Source: Octopus vulgaris (taxonomy: Eukaryota). From it: a DNA stretch of 64,000 bases. Location of the stretch: NCBI GenBank assembly GCA_951406725.2, contig OX597832.1:40982001-41046000 (forward strand), read 5' to 3'. The notes under the pieces were generated by a model. The model searched no databases and was not told the origin of the DNA. It saw nothing but the letters and a program-made list of their open reading frames with translations. Positions 1-64,000 of the stretch are shown here, in pieces. Both the position numbers and the translations under genes were made by a program. Numbering within the stretch: position 1 is the first letter of the stretch; each line of letters starts with the position of its first letter.

Positions 1-425
1 ACCCTAGGATGGTCAGAGTTTCATGACTAAATCTGTTTTATATTTCCTGACCGGATACCAAAATGTTACACTATCACTTTCATAATAATCTTCCAAAGCT
101 TTACAGACAGAGAGGGGTTGGGGGGAGGAGGAGGAGGACATTGACAATGACAACAGCAATGACAATGATGACAACAACAAGGAAGAGGAAAAGATTGGTG
201 GCTATGGTGGTGGTGATGGCAGTAGTGGTAGTCAATGATGATGATGATGATGATGATGACATAAGACTTTTAATGTTTTTTCTTTATTGTCCCATTGCTA
301 ATACGACACACACAAAAACATGTTTACTGTTTGCAGTTGTTATTGTTGTTGTTGCTGCTGCTGTGGTTCCTGTTGTTGCTGTTATTGCTGTTGTTGTGAC
401 TATCGTTGTAGTTTCAATTTTTTTT

Positions 426-528
426 AAATAGGACAAAATTTATCATGTTTACTCTCAACCGAAGCAAGGCCCTATAACCTCACCACCTCCTTCGGTTGAC
501 AGTAAACATGATAAATTTTGTCCTATTT
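426..528. repeat. Isolated 39-bp inverted repeat (hairpin)
   Basis: aaataggacaaaatttatcatgtttactctcaaccgaag (426-464) vs cttcggttgacagtaaacatgataaattttgtcctattt (490-528); one mismatch, 25-nt loop. Confidence 0.85.
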
Positions 529-1839
529 TAAAAAGATTATTCAACTGTTTTACAGAGTACTATACGGTATATATGTATACACACACACATGCACGCCTAC
601 AGCTCCCCATCAAACATCATACATCCAAAATTAAGTGTCACTGTTCTATCTGATTTGTTTGCTTGATTGCTTGCTTGTGTTCACTCTGACAGTGAAGAAA
701 TTATGGAAGCCAGGTCTATTTTCTTATCAATGATCACCGAGCAAAACAGTAAATGGTTTTATTAGTCTCTTTGCTGTTTATTGTTACTCTCCCCCCCACA
801 TTATGCATTTTATATTGAGTACATAGCTCAGTTCAATCCATTAAGCCATGTTGGATGAACCACAGGTTACATGGGAAACAAAATCCATTATATGGAAACC
901 GAAATGCAGTAGAAAATATTTCCTACACACATTGGTACGTAGTAACATAATTATCTCCAGATATTGGTAGCTACCGATAACAGTGTTAGAAATAGATTGA
1001 AAACATGACCACATGTTGAGAAATATATTCGTGCAAAGTTAGTTTCTGATATCAGCAGATAGAGTTAATAGTTGATACATTAAACTGCTGATATATACTT
1101 AAATATATTCGCTGATACATAAGTACACAGCAACACAATTACTTTTTGATACTGGAAGCTATAATAATTAACAAGGAAAAAAATACAGTCAAGTGCCAGA
1201 CAGTGAGATTGAACCCATAACCACATGGTTGCAAAGTGAGCTTCTTAACCACACCACAAAGCCATACCTGTGTGCATATACAGATATAATATTTAGAATA
1301 CCTAGTGCTAAGAAAATAAAAACATTGGTTATATATGTAGTTAATAGTACAAAATACATCTAAGTCCAGACTGCATACAAATACTGATAACATATATATA
1401 AAAAAATTTTCTTTTTTTTTGTGTGTTTTGAAAGGTTAACCATTTTTTGATATTGGGTCATGTCTGTGTTCTGATTCTGTAATGATATATCAGTTAAGTA
1501 AACATCAGACATCATAACCCTTGACTGTGTTTTTCTCTGTGTTTCATTCAAAATACTTCTACGATAATGAAGATCGTTTCTGCTTTCGTTCTTTACTTTT
1601 CAGATATTGCTATTAACAAATATTTGTATTTGTATAATTTGTCCTCTTATTTTCAATACACCCTCCTCTGATATTGATATATCTATCTATCAAGTGGCAG
1701 TTGAAGGAATATGTTCATTGACCTATAATACCTGAATATTTTCCATTTAATTTTTTTCAGTCATTGAGAACTGATGAGATGCAAAATATCCTCATGTTGT
1801 TGTTGATGTTGCTGCTGCTGTTATTGTTGATGATGATGT

Positions 1840-1871
<32 letters not shown>

Positions 1872-2672
1872 TTGTTGTTGTTGTTGTTGTTGTTAAAAGC
1901 TGGTAGAATTGTTAACATGTCAGACAAAATGTTTAGCAGCATTTCACCCAACTTCCAGCTTTATGTTCTGAGTTGAAATTCTGCCAAGATCAACTTTGCC
2001 TTTCGTCCTTCCCAGGGTTGATGAAATAAGTACCAGTCAAATACTGGGGGCCAATATAACTGACTATTCCCCATTCCCCTAAAGATTTCAAGCCTTGTGC
2101 CTATAGTATAAAGACTGTTTTGCTGTTATTAAGACAGCAAGCTTAGCAGAATCACTAGCATGCCGGACAAATTGCTTAGCAGCGTTTCTTCCATCCTTTC
2201 AGACTTCATGATATAAATGCCAGTTAACCATTTGCACTTACTGGATTAGTGGGAGGGGTCCTTAGATGTAGTGGATAGATTCTGTTACCTAGGCAACCAA
2301 GTTACCACATGTCAGTAATACTGAAGCTCTGACCTCTCATATTTTCAGCAATACATAATTGATAATAAGAATATCTGCTTGATTGACTAACATAAAATCA
2401 GTACTAAAATATATTCCAAACTTTGGACCACAGGTGGGCTGTGTCCTCTCTCTGCTCCTCAGATCTGGCTAGTCTGGTTCCACTTTCATTTAAGCACATC
2501 TGGCTGGTCTAGTTTCACTTTCATTTAGGCACTTCCCTCTCCTTTTCTTCCTCTTCTCAGATTTGGTTTTCAACAAACTTCTCTAGTGCATTCACCCTTT
2601 TTTTGCTAATTGTATGTTCATTCCATTATACTTAAATCAATTAATTGTCTTTTTTTTTTTCGAATTAAACAG

Positions 2673-2832
2673 ATATGTCAGGGACAGATATACAAGTTTA
2701 GCGCCGGTTCAGTATGAATTAAATGTGAGAAGTGAACGACCTGGGAAAACTTCCATTGGAAAGGAACTGAATGCCAACCAATTACTGCGATATGTGAAAT
2801 CTAAAACGAATTCTGAGAATTCTACAAACAAG
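2673..2832 (+). CDS. Penultimate coding exon of an unidentified gene whose upstream exons were not located (probably outside the window)
   Basis: Poly-T tract and AG acceptor at 2671-2672; open frame YVRDRYTSLAPVQYELNVRSERPGKTSIGKELNANQLLRYVKSKTNSENSTNK; AAG|GTAAGT donor at 2833, phase 0, compatible with the next exon. Confidence 0.75.
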
Positions 2833-3170
2833 GTAAGTGACAAACTGAAAGTAATTGAAAAATACTTTTATTTCAGAGACAATGAGACATTATGACAATA
2901 AGGCTAAAGGTACTGGAACTATAATATCATGGCTGTGAGTATTTTTGGGGTTTTTTTTTTATTTGTTTCAGTCATTTGACTGCGGCCATGCTGGAGCACC
3001 GCCTATAGTCGAGCAAATCGACCCCGGGACTTATTCTTTGTAAGCCCAGTACTTATTCTATCGGTCTCTTTTGCCGAACCGCTAAGTGACCGGGACATAA
3101 ACACACCAGCATCGAATGTCAAGCAATGCTAGGAGACAAACACAGACACACAAACATATATATATATATA

Positions 3171-3662
3171 TATACATTCAACAATATAAGGAATGGCCAT
3201 ATAGGACATTCGACTCACTAGAAAGAGCAGCCAAAACTCATACCGCTAAATAGTTGTAATTCTGCAATAGAAAGAGAAATAAAAACGTTTACCCCTTTCA
3301 TCTCTGGACTATGCATAGTTTCGGCAAAACTTTGGCAAATGAATTAATTAAATTAAATTAAATTCATTTACATCGTCAGCAGAGAGCCTAGGACGAGTAT
3401 ATGTCCACGAGGCTATGGTAAAAAGCCTCCAGTCACATATGCCCTAAATTTTCAAATCTTACCGCAATCGCGCGCTATACTCAGCAGCAAATATAAACTG
3501 CTGATTTAATTTCTAGTGAGTCGAATGTCCTATATGGCCATTCCTTATATTGTTGAATGTATATTATATAGTCTTTGACTATTTTTTCTTTCTCACTTGA
3601 CCGCTGGTAGTGGAAAATTCTTTCTAGAATTTTTTGCTTCCCTTATATTTATTAATTATTAA
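3171..3662. mobile_element. Fold-back, HHR-bearing element (Penelope-like, non-autonomous) inserted in the (TA)n tract of a SINE
   Basis: ~54-bp perfect inverted repeat (3171-3224 vs 3510-3563), asymmetric ~100-bp extension on the right, internal HHR, flanked by TA runs that split the SINE at 2960-3847. Confidence 0.65.
3301..3385 (-). ncRNA. Type I hammerhead ribozyme motif, canonical CUGACGA core
   Basis: Minus strand: UCUCUG (stem I) CUGACGA, long AU-rich stem II, GAAAC-UAUGCAUA-GUC then CAGAGA (stem I partner). Stem III ACUAUGCAUAGU is palindromic. Confidence 0.75.
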
Positions 3663-4009
3663 TATATATATATACATATATACGACAGGCTTCTTTCAGT
3701 TTCCGTCTACCAAATCCACCCACAAGGCTTTGGTCGGCCCGGGACTATAGCAGAAGACACTTGCCCAAGATGCCACGCAGTGGGACTGAACCCGGAACCA
3801 TGTGGTTGGTAAGCAAGCTACTTACCACACAGCCACTCCTGCGCCTATATCTATTATGAAATACTTTATTCAATACTTATTATGAAATACTTTACAAGTT
3901 ACTAGAAATGGCAGCCAAATCTAACTTAAAATTACATCTTAATGTCTTATTTGCCATCATTCCATGTTATTTGTATGTAAGCTATCTTCTTTTTTTTTTT
4001 ATCAACTCA

Positions 4010-4103
4010 ATCACTCTTCACTGCCTGTGCATATTCTATGTGTTTTTTGTCTGATGAGTTGTAGTGTGCCAGAACACTGTATACAATAAGTTCATTATTA
4101 TAT
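4010..4103 (+). mobile_element. Short CR1-type LINE 3' tail fragment
   Basis: gatgagttgtagtgtgccagaacactgtatacaataagttcattatta matches the tails at 60280-60340 and 34014-34070. Confidence 0.55.
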
Positions 4104-4278
4104 TCCTAGCAGGGCCCATGAATATTTCACGGAATTAATGGTAACCTTCTTAGGTTTACTTCTGAAAACTTTAGCCAAAAACCCAAAAGCATAGCTTGTG
4201 TTGTGTCTGTATCAAAAGATAGTCACTCATCTGTTAATCATTGAAATATATAATTTCTTTCTTTCTTTCATTTCACAG

Positions 4279-4407
4279 GAAATTAGATTTTATTTGGGTG
4301 ATCACGATTTTAAGAAGCCAGAAAACGGTCACAGAAATGGCATCGGCTATACTGGAGATTCTATAGAAGATATTTCGGATAATATTGAATCAATGTCAAG
4401 ATTGTAG
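4279..4407 (+). CDS. Terminal coding exon of the same unidentified gene
   Basis: Acceptor ttctttctttcatttcacAG (4277-4278), phase 0; EIRFYLGDHDFKKPENGHRNGIGYTGDSIEDISDNIESMSRL then TAG at 4405-4407. No family recognised from this C-terminal fragment. Confidence 0.75.
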   Translation, partial: EIRFYLGDHDFKKPENGHRNGIGYTGDSIEDISDNIESMSRL

Positions 4408-4591
4408 CAGAAACACCGTTTTATTTTAGATGTCAATACTCTAATATCACATGATCTTCTGCTGGATCATGGCAGACTTGTACAGAAAAGTAGATTTTTT
4501 GGTTGAGAGGGAAATAGAATCTGCCCCCAATTTGTTCAGTCAATTCTCTCATTTTTTTCTAATATTCAGAAGAAATAATATTGTTTTAAAA

Positions 4592-4939
4592 TATTACAGA
4601 GATGTACTTGCATAGCAAGTGACCTGATCTGAGATTGTGTGCTGGAACGAAAACAATTGCAGCGTGGAAGGTGTTTGTAAGCCATTTAAGAAACACACAA
4701 AAACTGTTAGATTCACTTCAACATTTAAATTTAATTTGTCAAAATATTTTGTCGCTTTGAGACCATGACCTGTTCACTGACAAAACTCTATGCAGCACGC
4801 AATTTTGTCAGTGAACAGGTCGTGGTCTCAAAGCGACGAAAATATTTTGACAAATTAAACTTAAATGTTGAAGTGAATCTAACGGTTTTTGTGTGTTTCT
4901 TAAATGGCTTATAAACACTTTCCACGCTGCAATTGTTTT
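4592..4939. mobile_element. Fold-back HHR-bearing element, copy 1
   Basis: Arms 4650-4785 and 4803-4939 with a 17-nt loop; direct repeat attgttttaaaa at 4580-4591 and 4932-4943; homologous to 19426-19620. Confidence 0.75.
4804..4854 (+). ncRNA. Type I minimal hammerhead motif with G3-C8 covariant core
   Basis: UUUGUCA (stem I) GUGAACA g GUCG-loop-CGAC GAA AAUAUU U UGACAAA: all three helices pair, C3-G8 is swapped to G3-C8, and stem III is palindromic. Confidence 0.7.
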
Positions 4940-5755
4940 AAAACAGAATAACCAAAACAAACTCATTTTCGCTATTACTGATTCCATCTTTCAGGATTCT
5001 TCAAAAATGATTACTTGAAAGTTGGATTTATTGATTTTCTTATTTATCCGATACTTTAGAAATGGTCAAATTAAAATTATCAAAACTGTCGATATCCAAC
5101 CTCATTTGCTCAACCGTATAATGTCTGTGGTTAGAAAGTCCCAGTTGCTATTGGCATTTGTGGATATACACAGACTGGGCAGACATGGACTTTAGATACT
5201 GACTGAGTAGGCATAGTATATATGTTGGCTGGTTAGACACAGTGTGTAGATGTTAATTTGATTGATACAGTGTAGTTGCTGAGTAGATAGAAAGTGTAGT
5301 TTCCCCTCTCTCTGTCTTTATATATGTATATATGTGTGTGTGTGCATGTGTGCGTGTGTGTCACAGTCTTCAGGGTTAACAGCTTATATATGACTGTAGA
5401 TATCGACTAGATAGACGATGCAGAGTTTGGATACAGAATAGATGTGTATAGATATATCTGTAAATGTTGGCTGCATAGAGAGCGCGTAACCGTTGAACAG
5501 ACTGAGAAACTGTGATAGTTGGCTGGGGAGGAGTCTTATAGATATTGTCTAGATAACGGGTGGCAGTATATGCAGACAAGAAAAACACATAACCGTTACA
5601 CTTCAAGAGTTTGTGAGACATAACTGTGATCCTTCATAACTTGACTTCTTCTCCTGGACATCATTCCGCCGATCCCAGAAAGGATGATTTCAAATTCCAA
5701 TCTTTACTGGAAACCATGAAGTACCAAATCTCATGTTCCCAGACAACCTTTTAAT

Positions 5756-5830
5756 AATAAAAGTCTCACCAAAAACTCAGTAAATAATGAATGTTTCAAT
5801 TTTATATTTTTATATTTTCTGTAAAATAAA
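5756..5830 (+). promoter_or_regulatory. Candidate polyadenylation signals of the + strand gene
   Basis: AATAAA at 5756-5761 and 5825-5830, the first canonical hexamers I found after the stop at 4407, with T-rich sequence after the first. Confidence 0.45.
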
Positions 5831-6344
5831 TTCTAAAAATGTAGAACAATGGTGGTGGCATAGCAGAAACACTAAAGTGATGGGCTCGAGATGTTTAGTA
5901 TTTTCCCTTTGATGTTTTGAGTTCAATTCTCATTAGGGCTGACTTTGCCTTTTGTATGAATGCATTGCAGTTATATATAACATATGACATAGAGACATGT
6001 GGCCTTTGAATCGGTGCAGTCATTCCTTGGTGCACGTAATGCTTCCCCACAAATGTATGGCTTTTTTTGTACCAGAGTCGGAAATCAATATATCACAGAA
6101 AATTTAATCATTACGAATGCAGCCTGGATTAAAACTGAAAACTATGACTGCCACTGTAGACTACTACGCAGAGAATCATTCAGACAAAAGATTAACCAAA
6201 CTAACCAGAAACAATTGAAAAAAAAATCTAAAATCAGTTTGAATCTGGACCATTTGGTGAAATTAAAACAATAAAGATTTTTTTTTTATAAAAAGATAAT
6301 TAAACATAAATTTAATAAAATTTCTACATTGTGTTGTTGTTTTT

Positions 6345-6480
6345 GGAGGGAACCTGTGGAAGGGATAGACTCAGGAAGATGTGGGACAAAGTACACCTCA
6401 CTGAGGAAATGACAAGGGGCCAGGAGTTGTGGCAATTTGCTGTACTTGAGAAAATGCAACAAGCTAAGTAAAATCATGGT
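6345..6480 (+). mobile_element. RTE-clade LINE 3' remnant
   Basis: EGTCGRDRLRKMWDKV..LTEEMTRGQELWQFAVLEK resembles the RGRPRKTW...DR..WR C-terminal motif; homologue on - at about 51780-51912. Confidence 0.55.
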
Positions 6481-7114
6481 CATCCGTACCAGTTATGCAC
6501 TGGGGTCGATGTAATTGACTTAATCCGTTTGTCTGTCCTCGTTTGTCCCCTTGTGGGTAATAAAGAAACAGGTATTATCTCCTTATATGACTCTAATACA
6601 TATATGGTACAGTCACCTGTACATTGTAATATCACAGTCTATAATACTAGCACCTATATGGTACTATTAGTAAATCTGACATTATCACCATATTTGGTAT
6701 TCTTAATATCACCACCGGTGGCACGTAAAAAGCACCCACTAAACTCACGGAGTGGTTGGTGTTAGGAAGGGCATCCAGCTGTAGAAACACTGCCAGATCA
6801 GACTGGGCCTGGTGCAGCCTCCTGGCTTCCCAGACCCCAGTCGAACTGTCCAACCCATGCTAGCATGGAAAGTGGACGTTAAACGATGATGATGATTGGT
6901 ATTCCAACTATCGACCATTTTTTGTACTTCATATCTTGTTCTCTTCAACAAATATGGAGAAATCCTGTTTGCATTATCTGTTACTTTCAATATAAACCAT
7001 ATTTGGTACTCGCAGTATAAACTATGTTTGGGAGTGTCTTAATATAGTAGCATTGCCATTTATGGTACAAACCTTTATAACATCCTCTAAGCAATATCTG
7101 TCCTTGTCTGCAGT

Positions 7115-8331
7115 TTAATCTGAAGTTGTGGATACAAACAGTGCAGTGGATGGAATCTCTTCAAATCCTCCTGCACCCGTCAAGTGATTCTGTACATGTT
7201 TCTTAAGTTCTTCGTACTTGCTAAAGCGATGATAGCAAAGAGCACATGCAAACGGACGTTCAGCGAAATCATCAAAGTCGGAGACTAGTTTAACATATCT
7301 TCCCCTCTGGGGAGGCTGTACAAGAGATGCAGATAATGAGTCATTGGTTGAGGAACCTTCAGATGAAATGAGGGCACACTGAATTTCTTTGTCACAGCAC
7401 TCTACCAAATTCTGACAACCGTGATCAAGGGCTGCAGTCTGTTTTGGTTCAATATTTACATCAGAGTCTGTCGATTTTCTTTCATCAGCCTCTAAAGTGA
7501 TAACCCCAAGTTCAATTCTTTCCTTCCCTCTAATGTTTTCAGTTCCGATGCCCCCTTGATTATCATTATTATTGTTGTTGTTGTTGCTGTTGTTATTATT
7601 ACTATTGTTGTTGTTGTTATTATTATTTCCATCATCAATATCGCTGTCGTTATTGTCATCGTCAATCTCAATATAATTAAGTTCTCCAGGACTTTGGCTC
7701 TCTTCACTTTGGAAGTTGCTAGCTGAGTTGATAAAACCCGAAGTATTTCCAGATACGTCGCTAATTGTCAGTAAGTTGTCTGTAAGGATAGTGGCAGCAC
7801 CAGGCAATGACGAGTGCTCGTTAGTGCCAGTATCAGCTGATAAATTACTGCTGCCGTTGCCATACTGCTGCAACATATTTTCTTCAAACTGCACTTGCTG
7901 CAACATGGAAGAGGTGCCCATTGTGTAGTGGTACATGGTCCCTTCATGACTGCTGATATGTTTGAGGAAATCCTCCTTAGTGGCAAATTTAGTCGGGCAG
8001 TAGGGACACAGGAAACTTTCAGGCCTATCATCTTTGCAGACAACAGGTTCAGATTCTAGCACAGGGTAGACATTATATACTTCAGGTCTCTCCTCTTGGC
8101 AGATAATGGGTGCAGTTGGGTAGGGAGTATATATTTCAGGTTTGCACTGAGTAAGATTGATAACATCAGTAGAACTGAATGAGGAGTTAGTCTGAGAAAC
8201 AGCCTTTGGTTCATTAAGTTTCCTCTGTATGTTGAAGTTGTGCAGGTAACTATGCTGAGCGGGGTCTTTATCTTGAATATTGTCTGACACAGGTGCACCA
8301 TGTTGAAGTTTCTTGTGATGAGATAAGTTAC
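7115..8331 (-). CDS. C2H2 zinc-finger protein, last coding exon (end of finger 11, fingers 12-13, Asn-rich tract)
   Basis: Acceptor tttttcttAG at 8333-8332. Splicing restores FKCDLCHMPFICQG-NLSHHKKLQH. Further fingers FLCPYCPTKFATKEDFLKHISSH and FACALCYHRFSKYEELKKHVQNH; stop TAA at 7117-7115. Spliced CDS 2757 nt = 918 aa. Confidence 0.92.
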
Positions 8332-8719
8332 CTAAGAAAAAAATACAATTTTGATAAAGAATCATTATTAGAATCATCATTATTTCAAAAAGATTATAGT
8401 ACACCAATATGTGTGTATATGTATGCATGTGTGTGTGTGTGTATAAAAGAGAGAGAGAGAGGGGTGAAATGAGGTACCAAGACCCCTGTATGGAAGTTCA
8501 GTGTTCTATAATGCTAATGATTCTGCTAGCTCACTACCCTGGAACACATGAAATAATGATAAAAAGGAAAGACTGCATAGTGAAGGAAGGAAAGACTTTG
8601 ATCATAGGGCTGTTAACCTGGGAGTTGACCCTTTAGTATTTAACCAAAACCCGACAAATAACGTGAGTTCATGGCTGTTTCCTGCACCAGCTTCACATAA
8701 CCAACCCCAGCCCATCCAA

Positions 8720-9175
8720 TGTACTTTGGATCGCAGGACAGCCTGCAGTGCTTACCTTGGATTGTAGGGTGACCTGCTGTGCTTGAGGAGACCTGTTGAG
8801 TCAAGTACATCACCATCAACATCATAAAATCAAATGGAAATTGTAGTTGTGATACCTGTGCTGGAGGTGCGTAAAAAGCACCATCCGAATGTGGTCGATG
8901 CCAGCACCGCCTTGACTGGCTTCTGTGCCAGTGGCACGTAAAAATCAGCAACCAATCGTGACCATTGCCAGCCTCCCCTGGCCCCTGTGCTGGTGGCACG
9001 TAAAAAGCACCCACTACACTCACGGAGTGGTTGGCATTAGGAAGGGCATCCAGCTGTAGAAACGCTGCCTGATTAGACTGGAGCCTGGTGTAGCCTCCTG
9101 GCTTCCCAGACCTCGGTCACCATCCAACCCATGCTAGCATGGAAAGCGGACGTTAAACGATGATGATGATGATGA
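8720..9175 (+). repeat. Family C repeat with internal tandem subunits and (GAT)n tail (RTE-associated)
   Basis: Repeated gtggcacgtaaaaagcacc units ending ccatgctagcatggaaagcggacgttaaacgatgatgat; copies at about 6713-6895, 28905-29220 (-), 33270-33525, 34725-34915, 45338-45472 (-), 47312-47590 (-) and 63060-63420 (-). Confidence 0.8.
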
Positions 9176-9450
9176 TATCCAGCCCAAATATTCTCTCTGT
9201 TTTATATTCAAACTGGGCAGATCCTGCCTCTCACGCCTATCCTACAATTTCATTTTGAAAACATAGAATCACATCATCGAAGTCTCAATGCTACAAGATG
9301 AATAAATAAACAGATAAAGAAACATTACATTTGACAGAGTAATGTGGACACTAAGGGGTCAAATGACAACAACACAGCATCAGAAAGCAAGACAACTCAA
9401 AAAGAAACAACAGGGACTATGCTCAGAATAATACTCCGAAATAGGTTTAC

Positions 9451-10990
9451 CTTGACATATGAAAGGCATGTGACAAAGATCACACTTGAAAAGAGCAATT
9501 GCATGCTTCAACACATGTCTCTGAAGAGTGATTTTATAACTGGAAGCGTATTGGCAGTGTGGACATTGGTAACGCTGTTCTTTGTTAAACGTAGAAGTAC
9601 TTTCAGCTGTTGAATGATTCCGTTGCTTGTGTAAAATTAAATTTCCTTCCCGCATAAACGGCATCTGGCACTCATCACACCGATATTTGGCAACGCTGTG
9701 CCTTAGAACATGGCGGTTGAACGTTGATTTGTGGTCAGTTTCATAAGAACACATATCACATTGGTATTTACAGGATCTGCCCTTCTGCTTCTCAATATTT
9801 TGAGGCTGGCATTCATGTTGTAGTTTGTGTTGCATGAGATTTTGGACATTCCGAAATGAAAGGTTACACGTAGAACAAGAGTAAAGGGTCACATGATGTT
9901 TTCTAAGATGATTATCCAACAGAAACTGGTTGGATGTCTTGAAAACACATTGAGAACATTGCAAAGTATCTTGTTGACCTTCACAATATTCTTGCCTGTT
10001 GGCATCGGTACTGCTACTAGAATCGGTTAAAGTATTCCCAAGATTCAGTTGCTCTCCTGTACTCAATGAAAACTGTGTTTCAATATGAAATTGAAGAATA
10101 TGAAAATCAAGTATTGATTGGTCTTCAAATATTTTTGAACAAAATGTACATTTAAATTTCTCAGTTTCCAGTTTTATCTGAGATCTGCCGCTGTAATTAC
10201 ACTCTGCTTTATTTTGATCTGAGCCTTTCTTGTCAATATTTTGCAGATACAAATACACGGTATCAGAAGGGCTGCGTGAGCCTTCTCGTGATCTCTTGTT
10301 TTGATTATCAGAATCAGAAAAAGCATCGTGAGCTGTTTTGGATGGTACTTCTATGTTAGAAGTTTTGCTGAGGGCAACCGATCTATTGGCATCTGGATGC
10401 CAGGTCTTCAAATGAAGTTCCAAAGTTTCAAAATTATTGAAAGGAATGTGGCAGATGTAACAGAGATATTTGGCGAGTGGGTGTAATTTCAGGTGCCGGT
10501 TTAAATCAGACTTAGATCTTGTGCCATACGGACACATTGAGCAAGAATATCTGTGTCTCATGCTGGACATCTGCTCTGAATGATGTTTCTGCTTGTGGTA
10601 CATGACAATCCCCATACTCATAAATGGCATCTTGCAGATATCACATGTGAACGAACATTTACTGTGTTTCTTAGAATGCCGGTTTAAATCGGATTTGTAG
10701 TTTGTCTTATACGCACAAATAGGACACTTGTGTCTTTTGGTCTCTTGCAAAGACTTCAAATTGATCATCAAAGATGGCTGTCGGTCTCTCGATGTCTGTT
10801 GATTGAGAATAAAAATATCTTTTGCTAGAGTTTCTGAAATATTTCCTTCATCAGACGAGGGAGTCAGAGCTTGATTTCTGCTACATAAAACACTATTTGA
10901 TGATGGTAGCTCTTCATAACAAAGCTGAGACATGTTATTATCCAACCAAACTCTGTCAACATTTTCATTATTAGGAGAGAGGGCAGCCAT
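9451..10990 (-). CDS. C2H2 zinc-finger protein, first coding exon (10 complete fingers and the first part of finger 11)
   Basis: ATG at 10990; repeated CxxC-x12-Hxxx(x)H motifs such as HKCPICAYKTNYKSDLNRHSKKH and YRCDECQMPFMREGNLILHKQRNH; donor CAAG|gtaaac at 9450, phase 1; exon acceptor cttttcAG at 11209-11208. Confidence 0.93.
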
Positions 10991-11369
10991 ATTTGATACA
11001 GTTTATAGAGAGTAGATATGGCTTACAATATTTTTCACAATATCTCTCTACCAAAGGAAGTTACCATAAATTTTATAAATCATTTTTATTCGAGTCTGTA
11101 TAAGAGATAAAAGCATCAACTTTATTTCTACTGTTTCCATAGAATTTCTCCAACATAATGTTGCTCCATTTCAGTACAGGAACTTGAAAGATTTGTCAAT
11201 AACAGACCTGAAAAGATATATACACAAATAAGTATTATATAGGCATGTGTACAATGCATGCAAGAAAAGAGTTTAATTTAATACATTCCATATCTACATC
11301 CTCTTGTCGTTTTGTTATTTGCTATATTTAATGTTTGGTTATTAATGTTCAACTTTTGATGTTCAAATT

Positions 11370-11650
11370 TGACTATATATCTATACATACATATAATAAT
11401 ATAAATAATATATTAATATATGCATAAATACATACATATATGTACATACCTACATATATATGTATATATACATGCATATGTGGGTACAGGACATAAAAAA
11501 AAATGTTGAACACAATGAGAAACGAAAACATAGAAACGAACTTTATTTCAAACAACAAAAATAAAATCAGAGTACAAGACATACAACACAAGGAATATTC
11601 CCCTTCTTCAGTTGCCCCTGTTTCGGCTACTCTGCGTTTCAAAGGTAAGG
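11370..11650 (-). repeat. Dispersed AT-rich repeat with Penelope-like tail features
   Basis: Homologous to about 51930-52180 (shared gaaacaggggcaRctgaWgaa...ttccttgt...tgtactctg block). Confidence 0.6.
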
Positions 11651-13486
11651 AAATATATATATATATATATATATATATACAAAATTAGAAAATGGAGAAA
11701 CATACTTAAATCAATCAAATATCAACCATCAGATAATACCCAATCAATACTTTATTACACCATTACATAACAGCAAAGACATTATACAAAATATATTGTA
11801 AATATAATTAGACAAGGAAATAGAAATATAAAATACAATTATATCATATCTGACAGCTGTTTCGGTCGTGAGTACATATATAAGATAGATAGACATACTC
11901 TGTTGTGTGTGCGAGAGAGAGAAAGAGAGTAAGAGAAATAAAAAGAGAGATTTGTATGTGGTATGTAATATATATATATATATATATATATATATTCCAG
12001 TTGTATCAGCACCAAGCAGTGTTTAGACATAAGCGAACTTTAGTTGAAATATGTTTGTGACAGATTTCAACTTCTAAAGGTAAATTCACTGCAGTTACTG
12101 AGTGAGAGCTTATAAGAATAGTGTGTATGTGTGTGTGTCTGTGTGTGTGTGTATTTGACCCCCCCAACATCGCTTGACAACCTATGCTGGTGTGTTTATG
12201 TCCCCGTCACTTAGCGGTTCGGCAAAAGAGACCGATAGAATAAGTACTAGGCTTACAAAGAAAAAGTCCTGGGGTCACTTTGCTCGACTAAAGGCGGTGC
12301 TCCAGCATGGCCACAGTCAAATGACTGAAACAAGTAAAAGATTAATGTCTTATGTGTTTCTTTTCCCTTCTTTTATTATTATTTTTTTTCCTCCCTCCAA
12401 GTTGAGGCCAGAAACAACTTGCAGCTTTGTCATTGTGGAAACTGCAGTCCTGTGCTTTTCCACAGTCATCATTTCTGAAACAGTTCTATAATTTTATTCT
12501 TATTATTATACAACATGTGACAAACGGTGGGTAATTTACGTAATAAAGAGAGAAAGACACACAGTAACCCCGTCCAAATCTTATTTCCCAGTGTTCTCTT
12601 CGGTTGCAAAGAAAAAACTGTGAGCTACCATGACATGTTTAATGGCAATTGTAACATACATGTATGTCGAAATTCACTTTAATTAGTCGTAGTCTTCTAT
12701 TATTATTGATTCTATTCAGTGCTGAGTCGCTTTATAGAAATATTAAATCAACTTCTGCACTCGTTTAGGACTTTATTCCATCAACCGCGGAAGAATGATG
12801 GAAGGCGGGATATAAATTCAGTAACAGGCCGTGACTAAATAGTTCAAGCATTTTTATCCAACGTCCAATCGATTTTGTCGGTATTGGTAAACTATTTTGT
12901 GAAATTTAATAATAACAAAGGTCGATCGTGGAGAAAGTTTTATAGTAAACCTTCATATTACGAACTAACCGTCTTTTGAGCAGTTTTCCATTCGAATTCG
13001 AATCTGCTGATAACAAGTTTTTTGTTCCACGGAGAAATTTCGGGATTTGTACCCAATTTACCAAAAGAATTAACTTTTTTTTTTTCGATATTTATTGTAA
13101 AAACCATTTAATATTGTACATAGAACTAGAGCGAGAGATGCGATCAAAATATTATCTTCCAGTAACAATGATTTCTTCGTTAAATAGCATTAATTCTACC
13201 GAGTTTTATTACAATTTTTTTAATCAGATTTTAGAAATGCAATAATAATAAGCATGAAGTTGGTAAAATCCAACTCCGATAAAAGAACTGCTAACAACAA
13301 TGGCTACCATGCAAGCAAGCTATGTTTAGGCTTTTCCGGTGTTGTTTGAAAAATCCCGTCTTTGTCGTCCTGGATTTATTTAAAGCAAAACAAAACCAAA
13401 TGTTTTTATACCTGCGTATATACATACGTGTGTGAAAGATCACATTTTTTTTAACAATGGGTAATAATAGCATCGTCGAAACTTAC

Positions 13487-13820
13487 CAAGAACGATGGCA
13501 GATCCTTCGTGTGGTATACATTAGCAGTTTCGCTTGACTGCATATTACAGTCAGAAGTGAATGCGGCCTGTTTTCAGGCGAACGTGGCAGTTTTTTAATG
13601 CTTCAGTTTCTGTTGTCAAAACGACAAACTGGCTAAAGTCCAGTACATTAACAATGGGTCATGTATAATGAAATTTAAATTAGTTCTGACCATGAAATTA
13701 ATTGTAAATATTTATAAGTAAACTTTTATCAAACACGTTTAACACATTTTCGTTTCTATTTTTGCCTTTTGTTTCCGTCGTATTTTGTTTGTTTTGTTGT
13801 TAGTATTTTCGTTTCATATA
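13487..13820 (-). promoter_or_regulatory. Probable first non-coding exon and promoter of the zinc-finger gene
   Basis: Strong donor TTG|gtaagt at 13486; CpG-retaining, repeat-poor unique sequence at about 12500-13820 upstream of the acceptor at 11208. Confidence 0.5.
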
Positions 13821-14972
13821 CACGGAAAGAAGGGACAGCATGTCTGTGAGTCTGGGGTTGGAGTGTGTTTGTCAGTGGCTTCGTGACAATCAGTTGGGTG
13901 GCTGTTTTTGGATACAATTTAAGATGTCTGTATGTACAATAGCAGCACCATACAAAATGTGAGAGCCTTGTGAGTTTCACCTATGCTTTATAAAGGGTTA
14001 GAAGTTGTTGAAGACTGAAGTACTTTGAAATTCCAAAAAAGGGGGGCCAGTCTTTGAGCTGCAGCTTTGCAATATTGAGGATGCGTTTGCTACAAGAGAT
14101 CCTCACCAACAGTGGGACTGAGTGTTCATATGTAGCAACCTCAAAGGTTATGATTGTGATCTGTTCATGTTTGGGTGATGGGGATATTTTCATGTGTGTC
14201 ATCATCATCATCATCATTTAACGTCCACTTTTCCATGTTTGCATGAATCAGTTAAAAATTTGTTAAAACAGATTTGTCTATAACTAGACACCCTTCATGT
14301 TGCCAATTCTCACCTGTTTCCCCATATTCTTTCCATGAAAGACTGAAAACAATGTTGCCCGTATGACGAGTGAGATTGATATAACCATAATGTTCCGATG
14401 ATCTGATGAGCTAGCTTCCATTATTTGCATTGGTTTGTGGATATACAATTGCATAATGCCACACATGCATATTAATGCAAACATGTAAGCATAATTTTTT
14501 CCACACTTAAATTAATACTACATGAAGAAGGTTGCAAGATGGCCATAACCCTAAAGATGTCAAGTGGTTAAATAAATACATTCACATCTCATACCTCTTG
14601 GCTTTTATGGTTTACACATAACTCTACATTTACTATCATCATTTTATATTCACTTTTCCATGCTTGCATGCAATGGATGCATCTTCTGCAACAACACAGT
14701 GTTTTATCACCTGTTGCACTCACTCATCATCTCCTCCATGAAGTAAAATTGCCATTACTCTGATAATATCAAAGCAAATCAAATGAAATTTATACAGAAT
14801 AAAATATATTATATATGCAAACATTATACAAATTTGGAACACAAAGCAAACATTTTCAAATATATGAACAAAATATTTAATAATAAACCTTAGAGCGAGT
14901 TATATGTCATGAACAAAATATTAATTTTCAAATAATACAAAAATATGTATAGCCTAAAGGATTATTTGCTGT

Positions 14973-16210
14973 ATCCAATATTTGGTGTGACTGTCCTTGC
15001 TTTCAATGACTGCATTAAGTCTTCTGGGCATAGAGTTGACTAAATTTCCACATATGACCGATGAAATCGACCTCCATTCATCCTGAATAATATCTTTCAA
15101 CTGTGTTACATTGCACATTTTTTTTTTCTCTTCAACCTTCCTTTTCAAAACACCCCACAGATATTATATTGGGTCTTAATCAGGTGACATGGTTAGGCCA
15201 AGGCAATGCTTTTACCTTTTTATCTGATAAAAACTTAATCGTCATCTCTGAAGTGTGTTTTGGGTCATTATCGTGTTGGAATATGGAATGTCTTTCTAGT
15301 TCCTTGATGCTTTCCAACATTGTTTTCTGCAGTATGTCACAATAAAGCCTTGAATCCATTGTTCTCTCAATAAATGTGAATTCTCCCACACCAGCTGTGA
15401 CCATGCATCCCCAAGAATCCAGGTAAAAAGGTCACAGGTAAAAAAGTCACAGGAAAAAAGTCACAGTAATAAAGTCACGGGTTTTGTCCAAGGTCGGTTT
15501 TGTCTGAGGGCACTTTGTCCTAGGAGGGTTTTGTCTGGATCCCATAAATTAATTGTGACTTTTTTTCCAAGCCAAAATTATGACATTTTTCCCGTGGTTT
15601 TATTACCAGTCACCATCCCCAAAGCATAACACTTTCTCCACCGTGTTCCCCTGTAGGCACAGTGCATTTGTTGCTATTATCTTCTCTTGGTCGTTGTCAT
15701 ACTCGTTTGATACTATCTGACCCAAACAAGTTGATTTTAGTCTCCTCAGAAAAAAGAGTTTTATTCAAAAGCTCCTTCCCTTTACTCACATTGGTTTTGG
15801 CAGAAGAAAGATGACTTGATTTATGCCTGGTAGTAAGGAGAAGCTTCCTACGAGGAATGTGGACGTAAAGACCACACTGGTTCAAGCTTCAGTGAACTGT
15901 TCGGCTGGATAAACTCTTTCCACTAACAGAAGACACATCTTGGGCCAAGGATGAAGTGGTACAACACCTGTCGTCCATCACGCTACATTGGATGTGGCAA
16001 ATATCAGACGTAGTTAAAATACAAGGACAACCTGGACAATGTTTATTGCTTAGCCATCCAGTACTTTTGTACTTCTGAATTACTTTGGTAATTGTGTTTA
16101 TGCTAATATGTATTCGTTTGCTAATTAACTTTGACCCTAAACCATTCTTGTGCAAATTAAAAATAATTTTTCTTCAAATCTTCAGACAATTCTATTCCTT
16201 TTGGTGCCAT
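14973..16210 (-). pseudogene. Tc1 transposase pseudogene (frameshifts, stops, nested insertion)
   Basis: Fragments MAPKGIELSEDLKK, HKNGLGSKLISKRIHISINTITKVIQKYKSTG, LFSEETKINLFGSD, HGGESVMLWG|CM, FQHDNDPKHTS, SPD*DPI*YLWGVLKRKV and LVNSMPRRLNAVIESKDSHTKY match the canonical Tc1 DD34E motif order. Confidence 0.92.
15415..15613. mobile_element. Short non-autonomous element with 9-bp TSD (Mutator/foldback-like) nested in the Tc1 transposase
   Basis: catccccaa duplicated at 15406-15414 and 15614-15622; ends built from ~14-15-bp ggtaaaaaagtcaca subrepeats in inverted orientation. Confidence 0.8.
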
Positions 16211-18847
16211 TTTAATCACAATGAAGATTTTCACCACAATTCTGAATTGCTGCAGATGCAATAACAATGACTGGTGCAAAAATGCCAGGAGAAATAATTT
16301 ATTAGAATTGAAATTATCAGCAATATCTGAATTCAGTAAAAAAAAAAAGTGGATAAAATATTGAATATAGCAAATTTCCTTTAGGGTGTACATATTTTTG
16401 TAACGTTTGAAAATTAATATTTCATTCATATCTTTGAAAATGTTTATTGTTTTGTGTTCCAAATTTGTATAACGTTTGCATGTATAATATATTTTATTCA
16501 GTATAAATTTCATTTGATTTCCTTTGATATCATCAGAGTAATGGCACTTTTACTGAACTATTTTAGGGGTGTACATACTTCTGTGAGATACTATATATAG
16601 CGTGGATTCAATCCTCTATCGCCAAATTTCACTTAACACTTCAACAGCACTTTTCTTGTGGTAAAACAATGGATTTTCTGTGAGTGACAGCAGTTACATT
16701 TGCCAGATGCCTTTGCTAAGTGGAATTGTGTCTTTGTCACTGGACCCGTCTAACCTCTTCCAGGCCACCAAAAGCTAGAATAGAGATAACAGACCTCCAA
16801 CGAAATCTATTGCTCTCAACAATATGTCTTTCCTTCTGGTTGGTTTCGGATAGTTATAAAAGCAAGAACTCCATATACCAGAAGCAGTTGTTTCATCCCA
16901 CCACTCTCACTAACTCACTTTCTTTTCTCTATAACATTACCATCTCTATATATATATATACTACTATAAGATCATGTACATACATACATACCGACTGGAA
17001 TTAACTCTTTTTATGTCGCATGCTTTTCCATACCAACCTGTCATGGTTTTGGGTATATACAAAGTACCGATAAATAAATATTTCTTTACAACTTCAATCA
17101 CTGTTCTTCTTTCATCTTTCACATCTTACAACATGCCATTGCAATAAATGTTTCCCATTACATTGGTAACCCCAAGTTAAAGAAGTGCAGCCTCCGCATG
17201 AACAGTTGTCACATCCATCGATTACAATTGTTCAACCTGTCAAAAAACAATTGCTACTTTCTAATGCTACATTCCGATGCATTTTGCTGATATCAAGCTA
17301 AAGAACTACAATCTTCATATCAACAGTTGCTAAACCTTAAAAAAAGAATGACAACCATTGTCACCTCCAAGATGCCCTATGCTGCAATGCAATTTACGAT
17401 GCAACTTACAATGCACTTCATAACAGTGCAATACTGCTGAGGCACAAAGAATTTGCTCACTATGGAAGCCAATAAATGCATCGTTTCGACAGCTACATGC
17501 CCAGAAACTAACTGGAAGAAAATATGGAAGCCCGCACCTGCAACATTTTTACCCACGTGCTTTTCGTCTCACCCCAACATACAGACCCTGCATTGTCTAC
17601 GAACTTTTGCATGAATTTAAGACTCATAGAGACTCTCAGCAACTCTTTTCCTTTGCATGCACATTTTTTTTTCCACTTTCAGCAATAGACTTTTAAGAAA
17701 GAACACTATTTTCAGCTAAGTTTGTCATTTTTGCTTAATTTATTCTGTTTTGTATGCATTGCACACCGTTTTACTAAAACAACTAAATTCATGTGCATAT
17801 CTTTTGGAATGTTCTATATTATTATTCACATTTTGCATGTACTTTTTTTTCGTTCATTTTGGAAATATTTGTATTGTTAGACACACACTTGCTAACACTG
17901 TCACATTCATGCACCACACACGCCTTTCTCGCTTGTTTTTCATGCTCCCTGTGGCCTTATAGACGCAGCTTGCCTCTGTAAGGCCCTAGCTCAGTCACGT
18001 ATACATAGAGAAAGTTGTTTGTCCCTCGCAATGCACCAGCGTGTCACACTTTTGCTCCTGCACATTTCAAGGCATTTAATACCTCATGCACCTGCTGGCA
18101 TATTCAGCACTGCCTTAATTACTGGCATATTCAACACTGTACCCTGCATTTGTAATCAATGTACTACCACACTGCCTGGTCGCACACCTTTTTGCACACA
18201 CATGCACATGCAACTCTGTTATGCCTCTACTGCCTTGTTTTTCAACACGTCTGTGACTGCTCAACTCTTTTCCCGATTCAATGCACGTCAGATACTCACA
18301 TGCTCTATGCTCATGTTAGACATAATTGCCCTCTGTTAGACCCCTGTTTTGGTCACGTAATGAATGGAGAAAATTATCTGTCTCGTGCATCACCCCAGCA
18401 TGCTACACTCTCGTTCTTGCAAACCTCAGCAATTAACCACGACAACGACACCAGACACCTTTTACTTCCGAAAAACCTTCAAGGCATTTGACACACTGCA
18501 ATCCTGCAGGAAGACCTTCGATATCACGGATTCAGAATTCACTCACTCACTCACCTGAGCTTATTTTACAGTGAATTTTGATACGTGCACCTGCACTCAG
18601 GTATACACCCTCGTGCTCATCCACGCGCTAACTCATTTTCCGTACTGCCCAGTCACTGACCTTACATTCTAGCACGCAAAGCAACGCCGCTATTCAGACT
18701 CACTTGAATAAATATCTGTCCCATTAACCCTCAGTTGCCATGGGTATTTATTTATCCACTAACTCTCTCCCCCAAAATTCCAGTCCTTAGAAGTTTCAAA
18801 GTAATTCAAGACCCGAGAGTTTCGTGTATGGCATGCACCTATCGTAG

Positions 18848-19160
18848 AGGCGCAATGGCCCAGTGGTTAGAGCAGCGGTTAGGGCAATGATTATGACTCG
18901 CGGTTTCGATTCCCAGACCGGGCGTTGTATATGTTTATTGAGCGAAAACACCTAAAGCTTCACAAGGTTCCAGCAGGGGGTGGGGTGACGACCCCTGTTG
19001 TACTCTTTCGCCCCAACTTTCTCTCACTCTCTCTTCCTGTTTCTTGAGTAACGCTGCGATGGACTGGCATCCCGTCCGGCTGGGGCGGGGGAAACACATA
19101 CGCCACAGAAACCGGGAAACCGGGCCCATCAGCCTGACTAGGCTTGAAAAGGGCGGATAA
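18848..19160 (+). repeat. tRNA-derived SINE family D with a V-domain-like segment
   Basis: Head ggcgcaatggcccagtggttagagc...ggtttcgattccc; ctgcgatggactggcatcccgtcc segment; second copy at about 21815-22115 (-). Confidence 0.7.
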
Positions 19161-19425
19161 AAAAAATAATGCACCTATCAAACATATATATACTCATGTT
19201 TTGAGTTCTATTATCCTATATATGTACTATTAAACGTATGTGCGAGTACGTTGTGTCAACTAGTAGTCTTGATGAAGGACACCAAACTCTGTTGAAAGAA
19301 ACCAGGAATCTTTTGATTCCTACAAAAACGAGGAACTTTCAATGGTTGAAAAAAATGTGGTCAGTGAAGTTACCTCCCTTGGTCCAGTGTATGCGTATAT
19401 ATATATTTTTTTTTATTCTAAATTT

Positions 19426-19620
19426 CGGAGATGTACTCGCATAGCAAGTAATTTGATCTGAGATCGTGTGCTGAAACGAAAACAATTGCAGCGTGGAAGG
19501 TGTTTGTAAGCCATTTAAGAAACACACAAAAGCCGTTAGATAAACTTAAATGTTGAAGTGAATCGAACGGCTTTTGTGTGTTTCTTAAATGGCTTACAAA
19601 CACCTTCCACGTTGCAATTG
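19426..19620. mobile_element. Fold-back element, copy 2 (HHR-containing centre absent)
   Basis: Same 5' sequence as the 4592 copy; arms about 19482-19541 and 19562-19621; 12-bp flanking duplication tattctaaattt (19414-19425 and 19621-19632). Confidence 0.75.
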
Positions 19621-20931
19621 TATTCTAAATTTATAATTCTCTTAAATTATTATTCAATTTAGACCAAATCCACTCTGATACATTGTTTATCTATATTAGT
19701 GTTACTCAAGGTGAGGCATTGCCATATTTTAGTTACTTCGGGGAGGAGCATAAGGTAGTAACAAAATAAAACTTATAATAAAGTTACAATAAAGTTTTAA
19801 TTAAAACTTTTAAAAATAAATATACACAATGTCCACTCGTGGTTGGGCATTGTGTGTGTGTGTGTCAAATCGAAATAGTGGAGGATGAGAAACTGTAGAA
19901 TGGACCAAAACTTTCAAGCAATACGAGTTATCTCCCTTGCCTAACTTCTATTTGCAGATATCTTTCAAGAAAGTTTTTATTTTACTAATTGCTTGGATGA
20001 TATTATGCTTGAACGAAAGTATTTCCGATGAACTATATAGCATATGTGATACACATACTGTAAAACAACTATATCTACAGTTTGTTTTAACATCTCGAAT
20101 TGAGCCTGACTTAATTTTAATGTTTCTTAAGTGTATTACTAAATTGGGAACCAAATTCACGACCAGAAAATATCAAAGTACTCCAACGGTATTATTATTA
20201 TTGTTTAGAAAATTTACAATCTCTGGTGGGTGTGTAACGCTCACTCACTGAACACACCAGAGAATATGTAGCTCTGGTGGCGAAAGCTGAACCTATGAGA
20301 AGAGACAGAATGGTGACAAGAAAGGTGACGAGCTGGCAGAATTGTTGGCACGCCGAGCGAAATGCTTAGTGGTATTTCGTCTGCTGCTATGTTCTGAGTT
20401 CAAATTTCGCCGAGGTCGACTTTGCCTTTCATCCTTTCGGGGTCGGTAAATTGAGTTACTAGTTACGCACTGGGGTCAATATAATCAACTTAATCCGTTT
20501 ATCCTTCACTGGCCCTAATCCAACCATGCCCAGTCGTCTTGTTCCACAGTAATGGTGAGTGGAAATAAATCACTGACCTCCCACTGCATTATTCACACAA
20601 TGATGTTCATTCTCCAAGTGATTAAAATATTCTTCTCTTCTAAACTCAATTCTAACTCAATGCTAAGACAATTAAATACCGTTATTAATTATAGCACAGG
20701 GACAGTTAGATACAAGCCTAGAATTATATTTTCCATTTACTGTATCTAATTATATAATTTACTGTATAAAATTTACTATAATCAAGGTAATTATCTAATT
20801 AACAAGTTAGGCCAATTATTATTAATCAGTGACCTAATCTATATATGTGTGTGTGGTGTGTATTTGTATACAAAAAAAAAACTAACTGTAACTGATAATG
20901 CTGCATCATCATCATCACACACATATATATA

Positions 20932-21148
20932 TGAGGGGATGCTGAAAGGTTCTTGGCTTTAAGGATATTGCAGAAGCCCTGGTTGGAGGTCCAACCTTCA
21001 AAGGTCTTTTACAGGGCTTAGAAATACTGAAGGACTGTTGCAATAAGTGTGTGAATCTGAGAGGAGAATATGTTGCATAAAATCATAATTAACTGATCCT
21101 CCTGTATTTTCTTTTATCCAATGCCAGGAACTTTTCAGAACCCACTCA
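20932..21148 (+). mobile_element. Mariner-derived MITE
   Basis: Imperfect TIRs tgaggggatgctgaaaggttc / gaacttttcagaacccactca; internal remnant NKCVNLRGEYVA* like a mariner transposase C-terminus. Confidence 0.65.
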
Positions 21149-22395
21149 TGAGTGTGTGTGTGTATTCTGTAAATATAATTATATGCATAAGCTTATAAGC
21201 ATACACCATGTACTAGCCATAGAAAATAGTCTAATATCAGAACATGTTTTCTATAGCCAAAATACAGGGCTTATAATTATGTTTACAGAATTTTCACTAA
21301 TCACTGTTTCCTAACTTCTGCATATATATAGTAATTTCATTTGGGTGTACACTTTACCCTATGAAGCTCATCCACAGGTCTAGGTTACCAGACTGCTGAA
21401 AATCCACAAATATCGGAAGAGTTTCTGCAATTTTATTTCATTGATTTACAATTGTTTCATTGAAAATTGATCTCAAGAACATTACTGTATTAGAGTAATA
21501 CTCATGAGATTGATCTTCAAGGAAACGATTGTAAAATCAATAAAATAAAAGGACTTACTCCATTCTCCCTGGTTATCTCATTCCTTTCTGTCAAAGAATG
21601 TAGGCTTGAAATGTCAAAAACTCTTCCATTTTTCAGAGTGTCAAACTAATACACCTTATTTATTGTTCCTTTACTTGTCCCTGTCTTTTTTTTTTTTTGT
21701 ATATTTGAACCCTATATAATATATGCTCATGTGGTCACCTCATCTTTCCTTTGGTACCACTCCTCAGCCACTTTACCATTGGGATTTTATGCTTCTCGGA
21801 CTCTACCATCATGTTTGTTCCTTCTCAAGCCATGCCTGGCTCATAAGAGCCGGTTTCCCAGTTTCTTGGCATACAGGTTCCCCATCTGGACGGGACGCCG
21901 GTCCATTGCAGGTGAGCTGCATGATGCAGGAGGAAAGAGTGAGAGAAAGTTGTGGCGAAAGAGTGAGCAGAAGCTTTGCCATTACCTTCTGCCTGAGCTG
22001 CATGGAGCTTAGGTGTTTCGCTCATAAACACACACATCGTCGTCCGGTCTGAGATTGGAACCCGCGATCCCTCGACCGCGAGTCTGCTGCTCTAACCACT
22101 AGGCCATGTGCCTCCACCACTTTACCATCATGGATCTTATTGTATACTATTGTTGAGTTGTATCATACCAATCTACCATGACTTCTCAAATATTTTGAAT
22201 TTCTCAACATTCTGAACTTCTTGTGAACTTCATCCATTCTCACTTCATTTTCTTTCCTCCTTCCTTTCTGCCAAAGAGTTTAGACTCGTAACATCAAAGA
22301 CTTTTCCATTTTTCCAGGGTGTCAAATTAATATACCTTGGTTGTTGTTCTCCTACCTGTCGCTTATTTGTGTATGTGCATGTGTGTATACGTATA

Positions 22396-22773
22396 CTCTT
22401 TACTCTTTTACTTGTTTCAGTCATTTGACTGCGGCCATGCTGGAGCACCGCCTTTAGTCGAGCAAATCGACCCCGGGACTTATTCTTTGTAAGCCCAGTA
22501 CTTATTCTATCGGTTGCCGAACCGCTAAGTGATGGCGACGTAAACACATCAGCATCGGTTGTCAAGCAATGCTAGGGGAACAAACACAGACACACAAACA
22601 TACGCACATATATGGGCTTCTTTCAGCTTCCGTCTACCAAATCCACTCACAAGGCTTTGGTTGGCCCGAGGCTATAGTAGAAAACTCTTGCCCAAGGTGC
22701 CACGCAGTGGGACTGATCCCGGAACCATGTGGTTGGTAAGCAAGCTACTTGCCACACAGCCACTCCTGCACCT
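22396..22773 (-). repeat. SINE family A copy
   Basis: Full-length match to the 2960-3847 copy. Confidence 0.85.
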
Positions 22774-23089
22774 ATGTATGTATGAATATCTGTAAGAAGT
22801 TCGTTTTGCAACTACATGGATCTGATTTTGATATGAGTGCTCCTCATCCTGAGCAAGTGTTCTCTACTATAAACTCAGGTTGCCCAATGTTTTGTCAGTG
22901 AAATTAATTAACTAAAACTGCACAAGATGCCATATATGTATTGCGTTTGTGTAAACTGCTATTTCGAGAGTTACCTCCCTTTACACCAAAATCCGTTTAT
23001 TTGCTAAACGGATTGATAGAATTCCTTCTACGAGGATGAAATGGTTACTGAGATTGCAACAATCAACTAAAACCCAGCCCCCTTCATCT

Positions 23090-23330
23090 AGGACAATGCT
23101 TCTATGCATACAATCATCCTAGAACACATCCAAAAAAAGGCTGCTCGATTTATTGGCCTAAATTCGTTCATAATCATACTTCAACCTCTGACCCTACAGA
23201 CATGCTGTCTTCCCCTCTGCCTTTTCTCCTGCTTCTAAAATGGCATTTCCTTCTGGAAGCAGCTAACTGGGCCAACTGGGCCACCTCCACCTAAGTACTC
23301 CCAACCCACTCGGCTTTCCTTATTTTCATC
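23090..23330 (+). mobile_element. Decayed LINE ORF2 C-terminal fragment (L2/Crack/Jockey-like)
   Basis: ILEHIQKKAARFIGLNSFIIILQPLTL..HAVFPLCLF resembles the L-x-x-IQ-x-x-A-x-R-x-I and LQPL-x-x-RR region after the RT domain. Confidence 0.5.
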
Positions 23331-23409
23331 ATTTATAGTGTGTTCCCTATATCAATCTCCCTAGATCTGAGGGCAGGGACAGTGAGGTTGTAAAGAGATT
23401 CTATATCAT

Positions 23410-23697
23410 TGTGTATGTATGTATGCATGCATGCATATGTATGTATATATGTGTATGTATATATGTATATATATATATATATGCTTGCATATGTATATAT
23501 ATGTATATATGTATATATATGTATATATGTATGTATGTATATATATGTATGTATATACATCTATATATATAATGTATATGTATGTATGTATATATATGTA
23601 TGTATATACATCTATATATATAATGTATATGTATATATGTATGTATATACATCTCTATATATAATGTATATGTATGTATGTATATGTGTATATATAT
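23410..23697. repeat. (TA)/(TG) compound microsatellite
   Basis: Low-complexity alternating purine-pyrimidine tract; similar tracts at 35718-35858 and 43365-43780. Confidence 0.95.
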
Positions 23698-24217
23698 CTT
23701 TTATTCTTTTGCTCTTGTACTTGTTTCACTCATTTGATTGTGGTCATGTATAACAAGAAGTAAAATAAATACATAGTGCGTGTGTTTATTTGGCAAGGAA
23801 AAAAAACGATGACCATCCTGTAATACAACAATATCTGTTTCAACACACGATTTCAAATTAGGAATCATGCAAAATAAATCCATAAACATGTGTGTGTAAA
23901 TATGTATATTCAGCACAGCAGAGTTTTATTTCTGCTTTTCTATGTTGGCATAAGTTGGAGTGGTTTTCCAAGCCGGTATTTTAGGACCAGGTGCACTTCA
24001 TGCAAGCTTTAGTCACCACATAGGAAGTTTTGAAGGATGTAATGTCCCAACAGCTAACAACTGATGGGGGTAATTTACTCAATGTGTTTGAGTGTGGTGC
24101 AATATATACTGTACTTCCTATATTAACTTACAGAATATTACTATGTTGTTGGCCTTGCTGTTATGTCAATTGTTATTTTCAAGTGGTATTTATGAGACCA
24201 CGATAATTTCTGTAATA

Positions 24218-24772
24218 TTGGGTTGTCCGGAAAGTTTGTGCCGACTTTTAAAGGAAAGAAAAAGGTCAGTAAATAATTGCCATTACATTTTTAATCAACA
24301 AAATATGAACCATTTTGTTGCACAATGCGTCTCCATCTTTCCTTTAACTTGAAAATACCCTCTTCCCAGAATTGAGCTGGTTTCATGGCAAAGAATTCAT
24401 CAAGGTATCCTTTTTACGTCATCCAAAGAATTGAAATTTTTACCATTAAGACTATTCTGCAGAGACCTGAATAAGCGGAAATCCAAAGGAGCAATATCTG
24501 GTGAATATGGAGGGTGGGGTAACACATCCCAGCCAAGCTGCAGCAATTTTTGTCTGGTTCCCAAAGCATCAAGTGCCGAAAATGAACTTTCTTATCTTCC
24601 ATTTTAAAGGGTTACAGAATTAACACAGGTTATAGGAACATAAATCTTCTTCCACGAAAAGATAGCTTAAACTGTACTCTAAATGGAGGTGAAGTCAAAT
24701 CCTATTTTATGGACTCAACCAAGTCAAAAGGTAAGCTACTATAAATCGGCATGAACTTTCCGGACAACCCAA
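24218..24772 (-). mobile_element. Internally deleted mariner element
   Basis: TIRs ttgggttgtccggaaagtt / aactttccggacaacccaa flanked by TA; transposase N-terminus MEDKKVHFRHLMLWE fused to C-terminus TRQKLLQLGWDVLPHPPYSPDIAPLDFRLFRSLQN...FWEEGIFKLKERWRRIVQQNGSYFVD*. Confidence 0.9.
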
Positions 24773-26054
24773 TATATCACTTAAGCTAGCATTAGTATTG
24801 CATGTTATAAGGTGGTGAGTCAACAGAATCGTTATCACACCAGGCAAAATGCTTACCTGTATTTCATGTGTCTCCACGTTCTGAGTTCAAATTCTGCTGA
24901 GGTCGACTTTGCCTTTCATCCTTTAAGGGTTGACAAAAGTATCAGTTGAGTACTGGGGTTGATGTAACCAATTTAGCCCCTTCCCCAAAACTGCTGGCCT
25001 TGTGCCATAATTTGAAACCATTATTATTGCATGGAATATAAACTAGAATAATGCTGGAATCATTTAAGAGTTAGAGATAACTATGCTCCTGTTATTTGCA
25101 TGGATTATAGATGTGATTCTTAAAGCCCTCTGTCAACGACAGTTGGCCAGTTTCATCTTTTTAATCTTTTACTTGTTTCCATCATTGGATTGTGGCCATG
25201 CTAAGGCACTGCCTTGAAGGGTTTAGTTGAACTAATTGACCCAACTATTTATTATTCTTTTAGGTATAGTACTTATTCAATTGGTCTCATTTGCCAAACC
25301 ACTGAGTTCCAGGGATGTAAACAAACCAACACTACTTGTCCAGCGGTAGTGAGGGACAAACACAAAGACATACATAAATACACACACACACACACACACA
25401 CATAAAGGTTCTGGAAAGGGAGAAAGATGGGGGTTTTCCAACACAGCACTCACTTAATGATCCTTTTTGCTTTTTGTCAATTTGTTTCTTACCTGCCTGG
25501 CACTGGTTCTTTTAATCCATTCCTTATATGTGTGATGTAGATCTTCAAACTAACTGAAGGTGTGTGTGTAAAAGATAGAAAACGTAACCTACATATCAAA
25601 ATATATGTTAAGCGAGCTACTTATTATTAACGAGATATGCAAGTATGATTACTGCGTTCTGTCTTGCGGATGGAGAAACTGTTTACTTTCAAAGAATATT
25701 TGAACAGGAAACATTTTTTGGCCCAGTTTGCCTCCATCTGCCAAATAATTATAAACACATCATCTTAATCACTTTCAACACCATCATCACTATCATTAGC
25801 TGCAACAGCATGGGCACCACCACCTTCATCATCATCACCATCATCATCAGAACTACATTGCCACTATCTTCATCCTCACAATTATCAATCACCACTTAAT
25901 GTTTGTTTTCTTATTTCAAGGTCACTATCAGTTCACCCAAGGGAACTTTATCCCCTAAAAATAGAACAGGTTAAAACAGGATCCACCTTATACAAATTTG
26001 TAATATTTCATAGGGAAATTTGATGGATTAGAGTATTATCACTTCTGTTATTCT

Positions 26055-26300
26055 CTTACTTGTTTCAGTCATTTGACTGTGGCCATGCTAGAGCACCATC
26101 TTTAGTCGGGCAAATCGACCCCGGGACTTATTCTTTGTAAGCCCAGCACTATTTCTATCGGATCTCTCTTGCCGAACCGCTAAGTGACGGGGACGTAAAC
26201 ACACCAGCATTGGTTGTCAAGCGATTTGGTGGGTGGGGGACAAACACAGACACACTAACATATACATACACACACACACACACACATACACACATATATA

Positions 26301-26345
<45 letters not shown>

Positions 26346-26508
26346 GACAGGTTTCTTTCAGTCTCCGTCTACCAAATCCACTCACAAGGCTTTGGTCGGC
26401 CTGAGGCCATAGTAGAAAACACTTGCCCAAGGTGCCACGCAGTGGGACTGAACCCAGAACCATGTGGTTGGTAAGCAAGCCACTTACCACACAGCCACTC
26501 CTGCACCT
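26055..26508 (-). repeat. SINE family A copy
   Basis: Full-length match with an expanded (CA)/(TA) centre. Confidence 0.85.
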
Positions 26509-29500
26509 ATATTTCAAATGAGATGCAATATAAATATGTAAATCAGTTTTTAAAATAATCAAGAATTTGGAAAGATTTAGTAAAAGTAAATAATTTCTTG
26601 TTTATGAAGCTGGTGTCGTGGGCCTGAAGCATGGCAGATTGTGAAGAGGTAACAGAAGAGCTCAACTGAGCCAACAGTGCTTCTTGTATTGATGCTGAGT
26701 GGAGGAATCCTAGAAGACAAAACGGTCAGGATCACCATGCTCTATCAAGAGAGTAACTGCAATGCATCCGTAGGGATGGCCTCCATGGTTGTGTAATCAG
26801 CTAACGAAAGATTCATTATGACTGGAGCTCTCGATTTAAATTTGGGGAAGGAATTTCAACCGTGTTTCGTGGTCTGCTACCACAACAGCTCCTTTATAGG
26901 ATCCAGTTAGCTGAAGACATCATCAGGAAGAACCACATCTGGTTTCAGCCCCTACTCCTCTACTGTTTTGATGTGGCAGGACCCCCCCCCTCTTTTGGAG
27001 TTGTCTTCAGCTCTGGTGTTGGGTGCATGTCTTCTTTCTTCTGTTTCCTGGCCTCTTTGATGTAGCATCAACGAGTGCCAGCCGGTGACTGACTGTCTTG
27101 TCAAATTTCCCCTTTAAATACCTGCTGCTAGGCTCCAGCTGGCAGCTCCAGCAAGTTGTCACATGACACTGTCTCAACTTTAACTGACCAATGAAGGCAC
27201 GTAGTCTTAGCCTACACATTCTCTAAACGAGACCGTCACCCATCAATCAGCGAAGCTAACTCAGTGCCAGCTTGTCTCACCTAGTGCTGGAATTGGCATG
27301 GCAACAGAGAGTCATGGGAATCCACAAAAGCAGCAAAACAGAAAGAAAGCTGCTGTTTACAATATAACTGAACAAAAATGTTCTTAACTTAAAACGATGA
27401 TGGAAGGTTTTCGCATGTAAGTATAAATGATAAAACAGATGGTTTTGTGCTATAAAACCTGAAGAGATCTTGGGTAGGTGGGTGGCTGGTTGGTCTCAAA
27501 GCGTTCAAATTGTAATATTTTCTCGCAGTTATAGCATTAAAAAATCATGCTGTTTTGTGAAGAAATTAACTCAAGTGTTTATCTAAGTTACTGTGTGGTC
27601 TGTGATGCTAAGGGAGGTTAAGTAGAAGGTGTGGGGAACTTAGTGTGTATAGAGATTTCCGTTATTTGAAATGATTAGAGGATGTACTTGTTGAAAAATT
27701 ATTCCAAAGAGACCAGCTGTGGCCAGTATACAGGATGTAAACTGTAAATTTGCATAAATATTTGTGTATAGAATAAATCTGAGTTTGAGATGTTTAAAGG
27801 AGATCAATGTGGTTCTAACAATGCCAGCGTGTAACTAAAATGGTCGCAGTGGACTCTGCTGGGTGGTTGGTATTAGGAAAGGTATCCAGCCATATAAACC
27901 ATGCCAAAACATACACAGAAGTCTGGTGCCTAGCCAGCTCCTGTCAAACTGTCCAACCCATTCTAGCATGCAAGACAGATGTTAAATAAGGATGATGATA
28001 TATATATATATATATTTGAAGGCGGCGAGCTGGCAGAATTGTTAGCATGCCGTAGGAAATACTTAATGGTATTTCATCCATCTTTACGTTCTGAGTTCAA
28101 ATTCCACCTTGGATGACTTTGCCTTTCATCCTTTCAGGGTCGGTAAAATAAGTACCAGTTGAGTACTGGGGTCGATGTAATCAGCTTACCCACTCCCCCG
28201 AAATTGCTGGCCTGATGCCAAAATTTGAGATCAATATTACATCTAATATTTGGATGTTTCTAAAAAATAAGTGCAAACAGTATCAGTTTGAATATAGATC
28301 TCGTTATGTTAAGATGTAATGAACTGGGAAACAACTTTATACCAGTAAAACATATCTCTGTATATCACAATTTATGGAGCAAGATTTTCTACAGCCTTCA
28401 ACCATCACCTGCTTCCAAGCAAGGTAATATTTCCTCATAGCCAGACATGTTCTCACAGAATATTGGAAATGAAGGACTGCCTGTATGACAGTGGCAATTA
28501 TTTTTTTAACAACACAGCACTTTTCTTGCAAATAATAGTTTCCCAAATTCCATTTTACATCATAAGGAAACACTCATGGGTTGCCTGCAATCTATGAACC
28601 TGTAGTGATGCCATTTCGGAAGTCTTCAGCTCACATGTGCAGAGTTGGATTTCTTCCAGGAGGCCGCCAGAAGTTCCCTCATGTGCAGAGAACTAGCAAC
28701 AACAAGATTTCTCGCTGTATCGATCTCTCTCTTGAAGCTGACACCGAATTGAACAGACGCATCCTCACGGCTCTCCCAAGCAAGCCAATGTGTGGCGAAG
28801 CTACACCATGCTTGTTCGAGACAGCATTTGGCTCACACAATTTAACTACTGCGGCTAGCTCCATGGCCCATGGCTACCGGTTCACCCTGAAGGAAATATA
28901 TATATCATCATCATCTTCATTTAGCGCCCGCTTTCCATGCTAGCATGGGTTGGACGGTTCAACTGGGATCTGGGAAGCCAGAAGGCTGCACCAGGCCCAG
29001 TCTGATCTGGCAATGTTTCTACAGCTGGATGCCCTTCCTAACGCCAACCACTCCGTGAGTGTAGTGGGTGCATTTTAGGTGCCACCAGCACAGGTGCCAG
29101 ATGGGGCTGGCAAACGGCCACAGTCGGATGGTGCTTTTTACGTGCCACCGGCACGGGGGCCAGGTAAGGCTGGCAACAGCCACGATCGGATGGTGCTTTT
29201 TACGTTCCACCGGCACGGAGGCCCATCCAGAAAAATAAATATTATTTATGCTGTTGAAGATATTCGAAGTCTTGGTTTTCCTTCGACAAATAATTTAATG
29301 TAACAGGATGAGACCTGCAACAACTTGAGTGTTCCAGACCTTTCATCTTTGTTACAAACCTCTGGAGATTAGGAAAAATATGTAAAACAATAATGTGCAG
29401 TTAAGGAGCAGATGTGGCTGTGTGGTTAAGAAGCTTGATTTCCAACCATGTGGTTGTAGGTTCAGTCTTGCTGTATGGCACTTGAACAAGTGTCTTTTAC

Positions 29501-30181
29501 TATAGCCTCAGGCCAACCAAAGCTTTGTGAGTAGATGTGGTAGACAGAAACTGAAAGAAGTCTGGCATATATCATATTATCATCATCATTTAGTGTCTGC
29601 CTTCAATGCTGGCACAGGTTGGACAGTTTGACAGGAGCAGGTCAAGCTACTGTATCTGTTTTGGCATGGTTTTTACAGTTGGATGCCCTTCCTAACACCA
29701 ACCATCCCACAGAGTGGACCAAGTATATGTGCATGTATGTATGTACATATATACATACATATGTATGTTTGTGTATACACTTATCTAGACATCATGTGAT
29801 ATTTATAAATGAGCATCATCGTTATAACAGGTGAAGTTGTTTGTTTCCAATCTTCCATGAAAGACGTATCCAGATATTGGAAAATATTACCTTGCTTTAA
29901 AACAAGTGAGGGTTGGCAACGGGAAGGGCATCCAGCCGTAATAGAATCTTCCTCAACAAATTCTATTTGACTCATTCAAGCTCAGAACCTTATTTCTTTA
30001 TCATTTCTTTTTAATGACATATCTCCTATTTTGCAAGCAACATTGTGTCCCTAGATCATCTTGGGTCACAAGGAACCCCAATCAGTTGGCATGCAGCCTG
30101 AGGGGCTCTAGTAGGTTACAGGGAGTATCAAGTAGATTCTGTAACATTTGACAGGGAATCTCTTCCACCACAGACATTTAA

Positions 30182-30400
30182 CCCTTTAGTGTTCAGATTA
30201 TTCTATCAAACGTAATGCTTATTGATTCCTATTGATTTCAATTAGTCATGCATTATCTCATATCTTCAAGATCTTGATGATGTAATTACTTAATGTAGAA
30301 TGACATTGTGGGGTAGGTGTGAGGGCCTGGATCTGGTCAGTTTGAACATAAAACAGATTAACTATTTTGGCCGGATATGGCCGGTTTAAATACTAAAAGG
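30182..30400. mobile_element. piggyBac-like MITE family 1
   Basis: TTAA on both sides; ends ccctttagt / actaaaagg; decayed relatives near 9175-9365 and 32897-33087. Confidence 0.65.
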
Positions 30401-31312
30401 TTAAGGGAGAGGTGTGATATTTTGTGGGGGGGGGTTCTTGTGGAGTTGGGTGGAGGACTATGTTATTTCCCTGTGTTTGGTTATTTAGTGTTATTTTTAT
30501 TGTTGAAGCTAAAAGAAAGATGTACCTGATTTATTAAACCTGCTGTGTCATAGACATGGAATGTAATCACTAAAACTCAGAGATGAATTTATGTGGTTTA
30601 TATCAGATAAAAGCAAAGTTATTCATAGTAAAAACAAATCCTATATTCTACAACCATAACTCAGAAATATGAATATTCATGATAAAGATAAATAGAATTT
30701 TTTTTTTTTCCATTTATTTTTGCATTCCAGTACATAGTCCATTGGTTTGCTGTGTGTGTGTGTGAGTATAAGTGAAAGAGTGAGTAAACAAAAGTGAGAG
30801 AGTGAGTATATGTTTGTGTGTGAGTGTGAGAAAGGTGGGGATGAAAGTGACAGAGATTTAGTGATTGTGGGTCTGTGTGTCTGTGTTTGTATGAGTAGAA
30901 AAGAGTGAGTCAAAGTGAGTGTCTGTGTGACACGTGTTCAAAGCCAGCTTGGTCTATTTTGCTAATGACAATCTGAAGTCTTTATGTATATATTATTATT
31001 ATTATTATAATTAACTGACTGCAATTAAGTGGGACATACAGACAGACTGGCAGACACGCTGACAAAGAATTAGAGGAAGAGATTGACAAGAGTCTTAAGA
31101 AAGATGATTGTTTGAAATCAGCGAAAATATTTACGTCACTTCCAGAAGTAAACTCGTTTTTGTTTTAGTAAATTAGTCCAAGGAGTAAAACAATGACTGT
31201 TGATAATTGTGGTCCCCTTCCAGCCCCAGCCCTACCCCCAGATAACTGACATTAAAGGTTGCTCAACTTGATCGCATACACAAGTAAAACAAATGCCTGC
31301 ATCAGTGAACTC

Positions 31313-31723
31313 AAATCTTTTCGGTTTGAACGGCAGTTTTTTCTAGCGGTGTCATATGAAATTGTCACCCATAATTATGACCCTAGTATCGATCTATTGT
31401 ATTTCAATCTGTTTTAGGGTTAGGGGTGGGGGAAAGGGTATCTTTTTTTTCTTCAGAAATGTAAATAAACCCAATCTGTTTCTTAAACAAGGGACATATT
31501 CATACAGCACAGAATGTTTTTTACCTCAATAGACGTCAGTGATTGATTGAAATTGCAGAAATTGAAGAAAAAAACAACAAATATCTTACAAACTATAGAA
31601 TTTTCTCAATAAAGCCAAGTGAAAAAGATGTTTTATAAATACATTCTACCAGTATACGAAGTTTAAAATTTTTTAGTCACCTAGAAATTATGTTAAAAAT
31701 TGCCGTTCAAACCGAAAAGTTCC
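31313..31723. mobile_element. MITE with 8-bp TSD (Merlin- or hAT-like)
   Basis: gtgaactc duplicated at 31305-31312 and 31724-31731; TIR core cttttcggtttgaacggca / tgccgttcaaaccgaaaag. Confidence 0.8.
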
Positions 31724-32388
31724 GTGAACTCCACTGGAAGCGTCCATGAAAGAGTTTGTGGTGTTGAACTGGATTGTTCAACACTATAATCCTATGAGGA
31801 TGTTTCAGTGTAGTAACTTTGAGGTTAAATTGCCCTCAATAAATTATCTCTGTAAGGGGGCAAGCTGGGAGAAATGCTTAACGGTATTTCGTCTGTCATT
31901 ACATTCTGAGTTCAAATTCCGCCGAGGTCAACTTTGCCTTTCATCCTTTCGGGATCGATTAAATAAGTACCAGTTACGCACTGGGGTCGATATAATCGAC
32001 TTAATCCATTTGTCTGTCCTCTCTGTGTTTAGCCCCTTGTGGGTAGTAAAGAAATAGGTATTTCATCTGTCTTTACGTTCTGAGTTCAAATTCCGCCGAG
32101 GTCAACTTTGTCTTTCATCCCTTTGGGGTCGATAAATTAAGTACCAGTTACATACTGGGGTCGATCTAATTGACTGGCTTCCTCCCCAAAAATTTCAGGC
32201 CTTGTGCCTATAGTAGAAAAGAATAAATTATCTCTGTTACCAACAAAGAACTTCTGTGTGTGTGTGTGTGTGTGTGTGTGTTACATGGCCTCGTGGTTAG
32301 GGTGTTGGGTACATGATCATAAAATGGTGGTTCCCAATTCCCAGACCACTGGCGCATTGTGTTGAACAAAGTACTTCATTTCGTGTCC

Positions 32389-32424
32389 CTTTCTGTAGAA
32401 GAGCGTAGGCTCGAAACGTAAAAG
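32389..32424 (+). ncRNA. Hammerhead-like motif with A6U core variant, at the head of a dispersed repeat (32389 to about 32520)
   Basis: CUUU CUGUAGA a GAGC-guag-GCUC GAA ACGU A AAAG; decayed homologues at about 21584-21700 and 22264-22370. Confidence 0.5.
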
Positions 32425-34013
32425 ACTTTTTCTATTCCTAAGCATTATACTAATACATCTGTTTGTTTTGTACACCACCTGTCTTCGTCTTTTGTTTTTT
32501 TCGTAAACTCTCCCTTTATATATATATGCATGTATGTATACACACACACACACATATATATACATGTGCGTTTGTGTGTACCCTTCTCTTGACAGCGCAG
32601 TATTACATGATAGTTGTAAAGAAGCATTTACTGCCCTACAAACAATGTTTTTTCATTTCCAGTCTTCTTTGGAAAACATGTCTGGCCATGGAGAGAAATA
32701 TTACTTTGCTTGGAAACTCATAGAATGGTGACAGGAAGGAACATCTGCCCATAGAAAATCTGCCTCAACAAATGCATGGAAAACTGGACATTAAATGATG
32801 ATGATGATGACCCAGTTTGCTTGAACTTCAGTTCGTAACAGTATGTCTGCCAGTGTTATTTTTATTTATCGTTGAATTCGTGCTTTGATATTTGATTTAA
32901 CCTTTTAGCATCCAAATTTGCTCTGTCAAATGTTATGCTTATTTATTCACATTGTTTTGAATTAATTAGGCATCATCTATTTTTAGAACGATTTCATAGA
33001 GTCTGCGTGAGAGGCCTTATCTGGCCTGTTTTGAGCATAAAACTGTTAGAATATTTTGAAAGGATATGGCCAGCTTAAATGCTGAAGACCTGAGTTATTA
33101 TTACTTGGGCAAAGGTGGCGAGCTGGCAGAAACGTTAGCACGCCGGGCGAAATGCATAGCCGTATTTCGTCTGTCGTTACGTTCCGAGTTCAAATTCATC
33201 CAGATCTTTATATCCCAAGTTCAAACCCCACCAAAGAGAAGTTTCTTTCCTCCTTATGGGGTCAATGCCAATGCTGCCTTGACTGGTTTCCATGCCGGTG
33301 GCATGTAAAAAGCACCAACCAATCGTGGCCGTTGCCAGCCTCCCCTGGCACCTGTGCCGGTGACACATAAAAAGCACCCACTACACTCACTGAGTGGTTG
33401 GCATTAGGAAGGGCATCCAGCTGTAGAAACACTACCAGATCAGACTGGAGCAGCCTCCTGGCTTCCCAGACTCCGGTGGAACTGTCCAACCCATGCTAGC
33501 ATGGAAAACGGGCGTTAAACGATGATTATTATTATTATTACTATTAGTCAAGTCTAGATGTGTAAGGAATTAAAACAGATAATTGGTGGTGCTGGTGCTG
33601 GTGTTATTGCATTGTGAATTCCACAGCAGTTTACTCAGTGTTCCACCCATGTAAGGAATTAATTTAATGTAATGGAATGGAAGGGGGACCAGAACATTTC
33701 TCAGTCGTCTCCCATCACCCTCCCATACACTGGAACTCTTCTTATCTTCTTAATTATTCATACCAGTTTCCACCACCACCTTCACCACCGCCATCCCTAC
33801 CATCAACATCAATATTATAACTTCACTTATATTAGTCTGCATTCCTATCTTAGACCTCACCTGTGTGACTTCACCTCTGTCATCATCATCATCTACCTGC
33901 TGTTGCAAATCTCCCTAGGTCTGTCCCACCTCCACCACAAATACCCTTTACATCCAACCTCTGTGTTACCAGTTGATTCTAATTCACTCTAAATTCTTCT
34001 TTGGTTATTACTT

Positions 34014-34455
34014 ATAATAATAATAATGAAATTATTGTATACAGTGCTCAGGTGCACCACAACTTGTCAAAAGTGTGTATAAAGCATATTCAGTAATGTA
34101 GAAATGTCTGGAAAGCGAACAGTGTATATGAGTCAGATACATGCTTGCTTGTGTGTATGGAGGGGAGAAAATCAGGTGTAGTGTTGACGAATCTCAGAAA
34201 GCATGGAAGTTTTGAAGGATGCAGTGCTCCGACAACTAACAACTGATGCTGGCAGTTTGTTCCATGCTTCAGCAACTCTTAGTGTGAAAAAATGTTTCCT
34301 AAAGTCATGGGAGCTGTGCTGTTTTCTGACTTTGTAAACATGTCCACGGGTGTTAGACGGGTGGAATTTGAAAAGGTGCTCAGAGTTATTGTTTGTAAGA
34401 TGGTTGATAATTTTATGGGTATCTGCCAAGTCAGCTGCCAGACGTTGGAGTTTCA
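34014..34455 (-). mobile_element. CR1-clade LINE 3' end, same family as 59860
   Basis: LKLQRLAADLADTHKIINHLTNNNSEHLFKFHPSNTRGHVYKVRKQHSSHDFRKHFFTLRVAEAWNKLP; same 3' stem-loop and (ATT)n tail. Confidence 0.9.
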
Positions 34456-35857
34456 ATTGTATTCCTACCTTCACGTACCTTTAGCAAGTTCTTAGGTCCA
34501 TCAAATTAACTGTACCCCTTTTCATCAATATCTCATTACTGTCAGAAATTTGGCACTATCATCCCGAGTTCAAATCCTACCAAAATCCACTTAGGCTTTC
34601 AATCTTTTAAGGATCAATAAAATAAGTACCAGTTGAACACTGGGGTCAATGTAATTGGTTTAGCCCTTCCACTAAAATTTCTGGCCTTGTGCTTCTGGGT
34701 GCTGTGCTACATAACATACAATGGTGCTGGTACCATGTGAAAAGCACCCAGTGCACTTCTGTAGAGTGGTTTGCATTAGGAAGGGCATCCAGCTGTAGAA
34801 ACCAAGCCAAAACAGACTATGGGGGGTGGTGCAGCCCCTGGCCTTGTTAGTTCCTGTCAAGCCATCTAACCCATGCCGGCATGGAAAACAGACATTAAAT
34901 GTTGATGATGATGATTATCATTGAGTTTAACTCCTGCTGAAGTTAACTTTGCTTTTCATCTTTCTGAGGTCAATAAAATAAAGTATTAGTAAGTTAATTG
35001 AATAATCCATCCCCCAAATGTTTAGTGGATTTTCTTCTTCCTCTTTATGTTCTGAGTTCAAATCCTGCCAAGGTCAACTTAGTCTTTCAATCCTTTCACT
35101 GGAGGCCAATGTAATCAACGTGCCACCTTCCCTCAAAATTGCAGACTTTGTGCCAAAAGCAGGAAGAATTACTATCATAACATGGCCTTTGGATCAGCAG
35201 AATCATTAGAGTGTTGGACAAAATGTTTTGTAGGATCTGATTACATTGTTTTCGCATTTCTGAGTTCAAATCCCAGAGAGGTTTGCTCTACCTTTTATCT
35301 GATACAAGTTATTCACCACAGAAATAACAGATGTACTGTGTTTATTTAATATAGTTTTACATGTATTTCATATTTTCTAACCCCCATTTGCCAATATTAG
35401 GTGTTCAAGCTTTAGGGGATTATCAAACTTAGAATTTTTAAGGAGTATAAAGTTATAATATATAAGAAGGAAGGATAAGATTATTATCATCGTCGTTTTA
35501 TATCTGATTTCTGTACTTGCATAAGTTGGGTGGATTGTCTTAGTCTGAGTCAGTTCTTATTGCAAGTTACTTCCTTTCTCTGTGTGTGTGTGTGTAAATA
35601 TCTAAATAATTAATTGTAACAGAAACAACCATGGGTCCTTATCAAAGTTTCTCTCAAAGTAAATAATGCAGTAATCTGTATTCTATCACAACCTCCACGC
35701 TAAGTTGGAGATCAATATTACACACACACACACACACACACATGCATATACACACACATGCATATGCATACACACACACACATGCATACACATACACACA
35801 CATGCATATACACACACACATACACACATACACACGCATACACACACACACCACACA

Positions 35858-38800
35858 CAGCTGTATGGTTAAGAAGTTTGCTTCCTAACCACATGGCTTC
35901 GGATTCAGTCTGACTCCCTGGCACCTTGAGCAAGCACCTTCTACTATAACCCCAGGCTGAGCAAAGCCTTGTGAGTGGATCTGATAGATAGAAACTGAAA
36001 GAAACCCATTGTGTGTGTGTGTGTGTTTTACTGTCTTCTTGTCTTTGCATGATTGATGTAAACAAGCATCACTGTCATACAACTGGTGTCCTTAATTTCC
36101 AATCTTCCATGAAAACGTGTCCGGCCACAGGGAACTACTGTCTTTCTTGAAAACAGATGAGGGTTGACAGTAGGAAGGGCATCTGGCCTTAAAAAAAAAT
36201 TGCCTCAACAAATTCCATTTGACCCATGCTACCATAGAAAAGTGGACTAGGAAACTATGGTCCTGCAGCTTACAATACATAGATATAGATATTATATACA
36301 CATACACATACCACAGATTTTGTTTTATAGATGAGAATGCTAGAATACTGGGTTTGCTGCAGTAATATTTATGTAAAAGAAATCAGTTTTTAACACTTTT
36401 TATGAAAAAATTTTATATATATTTTTTTACAAATAAACATAGAAATAACAGGTGTAAATAGTGTTAGAATATATCCACTCTGAAGGCTTTGTTCAATCCA
36501 AGGTATAGTAGAACCAAAGCTTTGTGAGTAGATTTGATAGACGGAAACTGAAGGAAGCCCATCATGTGTGTGTGTGTGTGTGTGTGTCTTCCACCACCAT
36601 TTGACAGATTTGATAGACGGAAACTGAAGGAATCCCATCATGTGTGTGTGTGTGTCTTCCACCACCGTTTGACAACTGGTACTGGTGTGTTTACACCCCC
36701 ATAACTTAGCAGTCCAACCAAAGAGACTGATAGAATAAGTACCAGGCTTTAAAAAAGATAACTACTGGGGTCAATTAGTTCAATTGAACATCTTCAAGGT
36801 GGTGCCCCAGCATGGCCACAGTCTAATGACTGAAACAAAGAAAAGATTATATATGTGTGTGTGTATGTATGTGTGTGTGTATTTGGCCATACTGCACCAA
36901 TACACCTACACACATGTTCACATACACACACGCTTGCGCACACGAGTCTGTGTTAATAATGTCTACTGGTTTAAGCCAACATGTCAAACAGCATCCCTTT
37001 GTGTCGAAAGTGTAATAACCGTTCCCTAATGAGAATCAATAACACAAGTACCAAAACCGAAGTAAGAATCATGAGTCAATATAATCGACTCGAAAGAGGT
37101 GAGATACTCCTGCATTACTACAGTCCAACGACTGAAACCAGACAGGAAAAAAAAAACCAAGTAAAACAGTTAACAAAGAGAATATCTCTAAGAAGCGTAA
37201 TTGCACAAGCACCTCCTCATCAGCTGACTCTCTGTCTGTGCTGTCTCATATGTGAACAGTGGCTGGCTATAGCAGTAAAGTCAAGACACCTTGACCTAAA
37301 CATAGCAGAACCAAAGCTAAACCTAAACTGTAAGCTGCCTTAACGTACTGTGGTCTACATAATGTTGTCTACCTCATGTAATTATCTGACTTATTGACAA
37401 CTGTAATTTTGGGGACAATCAACATGGTTTTCCCAATATTTACATCTCAAGTGGAGTCAGAAATGTTAATGAGAAATTGTGGTGTTGTGGCGTTGATGCT
37501 TTTTTCCACAAGTATTGATTATTCATTTTTCAGACAATTGACCTCACCTTTGAAGAGGAGAAAAACGGTCAATATTATATGCACAAGCTGTGGGTTAAGA
37601 AGTTCACTTTGCAGCAAAATAGCTTTGGGTTCACTCCTACTTGGGCAAATGTCTTCTACTACAACCCTGGGCCAACGAATGCCTTGTGTGTAAATTTGGT
37701 GTGGAAGCTTGTCATGTACATATGTATGTGTATATGTGTGTGTGTGTGTGTCTTTGTGTTTGTTCCCTTATCACTGCTTGACAACCAGTGTTGGTTTGTC
37801 TATGTTCTTGTAACTTAGTGGTTCAGCAAGAGATCAGTAAAATAAGTACCAGATTAAAAAAAAAATTTTGTGGGTAGATTTGATAGATGGAAACTGAAGG
37901 AAGCCCATCGTGTGTGTGTGTGTATCTTCCACCACCATTTGACAACTGGTCGCTCACAAAGCTTTGGTTGGCCTGAGGCCACAGAAGGAAACACACGCCC
38001 AAGGTGTCATACAGTGCGATTGAACCTGGAACCATGTCGTTGGGAAGATGTAGGTGCAGTCACGACTGTGTGGTTGAGAAGCTTGCATCCCAATCATGTG
38101 GTCTTTGTTTCAATCTCACAGCACAGTACCTTGGGCCAGTCAGTGTCTTCTACTGTACCCTGGACTGACCAAAGCCTTCAGAGTGGACTTTGGTTGACAA
38201 AAACTGAAAGTACTGGGATCAATTTGTTTGACAAACTCCTTCAAGGGGCTGCCGCAGCATGGCCGCTGTCCAATGACTGAAACATGTAAAAGATAAAATC
38301 TTCATATCTCTAAAAATGTTTCATCAATGGCTGTCTTATTTTTTGTGATTGAACAAAGTACCAGACTGGATTTGGAAAAGGAATCTCAGGCTGAGGATAA
38401 TAATACTCTTATCCATGATGCCACTGATGCATCCCCATTAGCTTAGAAAGGTTCCTGGTTCAAATCCAGTCTGATATTGTCTTTTTCTTTTATCTTTCAC
38501 TTGTTTCAGTCATTAGATTGCGGCCATGCTGGGGCACCTCCTTGAGGAATTTTAGTTGAACTAATTGACTGCAACACTTATTTTCTTTTTAAACCTAGCA
38601 CTTATTCCATTGGTCTCTTTTGTCAAACCACTAAGTTACAGAAATGTAAACACACCAACACTGGTTATCAGGTGACAGGAACAATCACACACACACGACA
38701 GGTTTCTTTCAATCTCCATCTACCAAATCCATTCACAAGTCTTTGGTCAACCCAAGGCTATCGTAGAAGACACTTGCCCAGGGCACCATGCCGTGGAGCT
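35858..38800. repeat. Cluster of older SINE family A copies in both orientations
   Basis: Diverged matches at about 35858-36150, 36480-36845, 37590-37860, 37865-38050 (-), 38050-38295 and 38495-38800 (-). Confidence 0.7.
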
Positions 38801-39219
38801 GTACACATCCAGAAATGAAACATCTAATGATGATTGGAAATCAAAAACCAATCAGAACTTTGTGTAGATGTAAATAATGAAAAAAATTTTTTTCCTCTCA
38901 AAAGATGTTTATATATTTATTACCTTTTGAGAAAGGCATGAAGATCACAACCTCACAATTTCTCATTACCTATCTTAGAAATACCTTTATTTCTAAATGT
39001 TGATTAAATAGTTGCTAGCCCCATTGCACTGATTGATTGAACATTGATACTAACGAGCAATAAACAAAATGTGTGTGTGTGTGTGTACAGGGTATAACAG
39101 GGGTTGGGGATTTTAGGCAAATATTAATTCATTCATGGATAGCCAACAGTGTGTCATGAATGACGAGTCTCCCCCCCCTGTCTTACCCCCAACATCATCT
39201 GCCAACTCAGTCTAAATAA

Positions 39220-40040
39220 ATGCGGTGGTGACAGTGGTATTATTGATGGTGCTGCTGCTGTTGATGATAATGGTATCGTTGGTGGTAGTAGTGGTGGTGG
39301 TGTTGACGACGTTAGTCATATCACTGCTGATGGTGAGGGTGGTGGTGGTAGTAGTGGTGGTGGTGTTGACGACGTTAGTCATATCACTGCTGATGGTGAG
39401 GGTGGTGGTGGTGGTAGTGGTGGTGTTATTGATGGCTGTGACGTTGTTGATGTTTGGTGGCTTTGGTGATGAAGGGGGTAAATTTTTATAAAGTGTCAGG
39501 ATAACCACAGACTCGAGACAGCTGGACCCTAGATATGTCCTCTGAGGTAGGGGGGAAGGGGTGATGATAATAGCTATTGTGATGGTAGCAGTGTTGTGGT
39601 GGTAGTAGTAGTAGTTGCAATCATAAAGAGGTGATGAGTGTTGTGACGACTACGATGTTTGTTGTAGTGGTGGTAGTAGCAGTGGTGATGCTGGTAGTGG
39701 GTTTGTTGTGGTGGTGGTGGTGGTGGTGGTAGCAGTGGTGATGCTGGTAGTGGGTTTGTTGTTGTGGTGGTGGTGGTGGTGGTGGTAGCAGTGGTGATGT
39801 TGGTAGTGGTGATGTCATAGTGATGATGCAGTCGTAGTGGTAGTGTGAGGAACAGCTGTGCTGGATCCAGCAATCTGATTGGCTGCTAGAATGATGACGT
39901 CGACTAAATGGGGGTGGATTTTGCAGAACTCTAAGCATCATGACGACAGTGATGATGATGATGATGATGATAATGATGATGATGATGATGATGGTGTTGG
40001 TGCCTGTCTTACTACTATTGTTGTTGCTGCTGCTGTTGTT
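39220..40040. repeat. (GGT/GAT/GTT)n trinucleotide low-complexity region with higher-order tandem duplications
   Basis: ~63-bp unit twice (about 39280-39420) and ~50-bp unit two to three times (about 39670-39810); similar regions at 45630-45900, 52590-52800 and 61280-61590. Confidence 0.9.
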
Positions 40041-40710
40041 TTAGCAATAAATATTACTTGCCTTCACAATGAAAGGGCGAAAGTGGGGGATTACATCAGC
40101 TGACTCATAAGTTTGATATGTTTCACACAGAGTACACCACACCTCACTTCTCCCTCCCCCACCACCTCCACCATGCTATACTACAGCTAATTATTACTAC
40201 AGATGTCGTTGTTGTTGTTGTTATTGAGGTGTTGTTGGGTTATGATGTCAGTTGGCATTATTGCTACTGTTTACTCCCAGGTCAGTCCTGATCAAGCTGA
40301 CCCATGATCAAAGACTTTCCAACCATGACCATCACATTAAAAAAAAAACAGTATATCTAAGACTACATTTACTTTATCCTCTCTTTTAAAAGATAGTAGA
40401 ATTGTGATTTGAAGGGAAATTGGCTGCTATTTCTACATTTGTAAACTCGTTATGAATGATATTGGTTGTTGTTGTTATTGTTGTTGTTGTTCCCTCATCC
40501 ACCCAAAATCGGCTCTGATCAAGCAAAGCTATGATAAAAAAAATGTTCCATGCCCATCCAGTCTTATTTATATAGTGGGTGGGATTGTTACTTGTTTCAG
40601 TCATTCTTACTGGAACCATTGTGATTCCAGTATGGCTGCAGTTCAAAAATAAGAATCATTAAAAGTATCAAAAAATAAAACAAAAAAATAGTGAATTGCT
40701 GACAATCATG

Positions 40711-41400
40711 GGTGCAGGAGTGGCTGTGTGGTAAGTAGCTTGCTTACCAACCACATGGTTACGGGTTCATTCCCACTGCATGGCACCTTGGGCAAATGTC
40801 TTCTACTATAGTCTCGGGCTGATCAAAACCTTGAGTGGATTTGGTAGATGGAAACTGATAGAAGCCTTTCATATATATATATATATGTGTATGTATATAT
40901 ATACATATATATATATAAAAGCACCATCCGATCGTGGCTGTTGCCAGCCTCGCCTGGCCTCCGTGCCGGTGGCACGTAAAAAGCATCATCCGCTCATGAC
41001 CGTTTGCCAGCCTCGTCTGGCACCTGTTCCGGTGGCACGTAAAAAGCACCCACTACACTCATGGAGTGGTTGGCGTTAGGAAGGGCATCCAGCCGTAGAA
41101 ACATTGCCAGATCAGACTGGGCCTGGCGCAGCCTTCTGGCTTCCCAGACCCCAGTTGTACCGTCCAACCCATGCCAGCATGGAAAGTGGACGCTAAACGA
41201 TGATGATGATGTGTGTGTTTATTCTCCCGACATCGCTTGACAACCGATACTGGTGAGTTTACGTCCCCGTAACTTAACGGTTCAGCAAAAAAGACCGATA
41301 GAATAAGTACTAGGCTTACAAAAAATGTCCTGGTGTCGATTTGCTTGACTAAAGGCGGTGCTCCAGCATGGCCACAGTCAAATGACTGAAACAAGTAAAA
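40711..41400 (+). repeat. SINE family A copy with a nested (GAT)n-tailed family C repeat (about 40917-41210)
   Basis: Family A head at 40711 and tail at about 41400, interrupted in its microsatellite by gccggtggcacgtaaaaagcacc units ending in aaacgatgatgatgat. Confidence 0.8.
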
Positions 41401-41719
41401 GGGTAACCAAGAGTAGAAAACTGTCAGTTCCCAGGAGGTGATTGTTTTGTTTTTTCTTTTTACCTGCAGCACCAAGTAGAGAAGGTCAAACTATGGGACA
41501 GGCCCAGAACTTGACACGCAGCTAAACTTTAAATGAAACAATGACAATAGAGACCAAAGAACATGAAATTTGTGTTAGAATGTTCTATTGTCTGGAATGA
41601 ACAGTATTTGAGCAACATTCTCAGATGTGAAGGTAGAGATTGAGGTAGAAATACATTTGTTTCTAAATTAGACACAAGGCCAACAGTTTGGCAGAAGCAA
41701 GGGTTAATTGATTACATTC

Positions 41720-42823
41720 TTTATTCTTTTACTTGTTTCAGTCATTTGACTGCGGCCATGCTGGAGCACCGCCTTTAGTCGAGCAAATTGACCCCGGGAA
41801 TTATTCTTTGTAAGCCCAGTACTTATTCTTTCGGTCTCTTTTGCCGAACCGCTAAGTGACGGGGACTTAAACACACCAGCATCGGTTGTCAAGCAATGCT
41901 AGGGGGACAAACACACACACACACACACGATGATATATATAACACACACATGACAAGCTTCTTTTTTGGTTCCATCTACCAAATCCACTCACCCTGTTTT
42001 GGTTGGCTCGGGACTCTGGTGTTACACGTTGAACCACGCATTGGGACTGAACCTGTGACAATGTGATTGGGAAACAAACTACTTAAACACACAGCCATGC
42101 ATGCATATGTGTGTGTTTGTGTGTGTGTGTGTGTGAAATAAGCCACAAAAAGGACAAAATATCAGTATCTTTCAACCCTGAATGGGATCGGAGGTGAATT
42201 GTCTCACCCATCTATGACTTTCAGGTGCTTTAACCCTTTCATTACCAACCCAGCTGAAACCGGTTCTGGCTCTGAGTACAAATGTCTTGTTTTCATAAGT
42301 CTTGAATTAAAATCTTCCACCGAACCTTAGTCACAATTTATGTTCCTAACACTAGCTGAATGATGACTAAGTTATTTTACTAAATTCTTTGTTATATTTA
42401 AAGTAATTGAAAGAAATACAGTGTATAAAAAAAAAAACTCTTTAACTTGTTTCAGTCATTTGACTGCGGCCATGCTGGAGCACCGCCTTTAACCGAGCAA
42501 CTCGACCCCGGGACTTATTCTTTTGTAAGCCCAGTACTTATTCTATCGGCCTCTTTGCCGAACCACTAAGTAACGGGGACATAAACACACCAGCATCGGT
42601 TGTCAAGCAAAGCTAGGGGGACAAACAAAGACACACAAACATATATATACATATATACGATGGGCTTCCTTCAGCTTCCGTCTACCAAATCCACTCACAA
42701 GGCATTGTGGTCGACCCGAGGCTATAGTAGAAGACACTTGCCCAAGGTGCCAAGCAGTGGGACTGAACCCGGAACCATGTGGTTGGTAAACAAGCTACTT
42801 ACCACACAGCCACTCCTGCGCCT
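41720..42823 (-). repeat. Two SINE family A copies (41720-42100 and 42438-42823)
   Basis: Sequence match to family A. Confidence 0.8.
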
Positions 42824-42852
42824 ATCTCAAAATAAATACAGTAACAAAAGGG
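42234..42852. mobile_element. piggyBac-like MITE family 2, interrupted by a SINE (about 42438-42823)
   Basis: TTAA-ccctttcattac ... gtaacaaaaggg-TTAA; collinear with the uninterrupted copy at 62010-62230. Confidence 0.75.
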
Positions 42853-42960
42853 TTAAGGGAGTCATCCCCAAAGTGCTGTACTGCAGTGAACCGGTGAAGA
42901 AGCAACACACATACATTGAATATGGAGTATGTGTGGTCAATAATATATAAATGTGTGTAG

Positions 42961-42991
<31 letters not shown>

Positions 42992-43573
42992 TGCCAAAAG
43001 AAATATGTGGTGCACACACACCCGGCTAAGTAAGTAAATTCATAGATAACAAAGCAGATGTGTAAAACAGCTTAGCTAAACAGACTAACAGAGAGAAATA
43101 TAAGACAAATAGTAGGCAGAGTCGCTGGTAGACCTCTCATCCTGGAATATCATCAAAAAGTTGAAGCAGGAAGAAGGTAGGAGGAAGAGGGGGGAGGGGG
43201 TGCAGTGGTGGAGGTCAAGGTCAGAAAGTTGTGAATGAAATGTTGAGAATTCTTAGGTATTGAATGTTATGGGAAATCATTATGTGCATCATGTAGTTGT
43301 ACCTATGCATGTATGACGTGTGTGTATAAACATGTAAATATGTGACAGAAAGAGATGGTCTATACATGTGTGCACACACACACACATATATATATATGTG
43401 TGTGTGTGTGTATATATGTGTGTATATATATATATGTGTGTATATATATATATGTATATATATAATGTATGTATATGTATGTATGTGTATGTATGTGTGT
43501 GTATATATATATATACGTGTGTATATATATATATATATGTGTGTGTGTATATATGTATATGTATGTATGTATA

Positions 43574-43607
<34 letters not shown>

Positions 43608-44297
43608 CGTATGTATATATGTGTGTGTGTGTATATATATATATATGTAATTTATTTATTGAGAAGAATGTCTATGCATTTGTGTGTGTGTGTGTGTTTA
43701 TATAGATATATAATTTGTATACCTGTATACTTTTGTGTATGCACATGCGTGTGTGTGTGTGTGTGTACCTGTGTGTTTGTAGATGGATGGATAGATAGGT
43801 AATTTTTAGTTTCCTCTGTTATCATCCAGTGTAGGTGTGGTAGTGGAGATAGCAGTGGTGGTGATGGGGGGGGACTCTTGAAGAAAAGTAATTAACAACT
43901 TCTGAATGAGCACTCCCAACTCCATAAACCCCACCCCACCCAGCAAATATTGTCTCAGGCAAACTCCACCCAAGGTACGAGGGATAAGTGTTAGATGAGA
44001 GCATCCTAAGCTATTGGCAAACAGACAGACAAGGATGGAGGTGAGGATTTGGATTGCTGGGTGGATGAATTCCTACTACTACCACCACCACCACCATTGT
44101 GGATACGCATATCCTAATCCCCAGTTAATCTCTTTCCTATCCTTTCACAGCCACATAGTAGTATTGCTATCACTGCTACTTGGTAGCAAGATTGTGGGTG
44201 GGATGGTCATACACATATATATTACTACACTAGTCATGTATATATATATATATATACACACACACATACACACACACACAACTACTGTAGTAATATA

Positions 44298-44529
44298 TCT
44301 ATATATATATATATACTAAGTAATTAAGGGTTTAGCAACGATTTGCCTCACCACACACCGAATTTAGAAATAGCAGTCAAAAGAGTTTTGGCTATTCTTT
44401 CTACTTTGTTAAACCCTTAATTACTTAGTATTACTTAAACCTTCCTTGAATGGGGCTTTTACATGCCGAAATCTACTTGGTGAAATTGATGATTATTCCA
44501 AATTAATTAATTTCATCCTATATTATTAT

Positions 44530-44571
<42 letters not shown>

Positions 44572-44948
44572 CTGAAGTTGTCTATGTATGGCAGGTTTGG
44601 CAGCCTTCAACTAACGCTATCTCCTCCGAGACTCTGCGGCGCAAGTTGACCAAAATTGAGAGTATGATAGAAGAAGGCTTGCTCTTCCTTCTGTAGAAGA
44701 ATAAATTCAAATCAGACCATGTTAACACCAAAAATTATTTACATCAAAAAGGGTGCTTTTTTTTCTATGAAAATCCCTATTTTTTACGATTTTTCGACTG
44801 CTGTGTCGTCATTTTTCACTGTATTTCAACCAGAAAAATGTTTACTTAAAGAGAATAACAAGCTACATAATGCAAATTTTTTACTTTTCAAAAATTCCAG
44901 TTCTGAAGGGTCGAAACAAACCCGAGCAACACCGGGCGATACTGCTAG
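44298..44948 (+). mobile_element. Non-autonomous Helitron (with nested fold-back element at about 44314-44530)
   Basis: 5' A|TC-(TA)n start at 44298; 3' GC-rich hairpin cccgagcaacaccggg (44921-44936) followed by CTAG|T at 44945-44949. Confidence 0.7.
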
Positions 44949-47900
44949 TATATATATATATACACACACACGACTACTGTAGTAATATATATATATATAT
45001 ATATAATCTGTGACCATCCCACCCACAATCTTGCTACCAAGTAGCAGTAGTAGCTATACTACCACATCAGCTCCAGCATCACTATTATTTCTCAATTAGC
45101 ACCACGTTGCCTTCACCATGCTACTACTTCCCTAACATCATCATCATCACCATCAAATCTTCTCTCTCTCTCCCACACTCCACAATAGCACTATCCCCCC
45201 CAACATCTGCACTGCTATACTATTTCCCCAGTTCAACCATCATCACCCACACAAACCCTGCCACCATCATCAAGCCAATGAAGGAATCCGATATGCTGGA
45301 AATAACAGCTAAACCTTATGTCAATCACATGCTACTATCATCATCATCATCATCGTTTAGCGTCTGCTTTCCATGCTGGCATGGGTTGGATGGTTCAACT
45401 GGGGTCTGGGAAGCCAGAAGGCTGCACCAGGCCCAGTCTGATCTGGCAATGTTTCTACAGCTGGATGCCCTTATTTTTTAAAAAAATGGACACAATAGAT
45501 AATGCGATCACATCAGTTTCCAAGAAAAATAGATGGTTGTATCTAGAATGCTTTTGATCCTGGGTCATCTGCTCATTGAGAGCTGACCTGGGATTAAACA
45601 ACAAAAACTGCACACACACACACACACCATCCCCATCACCTCCACAATAGCACCATGACCACCACTGCTAATGTCATCAGGAGCAGCCATAGCTCCTGCA
45701 CATCTTCCACCACCAACCCATCTAGCAACATCACCATCACCTACACAATAGCATCATCCCCGTCACCACCATCACCTCCACAATAGCACCATGACCACCA
45801 CTGCTAATGTCATCAGGAGCAGCCATAGCTCCGGCACATCTTCCACCACCACCACCACCCATCTAGCAGCATCACCATCATCTACACAACAGCATCATCC
45901 TTATCTTCCTCCCCAATACTATCATCACTTCACCACATCTATCTCACCCTCTCCAGTTCCCACTACATCACCACCAATGCTGCTGCCACCGCCGCCTCCA
46001 TGCTTAACCCCGCCAATACCACTACCACCTCTGTACATCAACATCACCTGTGAGGGTGGTGGATAGATAAGGTGAGTAAGAAAAGCAACACATTCAATAC
46101 ACACCTCCACCTCCCTTCCCACACACTAAAAAAAAAACGTGTATGGCGAGGGAAGGGTTGGCATGTAGGAATATTGGTGGTGCTAGCAACAGGGTACCAC
46201 ACGGGTAGATGGTACTGTATTTAACTGGTTCTTTATATTACTAACACTCAGTGACTGACAGACACCCACCCATCCACCCACCAATGTACACAAACATAGA
46301 GCAATCAGCTATACTGGCACATTGTCATATACATGCTCACATATGCGCGCACACACACACACTTAGATATATAGATAAGTGTAACACCAATAGGTTTAAG
46401 GTAAGAACTCCAGATTCTCAGGATAGTCTTGTCAGCAACAAACAGTCATTAGAAGAATTTGTGAATTTTTGTGCGATGAAAGAATGGGGTGTGTAACCAT
46501 TCAAGCCTTTAGCCTTGTCTGAAAATGAGGAAAAAATAGTAGAAAAAAACATGATAGGCTCTCTCTCTCTCTCTCTCACACACACGCACACAGACTTGAA
46601 TGAACAGACAGAAATAGAGCAAAGGTTTAGAATAAGAATTATGAGAGAAAATTTCCCAGGATGTTTGCTGCAAAAAATCTGAATGAAGTGGGTGTTAACA
46701 TGCTTAATGTTGTAAGCCAGGAAACTAATTTATAATAATTATCTATTTAGTGATAAGGGCAATAATTATCTAATTAGTTGATTCTAGTAAATAATGTTTA
46801 AAAGACAGAGAGAGAATGCAACAATACTGAAATTTCAATCAAAATTAAATAAATATGAAATGCAGAGATGATGTGGGTATAAGTGCCATGTTTAGAAATG
46901 CAGTGACAACTCTGGACTTGTTTCTACCTTATTAAACCTCATCAGTGAAACAGTCTAACTGCAACTGCCACTATCACAGACAGAAGGTTCTTGGCTCCTT
47001 GAGGAGAAATTTCAGCTAAGGAAGGAACTCATGTAGAGGGAGGGGACTATAATCTGTATACTGTGTCTTTATCAAAAGAATTTACGGGGGATAGAGTGTA
47101 ATTTTTTTTTTCATGTTTGAGTCAGAAGGAAAAGCAGCTCCTATGACTCTTAATGGGATCCCCACAACTAGTGAAAATAATATTAATGATTAGAGTAATA
47201 ACATTGGTGATGATGACAATAATTTTGATAATGACAGTTGCAATAATAGTGTTCCATCAATGTGTTTATCTGGGTCTTTAAACCTATTCTCATAAGAGAC
47301 ATGCTATATATCATCATCATCATCGTTTAACGTCTGCTTTTCGTGCTAGCATGGGTTGGACGATTTGACTGAGGTCTAGCGAACCAGATGGCTGCACCAG
47401 GCTCCAATCTGATCTGGCAGAGTTTCTACAGCTGGATGCCCTTCCTAATGCCAACCACTCCGAGAGTGTAGTGGGTGCTTTTACGTGCCACCGGCACGAG
47501 GGCCAGTCAGGCGGTACTGGCAACGGCCACGCTCAAATGGTGGTTTTTATGTACCACTTGCACAGGAGCCAGTCCAGCAGCACTGGCAATGAAATAATGG
47601 AGTTAACTTACCACTGTCTTTGGTTGAATAACCCTTGGTTTAAAAAAATGTGCAGAGGCCCATCAGATTACCCCCAACACTATAATCACAGGTGAGAAGG
47701 TGAGTTGCATAAAGGTTTCCTTAACCCTCAGGAGACGATAGGGCCAATGTATCAGCCAAAAAGTTGAATGACGAAGGAGATTGTATTAGTTCATTCAATT
47801 TCCTACAAGAATATAGTTTCATATATGTAAAGTAATTTTTTATAATCTTTTTTTCTAAAAATAAGTGCATGCCCTCCATCTTCTTGGCACTAAAACTCCA

Positions 47901-48052
47901 AATGAGGCTTCGTCTCCAAAGGGTTAAGTCCACATCACAATTGATGGGAAACATAGATATTAGACCATTATTTTACAGAAGAAAAATCAAAAGAAAGGTT
48001 TTAATTATACTACAAAATGCATTTATTTGTAAACTAATTCAGCCGTACAACA

Positions 48053-49318
48053 TCAGACCACTTCCTGGTGTATATTACGAAAGTTTACCTCTTTCTCAAT
48101 TAAATATTGCACTAAATTAACAAATGCAGATGGATTTGATAACAAGTCTAATGACTCTTGTAGTTCTTGTCTCTTTGCTATTGACTCAACTGTCTGTTTC
48201 AGATATTTGGGACAATGAGACAGAATCAGCGGACAACTACAAATGTCTTTTTTGGTAATACCAAGACTAGTTAGGTACTCAAAATTGGTAGTTAGTGTTA
48301 CACGGTCTGTAGTTACTAAAGGAGCAATATGGTAAAGTTTCTTCTGCAGAGTTCCAGTATCAATGCCGATTAATTTTGGCAGGAAGACTGTTGATTTGGG
48401 ACTAGGAACTCTCAAGGGAACATTTTTACATGAAATGATGTGAATGATGTGTAACAGACTGACTTTTTCGATTCCAGCTTCTTGCGCCTTGGCATACGCC
48501 TTCTTCAATGTGTCTGTTTTGTGACGTAGAATGTAGGTATGGCTTCGGAGATGCTCAATCGGAATACCGACTGATAGGAGGAAGTCGACTCTTGGCTTCA
48601 GCGTAGTAAGACGCCTGTTCTCTAAGTAAGACATTTTTTCAGCAACAGAAATGGATACATTGAACAGTTTTGCTATATATTCATAGCGATTTTGACTTCC
48701 ATCAAGAACTTTCTGTTCAGTATTGTATTTATTCAGGAATCTCTTAAACTGTTTCTCAGAGATGGCAAGAGACGAAATAGGGAAATCGTTTCCCTCTTGG
48801 TGTACTTTCATTCTTTCGATGCGTCTCTTTAAGGTTTCAAGACTGTAAGAGAGCAGCTGTGGATATTTAATGAAGTGCTCGGCTTTCACATCGAAGCTTT
48901 GAAGATATTTGACCTTTTCTGTAAATGCCGGCATGTTTCTCAGTTTCTTCAGCAATGGAATTTTGGTAATAATTTCATGGAATTCCATTTCGTTGCACTT
49001 CAGAACATCCATCATGTACTCTGTGATGGTGTTGTAACCTTGCATTAAATCCAAAACTGGTTGTAACCGCTTCAAATGAGCATTCGATACTTTAGAGTGA
49101 ACAAGTTTTAACATCTGCACATTGATCTTTCGGTGACCATGTTGCTGCAACCGGGTAGCCCTGTGCATTAGCTCAGCTTGTGGGACCTGCAGGATTTCGG
49201 GACATTCTTGGACTTGATCTAAAGAACAACCAAGGACTTCGAGAGTTTCCAGTTTGCTTTGTAAGCCGTGTCTGCTGAATGGAGCTTTTGGTTTCACAAG
49301 ATCAAGGAATGAAATAAC
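48053..49318 (-). CDS. mTERF-family (mitochondrial transcription termination factor-like) protein, main exon
   Basis: Acceptor tattttAG at 49320-49319, phase 0; ~30-aa Leu/Pro-rich mTERF-type repeats such as KVKYLQSFDVKAEHFIKYPQLLSYSLETLKRRI, RVDFLLSVGIPIEHL and NFEYLTSLGITKKDICSCPLILSHCP; stop TGA at 48055-48053; AATAAA at 48027-48022. Confidence 0.88.
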   Translation of the reverse strand, partial: VISFLDLVKPKAPFSRHGLQSKLETLEVLGCSLDQVQECPEILQVPQAELMHRATRLQQHGHRKINVQMLKLVHSKVSNAHLKRLQPVLDLMQGYNTITEYMMDVLKCNEMEFHEIITKIPLLKKLRNMPAFTEKVKYLQSFDVKAEHFIKYPQLLSYSLETLKRRIERMKVHQEGNDFPISSLAISEKQFKRFLNKYNTEQKVLDGSQNRYEYIAKLFNVSISVAEKMSYLENRRLTTLKPRVDFLLSVGIPIEHLRSHTYILRHKTDTLKKAYAKAQEAGIEKVSLLHIIHIISCKNVPLRVPSPKSTVFLPKLIGIDTGTLQKKLYHIAPLVTTDRVTLTTNFEYLTSLGITKKDICSCPLILSHCPKYLKQTVESIAKRQELQESLDLLSNPSAFVNLVQYLIEKEVNFRNIHQEVV

Positions 49319-50036
49319 CTAAAATATAAATATTTATAAAAGAATAGTAAATTAAAACAAAAGACATATAAAAGTAACATAAGGGTTTTAATTTAGACAC
49401 AAAAAAGGTGGCTGGCTGGTAGAACCCTTGGCCTGCTGGACAAAATGCTCAGCAGCATTTTGTCTGCCTTTACATACCAGCCTCTCCCGTCCACACCACC
49501 AATGTTATCCAAGGAAAAGGCAAAGGGGCCAATACAGCTTGGCACCAGTGACATTGCAATTTATTTCTACAGCTGAGTGGACTGGAGCAATGTGAAATAA
49601 AGGGTCTTGCTCAAGAACATAACACACAGCCCAGTCCAGGAATTGAACTCACTACCTCTTGATTGAGAGCCTGACACTCTAACCACTGAACAATGTGCCT
49701 TCACACAAACACACACTCACGCACGCACACACATACACGAGCTTCTTTCAGTTTTTGTGAACGAAATCCACTCCCACAAGGCCTTGGCCGGCCTAGTGGC
49801 TCACGTTGCTACACAATGAGACTGAACCCGGAACCATGTGATTGGGAAGTGAGCCTCTTAACCACACAGCCACACCTTATAGAACTAATAGGGACTACAC
49901 ACACATACCCAAAGCACACATAGAGCTATAAACCAATGAAACAAGACAGGCACTAACAGTAGAGTATACCTCAAACATCTTAAAACAAAGAGGAGGAGAA
50001 ACAAAATCATAGAAGACGTATAGTAATATATACATA

Positions 50037-50198
50037 GGCGCAGGAATGGCTGTGTGGTAAGTAGCTTGCTAACCAACCACATGGTTCCGGGTTCAGTCCC
50101 ACTGCGTAGCATCTTGGGCAAGTGTCTTCTGCTAAAGCCCCGGGCCGACCAATGCCTTGTGAGTGGATTTGGTAGACGGAAACTGAAAGAAGCCTGTC

Positions 50199-50232
<34 letters not shown>

Positions 50233-51255
50233 TCGTTCCCCTAGCTTTGCTTGACAACCGATGCTGGTGTGTTTACATCCCCGTCACTTAGCGGTTCGGC
50301 AAAAAGAGACCAATAGAGACTGGGCTTACAAAAAGAATAAGTCCCGGGGTCGAGTTGCTCGACTAAAGGCGGTGCTCCAGCATGGTCGCAGTCAAATGAC
50401 TGAAACAAGTAAAAGAATATATATATACATACCTTTTCGTGTGTCTTTTTCCCAGGAGGCTGATGCGTGAGGCTATCCTTATGAAATACATCCAGCTGAT
50501 TCTTGTACCAGTTGTGTCGAGCTGAATAACAATGGATCCAACATTGTGCAGCAGGAGTGGCTGGGATGAACATTGGACGACTGCGCTTTGACACCAGTCT
50601 TACTAAATGTATAAACAGCGGGGAAGACATTGCCTCTCATAGAAAGTTCCAACATAGAACAATTTCTGAAAAACAAAATGTAAGAGAATTTTTTTTCTTT
50701 TTTAATTCTTATTATTAAATCAAAGTAAATTAGATTTTAAAGTTGAAAACCACCAGCACCAGCACCAGCACTATTACCATTATTACTACCACTACCATGC
50801 AAAGCTGGTAACCAATCAAAACCAGATGTGAAATGTAGGCCCCCATTTCAAACTGCCCATTAAATATTTTACTTAACTGACTGCTAAATAGGTGCAGGAT
50901 GGTTGTATGGTAAGAGGCTTACTTCCCAACGATATGGTTCCGGGTTCAGTCCCATCGTGTGGCACCTTAGGCAAGTGTCTTCTACTATAGCCTCGGGCCA
51001 ACCAAAGCCTTGTGAGTGGATTTGGTAGACGGAAACTGAAAGAAGCCTGTCATGTATCCGTGTGTGTGTGTGTGTCTTTGTGTCTGTTTACCCCACCACC
51101 ACCACTTAACAACTGGTGTTGGTGTGGTTGCATCCCTGTAACGTAGGAGTTAGGCAAAAGAGACCAACAATATAAGTACTGGGGTCAATTTATTTGACTA
51201 AAAATTCAAGGCAGTGCTCCAGCATGGCCACAGACTGAAACAAGTAAAAGAATAA
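50037..51255 (+). repeat. Two SINE family A copies flanking the first mTERF coding exon (50037-50416 and 50890-51255)
   Basis: Sequence match to family A. Confidence 0.8.
50433..50630 (-). CDS. mTERF-family gene, first coding exon (66 aa, mitochondrial presequence-like)
   Basis: Acceptor ttgtttttcAG at 50667-50666; in-frame TGA shortly upstream of ATG 50630; MSSPLFIHLVRLVSKRSRPMFIPA... is Arg/Ser-rich with no acidic residue in the first 46 aa; donor AAG|gtatgt at 50432, phase 0, joins in frame to 49318 (total 487 aa). Confidence 0.8.
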
Positions 51256-54200
51256 GAGAGTAAATGTGATATATGTATGGGCTATGGGCATGACATTAAG
51301 CTGCATTTAGTGATGAGGCTCCAGCTTAGGAGTTCAGAAGTTTTAAAATGTATGGAGTTAAACTTACAGTCACCCATACTCCCAAGTCTGTTATAAGATC
51401 TAAGGTGGTAAGTACCTGTCAAGGACCCTATTTATGGATCAAATAGCAAAAAATGGCTCTGTTGTTAAGATATACAGGATTATATATACACGTGTGTGTG
51501 TGTGTGTGTATATCATCATCACCATTTAACAACCATTTTCCATGCTGGCATGGGTTAGACAGTTTGGCAGGAGCTGGCTAGCTGAAGAGTTGCCAGGTTC
51601 CAAATGCCAACCACCTTACAGAATGTACTGGGTGCTTTTACACAGTACCGGCATGGGTGCTTCTACATGGTACCAGTACAGGTGCTCTTTACGTGGCACC
51701 AGCACCCACATCATCATCATCATTTAGCGTCCGCTTTCCATGCTGGCATGGGTTGGACGGTTCATGCCTGTATGTGAGGACAACTACGATTTTACTTAGC
51801 TTGATGTGCCATCTCAAGTACAGCAAACCACCAGAAGTATTGGTCCCCCATCATCCTGTCTGTGAGGCCCTAAGTCTGAAAATCCTCTCACCACTTCATC
51901 CTATGTCTTCCTGATTGAGAAAGGATATGGGTATGTATATAATATATATATAATAACAATTTAATGAATAAAACATATGCATATATACATACATATATGT
52001 ACATACTTACATCTATATGTATATATATGAGTACAGGACACCACAAATAAACGTAGAACACAACAAGAAACGAAAACATAAAATCAAACGAGGGAACGGA
52101 CTTTTTTTAACAACGAAAAAACAGAGTACAGGATAAACAATACAAGGAAAATTCCTTTTCATCAGCTGCCCCTGTTTCAACGTGTGTATAAAACACCCAG
52201 TTAGGGTTTGAACTCAGAACAGGGTAACATGAAACTTGAGTCAAGTTGCTCTGACATTGTATGTTTCCAAACACTCCAAGTGACTAATAACCATAATACT
52301 TAAAGAACTATAAGCCATCATCATTATTGTCCTTCATCACTACCACCATCCTCGCCACCTCCCCATCAACACCATACCACTCTCAGCATCACTACTACTA
52401 CAATCATTATCTTCACCACTAACTAAAACATCTACGTTGACTATAACTGGCATGAGTAATCTAAAAGTACTTCGTTAATTTATATACGTAACTAACATTA
52501 ATTAGAGTAAACTTGTTGGAGTCAAGAGAGGAACTCTTAGAAATTAGAGGTTCCTAATGTGTGGCAGCTGTGATGGTCACGTGAAGGGGTGGCAGATATG
52601 ATGGTGATGGCTGTAGGGCTGGGGACCTTGGTGGAGACGGCGGTTGTGGTGGTGATGAAAGTGGAGGTTGTGGTGCTCATAATCTTGGAGATGGTAGTGA
52701 TGGTGGTAGTGGTGGTGGTGGTTGTTATTATTGTTGCCATAATGGTGGCTGTGGTGATCTTGGTAGAGGTAGTGGTGGTCATGGTAGTAATGTATTAGAG
52801 AGGAAGGAGGGGGTGAAGTGGAGTGGAAGTGAAAGAACATGTGTCAGCTTAAACCATCTGCTAATTCAAGAAATATAAAGAAATATATGACATGTAATGG
52901 AATAATGTTATGATACCCCCCCCCCACCATGGGGTATCGAGAAACCAGTGTTTTTGTTCTGTATTTTGTAGTTTTACACAGATGAGATATGAATCTCCTG
53001 TGGGATTGTGAGTTAACATTCCCACAAGATCTGGTACTTATTTCCTTACCCAAAAGATCACATTACAATGAAGGGTGTCTTGATGTGGTCGAGTAATTTG
53101 CTAGAAACAAGTCAAAATCTCATTCAAATTCCACCTTTATTTTTTTTTTTTAATGAAAACCATTTGTTGATGTAGTCCTAGATATGCTATGCCTGAAATA
53201 ACAGCTGGAATGGTCGGGTCAGTAATATTACTATTCAAAGATTTGCATCTCCCACCAGATCATCCCGTCAGAGCTTTACTCTTATTTGACACAACAGCTG
53301 TGGACTGAAAGAACCCCAGTGGCAGGCTTTGCACCAGATTGCTGGATGTGATTACGGCTCAGAGGATGCAGAGGGGCTGGTATGGGACTGTCAGTGATGA
53401 AGTGCACAGGTGGAGCTTGGCTGGCTCCACGTATGACACCTCTGGGACCACTAACTTGGATTGATCCCAGCCCCATAAAGCAAGAGTATGAAGCCAAGCC
53501 AAAGCCCAAGGTTTGTTTGATCAGTATTGTCCTGAGGTCAAGCAATGAAGACAACAACCCTGTGAACAGACGCAGTGCTTCTCAAATTGTTAAATATCAG
53601 CACACCATCACACTCCAAACATGAAATCTTGCTCCTACCCCACCCTCCAAATGTATAATTCCACCCCATCCCTCATCTTTACAAATGAGTAAACAAAAAT
53701 AAAATTTGACCAATATAATTTTTTCTTTCTTTGCCATAAAAAGTCTTAAACTCTCTTAATCTTATCAGATATGCCATGTGTGAGTTAGTCTGCTCCTTTT
53801 CAATCCTCACAGCTGATCCTTCCTAAGATGGTTGGGTGTGTCTTATACCATGTGTCTAATTAGTTGCCTGGCCTGCTCAAAATAGAAGCTAATCTTCCTT
53901 TAAATCACACCCAACCATCTTAGGAAGGATATACGAGATAACACAGTCCAAGACACTATACAATCGGATGATATGAATACTGTACATCATTATTTTTAAC
54001 ATCCACTTTTATCTGCTTGCACGGGCTGGGTGGAGTTTATAGAGGTAGATATTCTGTGGCTGAATGCCCTTCCTGCCACTAAATCTTTACCTATTTCCAA
54101 GCAAGGTAATATTTCCACAGAGTCAGAGATGTTTTCACTGACTGTTGGAAATGAATGACATATATTTACAACAAGGCGCAGGAGTGGCTGTGTGGTAAGT

Positions 54201-54338
54201 AGCTTGCTAACCAACCACATGGTTCCGGGTTCAGTCCCACTGCGTGGCACCTTGGCCAAGTGTCTTCTACTCTAGCCTTGGGCCGACCAAAGCCTTGTGA
54301 GTGGATTTGGTAGACGGAAACTGAAAGAAGCCTGTGTA

Positions 54339-54376
<38 letters not shown>

Positions 54377-56215
54377 GGGGTGGTTGTGTGTCTGTGTTTG
54401 TCCCCCTAGCATTGCTTGACAACCGATGCTGGTGTGTTTACGTCCCCATCACTTAGCGGTTCGATAAAAGAGACCGATAGAATAAGTACTGGGCTTACAA
54501 AGAATAAGTCCTGGGGTCGATTTGCTCGACTAAAGGCAGTGCTCCAGCATGGCTGCAGTCAAATGACTGAAACAAGTAAAAGAGAGAGTAACCATGTGAT
54601 TTCAAGACAAGGAAATACACACACGATGGGCTTCTTTCAGTTTCTGTCTTCCAAATCCACTCATAAGGCTTTGGTCAGCCTGAAGCTATAGTAAAAGATA
54701 CCAGTCACAGGTACCATGCAATGGAACTGAACACAAAACCATGTAGTTAAGAAGTAGACTTATTAATTTCAAGTCATACCAGTGCCAATTTATTGAGAAA
54801 ATCAGTTAATTAATACCTGCTTACATTAGTGATGATATCTCAGTAAAAAGTTATTTCCAGCCCAAGTGTTCATTCCACTTGAGTTTTGAACAAATGCCAT
54901 GTAATATGACCAAGCATTTGTAAAAGTGAAATCAGTATTTCAATGGTGTTGTTTCTAAATTTAAAATTAAGGAGGAAATGTAAGTAAAGATCCAGACAGA
55001 CGGGAAAGTGAAACAGGATAATAGTCAAGAGTTAATACAAATCTTATATCATAAAAGAGCTGATCTCCATTTGTCTGTAACAACATCTGTGTAGGGAGAG
55101 GGAAAGGGAGGAGGAGAAGTTATTGTTGAGACAGAAATACAATGAAAGAGATAGTGTGAAAGATAAACAGCTAGTATTGTCGCCTTAGTAACTAAGTTTT
55201 GATTACAAACACAGGAATTTTAGGTGCAAGTCTGTCAACACAACGCAACAAACTTCAAAAGAAAGTTTTTTTTTTTTTTGGTTGTGTGTGTTTCTGTATG
55301 TCTTTCAACATAGACAATGCAACACAGACTTCAAAAAAATACTTTCACTTTGAACAGTTTATGAAGGTACATACATGATTTACAAATATTTTTACCAGCA
55401 GCGTAAAATATGAAAAGAAGACAGACAGTATTTCTGTTAGCAAACAGACCTTTCTTTTAGCTTCTCTTGATAAAATACTGAATGGACATTGTAAGCAATG
55501 TGAGAACACACAAGAGAAAAGAACTGAAGAACTGTGTTCAATATCCTTAATAAATCTTCTTTCCATCATTGAAAAGTGAGATGCCACAACATGACATGAC
55601 CGGATAAACAAGATGTCTTGACATTTGTTCAGGTGCAGAGAGGGTTGTATGGTTGAGAAGCTTGCTCTGAAACTACATGGTTTCAGGTTCAGTCTCAGTG
55701 CATCACACCTTAGGCAAGTGTTTCTATTATAGACCCAAGTCAACTAATGTCCTGTGAGTGAAAGTGGTAGATGGAAAATGTGTGGAAGTCTATCATGTGC
55801 GTGTCTACGCCTGCCTATGTACATATCTGTGTGTGTGTACATCTGTGTATGAGTGCGTCTGTGTGTGTGTGTTTGCGCCCACCACTTGGCAACAGATGTT
55901 CACTTCTTTACTTCCAAGTAACTTAGCAATTCAGCAAATGAAAACGATAAAATAGGTATCAGGCTTTAAAAAAAAGTACTGGGGTCAATTTGTTTAACTA
56001 AAACCCTTCAATGCAGTGCTCCAGCATGGCCATAGTCCAATAATTGAAACAAGTAAATGATAAAAGATTTGAAAACAAAAAAGAATATTGCTAACCATCT
56101 TTATTCCAACCCGCCTGAGATAACCTTTGCTTCCAATACAAAATCTCTCGTTTTAAAGATTTCAAATTTTGCTTAAGACTTTAGGAATGGGAACCCAGGT
56201 TCAAAATTTCCCCAA

Positions 56216-56261
56216 GACACCTGAAGAAGGCTGGAGGGTATATCAGCCGAAACGTTGTGTT
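56216..56261 (+). ncRNA. Type I minimal hammerhead motif (Penelope-type)
   Basis: GACAC CUGAAGA a GGCUG-gagggtatat-CAGCC GAA ACGU U GUGUU: stem I GACAC/GUGUU, 5-bp stem II, palindromic ACGU stem III. Confidence 0.75.
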
Positions 56262-56689
56262 ACAAATATCCGTTGAATGTAAATAATGATGACGATATAT
56301 CTGCAGGAGTGGCTGTGTGGTAAGTAGCTTGCTAACCAACCACATGGTTCCGGGTTCAGTCCCACTGCATAGCATCTTGGGCAAGTGTCTTCTGCTATAG
56401 CCCCGGGCCGACCAATGCCTTGTGAGTGGATTTGGTAGACGGAAACTGAAAGAAGCCTGTCGTATATATGTGTGTGTGTGTGTGTTTGTCCCCCTAGCAT
56501 TGCTTGACAACCGATGCTGGTGTGTTTACGTCCCCGTCACTTAGCGGTTCGGCAAAAGAGACCGATAGAATAAGTACTGGGCTTACAAAGAATAAGTCCC
56601 GGGGTCGAGTTGCTCGAATAAAGGCGGTGCTCCAGCATGGCCCGCAGTCAAATGACTGAAACAAGTAAAAGAGTAAAGAGTAATCTCAC

Positions 56690-57300
56690 ATGTAATATAA
56701 CGAGATCTCTGAACAATGGTACTTCTTCGATCGTAGTCGTTAAGATACGTATTGGTACCTGATGGTTTCGTACACACATTCAATCGATCTCTTACTCCCC
56801 ACCACTCACCCTCTCCCTAATAACAAAGCAAATTTGTCAAAACAAACAAACAATATAGTTTTAACATATGGCCTTGAGGGGAACAGATGGAAGGAGCTGC
56901 CAGTGGTTGGTTAATCAGACAAAACGCTAATAATTTGTAATGGTAACGATGATTATGAGTGTAACCCACTAACAGCCCTCTTCCATTCTATCGTTCATTC
57001 GGTGTGTCTGTTTCGATGTACAAATTAGAGAAAAAGTATACAATACATTTAGTAGAGTTTATTCATTTGAAACTGAAGGTTTAGTCGCAGATGAACGAAT
57101 ACAAGCACGTGAGAATGCACACACACACACACAGATTCCAATTATTTCGGCTGATCAATTATAGATATTTTTCTCGCTCACACTTCCACACCAAAAAAAA
57201 AAAATGAAGAAAAAGTCACCAAGTACCAGAATGCATCACAACTCAGTCAGATATTAAAATGTAAGTCAGTCTCAGGCAAAGATTTTACTCACGAGAGTAT
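56690..57300. promoter_or_regulatory. CpG-retaining unique region, possible (bidirectional) promoter upstream of the mTERF gene
   Basis: Local excess of CpG in unique sequence; donor-like sites facing both ways (gtgaga at 56688 on -, gtaagt at 57261 on +). Confidence 0.3.
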
Positions 57301-57513
57301 TTCAACTGCACGATAGGTTGACAACTCTCACTTGTAATATATTCAGTGTGGCACTGTGGCACAGAAGTTTGCTTCCCAGCCACATGGCCCTAGGTTCAGT
57401 CTCACTGCATGGCACCTTGGACAAGTGTCTTCTACTATAGCCTCAGGCTGACCAAAGCCTCGTGAGTAGATTTGGTAGACAGAAACTGAAAGAAGCCCAT
57501 CATATATATGTAT

Positions 57514-57565
<52 letters not shown>

Positions 57566-58308
57566 GTATGTATATATTTATGTGGGTGTGTCTGTGTTTG
57601 TCTCCCCCACCATCATTTGACATCCCCCGTAACTTAGCAGTTCAGCAAAAGAGACTGATAGAATAAATACTAGGCTTACAAAGAATAAGTTCTCGGATTG
57701 ATTTCTTCGATTAAAACCCTTTAAGGCAATGCTCCAGCATGGCCACAGCGAAATGGTTGAAGTAAAAGAATTATGATGGAAAGGAAATCCTGCATTTTAC
57801 TTTAAGATCAGCAATTACAATGACTTGTAAGATTTGAAAGGAATTTTTTTTCTTTTTAGGGTGGGTAACAAGTTATACAAAAATGAGTGAAACAAGTAAA
57901 GTTTTGTTCTCATATGATTACATACAAATTTATGGATTCCTGGTTAATGTTTAGGAACCAATACTGTGGTTGGAAGACAAAAGTGAATTCTAATTTGTTG
58001 TTATTTCTGAGAGATTGGTTTACTATTTCAAAGAGAAATTGATTTACAAAAATATCCAGCTGCCATCATCGTAAATACAACCAAGAACCCACCATCCACA
58101 CCACCACCACTATCACCAAAAATGTTATGTGGGGTGAGGAGTGGGATAGGAGGAGTCAAAGCACAGAGTTGTAGGACTGTGGCCAAGCTGGAGCATTACC
58201 TTTGAAGGATTTAGTTAAAACCCCAGGACTTATGTTTTTAAAGCCTGTACTCCTAAGTTATGGGGATGTAAACAAACCAACACTGGCTGTCAAGTGGTGG
58301 TGGGGCAT

Positions 58309-58344
<36 letters not shown>

Positions 58345-59859
58345 CCAACCCATACCAGTGTGGAAAAAGGAACATTAAATGATTATATAATATGACAGGC
58401 TTCTTTCAGTTTTTCATCCACCAAACAACCAAATCCACTCACAAGGCTTTGGTGAGCCTGGGGCTATAGTTAAAAGGCACTTGCCCAAGGTGCCATGCAG
58501 TGGGACTGAACCCCAAAAATACAAGGTTGGGAAGAATACATGGCGTTTCTTCTCTTTTCGGAAGATATCGGTTCCTGTGTGCCACTGTCGAGGAATGTGT
58601 GACTGAGACCGCAGCAGAGCTACATTAAACCCGGCCATTATTGAGCAAAGAGTCAGACGTGAATTGACAATCAAAACACAGGACGACAAGATCAATAAGA
58701 AATCCGCATATAGAAATATGCATTCATTGGCAAAAGACAGGCTGGAGTAGGTGGGGGGGAAGAGGGAGGAGGTCAGGATGCTGGGAGGAGGAGGAGGAGG
58801 AGGCTGTTGCAAGATGCATCTTTGCAGCGCAATGAATGTATATATGCAGCTTGCAATTCCAGTGCATTCCTTTGTAAAGTACAACAGCAAGAAGGATGCA
58901 CAGAAATAGTGCAAATGTAAAAATAGAGTACTGGCCAATAGAAGGAGGGGTGGGAGGAACGTGTAAGGTGGTATAGGCCATAGCGGCAGTGGTGGGATGG
59001 TTTGGTTGCAGCTGTGCAAGTAGGCTGCATTTCTGTAGCTTATTCTAGCCAGATGCTAACATCGAGCTGCATACAACAAACGAAACTGCAGATTTTTCCC
59101 TGTAGTGTGAGTCAGGCAGTTTGATTTCAAAAGTAATGTTAAGGTGAGCATGCACACATGTGCACGTGTGTGTGTGTGTGTGTGTGTGTCTGTAGGCACA
59201 CACAGAATTAGCTATTGTGTGTATGTGTGTATAAATGTATAATATATTCATGTAATGTCTAATCCAAGCTAGCATGGAAGAAAAAAACGGATGCAAAATT
59301 AACAAAATTACAGATATGTAAAGTTGAAGAGATAACCATATGATTAGTTCGTGTTGAACTTACCTAAGCTGTGATATACACATGTGCATATCTGTGCATA
59401 TCTGTGCATGTGCTAACACACACACAATTTATTAAAGCTGCAAAATTATCACAGAACTGTTACTCAAAGTTTTACACTTTCCCTTTCATTGCACAGTTGC
59501 GATGAATATGAGTATCCATCACAACATGGAAAACAGACATTAAATGATGATGATGATATATAAAAACACACACACACACACACGGCAGGCTTCTTTTAGC
59601 TTCTGTCAATCAAAGGTCTTTGGTTGGGGTTATGGTTAAAGACACTTGCCCAAGGTGCCATACAGTGAGGGGACTGAATCTGAAGTGATGTGGATGGGAA
59701 GCAAACTTGTTAAGCACACAGTCTGCACCTAAAATCCTGCCTCAATCCTCTGTCCAAACCCATGCTAACACAAAATATATTCCATTTTGAATAAACTAAA
59801 ACCCTGTCTGTGTTTGTGTGTGTAAAATGTGAAAAATGACCCAGTACCAGTTGGAATCC

Positions 59860-60311
59860 CTATCTTGCTCAGAACATTGACCTCCTGGAATCTGTCCAGA
59901 GACATGCAACCAAACGCATACCCTCCATCAGACACCTACCATATTCTGAGCGCCTTGTTTCCCTGGGCATGGATTCACTGAAGCTCCGGCGTCTGGCGAC
60001 GGACTTGGTAGACACCCACAAGGTTATCAACCACCTCACCAACAACAACACTGAACACCTTTTTGATCTCCATGTGTCTAACACACGTGGACATGCCTAC
60101 AAAGTCAGAAAACAGCACAGCTCCCATGACTTTCGGAAACATTTTTTCACGCTCAGGGTTGCTGAAGCGTGGAATAAACTGCCTGCATCAGTTGTTGACT
60201 GCCATGACACTGCATCCTTTAAGGCCCTCATGCTTCCCGAAATCCGTCAAAACTACACCTGATTATATATACACTTTAGATGAGTTGTAGTGCACCTGAG
60301 CACTGTACACA

Positions 60312-60340
<29 letters not shown>
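59860..60340 (+). mobile_element. CR1-clade LINE, 5'-truncated 3' end
   Basis: QNIDLLESVQRHATKRIPSIRHLPYSERLVSLGMDSLKLRRL...TRGHAYKV...RKHFFTLRVAEAWNKLP, typical CR1 ORF2 C-terminus; 3' stem-loop gtagtgcacctgagcactgt and (ATT)n tail. Confidence 0.9.
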
Positions 60341-60344
<4 letters not shown>

Positions 60345-60689
60345 TCGATACCCTGTAGTGACTCAGAGGGGGTTATTGTGAAAAGATTCTATAACATAAC
60401 TTACAACATCTGTCTATAAACAAATGTGTCAAATAGGATATATTGAAGGGGATTTGCATTAACTGTTTTTTTTTTTCACACAAGCAATAGCAATTTCAGA
60501 CTTATTTATAAAAAAAAAACAAAAAAACTGGCACTCTGCCATTTATGACATCGAGGGTTCTAGCTGATCTGATCAATAGAACAGCCTGCTCGTGAAATTA
60601 GCAAGCAAGTGGTGGAGCACTCCACAGACACACGTAGTTCTCAATGACATTCACTATAGCATAGAATGCAATAAGGGTGGCTCTTTGAA

Positions 60690-60840
60690 ATACTGGTACT
60701 ACTCATTTTTGCCAGCTGAGTGAACTGGAGCAATGCAAAAAGTAGTGCCTTGCTCAAGGACACAATGTGCTGCTGTGAATTGAACTCATGACCTTATGAT
60801 CATGAGCTGAATGCCCTAACCACTAAGCCATGTGCCTTCA
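60690..60840 (-). repeat. tRNA-derived SINE family E
   Basis: Head gaaggcacatggcttagtggttagg...gagttcaattc, then ccttgagcaag; related copy at about 49500-49703 (-). Confidence 0.65.
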
Positions 60841-62009
60841 CTAGACATAAAATCAAAAGAGAATTTTTTTTCCCATACAGATCTGTAAAAATTCCAAAGC
60901 TATCATTCACATGGAGGCATAACTTGGTAGGATGAACCCATGTTTTCATTAAATGTTTTAGGTGTCTTTGTGGTCATGAACAGACAAACATAGACACCCT
61001 CTCGGCCTCTTCTAGCCTTTGATTCAGTGGAACATCAAGGATGTGTGACAGTTGGAAAGAGAAAGGACTGCACCAGCATTATTAGGTAGGTGCTCTATAT
61101 CAGCCAAGTAGACTGGGGCAACATGAAATGAAATGCCTTGTTCGAGGGCACATTGCACAGCCAGGTTCTAGAATTGAACCCCTGAACTTATGATTGTTAG
61201 CCCAAACTCCTGATTACTAAGTTGGATGATTATGGTTTTTAAGACTAGAACAGTTTGGATAAAGAACTAATTCCAATGAGGACAATGATGATGACAACAA
61301 CAATGACAGTGATGATGATGATGACAACGATGATGGTGATGATGGAGGTGGTGGTGGTGAAACAATGACAATATTGATGATGATGGTGTCATAGTGATAA
61401 TGGTGGTGGTGGCAGTGGTGATGACGACAACAATGACAGTGATGATGATGACAGCAAGGGTGATGGTGGTGGTGGTGGTGGTGGTGAAACAATGACAACA
61501 TTGATGATGATGGTGTCATAGTGATAAAGGTGGTGGTGGTGAGGATGATGATGAGGATAGTGGCAGTGGTGATGACGACAACAATACCGCTGTCACCGTA
61601 GTGATAAGTTTGATTGATGACATCGGGTATTTAAACAGATTACTGATATTGATTTGTTCCACGGAGGAGGAAACGGAGACAGTAAGAGAAAAGAAAGAAA
61701 AAGACGAGGTCGATGGAATCAATTCACCAAGCAACTTCCCCCTCTTCTCAGAGACATTATAATTACTTCCATAAGCTCTACTGAACAACCAACTGCATGG
61801 TACACCACATGCAATGGGGTGATTTCAACAAGAACTGAAATCCAAAAGAATAGAGAATGAATCTCAATATATTACTGGTACTGCATCATAACCATACGTG
61901 TGTGACATGGTGATCTCATATCAAGATAAACAGCACATGACCTTACAGGTGGAGCCCAGTTAAAATTTTTTTCAGGTCGAGTCACCCATTCTGCTCAAAA
62001 GGTCCTTAA

Positions 62010-62230
62010 CCCTTTTGTTACTAACCCGGCCAAAACCGGCTCTGGCTCTGTGGTAAAATATCTTGTTTCCATAAGTTTTGAATTAAAATCTTCCACCAAA
62101 CCATAGTCACAATTTATGTTCCTAACACTAGCTGAATGATAGCTAAATTGTTTTACTAAATTCTTAGTTATATTTAAAATTAATTGAAAGAAACACAGAA
62201 CATCTCAAAAGAAATAGGGTAACAAAAGGG
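62010..62230. mobile_element. piggyBac-like MITE family 2, uninterrupted copy
   Basis: TTAA-cccttttgttac ... gtaacaaaaggg-TTAA with perfect 12-bp TIR. Confidence 0.8.
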
Positions 62231-62780
62231 TTAAATAAGGATGATGAATGAAACACCTATGTTTCCTGAGGTGAATTATTGAAACTGGGCAAATGAAAAC
62301 TTCAGTAAGATTTGAACTCAAGACAGAACTAAAAGTAAATTCCTTCCACCTCAGAATTGTACCCTCACCGAAACCTTCTCCTAATCCCTATCCATCTTTT
62401 CCCTACAAACATAAAACACAAACTATCTAAGCGGTCCTTCAATGGTCATGGATACAGCTCACCCACTACTTTCTCGTTAAACAACATAACTACTGCCACT
62501 AAAACACCTTACCAATTACCACTAATGAATCTGAGCAGGAAATTGATTTTGAGACTAGATTCTGTGACCAAATTTTCTTCCTGTTGCCAACCGTAACCTG
62601 TTTTTCAAGTACTGTTTTTTTTTTACTCCACAGGTCTTTGAAAGTGCAGAGCTGCTGATCATAAGGTCAATTAGAAATGTCAACATCAGATCCACTATGC
62701 TTCATATGCCAACAAATACAACATCAAGATTCATATGTATACATGTATATATACATGTATTAATGTCCGTATATATGTAT

Positions 62781-63012
62781 GAAGGTGGTGAGCTGGCAGA
62801 ATCGTTGGCACGCTGGGTGAAGTGCTTAGCGGTATTTCGTCTGTCGTTACATTGTGAGTTCAAATTCCGCCGAGGTTGACTTCGCCTTTCATCCTTCCGG
62901 GGTCAATAAATTAAGTACCAGTTCCGCACTGGGGTTGATGTAGTCGACTTAATACCTATGTCTGTCCTTGTTTGTCCCCTCTATGTTTAGCCCCTTGTGG
63001 GTAATAAAGAAA
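62781..63012 (+). repeat. tRNA-derived SINE family B (ggtggtgagctggcagaatcgtt...gagttcaaattccgcc...gcctttcatcc...aagtaccag)
   Basis: A/B-box-like head; other copies at about 1900-2120, 20322-20500, 24810-25020, 28019-28230, 31855-32220, 33112-33200 and 34565-35160. Confidence 0.8.
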
Positions 63013-64000
63013 TACGTATGTATTAATGTCCGTATATATACATACACACATGTATATATCATTCTTTAATGTCCATTTTCCATGCTTGCATGGGTTGGAT
63101 GGTTTGACCAGAGCTGACAAACTGAGAAGCTGCACCATGTTCCAGTTTGATTTGGTCCGGTTTCTACAGCTGGATGCCCTTCCTAACACCAACCACTTTA
63201 CAGTGTGTGTTGGGTGCTTTTAACATGCAAGTGGCACGAGTACATTTTACATGGCACTGGTACAAGTGTGGCACATCCATTTTCCACACTGGCATGGGTT
63301 GGACAATTCAACAGGAGTCTGACAAACCAGAAGACTGAGCCGAACTCCAGTGTTTGCTTTGGCATGGTTGTTACAGCTGGTTGCTTTTTATGTGGCACCA
63401 GCATCAGTGAGGTCACCAAGTAACTCGTAAGACAAGACTCCCTCAAACGAGGGCAAGTGGTATTGCTATAGAAGAGATACATGGCTACTACTAATGGAAA
63501 AGAGAGAGAGACAATGGTGAAAATTGTCAGGGCATACCATCTGTTCACAGGAAGGCAAATATAAGAGAAGTGATACAGAGAATGGGACAGGTTGAGTGGG
63601 GTAGGTGAGTGACTTGATGACAGAATGGCAGGTAGAGATAAATGCAGTGAGTGGTGAACATGGGTGGCAGTGTGGTTGGCGGAGAAGGTAGAGGAAGTAG
63701 GAGTGAATCAGGAAGGTGGTAGGTGGCAGCACAAATGATGATAAATGTGAGAACGATGCATAGTACCAAGGACAAAATCTGAGGTACATAAAGTTGGAAA
63801 TTGATGAGCAAAGTATTGCTCGACCTAGGACAATAGTGAAAGACATTTGCAAAAGGTGTCGAGGAATGGGAGTGACTCTGAAACCACATGGTTGCATGGT
63901 GAGCTTCTTAACCAGACAGTCACATCTGTTTATACACATGTATAAAGCAATTTGAAGCAGGCGAAGGAGCCTCCATGTGATTTCTTGACTGCTAAAAAAA

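Follow-up and report, generated by a model that had tools for sequence, protein, structure and literature searches.

Does the hammerhead motif that follows the last coding exon of an octopus gene serve as a switch of that gene, or did it arrive as part of a mobile element? The question concerns positions 4592-4943 of a 64,000-nt stretch of the Octopus vulgaris genome (contig OX597832.1, positions 40,982,001 to 41,046,000, forward strand), referred to here as the window. A preliminary description, made from the letters alone, had placed a hammerhead together with its disabled antisense copy in a probable 3' UTR and had left two options, a neutralised insertion or a stability switch that depends on editing or unwinding. 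The hairpin and the motif are properties of a transposon and not of the host gene, and the locus itself is ordinary. With high confidence, we interpret it as a Penelope-like retroelement (PLE) that inserted once, as a very short piece, into what is likely the 3' UTR of an NHE1-like gene; its G3-C8 hammerhead is predicted to be zipped into the hairpin and likely stays uncut.

The insertion and its host gene

The following features were assigned (window coordinates).

4279..4407, + strand: coding part of the last exon of an NHE1-like sodium/hydrogen exchanger (protein match, tblastn, RNA contigs)
4408..6290, + strand: probable 3' UTR containing the insertion, end inferred near the AATAAA at 6270 (RNA contigs, polyA-signal scan)
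4580..4591, no strand: left copy of the target-site duplication (TSD), 12 bp (flank comparison)
4592..4797, - strand: long arm, a 5'-truncated PLE copy with the pLTR end and the first 31 ORF codons, ATG at 4685
4592..4649, - strand: PLE 'tail' of 58 nt, corresponding to ORF codons ~13-31, in this arm only (parent ORF comparison)
4735..4785, - strand: decayed hammerhead copy, one nucleotide missing at GAAA and stem II altered by a CpG-type change
4786..4802, no strand: head-to-head junction of the two copies, which is the hairpin loop; its position varies among loci
4790..4939, + strand: short arm, a 5'-truncated PLE copy that begins at the probable start site of the element and reaches ORF codon 12, ATG at 4904
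4804..4854, + strand: minimal type I hammerhead, core pair G3-C8, intact as judged from the sequence; cleavage predicted 3' of position 4847
4932..4943, no strand: right copy of the TSD, the first 8 nt of which also match the element end
19422..19625, no strand: another insertion from this family, likewise with the long+short inverted build and a 12-bp TSD, without hammerhead

A 41-aa query from the last exon matched the C-terminal end of P0003, a protein that its source labels as NHE1 of Octopus sinensis, at 100%, and tblastn with P0003 yielded 14 collinear stretches across the window and the 40 kb preceding it. Judged by these protein matches, the TAG at 4405-4407 closes the last exon of an NHE1-like sodium/hydrogen exchanger, in agreement with the stop codon described at 4407. 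The 41-aa exon gave no domain match in Pfam. Downstream of the stop, the first AATAAA is indeed located at 5756, and ATTAAA occurs at 4854 and 5070.

RNA cover was taken from the strand-blind contigs of four runs that are probably RNA (the RNA type was guessed, as it is not on record). The contigs begin at 4277, the exon boundary, and the preceding bin was without cover in these runs. Unique flanks on either side of the hairpin were covered in all four runs, with contigs extending 27-44 nt into the element. Downstream cover ended at 6272-6275 in two runs and at 6392-6400 in the other two. The proposed transcribed 3' UTR is thus probable, but no contig crosses the whole hairpin. For this reason, and because the contigs are strand-blind, the position of the hairpin in the NHE1-like 3' UTR is rated as likely only. 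The insertion is seemingly present in runs bearing four different organism labels and is therefore not private to one individual; fixation would be compatible with later co-option. C2H2 zinc-finger ORFs at 7115-11002 (- strand) are convergent with the exchanger gene, and their 3' UTR could contribute RNA cover near 6300-6400. Further along the window, 48053-49318 (- strand) contains a 421-aa open frame with an mTERF domain.

The ~136-bp hairpin was confirmed. Its arms (4650-4785 with 4803-4939) show ~96% complementarity, interrupted by five mismatches and one gap in ~137 nt, and the fold of the hairpin region had z = -33 against 100 shuffles. A mir-192 match in the Rfam search of 3500-6500 was rejected as a generic hairpin (40 bits, below the gathering threshold of 54). 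Both arms contain the start codon of the parent ORF, and comparison with that parent identifies 4592-4939, at the level of sequence, as one PLE insertion in which two 5'-truncated copies of the pLTR and ORF start are joined head to head. The earlier reading had not recognised the feature as an interspersed repeat of high copy number.

The repeat family and its inverted arms

A first look with the right arm returned 1,531 candidates within the same genome, and a 19-mer across stem I and the core had 6,842 exact genomic matches (control, 0). The family unit spans ~207 nt; its 5' end is sharp, and its 3' ends fall at two places, ~u148 and ~u207. For a position sample, the first 30 matches listed on C1 were reduced to 25 distinct loci by dropping three same-place matches and two segmental duplicates; 13 of these loci were hairpins. 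With 14 further hairpins among the top matches and the window hairpin, 28 hairpins were studied. A long arm was combined with a short arm in 25 of them, the remaining three had a damaged arm end, and neither long+long nor short+short hairpins occurred among the 28. In the position-sampled set, the long+short build was found in 12/12 cases (p = 0.0005 vs even chance). Extrapolated from the start of one chromosome, the genome would contain roughly 3,000 hairpins.

A TSD of at least 8 bp flanked all 14 non-microsatellite hairpin loci (mean 12.1, compared with 5.4 for mismatched flanks), and the other 13 of the 27 hairpin loci sit in (TA)n. Arm-to-arm divergence was 3.7% at the window hairpin, which is mid-range for the family (0-10.7%). 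In its loop II sequence, the window copy agrees with an older subfamily, the endonuclease (EN) DNA of which is 82-90% identical to that of the young family. An integrity test was passed by 88 of 136 sampled arms covering the motif, and the coexistence of one intact and one broken arm is therefore ordinary decay. The mirror arm does carry the defects described previously, a missing G at GAAA and a G>A change in stem II. These lesions have no bearing on catalysis, because the host mRNA contains the left arm in antisense orientation. The idea of an antisense copy disabled on purpose found no support; the inverted arm is the normal product of PLE insertion, as in the 13/25 position-sampled loci. 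A different arrangement was seen at locus L181 (1878-7319), where the short unit occurs three times in direct orientation, ~2.6 kb apart, with no EN match.

The autonomous parent encodes a PLE-type reverse transcriptase (RT) with a C-terminal GIY-YIG endonuclease in an ORF of ~1,070 codons. A recurrent 5' extension of the unit, recognised among 100 of 184 matches listed, had 517 exact genomic matches. At locus L188, the unit is preceded by ~1.1 kb of 3' UTR and an RT(YVDD)-GIY-YIG ORF. PF01541 scored above cut-off in the parent ORF, and Atlas look-alikes of the protein comprise RVT_1, HTH_animal, and GIY-YIG. The linker before the EN reads CQSNCAVC in P0001/P0002, in line with the CX2-5CxxC pattern of Neptune/Nematis elements. 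The unit leads directly into the ORF start MAYKHLPRC at loci L223 and L224, so that an arm comprises the end of the pLTR together with 12 (short) or 31 (long) initial codons; both loci contain a partial pLTR tandem that includes the ORF start. The complete layout of L224 is an inverted truncated copy, a partial tandem, the ORF, and a pLTR. Further PLE characters are the inverted, 5'-truncated head-to-head copy with a one-ended tail (window, 25/28 hairpins, long copies) and the short TSD in an AT-rich or (TA)n target. The best-matching parent copies are 95-99% identical in the RT, one of them with 1,025 open codons. The parent protein shares 21% identity with a second PLE protein of the same genome.

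A recurrent 3' extension (among 100 of 181 matches listed) was rejected as the parent, as it proved to be a Helitron-like carrier. The carriers (L061-L068 and L075-L103, e.g., L100 and L066) form an older non-coding family with copies ~70-85% alike and an inverted-type insertion of the unit. This family ends ~1.2 kb downstream with a GC-rich hairpin and CTAG before T, a Helitron-like 3' end. Its 29 exact junction matches with the unit could suggest that the unit itself is a Helitron or MITE-type DNA element with a chance likeness to a hammerhead. We consider this practically negligible: the unit is continuous with the PLE ORF at both ends in parent copies (L188, L223, L224), the 12-bp TSDs and the variable centres of inversion are typical of PLEs, and the inverted-type insertion held by the carriers marks them as secondary.

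In its organization, the octopus family resembles the EN+ Neptune/Nematis-type PLEs (PMC8557442 and PMC3846280, each in part). Shared features are a single ORF for RT and C-terminal GIY-YIG with a CX3CxxC linker, a pLTR with hammerhead and the first 12 codons in partial tandems, and a head-to-head inverted 5'-truncated copy with a one-ended tail and a TSD in AT or (TA)n targets. The layout of L224 is the one drawn in PMC8557442 (in part), and in the excerpted PMC3846280 the pLTR likewise holds the first 12 codons, with the tail extending further. Differences from these elements, as far as the same two sources go, are a tail of 58 nt rather than 30-40, DKS instead of DKG, a long microsatellite-rich 3' UTR, and the length of most copies, which is only 150-350 nt. 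The Anolis Poseidon element PAc is similar in having two internal RT start sites in the 5' end of the ORF that define the tail, and in its AT-rich target, of which both strands were nicked and extended in vitro (PMC11167929). Non-LTR retrozymes are likewise short, non-coding, pLTR-derived PLE units with a type I hammerhead. They form head-to-tail tandems, however, whereas the octopus short copies are single or head-to-head and were traced to an autonomous PLE (bioRxiv 10.64898/2026.07.22.740005, in part). Head-to-tail tandems of 150-400 nt monomers, which characterize retrozymes, were absent among L001-L060.

The following mechanism would account for the inverted build. The PLE protein would nick both strands of an AT-rich target ~12 nt apart, and each 3'-OH would prime reverse transcription within the element RNA, one at about ORF +35 and the other at about ORF +92. 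With an RNA started at the pLTR promoter as template, both cDNAs would end by run-off at its 5' terminus, after at most ~150 and ~207 nt, respectively. Run-off would often add a G, copied from the cap, and the two cDNA ends would then be joined head to head. Immediately before the unit 5' end, 10 of 21 arms have a G in place of the parental C, although some of these G residues may derive from the opposite arm. The sharp 5' end at a TCAG/ATGC boundary (e.g., window 4789-4797) may represent an initiator or a splice acceptor. We prefer a capped start site over a splice acceptor, because no shared upstream exon appears and because of the extra G in 10/21 arms.

The long+short rule is best explained by each start site being used once on one RNA, an explanation that we hold to be somewhat better than even. 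Inverted arms could also arise by self-priming or snap-back, e.g., on an antisense template, an origin proposed in PMC3846280 (in part). Snap-back would equally produce head-to-head arms and would agree with the short palindromes at some junctions. It is possible but clearly less probable, since many junctions are asymmetric, one or the other arm showing a deletion or an overlap, and the outer ends fall at two fixed ORF positions, resembling the two RT start sites of the Anolis element (PMC11167929). For priming at two nicks, the same in vitro study observed no strand difference in start sites, a result that does not by itself predict a strict long+short rule; such pairing is evident in the octopus genomic record, whereas the PAc assay did not report it (PMC11167929). 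How inverted insertions and tails of PLEs form is described as still open in PMC8557442 (in part).

The G3-C8 hammerhead core

As previously described, 4804-4854 contains all elements of a type I hammerhead: stem I TTTGTCA/TGACAAA, a core reading GTGAACA, stem II GTCG(T)/(G)CGAC, GAAA, the palindrome AATATT, and a UUU triplet, with one extra G. The Watson-Crick 3-8 pair of the core, GAAA, NUH, and stems I and II of a minimal type I motif are thus all present. The Rfam hammerhead models gave no match at E ≤ 10 in 3500-6500. When positions 3 and 8 were left free, the pattern had 5,048 matches; among the 100 of these listed, inspection by eye gave 95 with G3-C8 and none with C3-G8. The 3-8 pair was G-C in 162 of 183 arms and C-G in none. 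The G3-C8 core is family-wide, and this recently active family has retained it through subfamilies with EN DNA only 82-90% identical to that of the young family. The canonical core in the same context had a single genomic match, an unrelated sequence that is not a family member.

Variation of the motif was analyzed in 221 arms from 163 loci. Departures amounted to 3.3% in the core, 4.9% in stem I, 10% in the CpG-rich stem II, 21% in loop II, and 8.7% downstream, and polymorphic columns numbered 6/9 in loop II vs 0/11 in the core. Common stem variants were wobble-compatible (U-A>U-G, 26; C-G>U-G, 32), and only six two-sided stem changes occurred, all at CpG columns. The pattern fits what selection on the motif in master elements with neutral decay in the copies would leave, as distinct from formal covariation.

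Hammerheads with other 3-8 pairs are present in the same genome. U3-A8 hammerheads occur in other PLE copies (L111-L130 and L146-L149), among them a family in which many 781-aa ORFs are open; 14 such motifs were listed. Within the window, 56214-56260 (+ strand) is a canonical C3-G8 minimal hammerhead that probably belongs to another PLE family, and at ~1500-1550 of L247 there is an isolated, canonical-looking type I hammerhead with C3-G8 and a GUC triplet, unrelated to the family described here.

The G3-C8 pair had been presented as established in Penelope-associated hammerheads, a statement for which we found no support in print. Natural U3-A8 hammerheads are reported (PMC4209133 and PMC3088659, each in part), and it is U3-A8 that the metazoan PLE minimal hammerheads of PMC4209133 (in part) have where the octopus family has G3-C8. 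As engineered changes, C3G/G8C partially restores cleavage (PMC11167929), and G3-C8 appears as a variant in PMC3884650 (in part). Judged against the literature searched, in which natural G3-C8 was not found, the core would be new relative to known PLE hammerheads; the survey of Lunse et al. may hold natural cases. That survey reportedly covers ~150,000 PLE-associated hammerhead variants.

Predicted fate of the motif in the transcript

An isolated arm folds stem I, with a probability of 0.1 for hammerhead stem II. Forcing stems I and II in the context of the hairpin costs 68.8 kcal/mol, and in folds of the growing chain, pairing of the arms precedes completion of the motif. A dimer through helix III is worth only -0.2 kcal/mol. 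Minimal PLE hammerheads showed no cleavage as monomers and weak cleavage as dimers (PMC4209133, in part), the Anolis PLE hammerhead requires its protein (PMC11167929), and related motifs need a dimer or a protein (review PMC6765202, in part). Since a cost of ~69 kcal/mol would have to be met and a partner is needed, the folding models make self-cleavage at the locus unlikely. In the mRNA, the left arm would be made first and would pair with the emerging right arm, leaving a passive long duplex as a probable ADAR substrate. The idea of a Penelope-type minimal hammerhead sequestered by a long duplex is thereby supported. Contig depth was greater downstream than upstream of the hairpin in 3/4 runs. 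Cleavage could cause such a step, but 3' bias or an RT block would account for it just as well, and as contig depth cannot rank parts, it was given no weight as evidence.

A-to-G mismatches over the hairpin had been suggested as a check. Such mismatches reached 22% at 4903 and 10% at 4913 (run X2, in which contigs mix family copies), vs 1/199 and 0/197, respectively, in sampled genomic arms; they exceeded the genomic sample in one or two runs only. A4902G was discarded as editing evidence, because it is a genomic variant found in 34/199 arms, older copies included (1/153 in a smaller 160-arm sample). A weak signal thus persists at 4903 and 4913 but not at 4902. Self-folding repeats, among them lizard Penelope copies, are heavily edited, and hyper-editing in octopus is very high (PMC5625713, in part), so that ADAR editing of the hairpin is plausible by analogy. 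The Harbinger repeats edited in Xenopus are likewise palindromes of ~200-350 nt that form their own ADAR-type duplex, whereas the octopus palindrome is made anew at each insertion and its editing is only expected (PMC5625713, in part).

The insertion could be a passenger by origin and its 136-bp duplex, as opposed to the ribozyme, could since have gained an influence on the mRNA, by way of ADAR editing, retention in the nucleus, or proteins that bind dsRNA. The near-perfect duplex, the precedent in self-folding repeats, lizard Penelope, and octopus (PMC5625713, in part), and the weak A>G signal in the RNA contigs speak for such an effect. We regard it as a minority possibility, given that the contigs mix family copies, that A4902G is genomic in 34/199 arms, and that the arms diverge without a sign of selection for pairing.

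Far less probable is a co-opted self-cleavage switch, gated by editing or unwinding, that controls the stability of the NHE1-like mRNA. It would draw on a sense-strand motif that is intact, probably transcribed in the UTR, and found in four runs, and on the A>G changes at 4903 and 4913 in some runs as compared with their near-absence in genomic arms. Opposed to it are the 69 kcal/mol barrier, the need for a dimer partner with none in cis on the strand, and a weak, all-AU helix III. Editing would presumably also hit core adenosines. An intact arm, moreover, is the common state (88/136), and since about half of thousands of loci have the same hairpin, some insertions into 3' UTRs would be expected by chance. 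Most probably, the insertion is a passenger and not a switch of the gene; the option of a neutralised insertion fits a PLE insertion with a duplex-sequestered motif, and the stability switch found no support. It would be equally surprising if the G3-C8 hammerhead were active with a protein and the few thousand self-masking hairpins were editing- or helicase-gated cassettes coupling octopus ADAR to mRNA stability.

The significance of the finding lies with the element family. Natural G3-C8, U3-A8, and C3-G8 motifs offer natural support for an interchangeable 3-8 pair, and descriptors that demand CUGANGA overlook several thousand motifs. Of value alongside the G3-C8 core is the strict long+short arm rule, which bears on the inverted insertions of PLEs. 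With their fixed outer ends, 12-bp TSDs, and long+short rule, the thousands of tiny insertions in the octopus genome provide a cheap, genome-wide test of twin priming.
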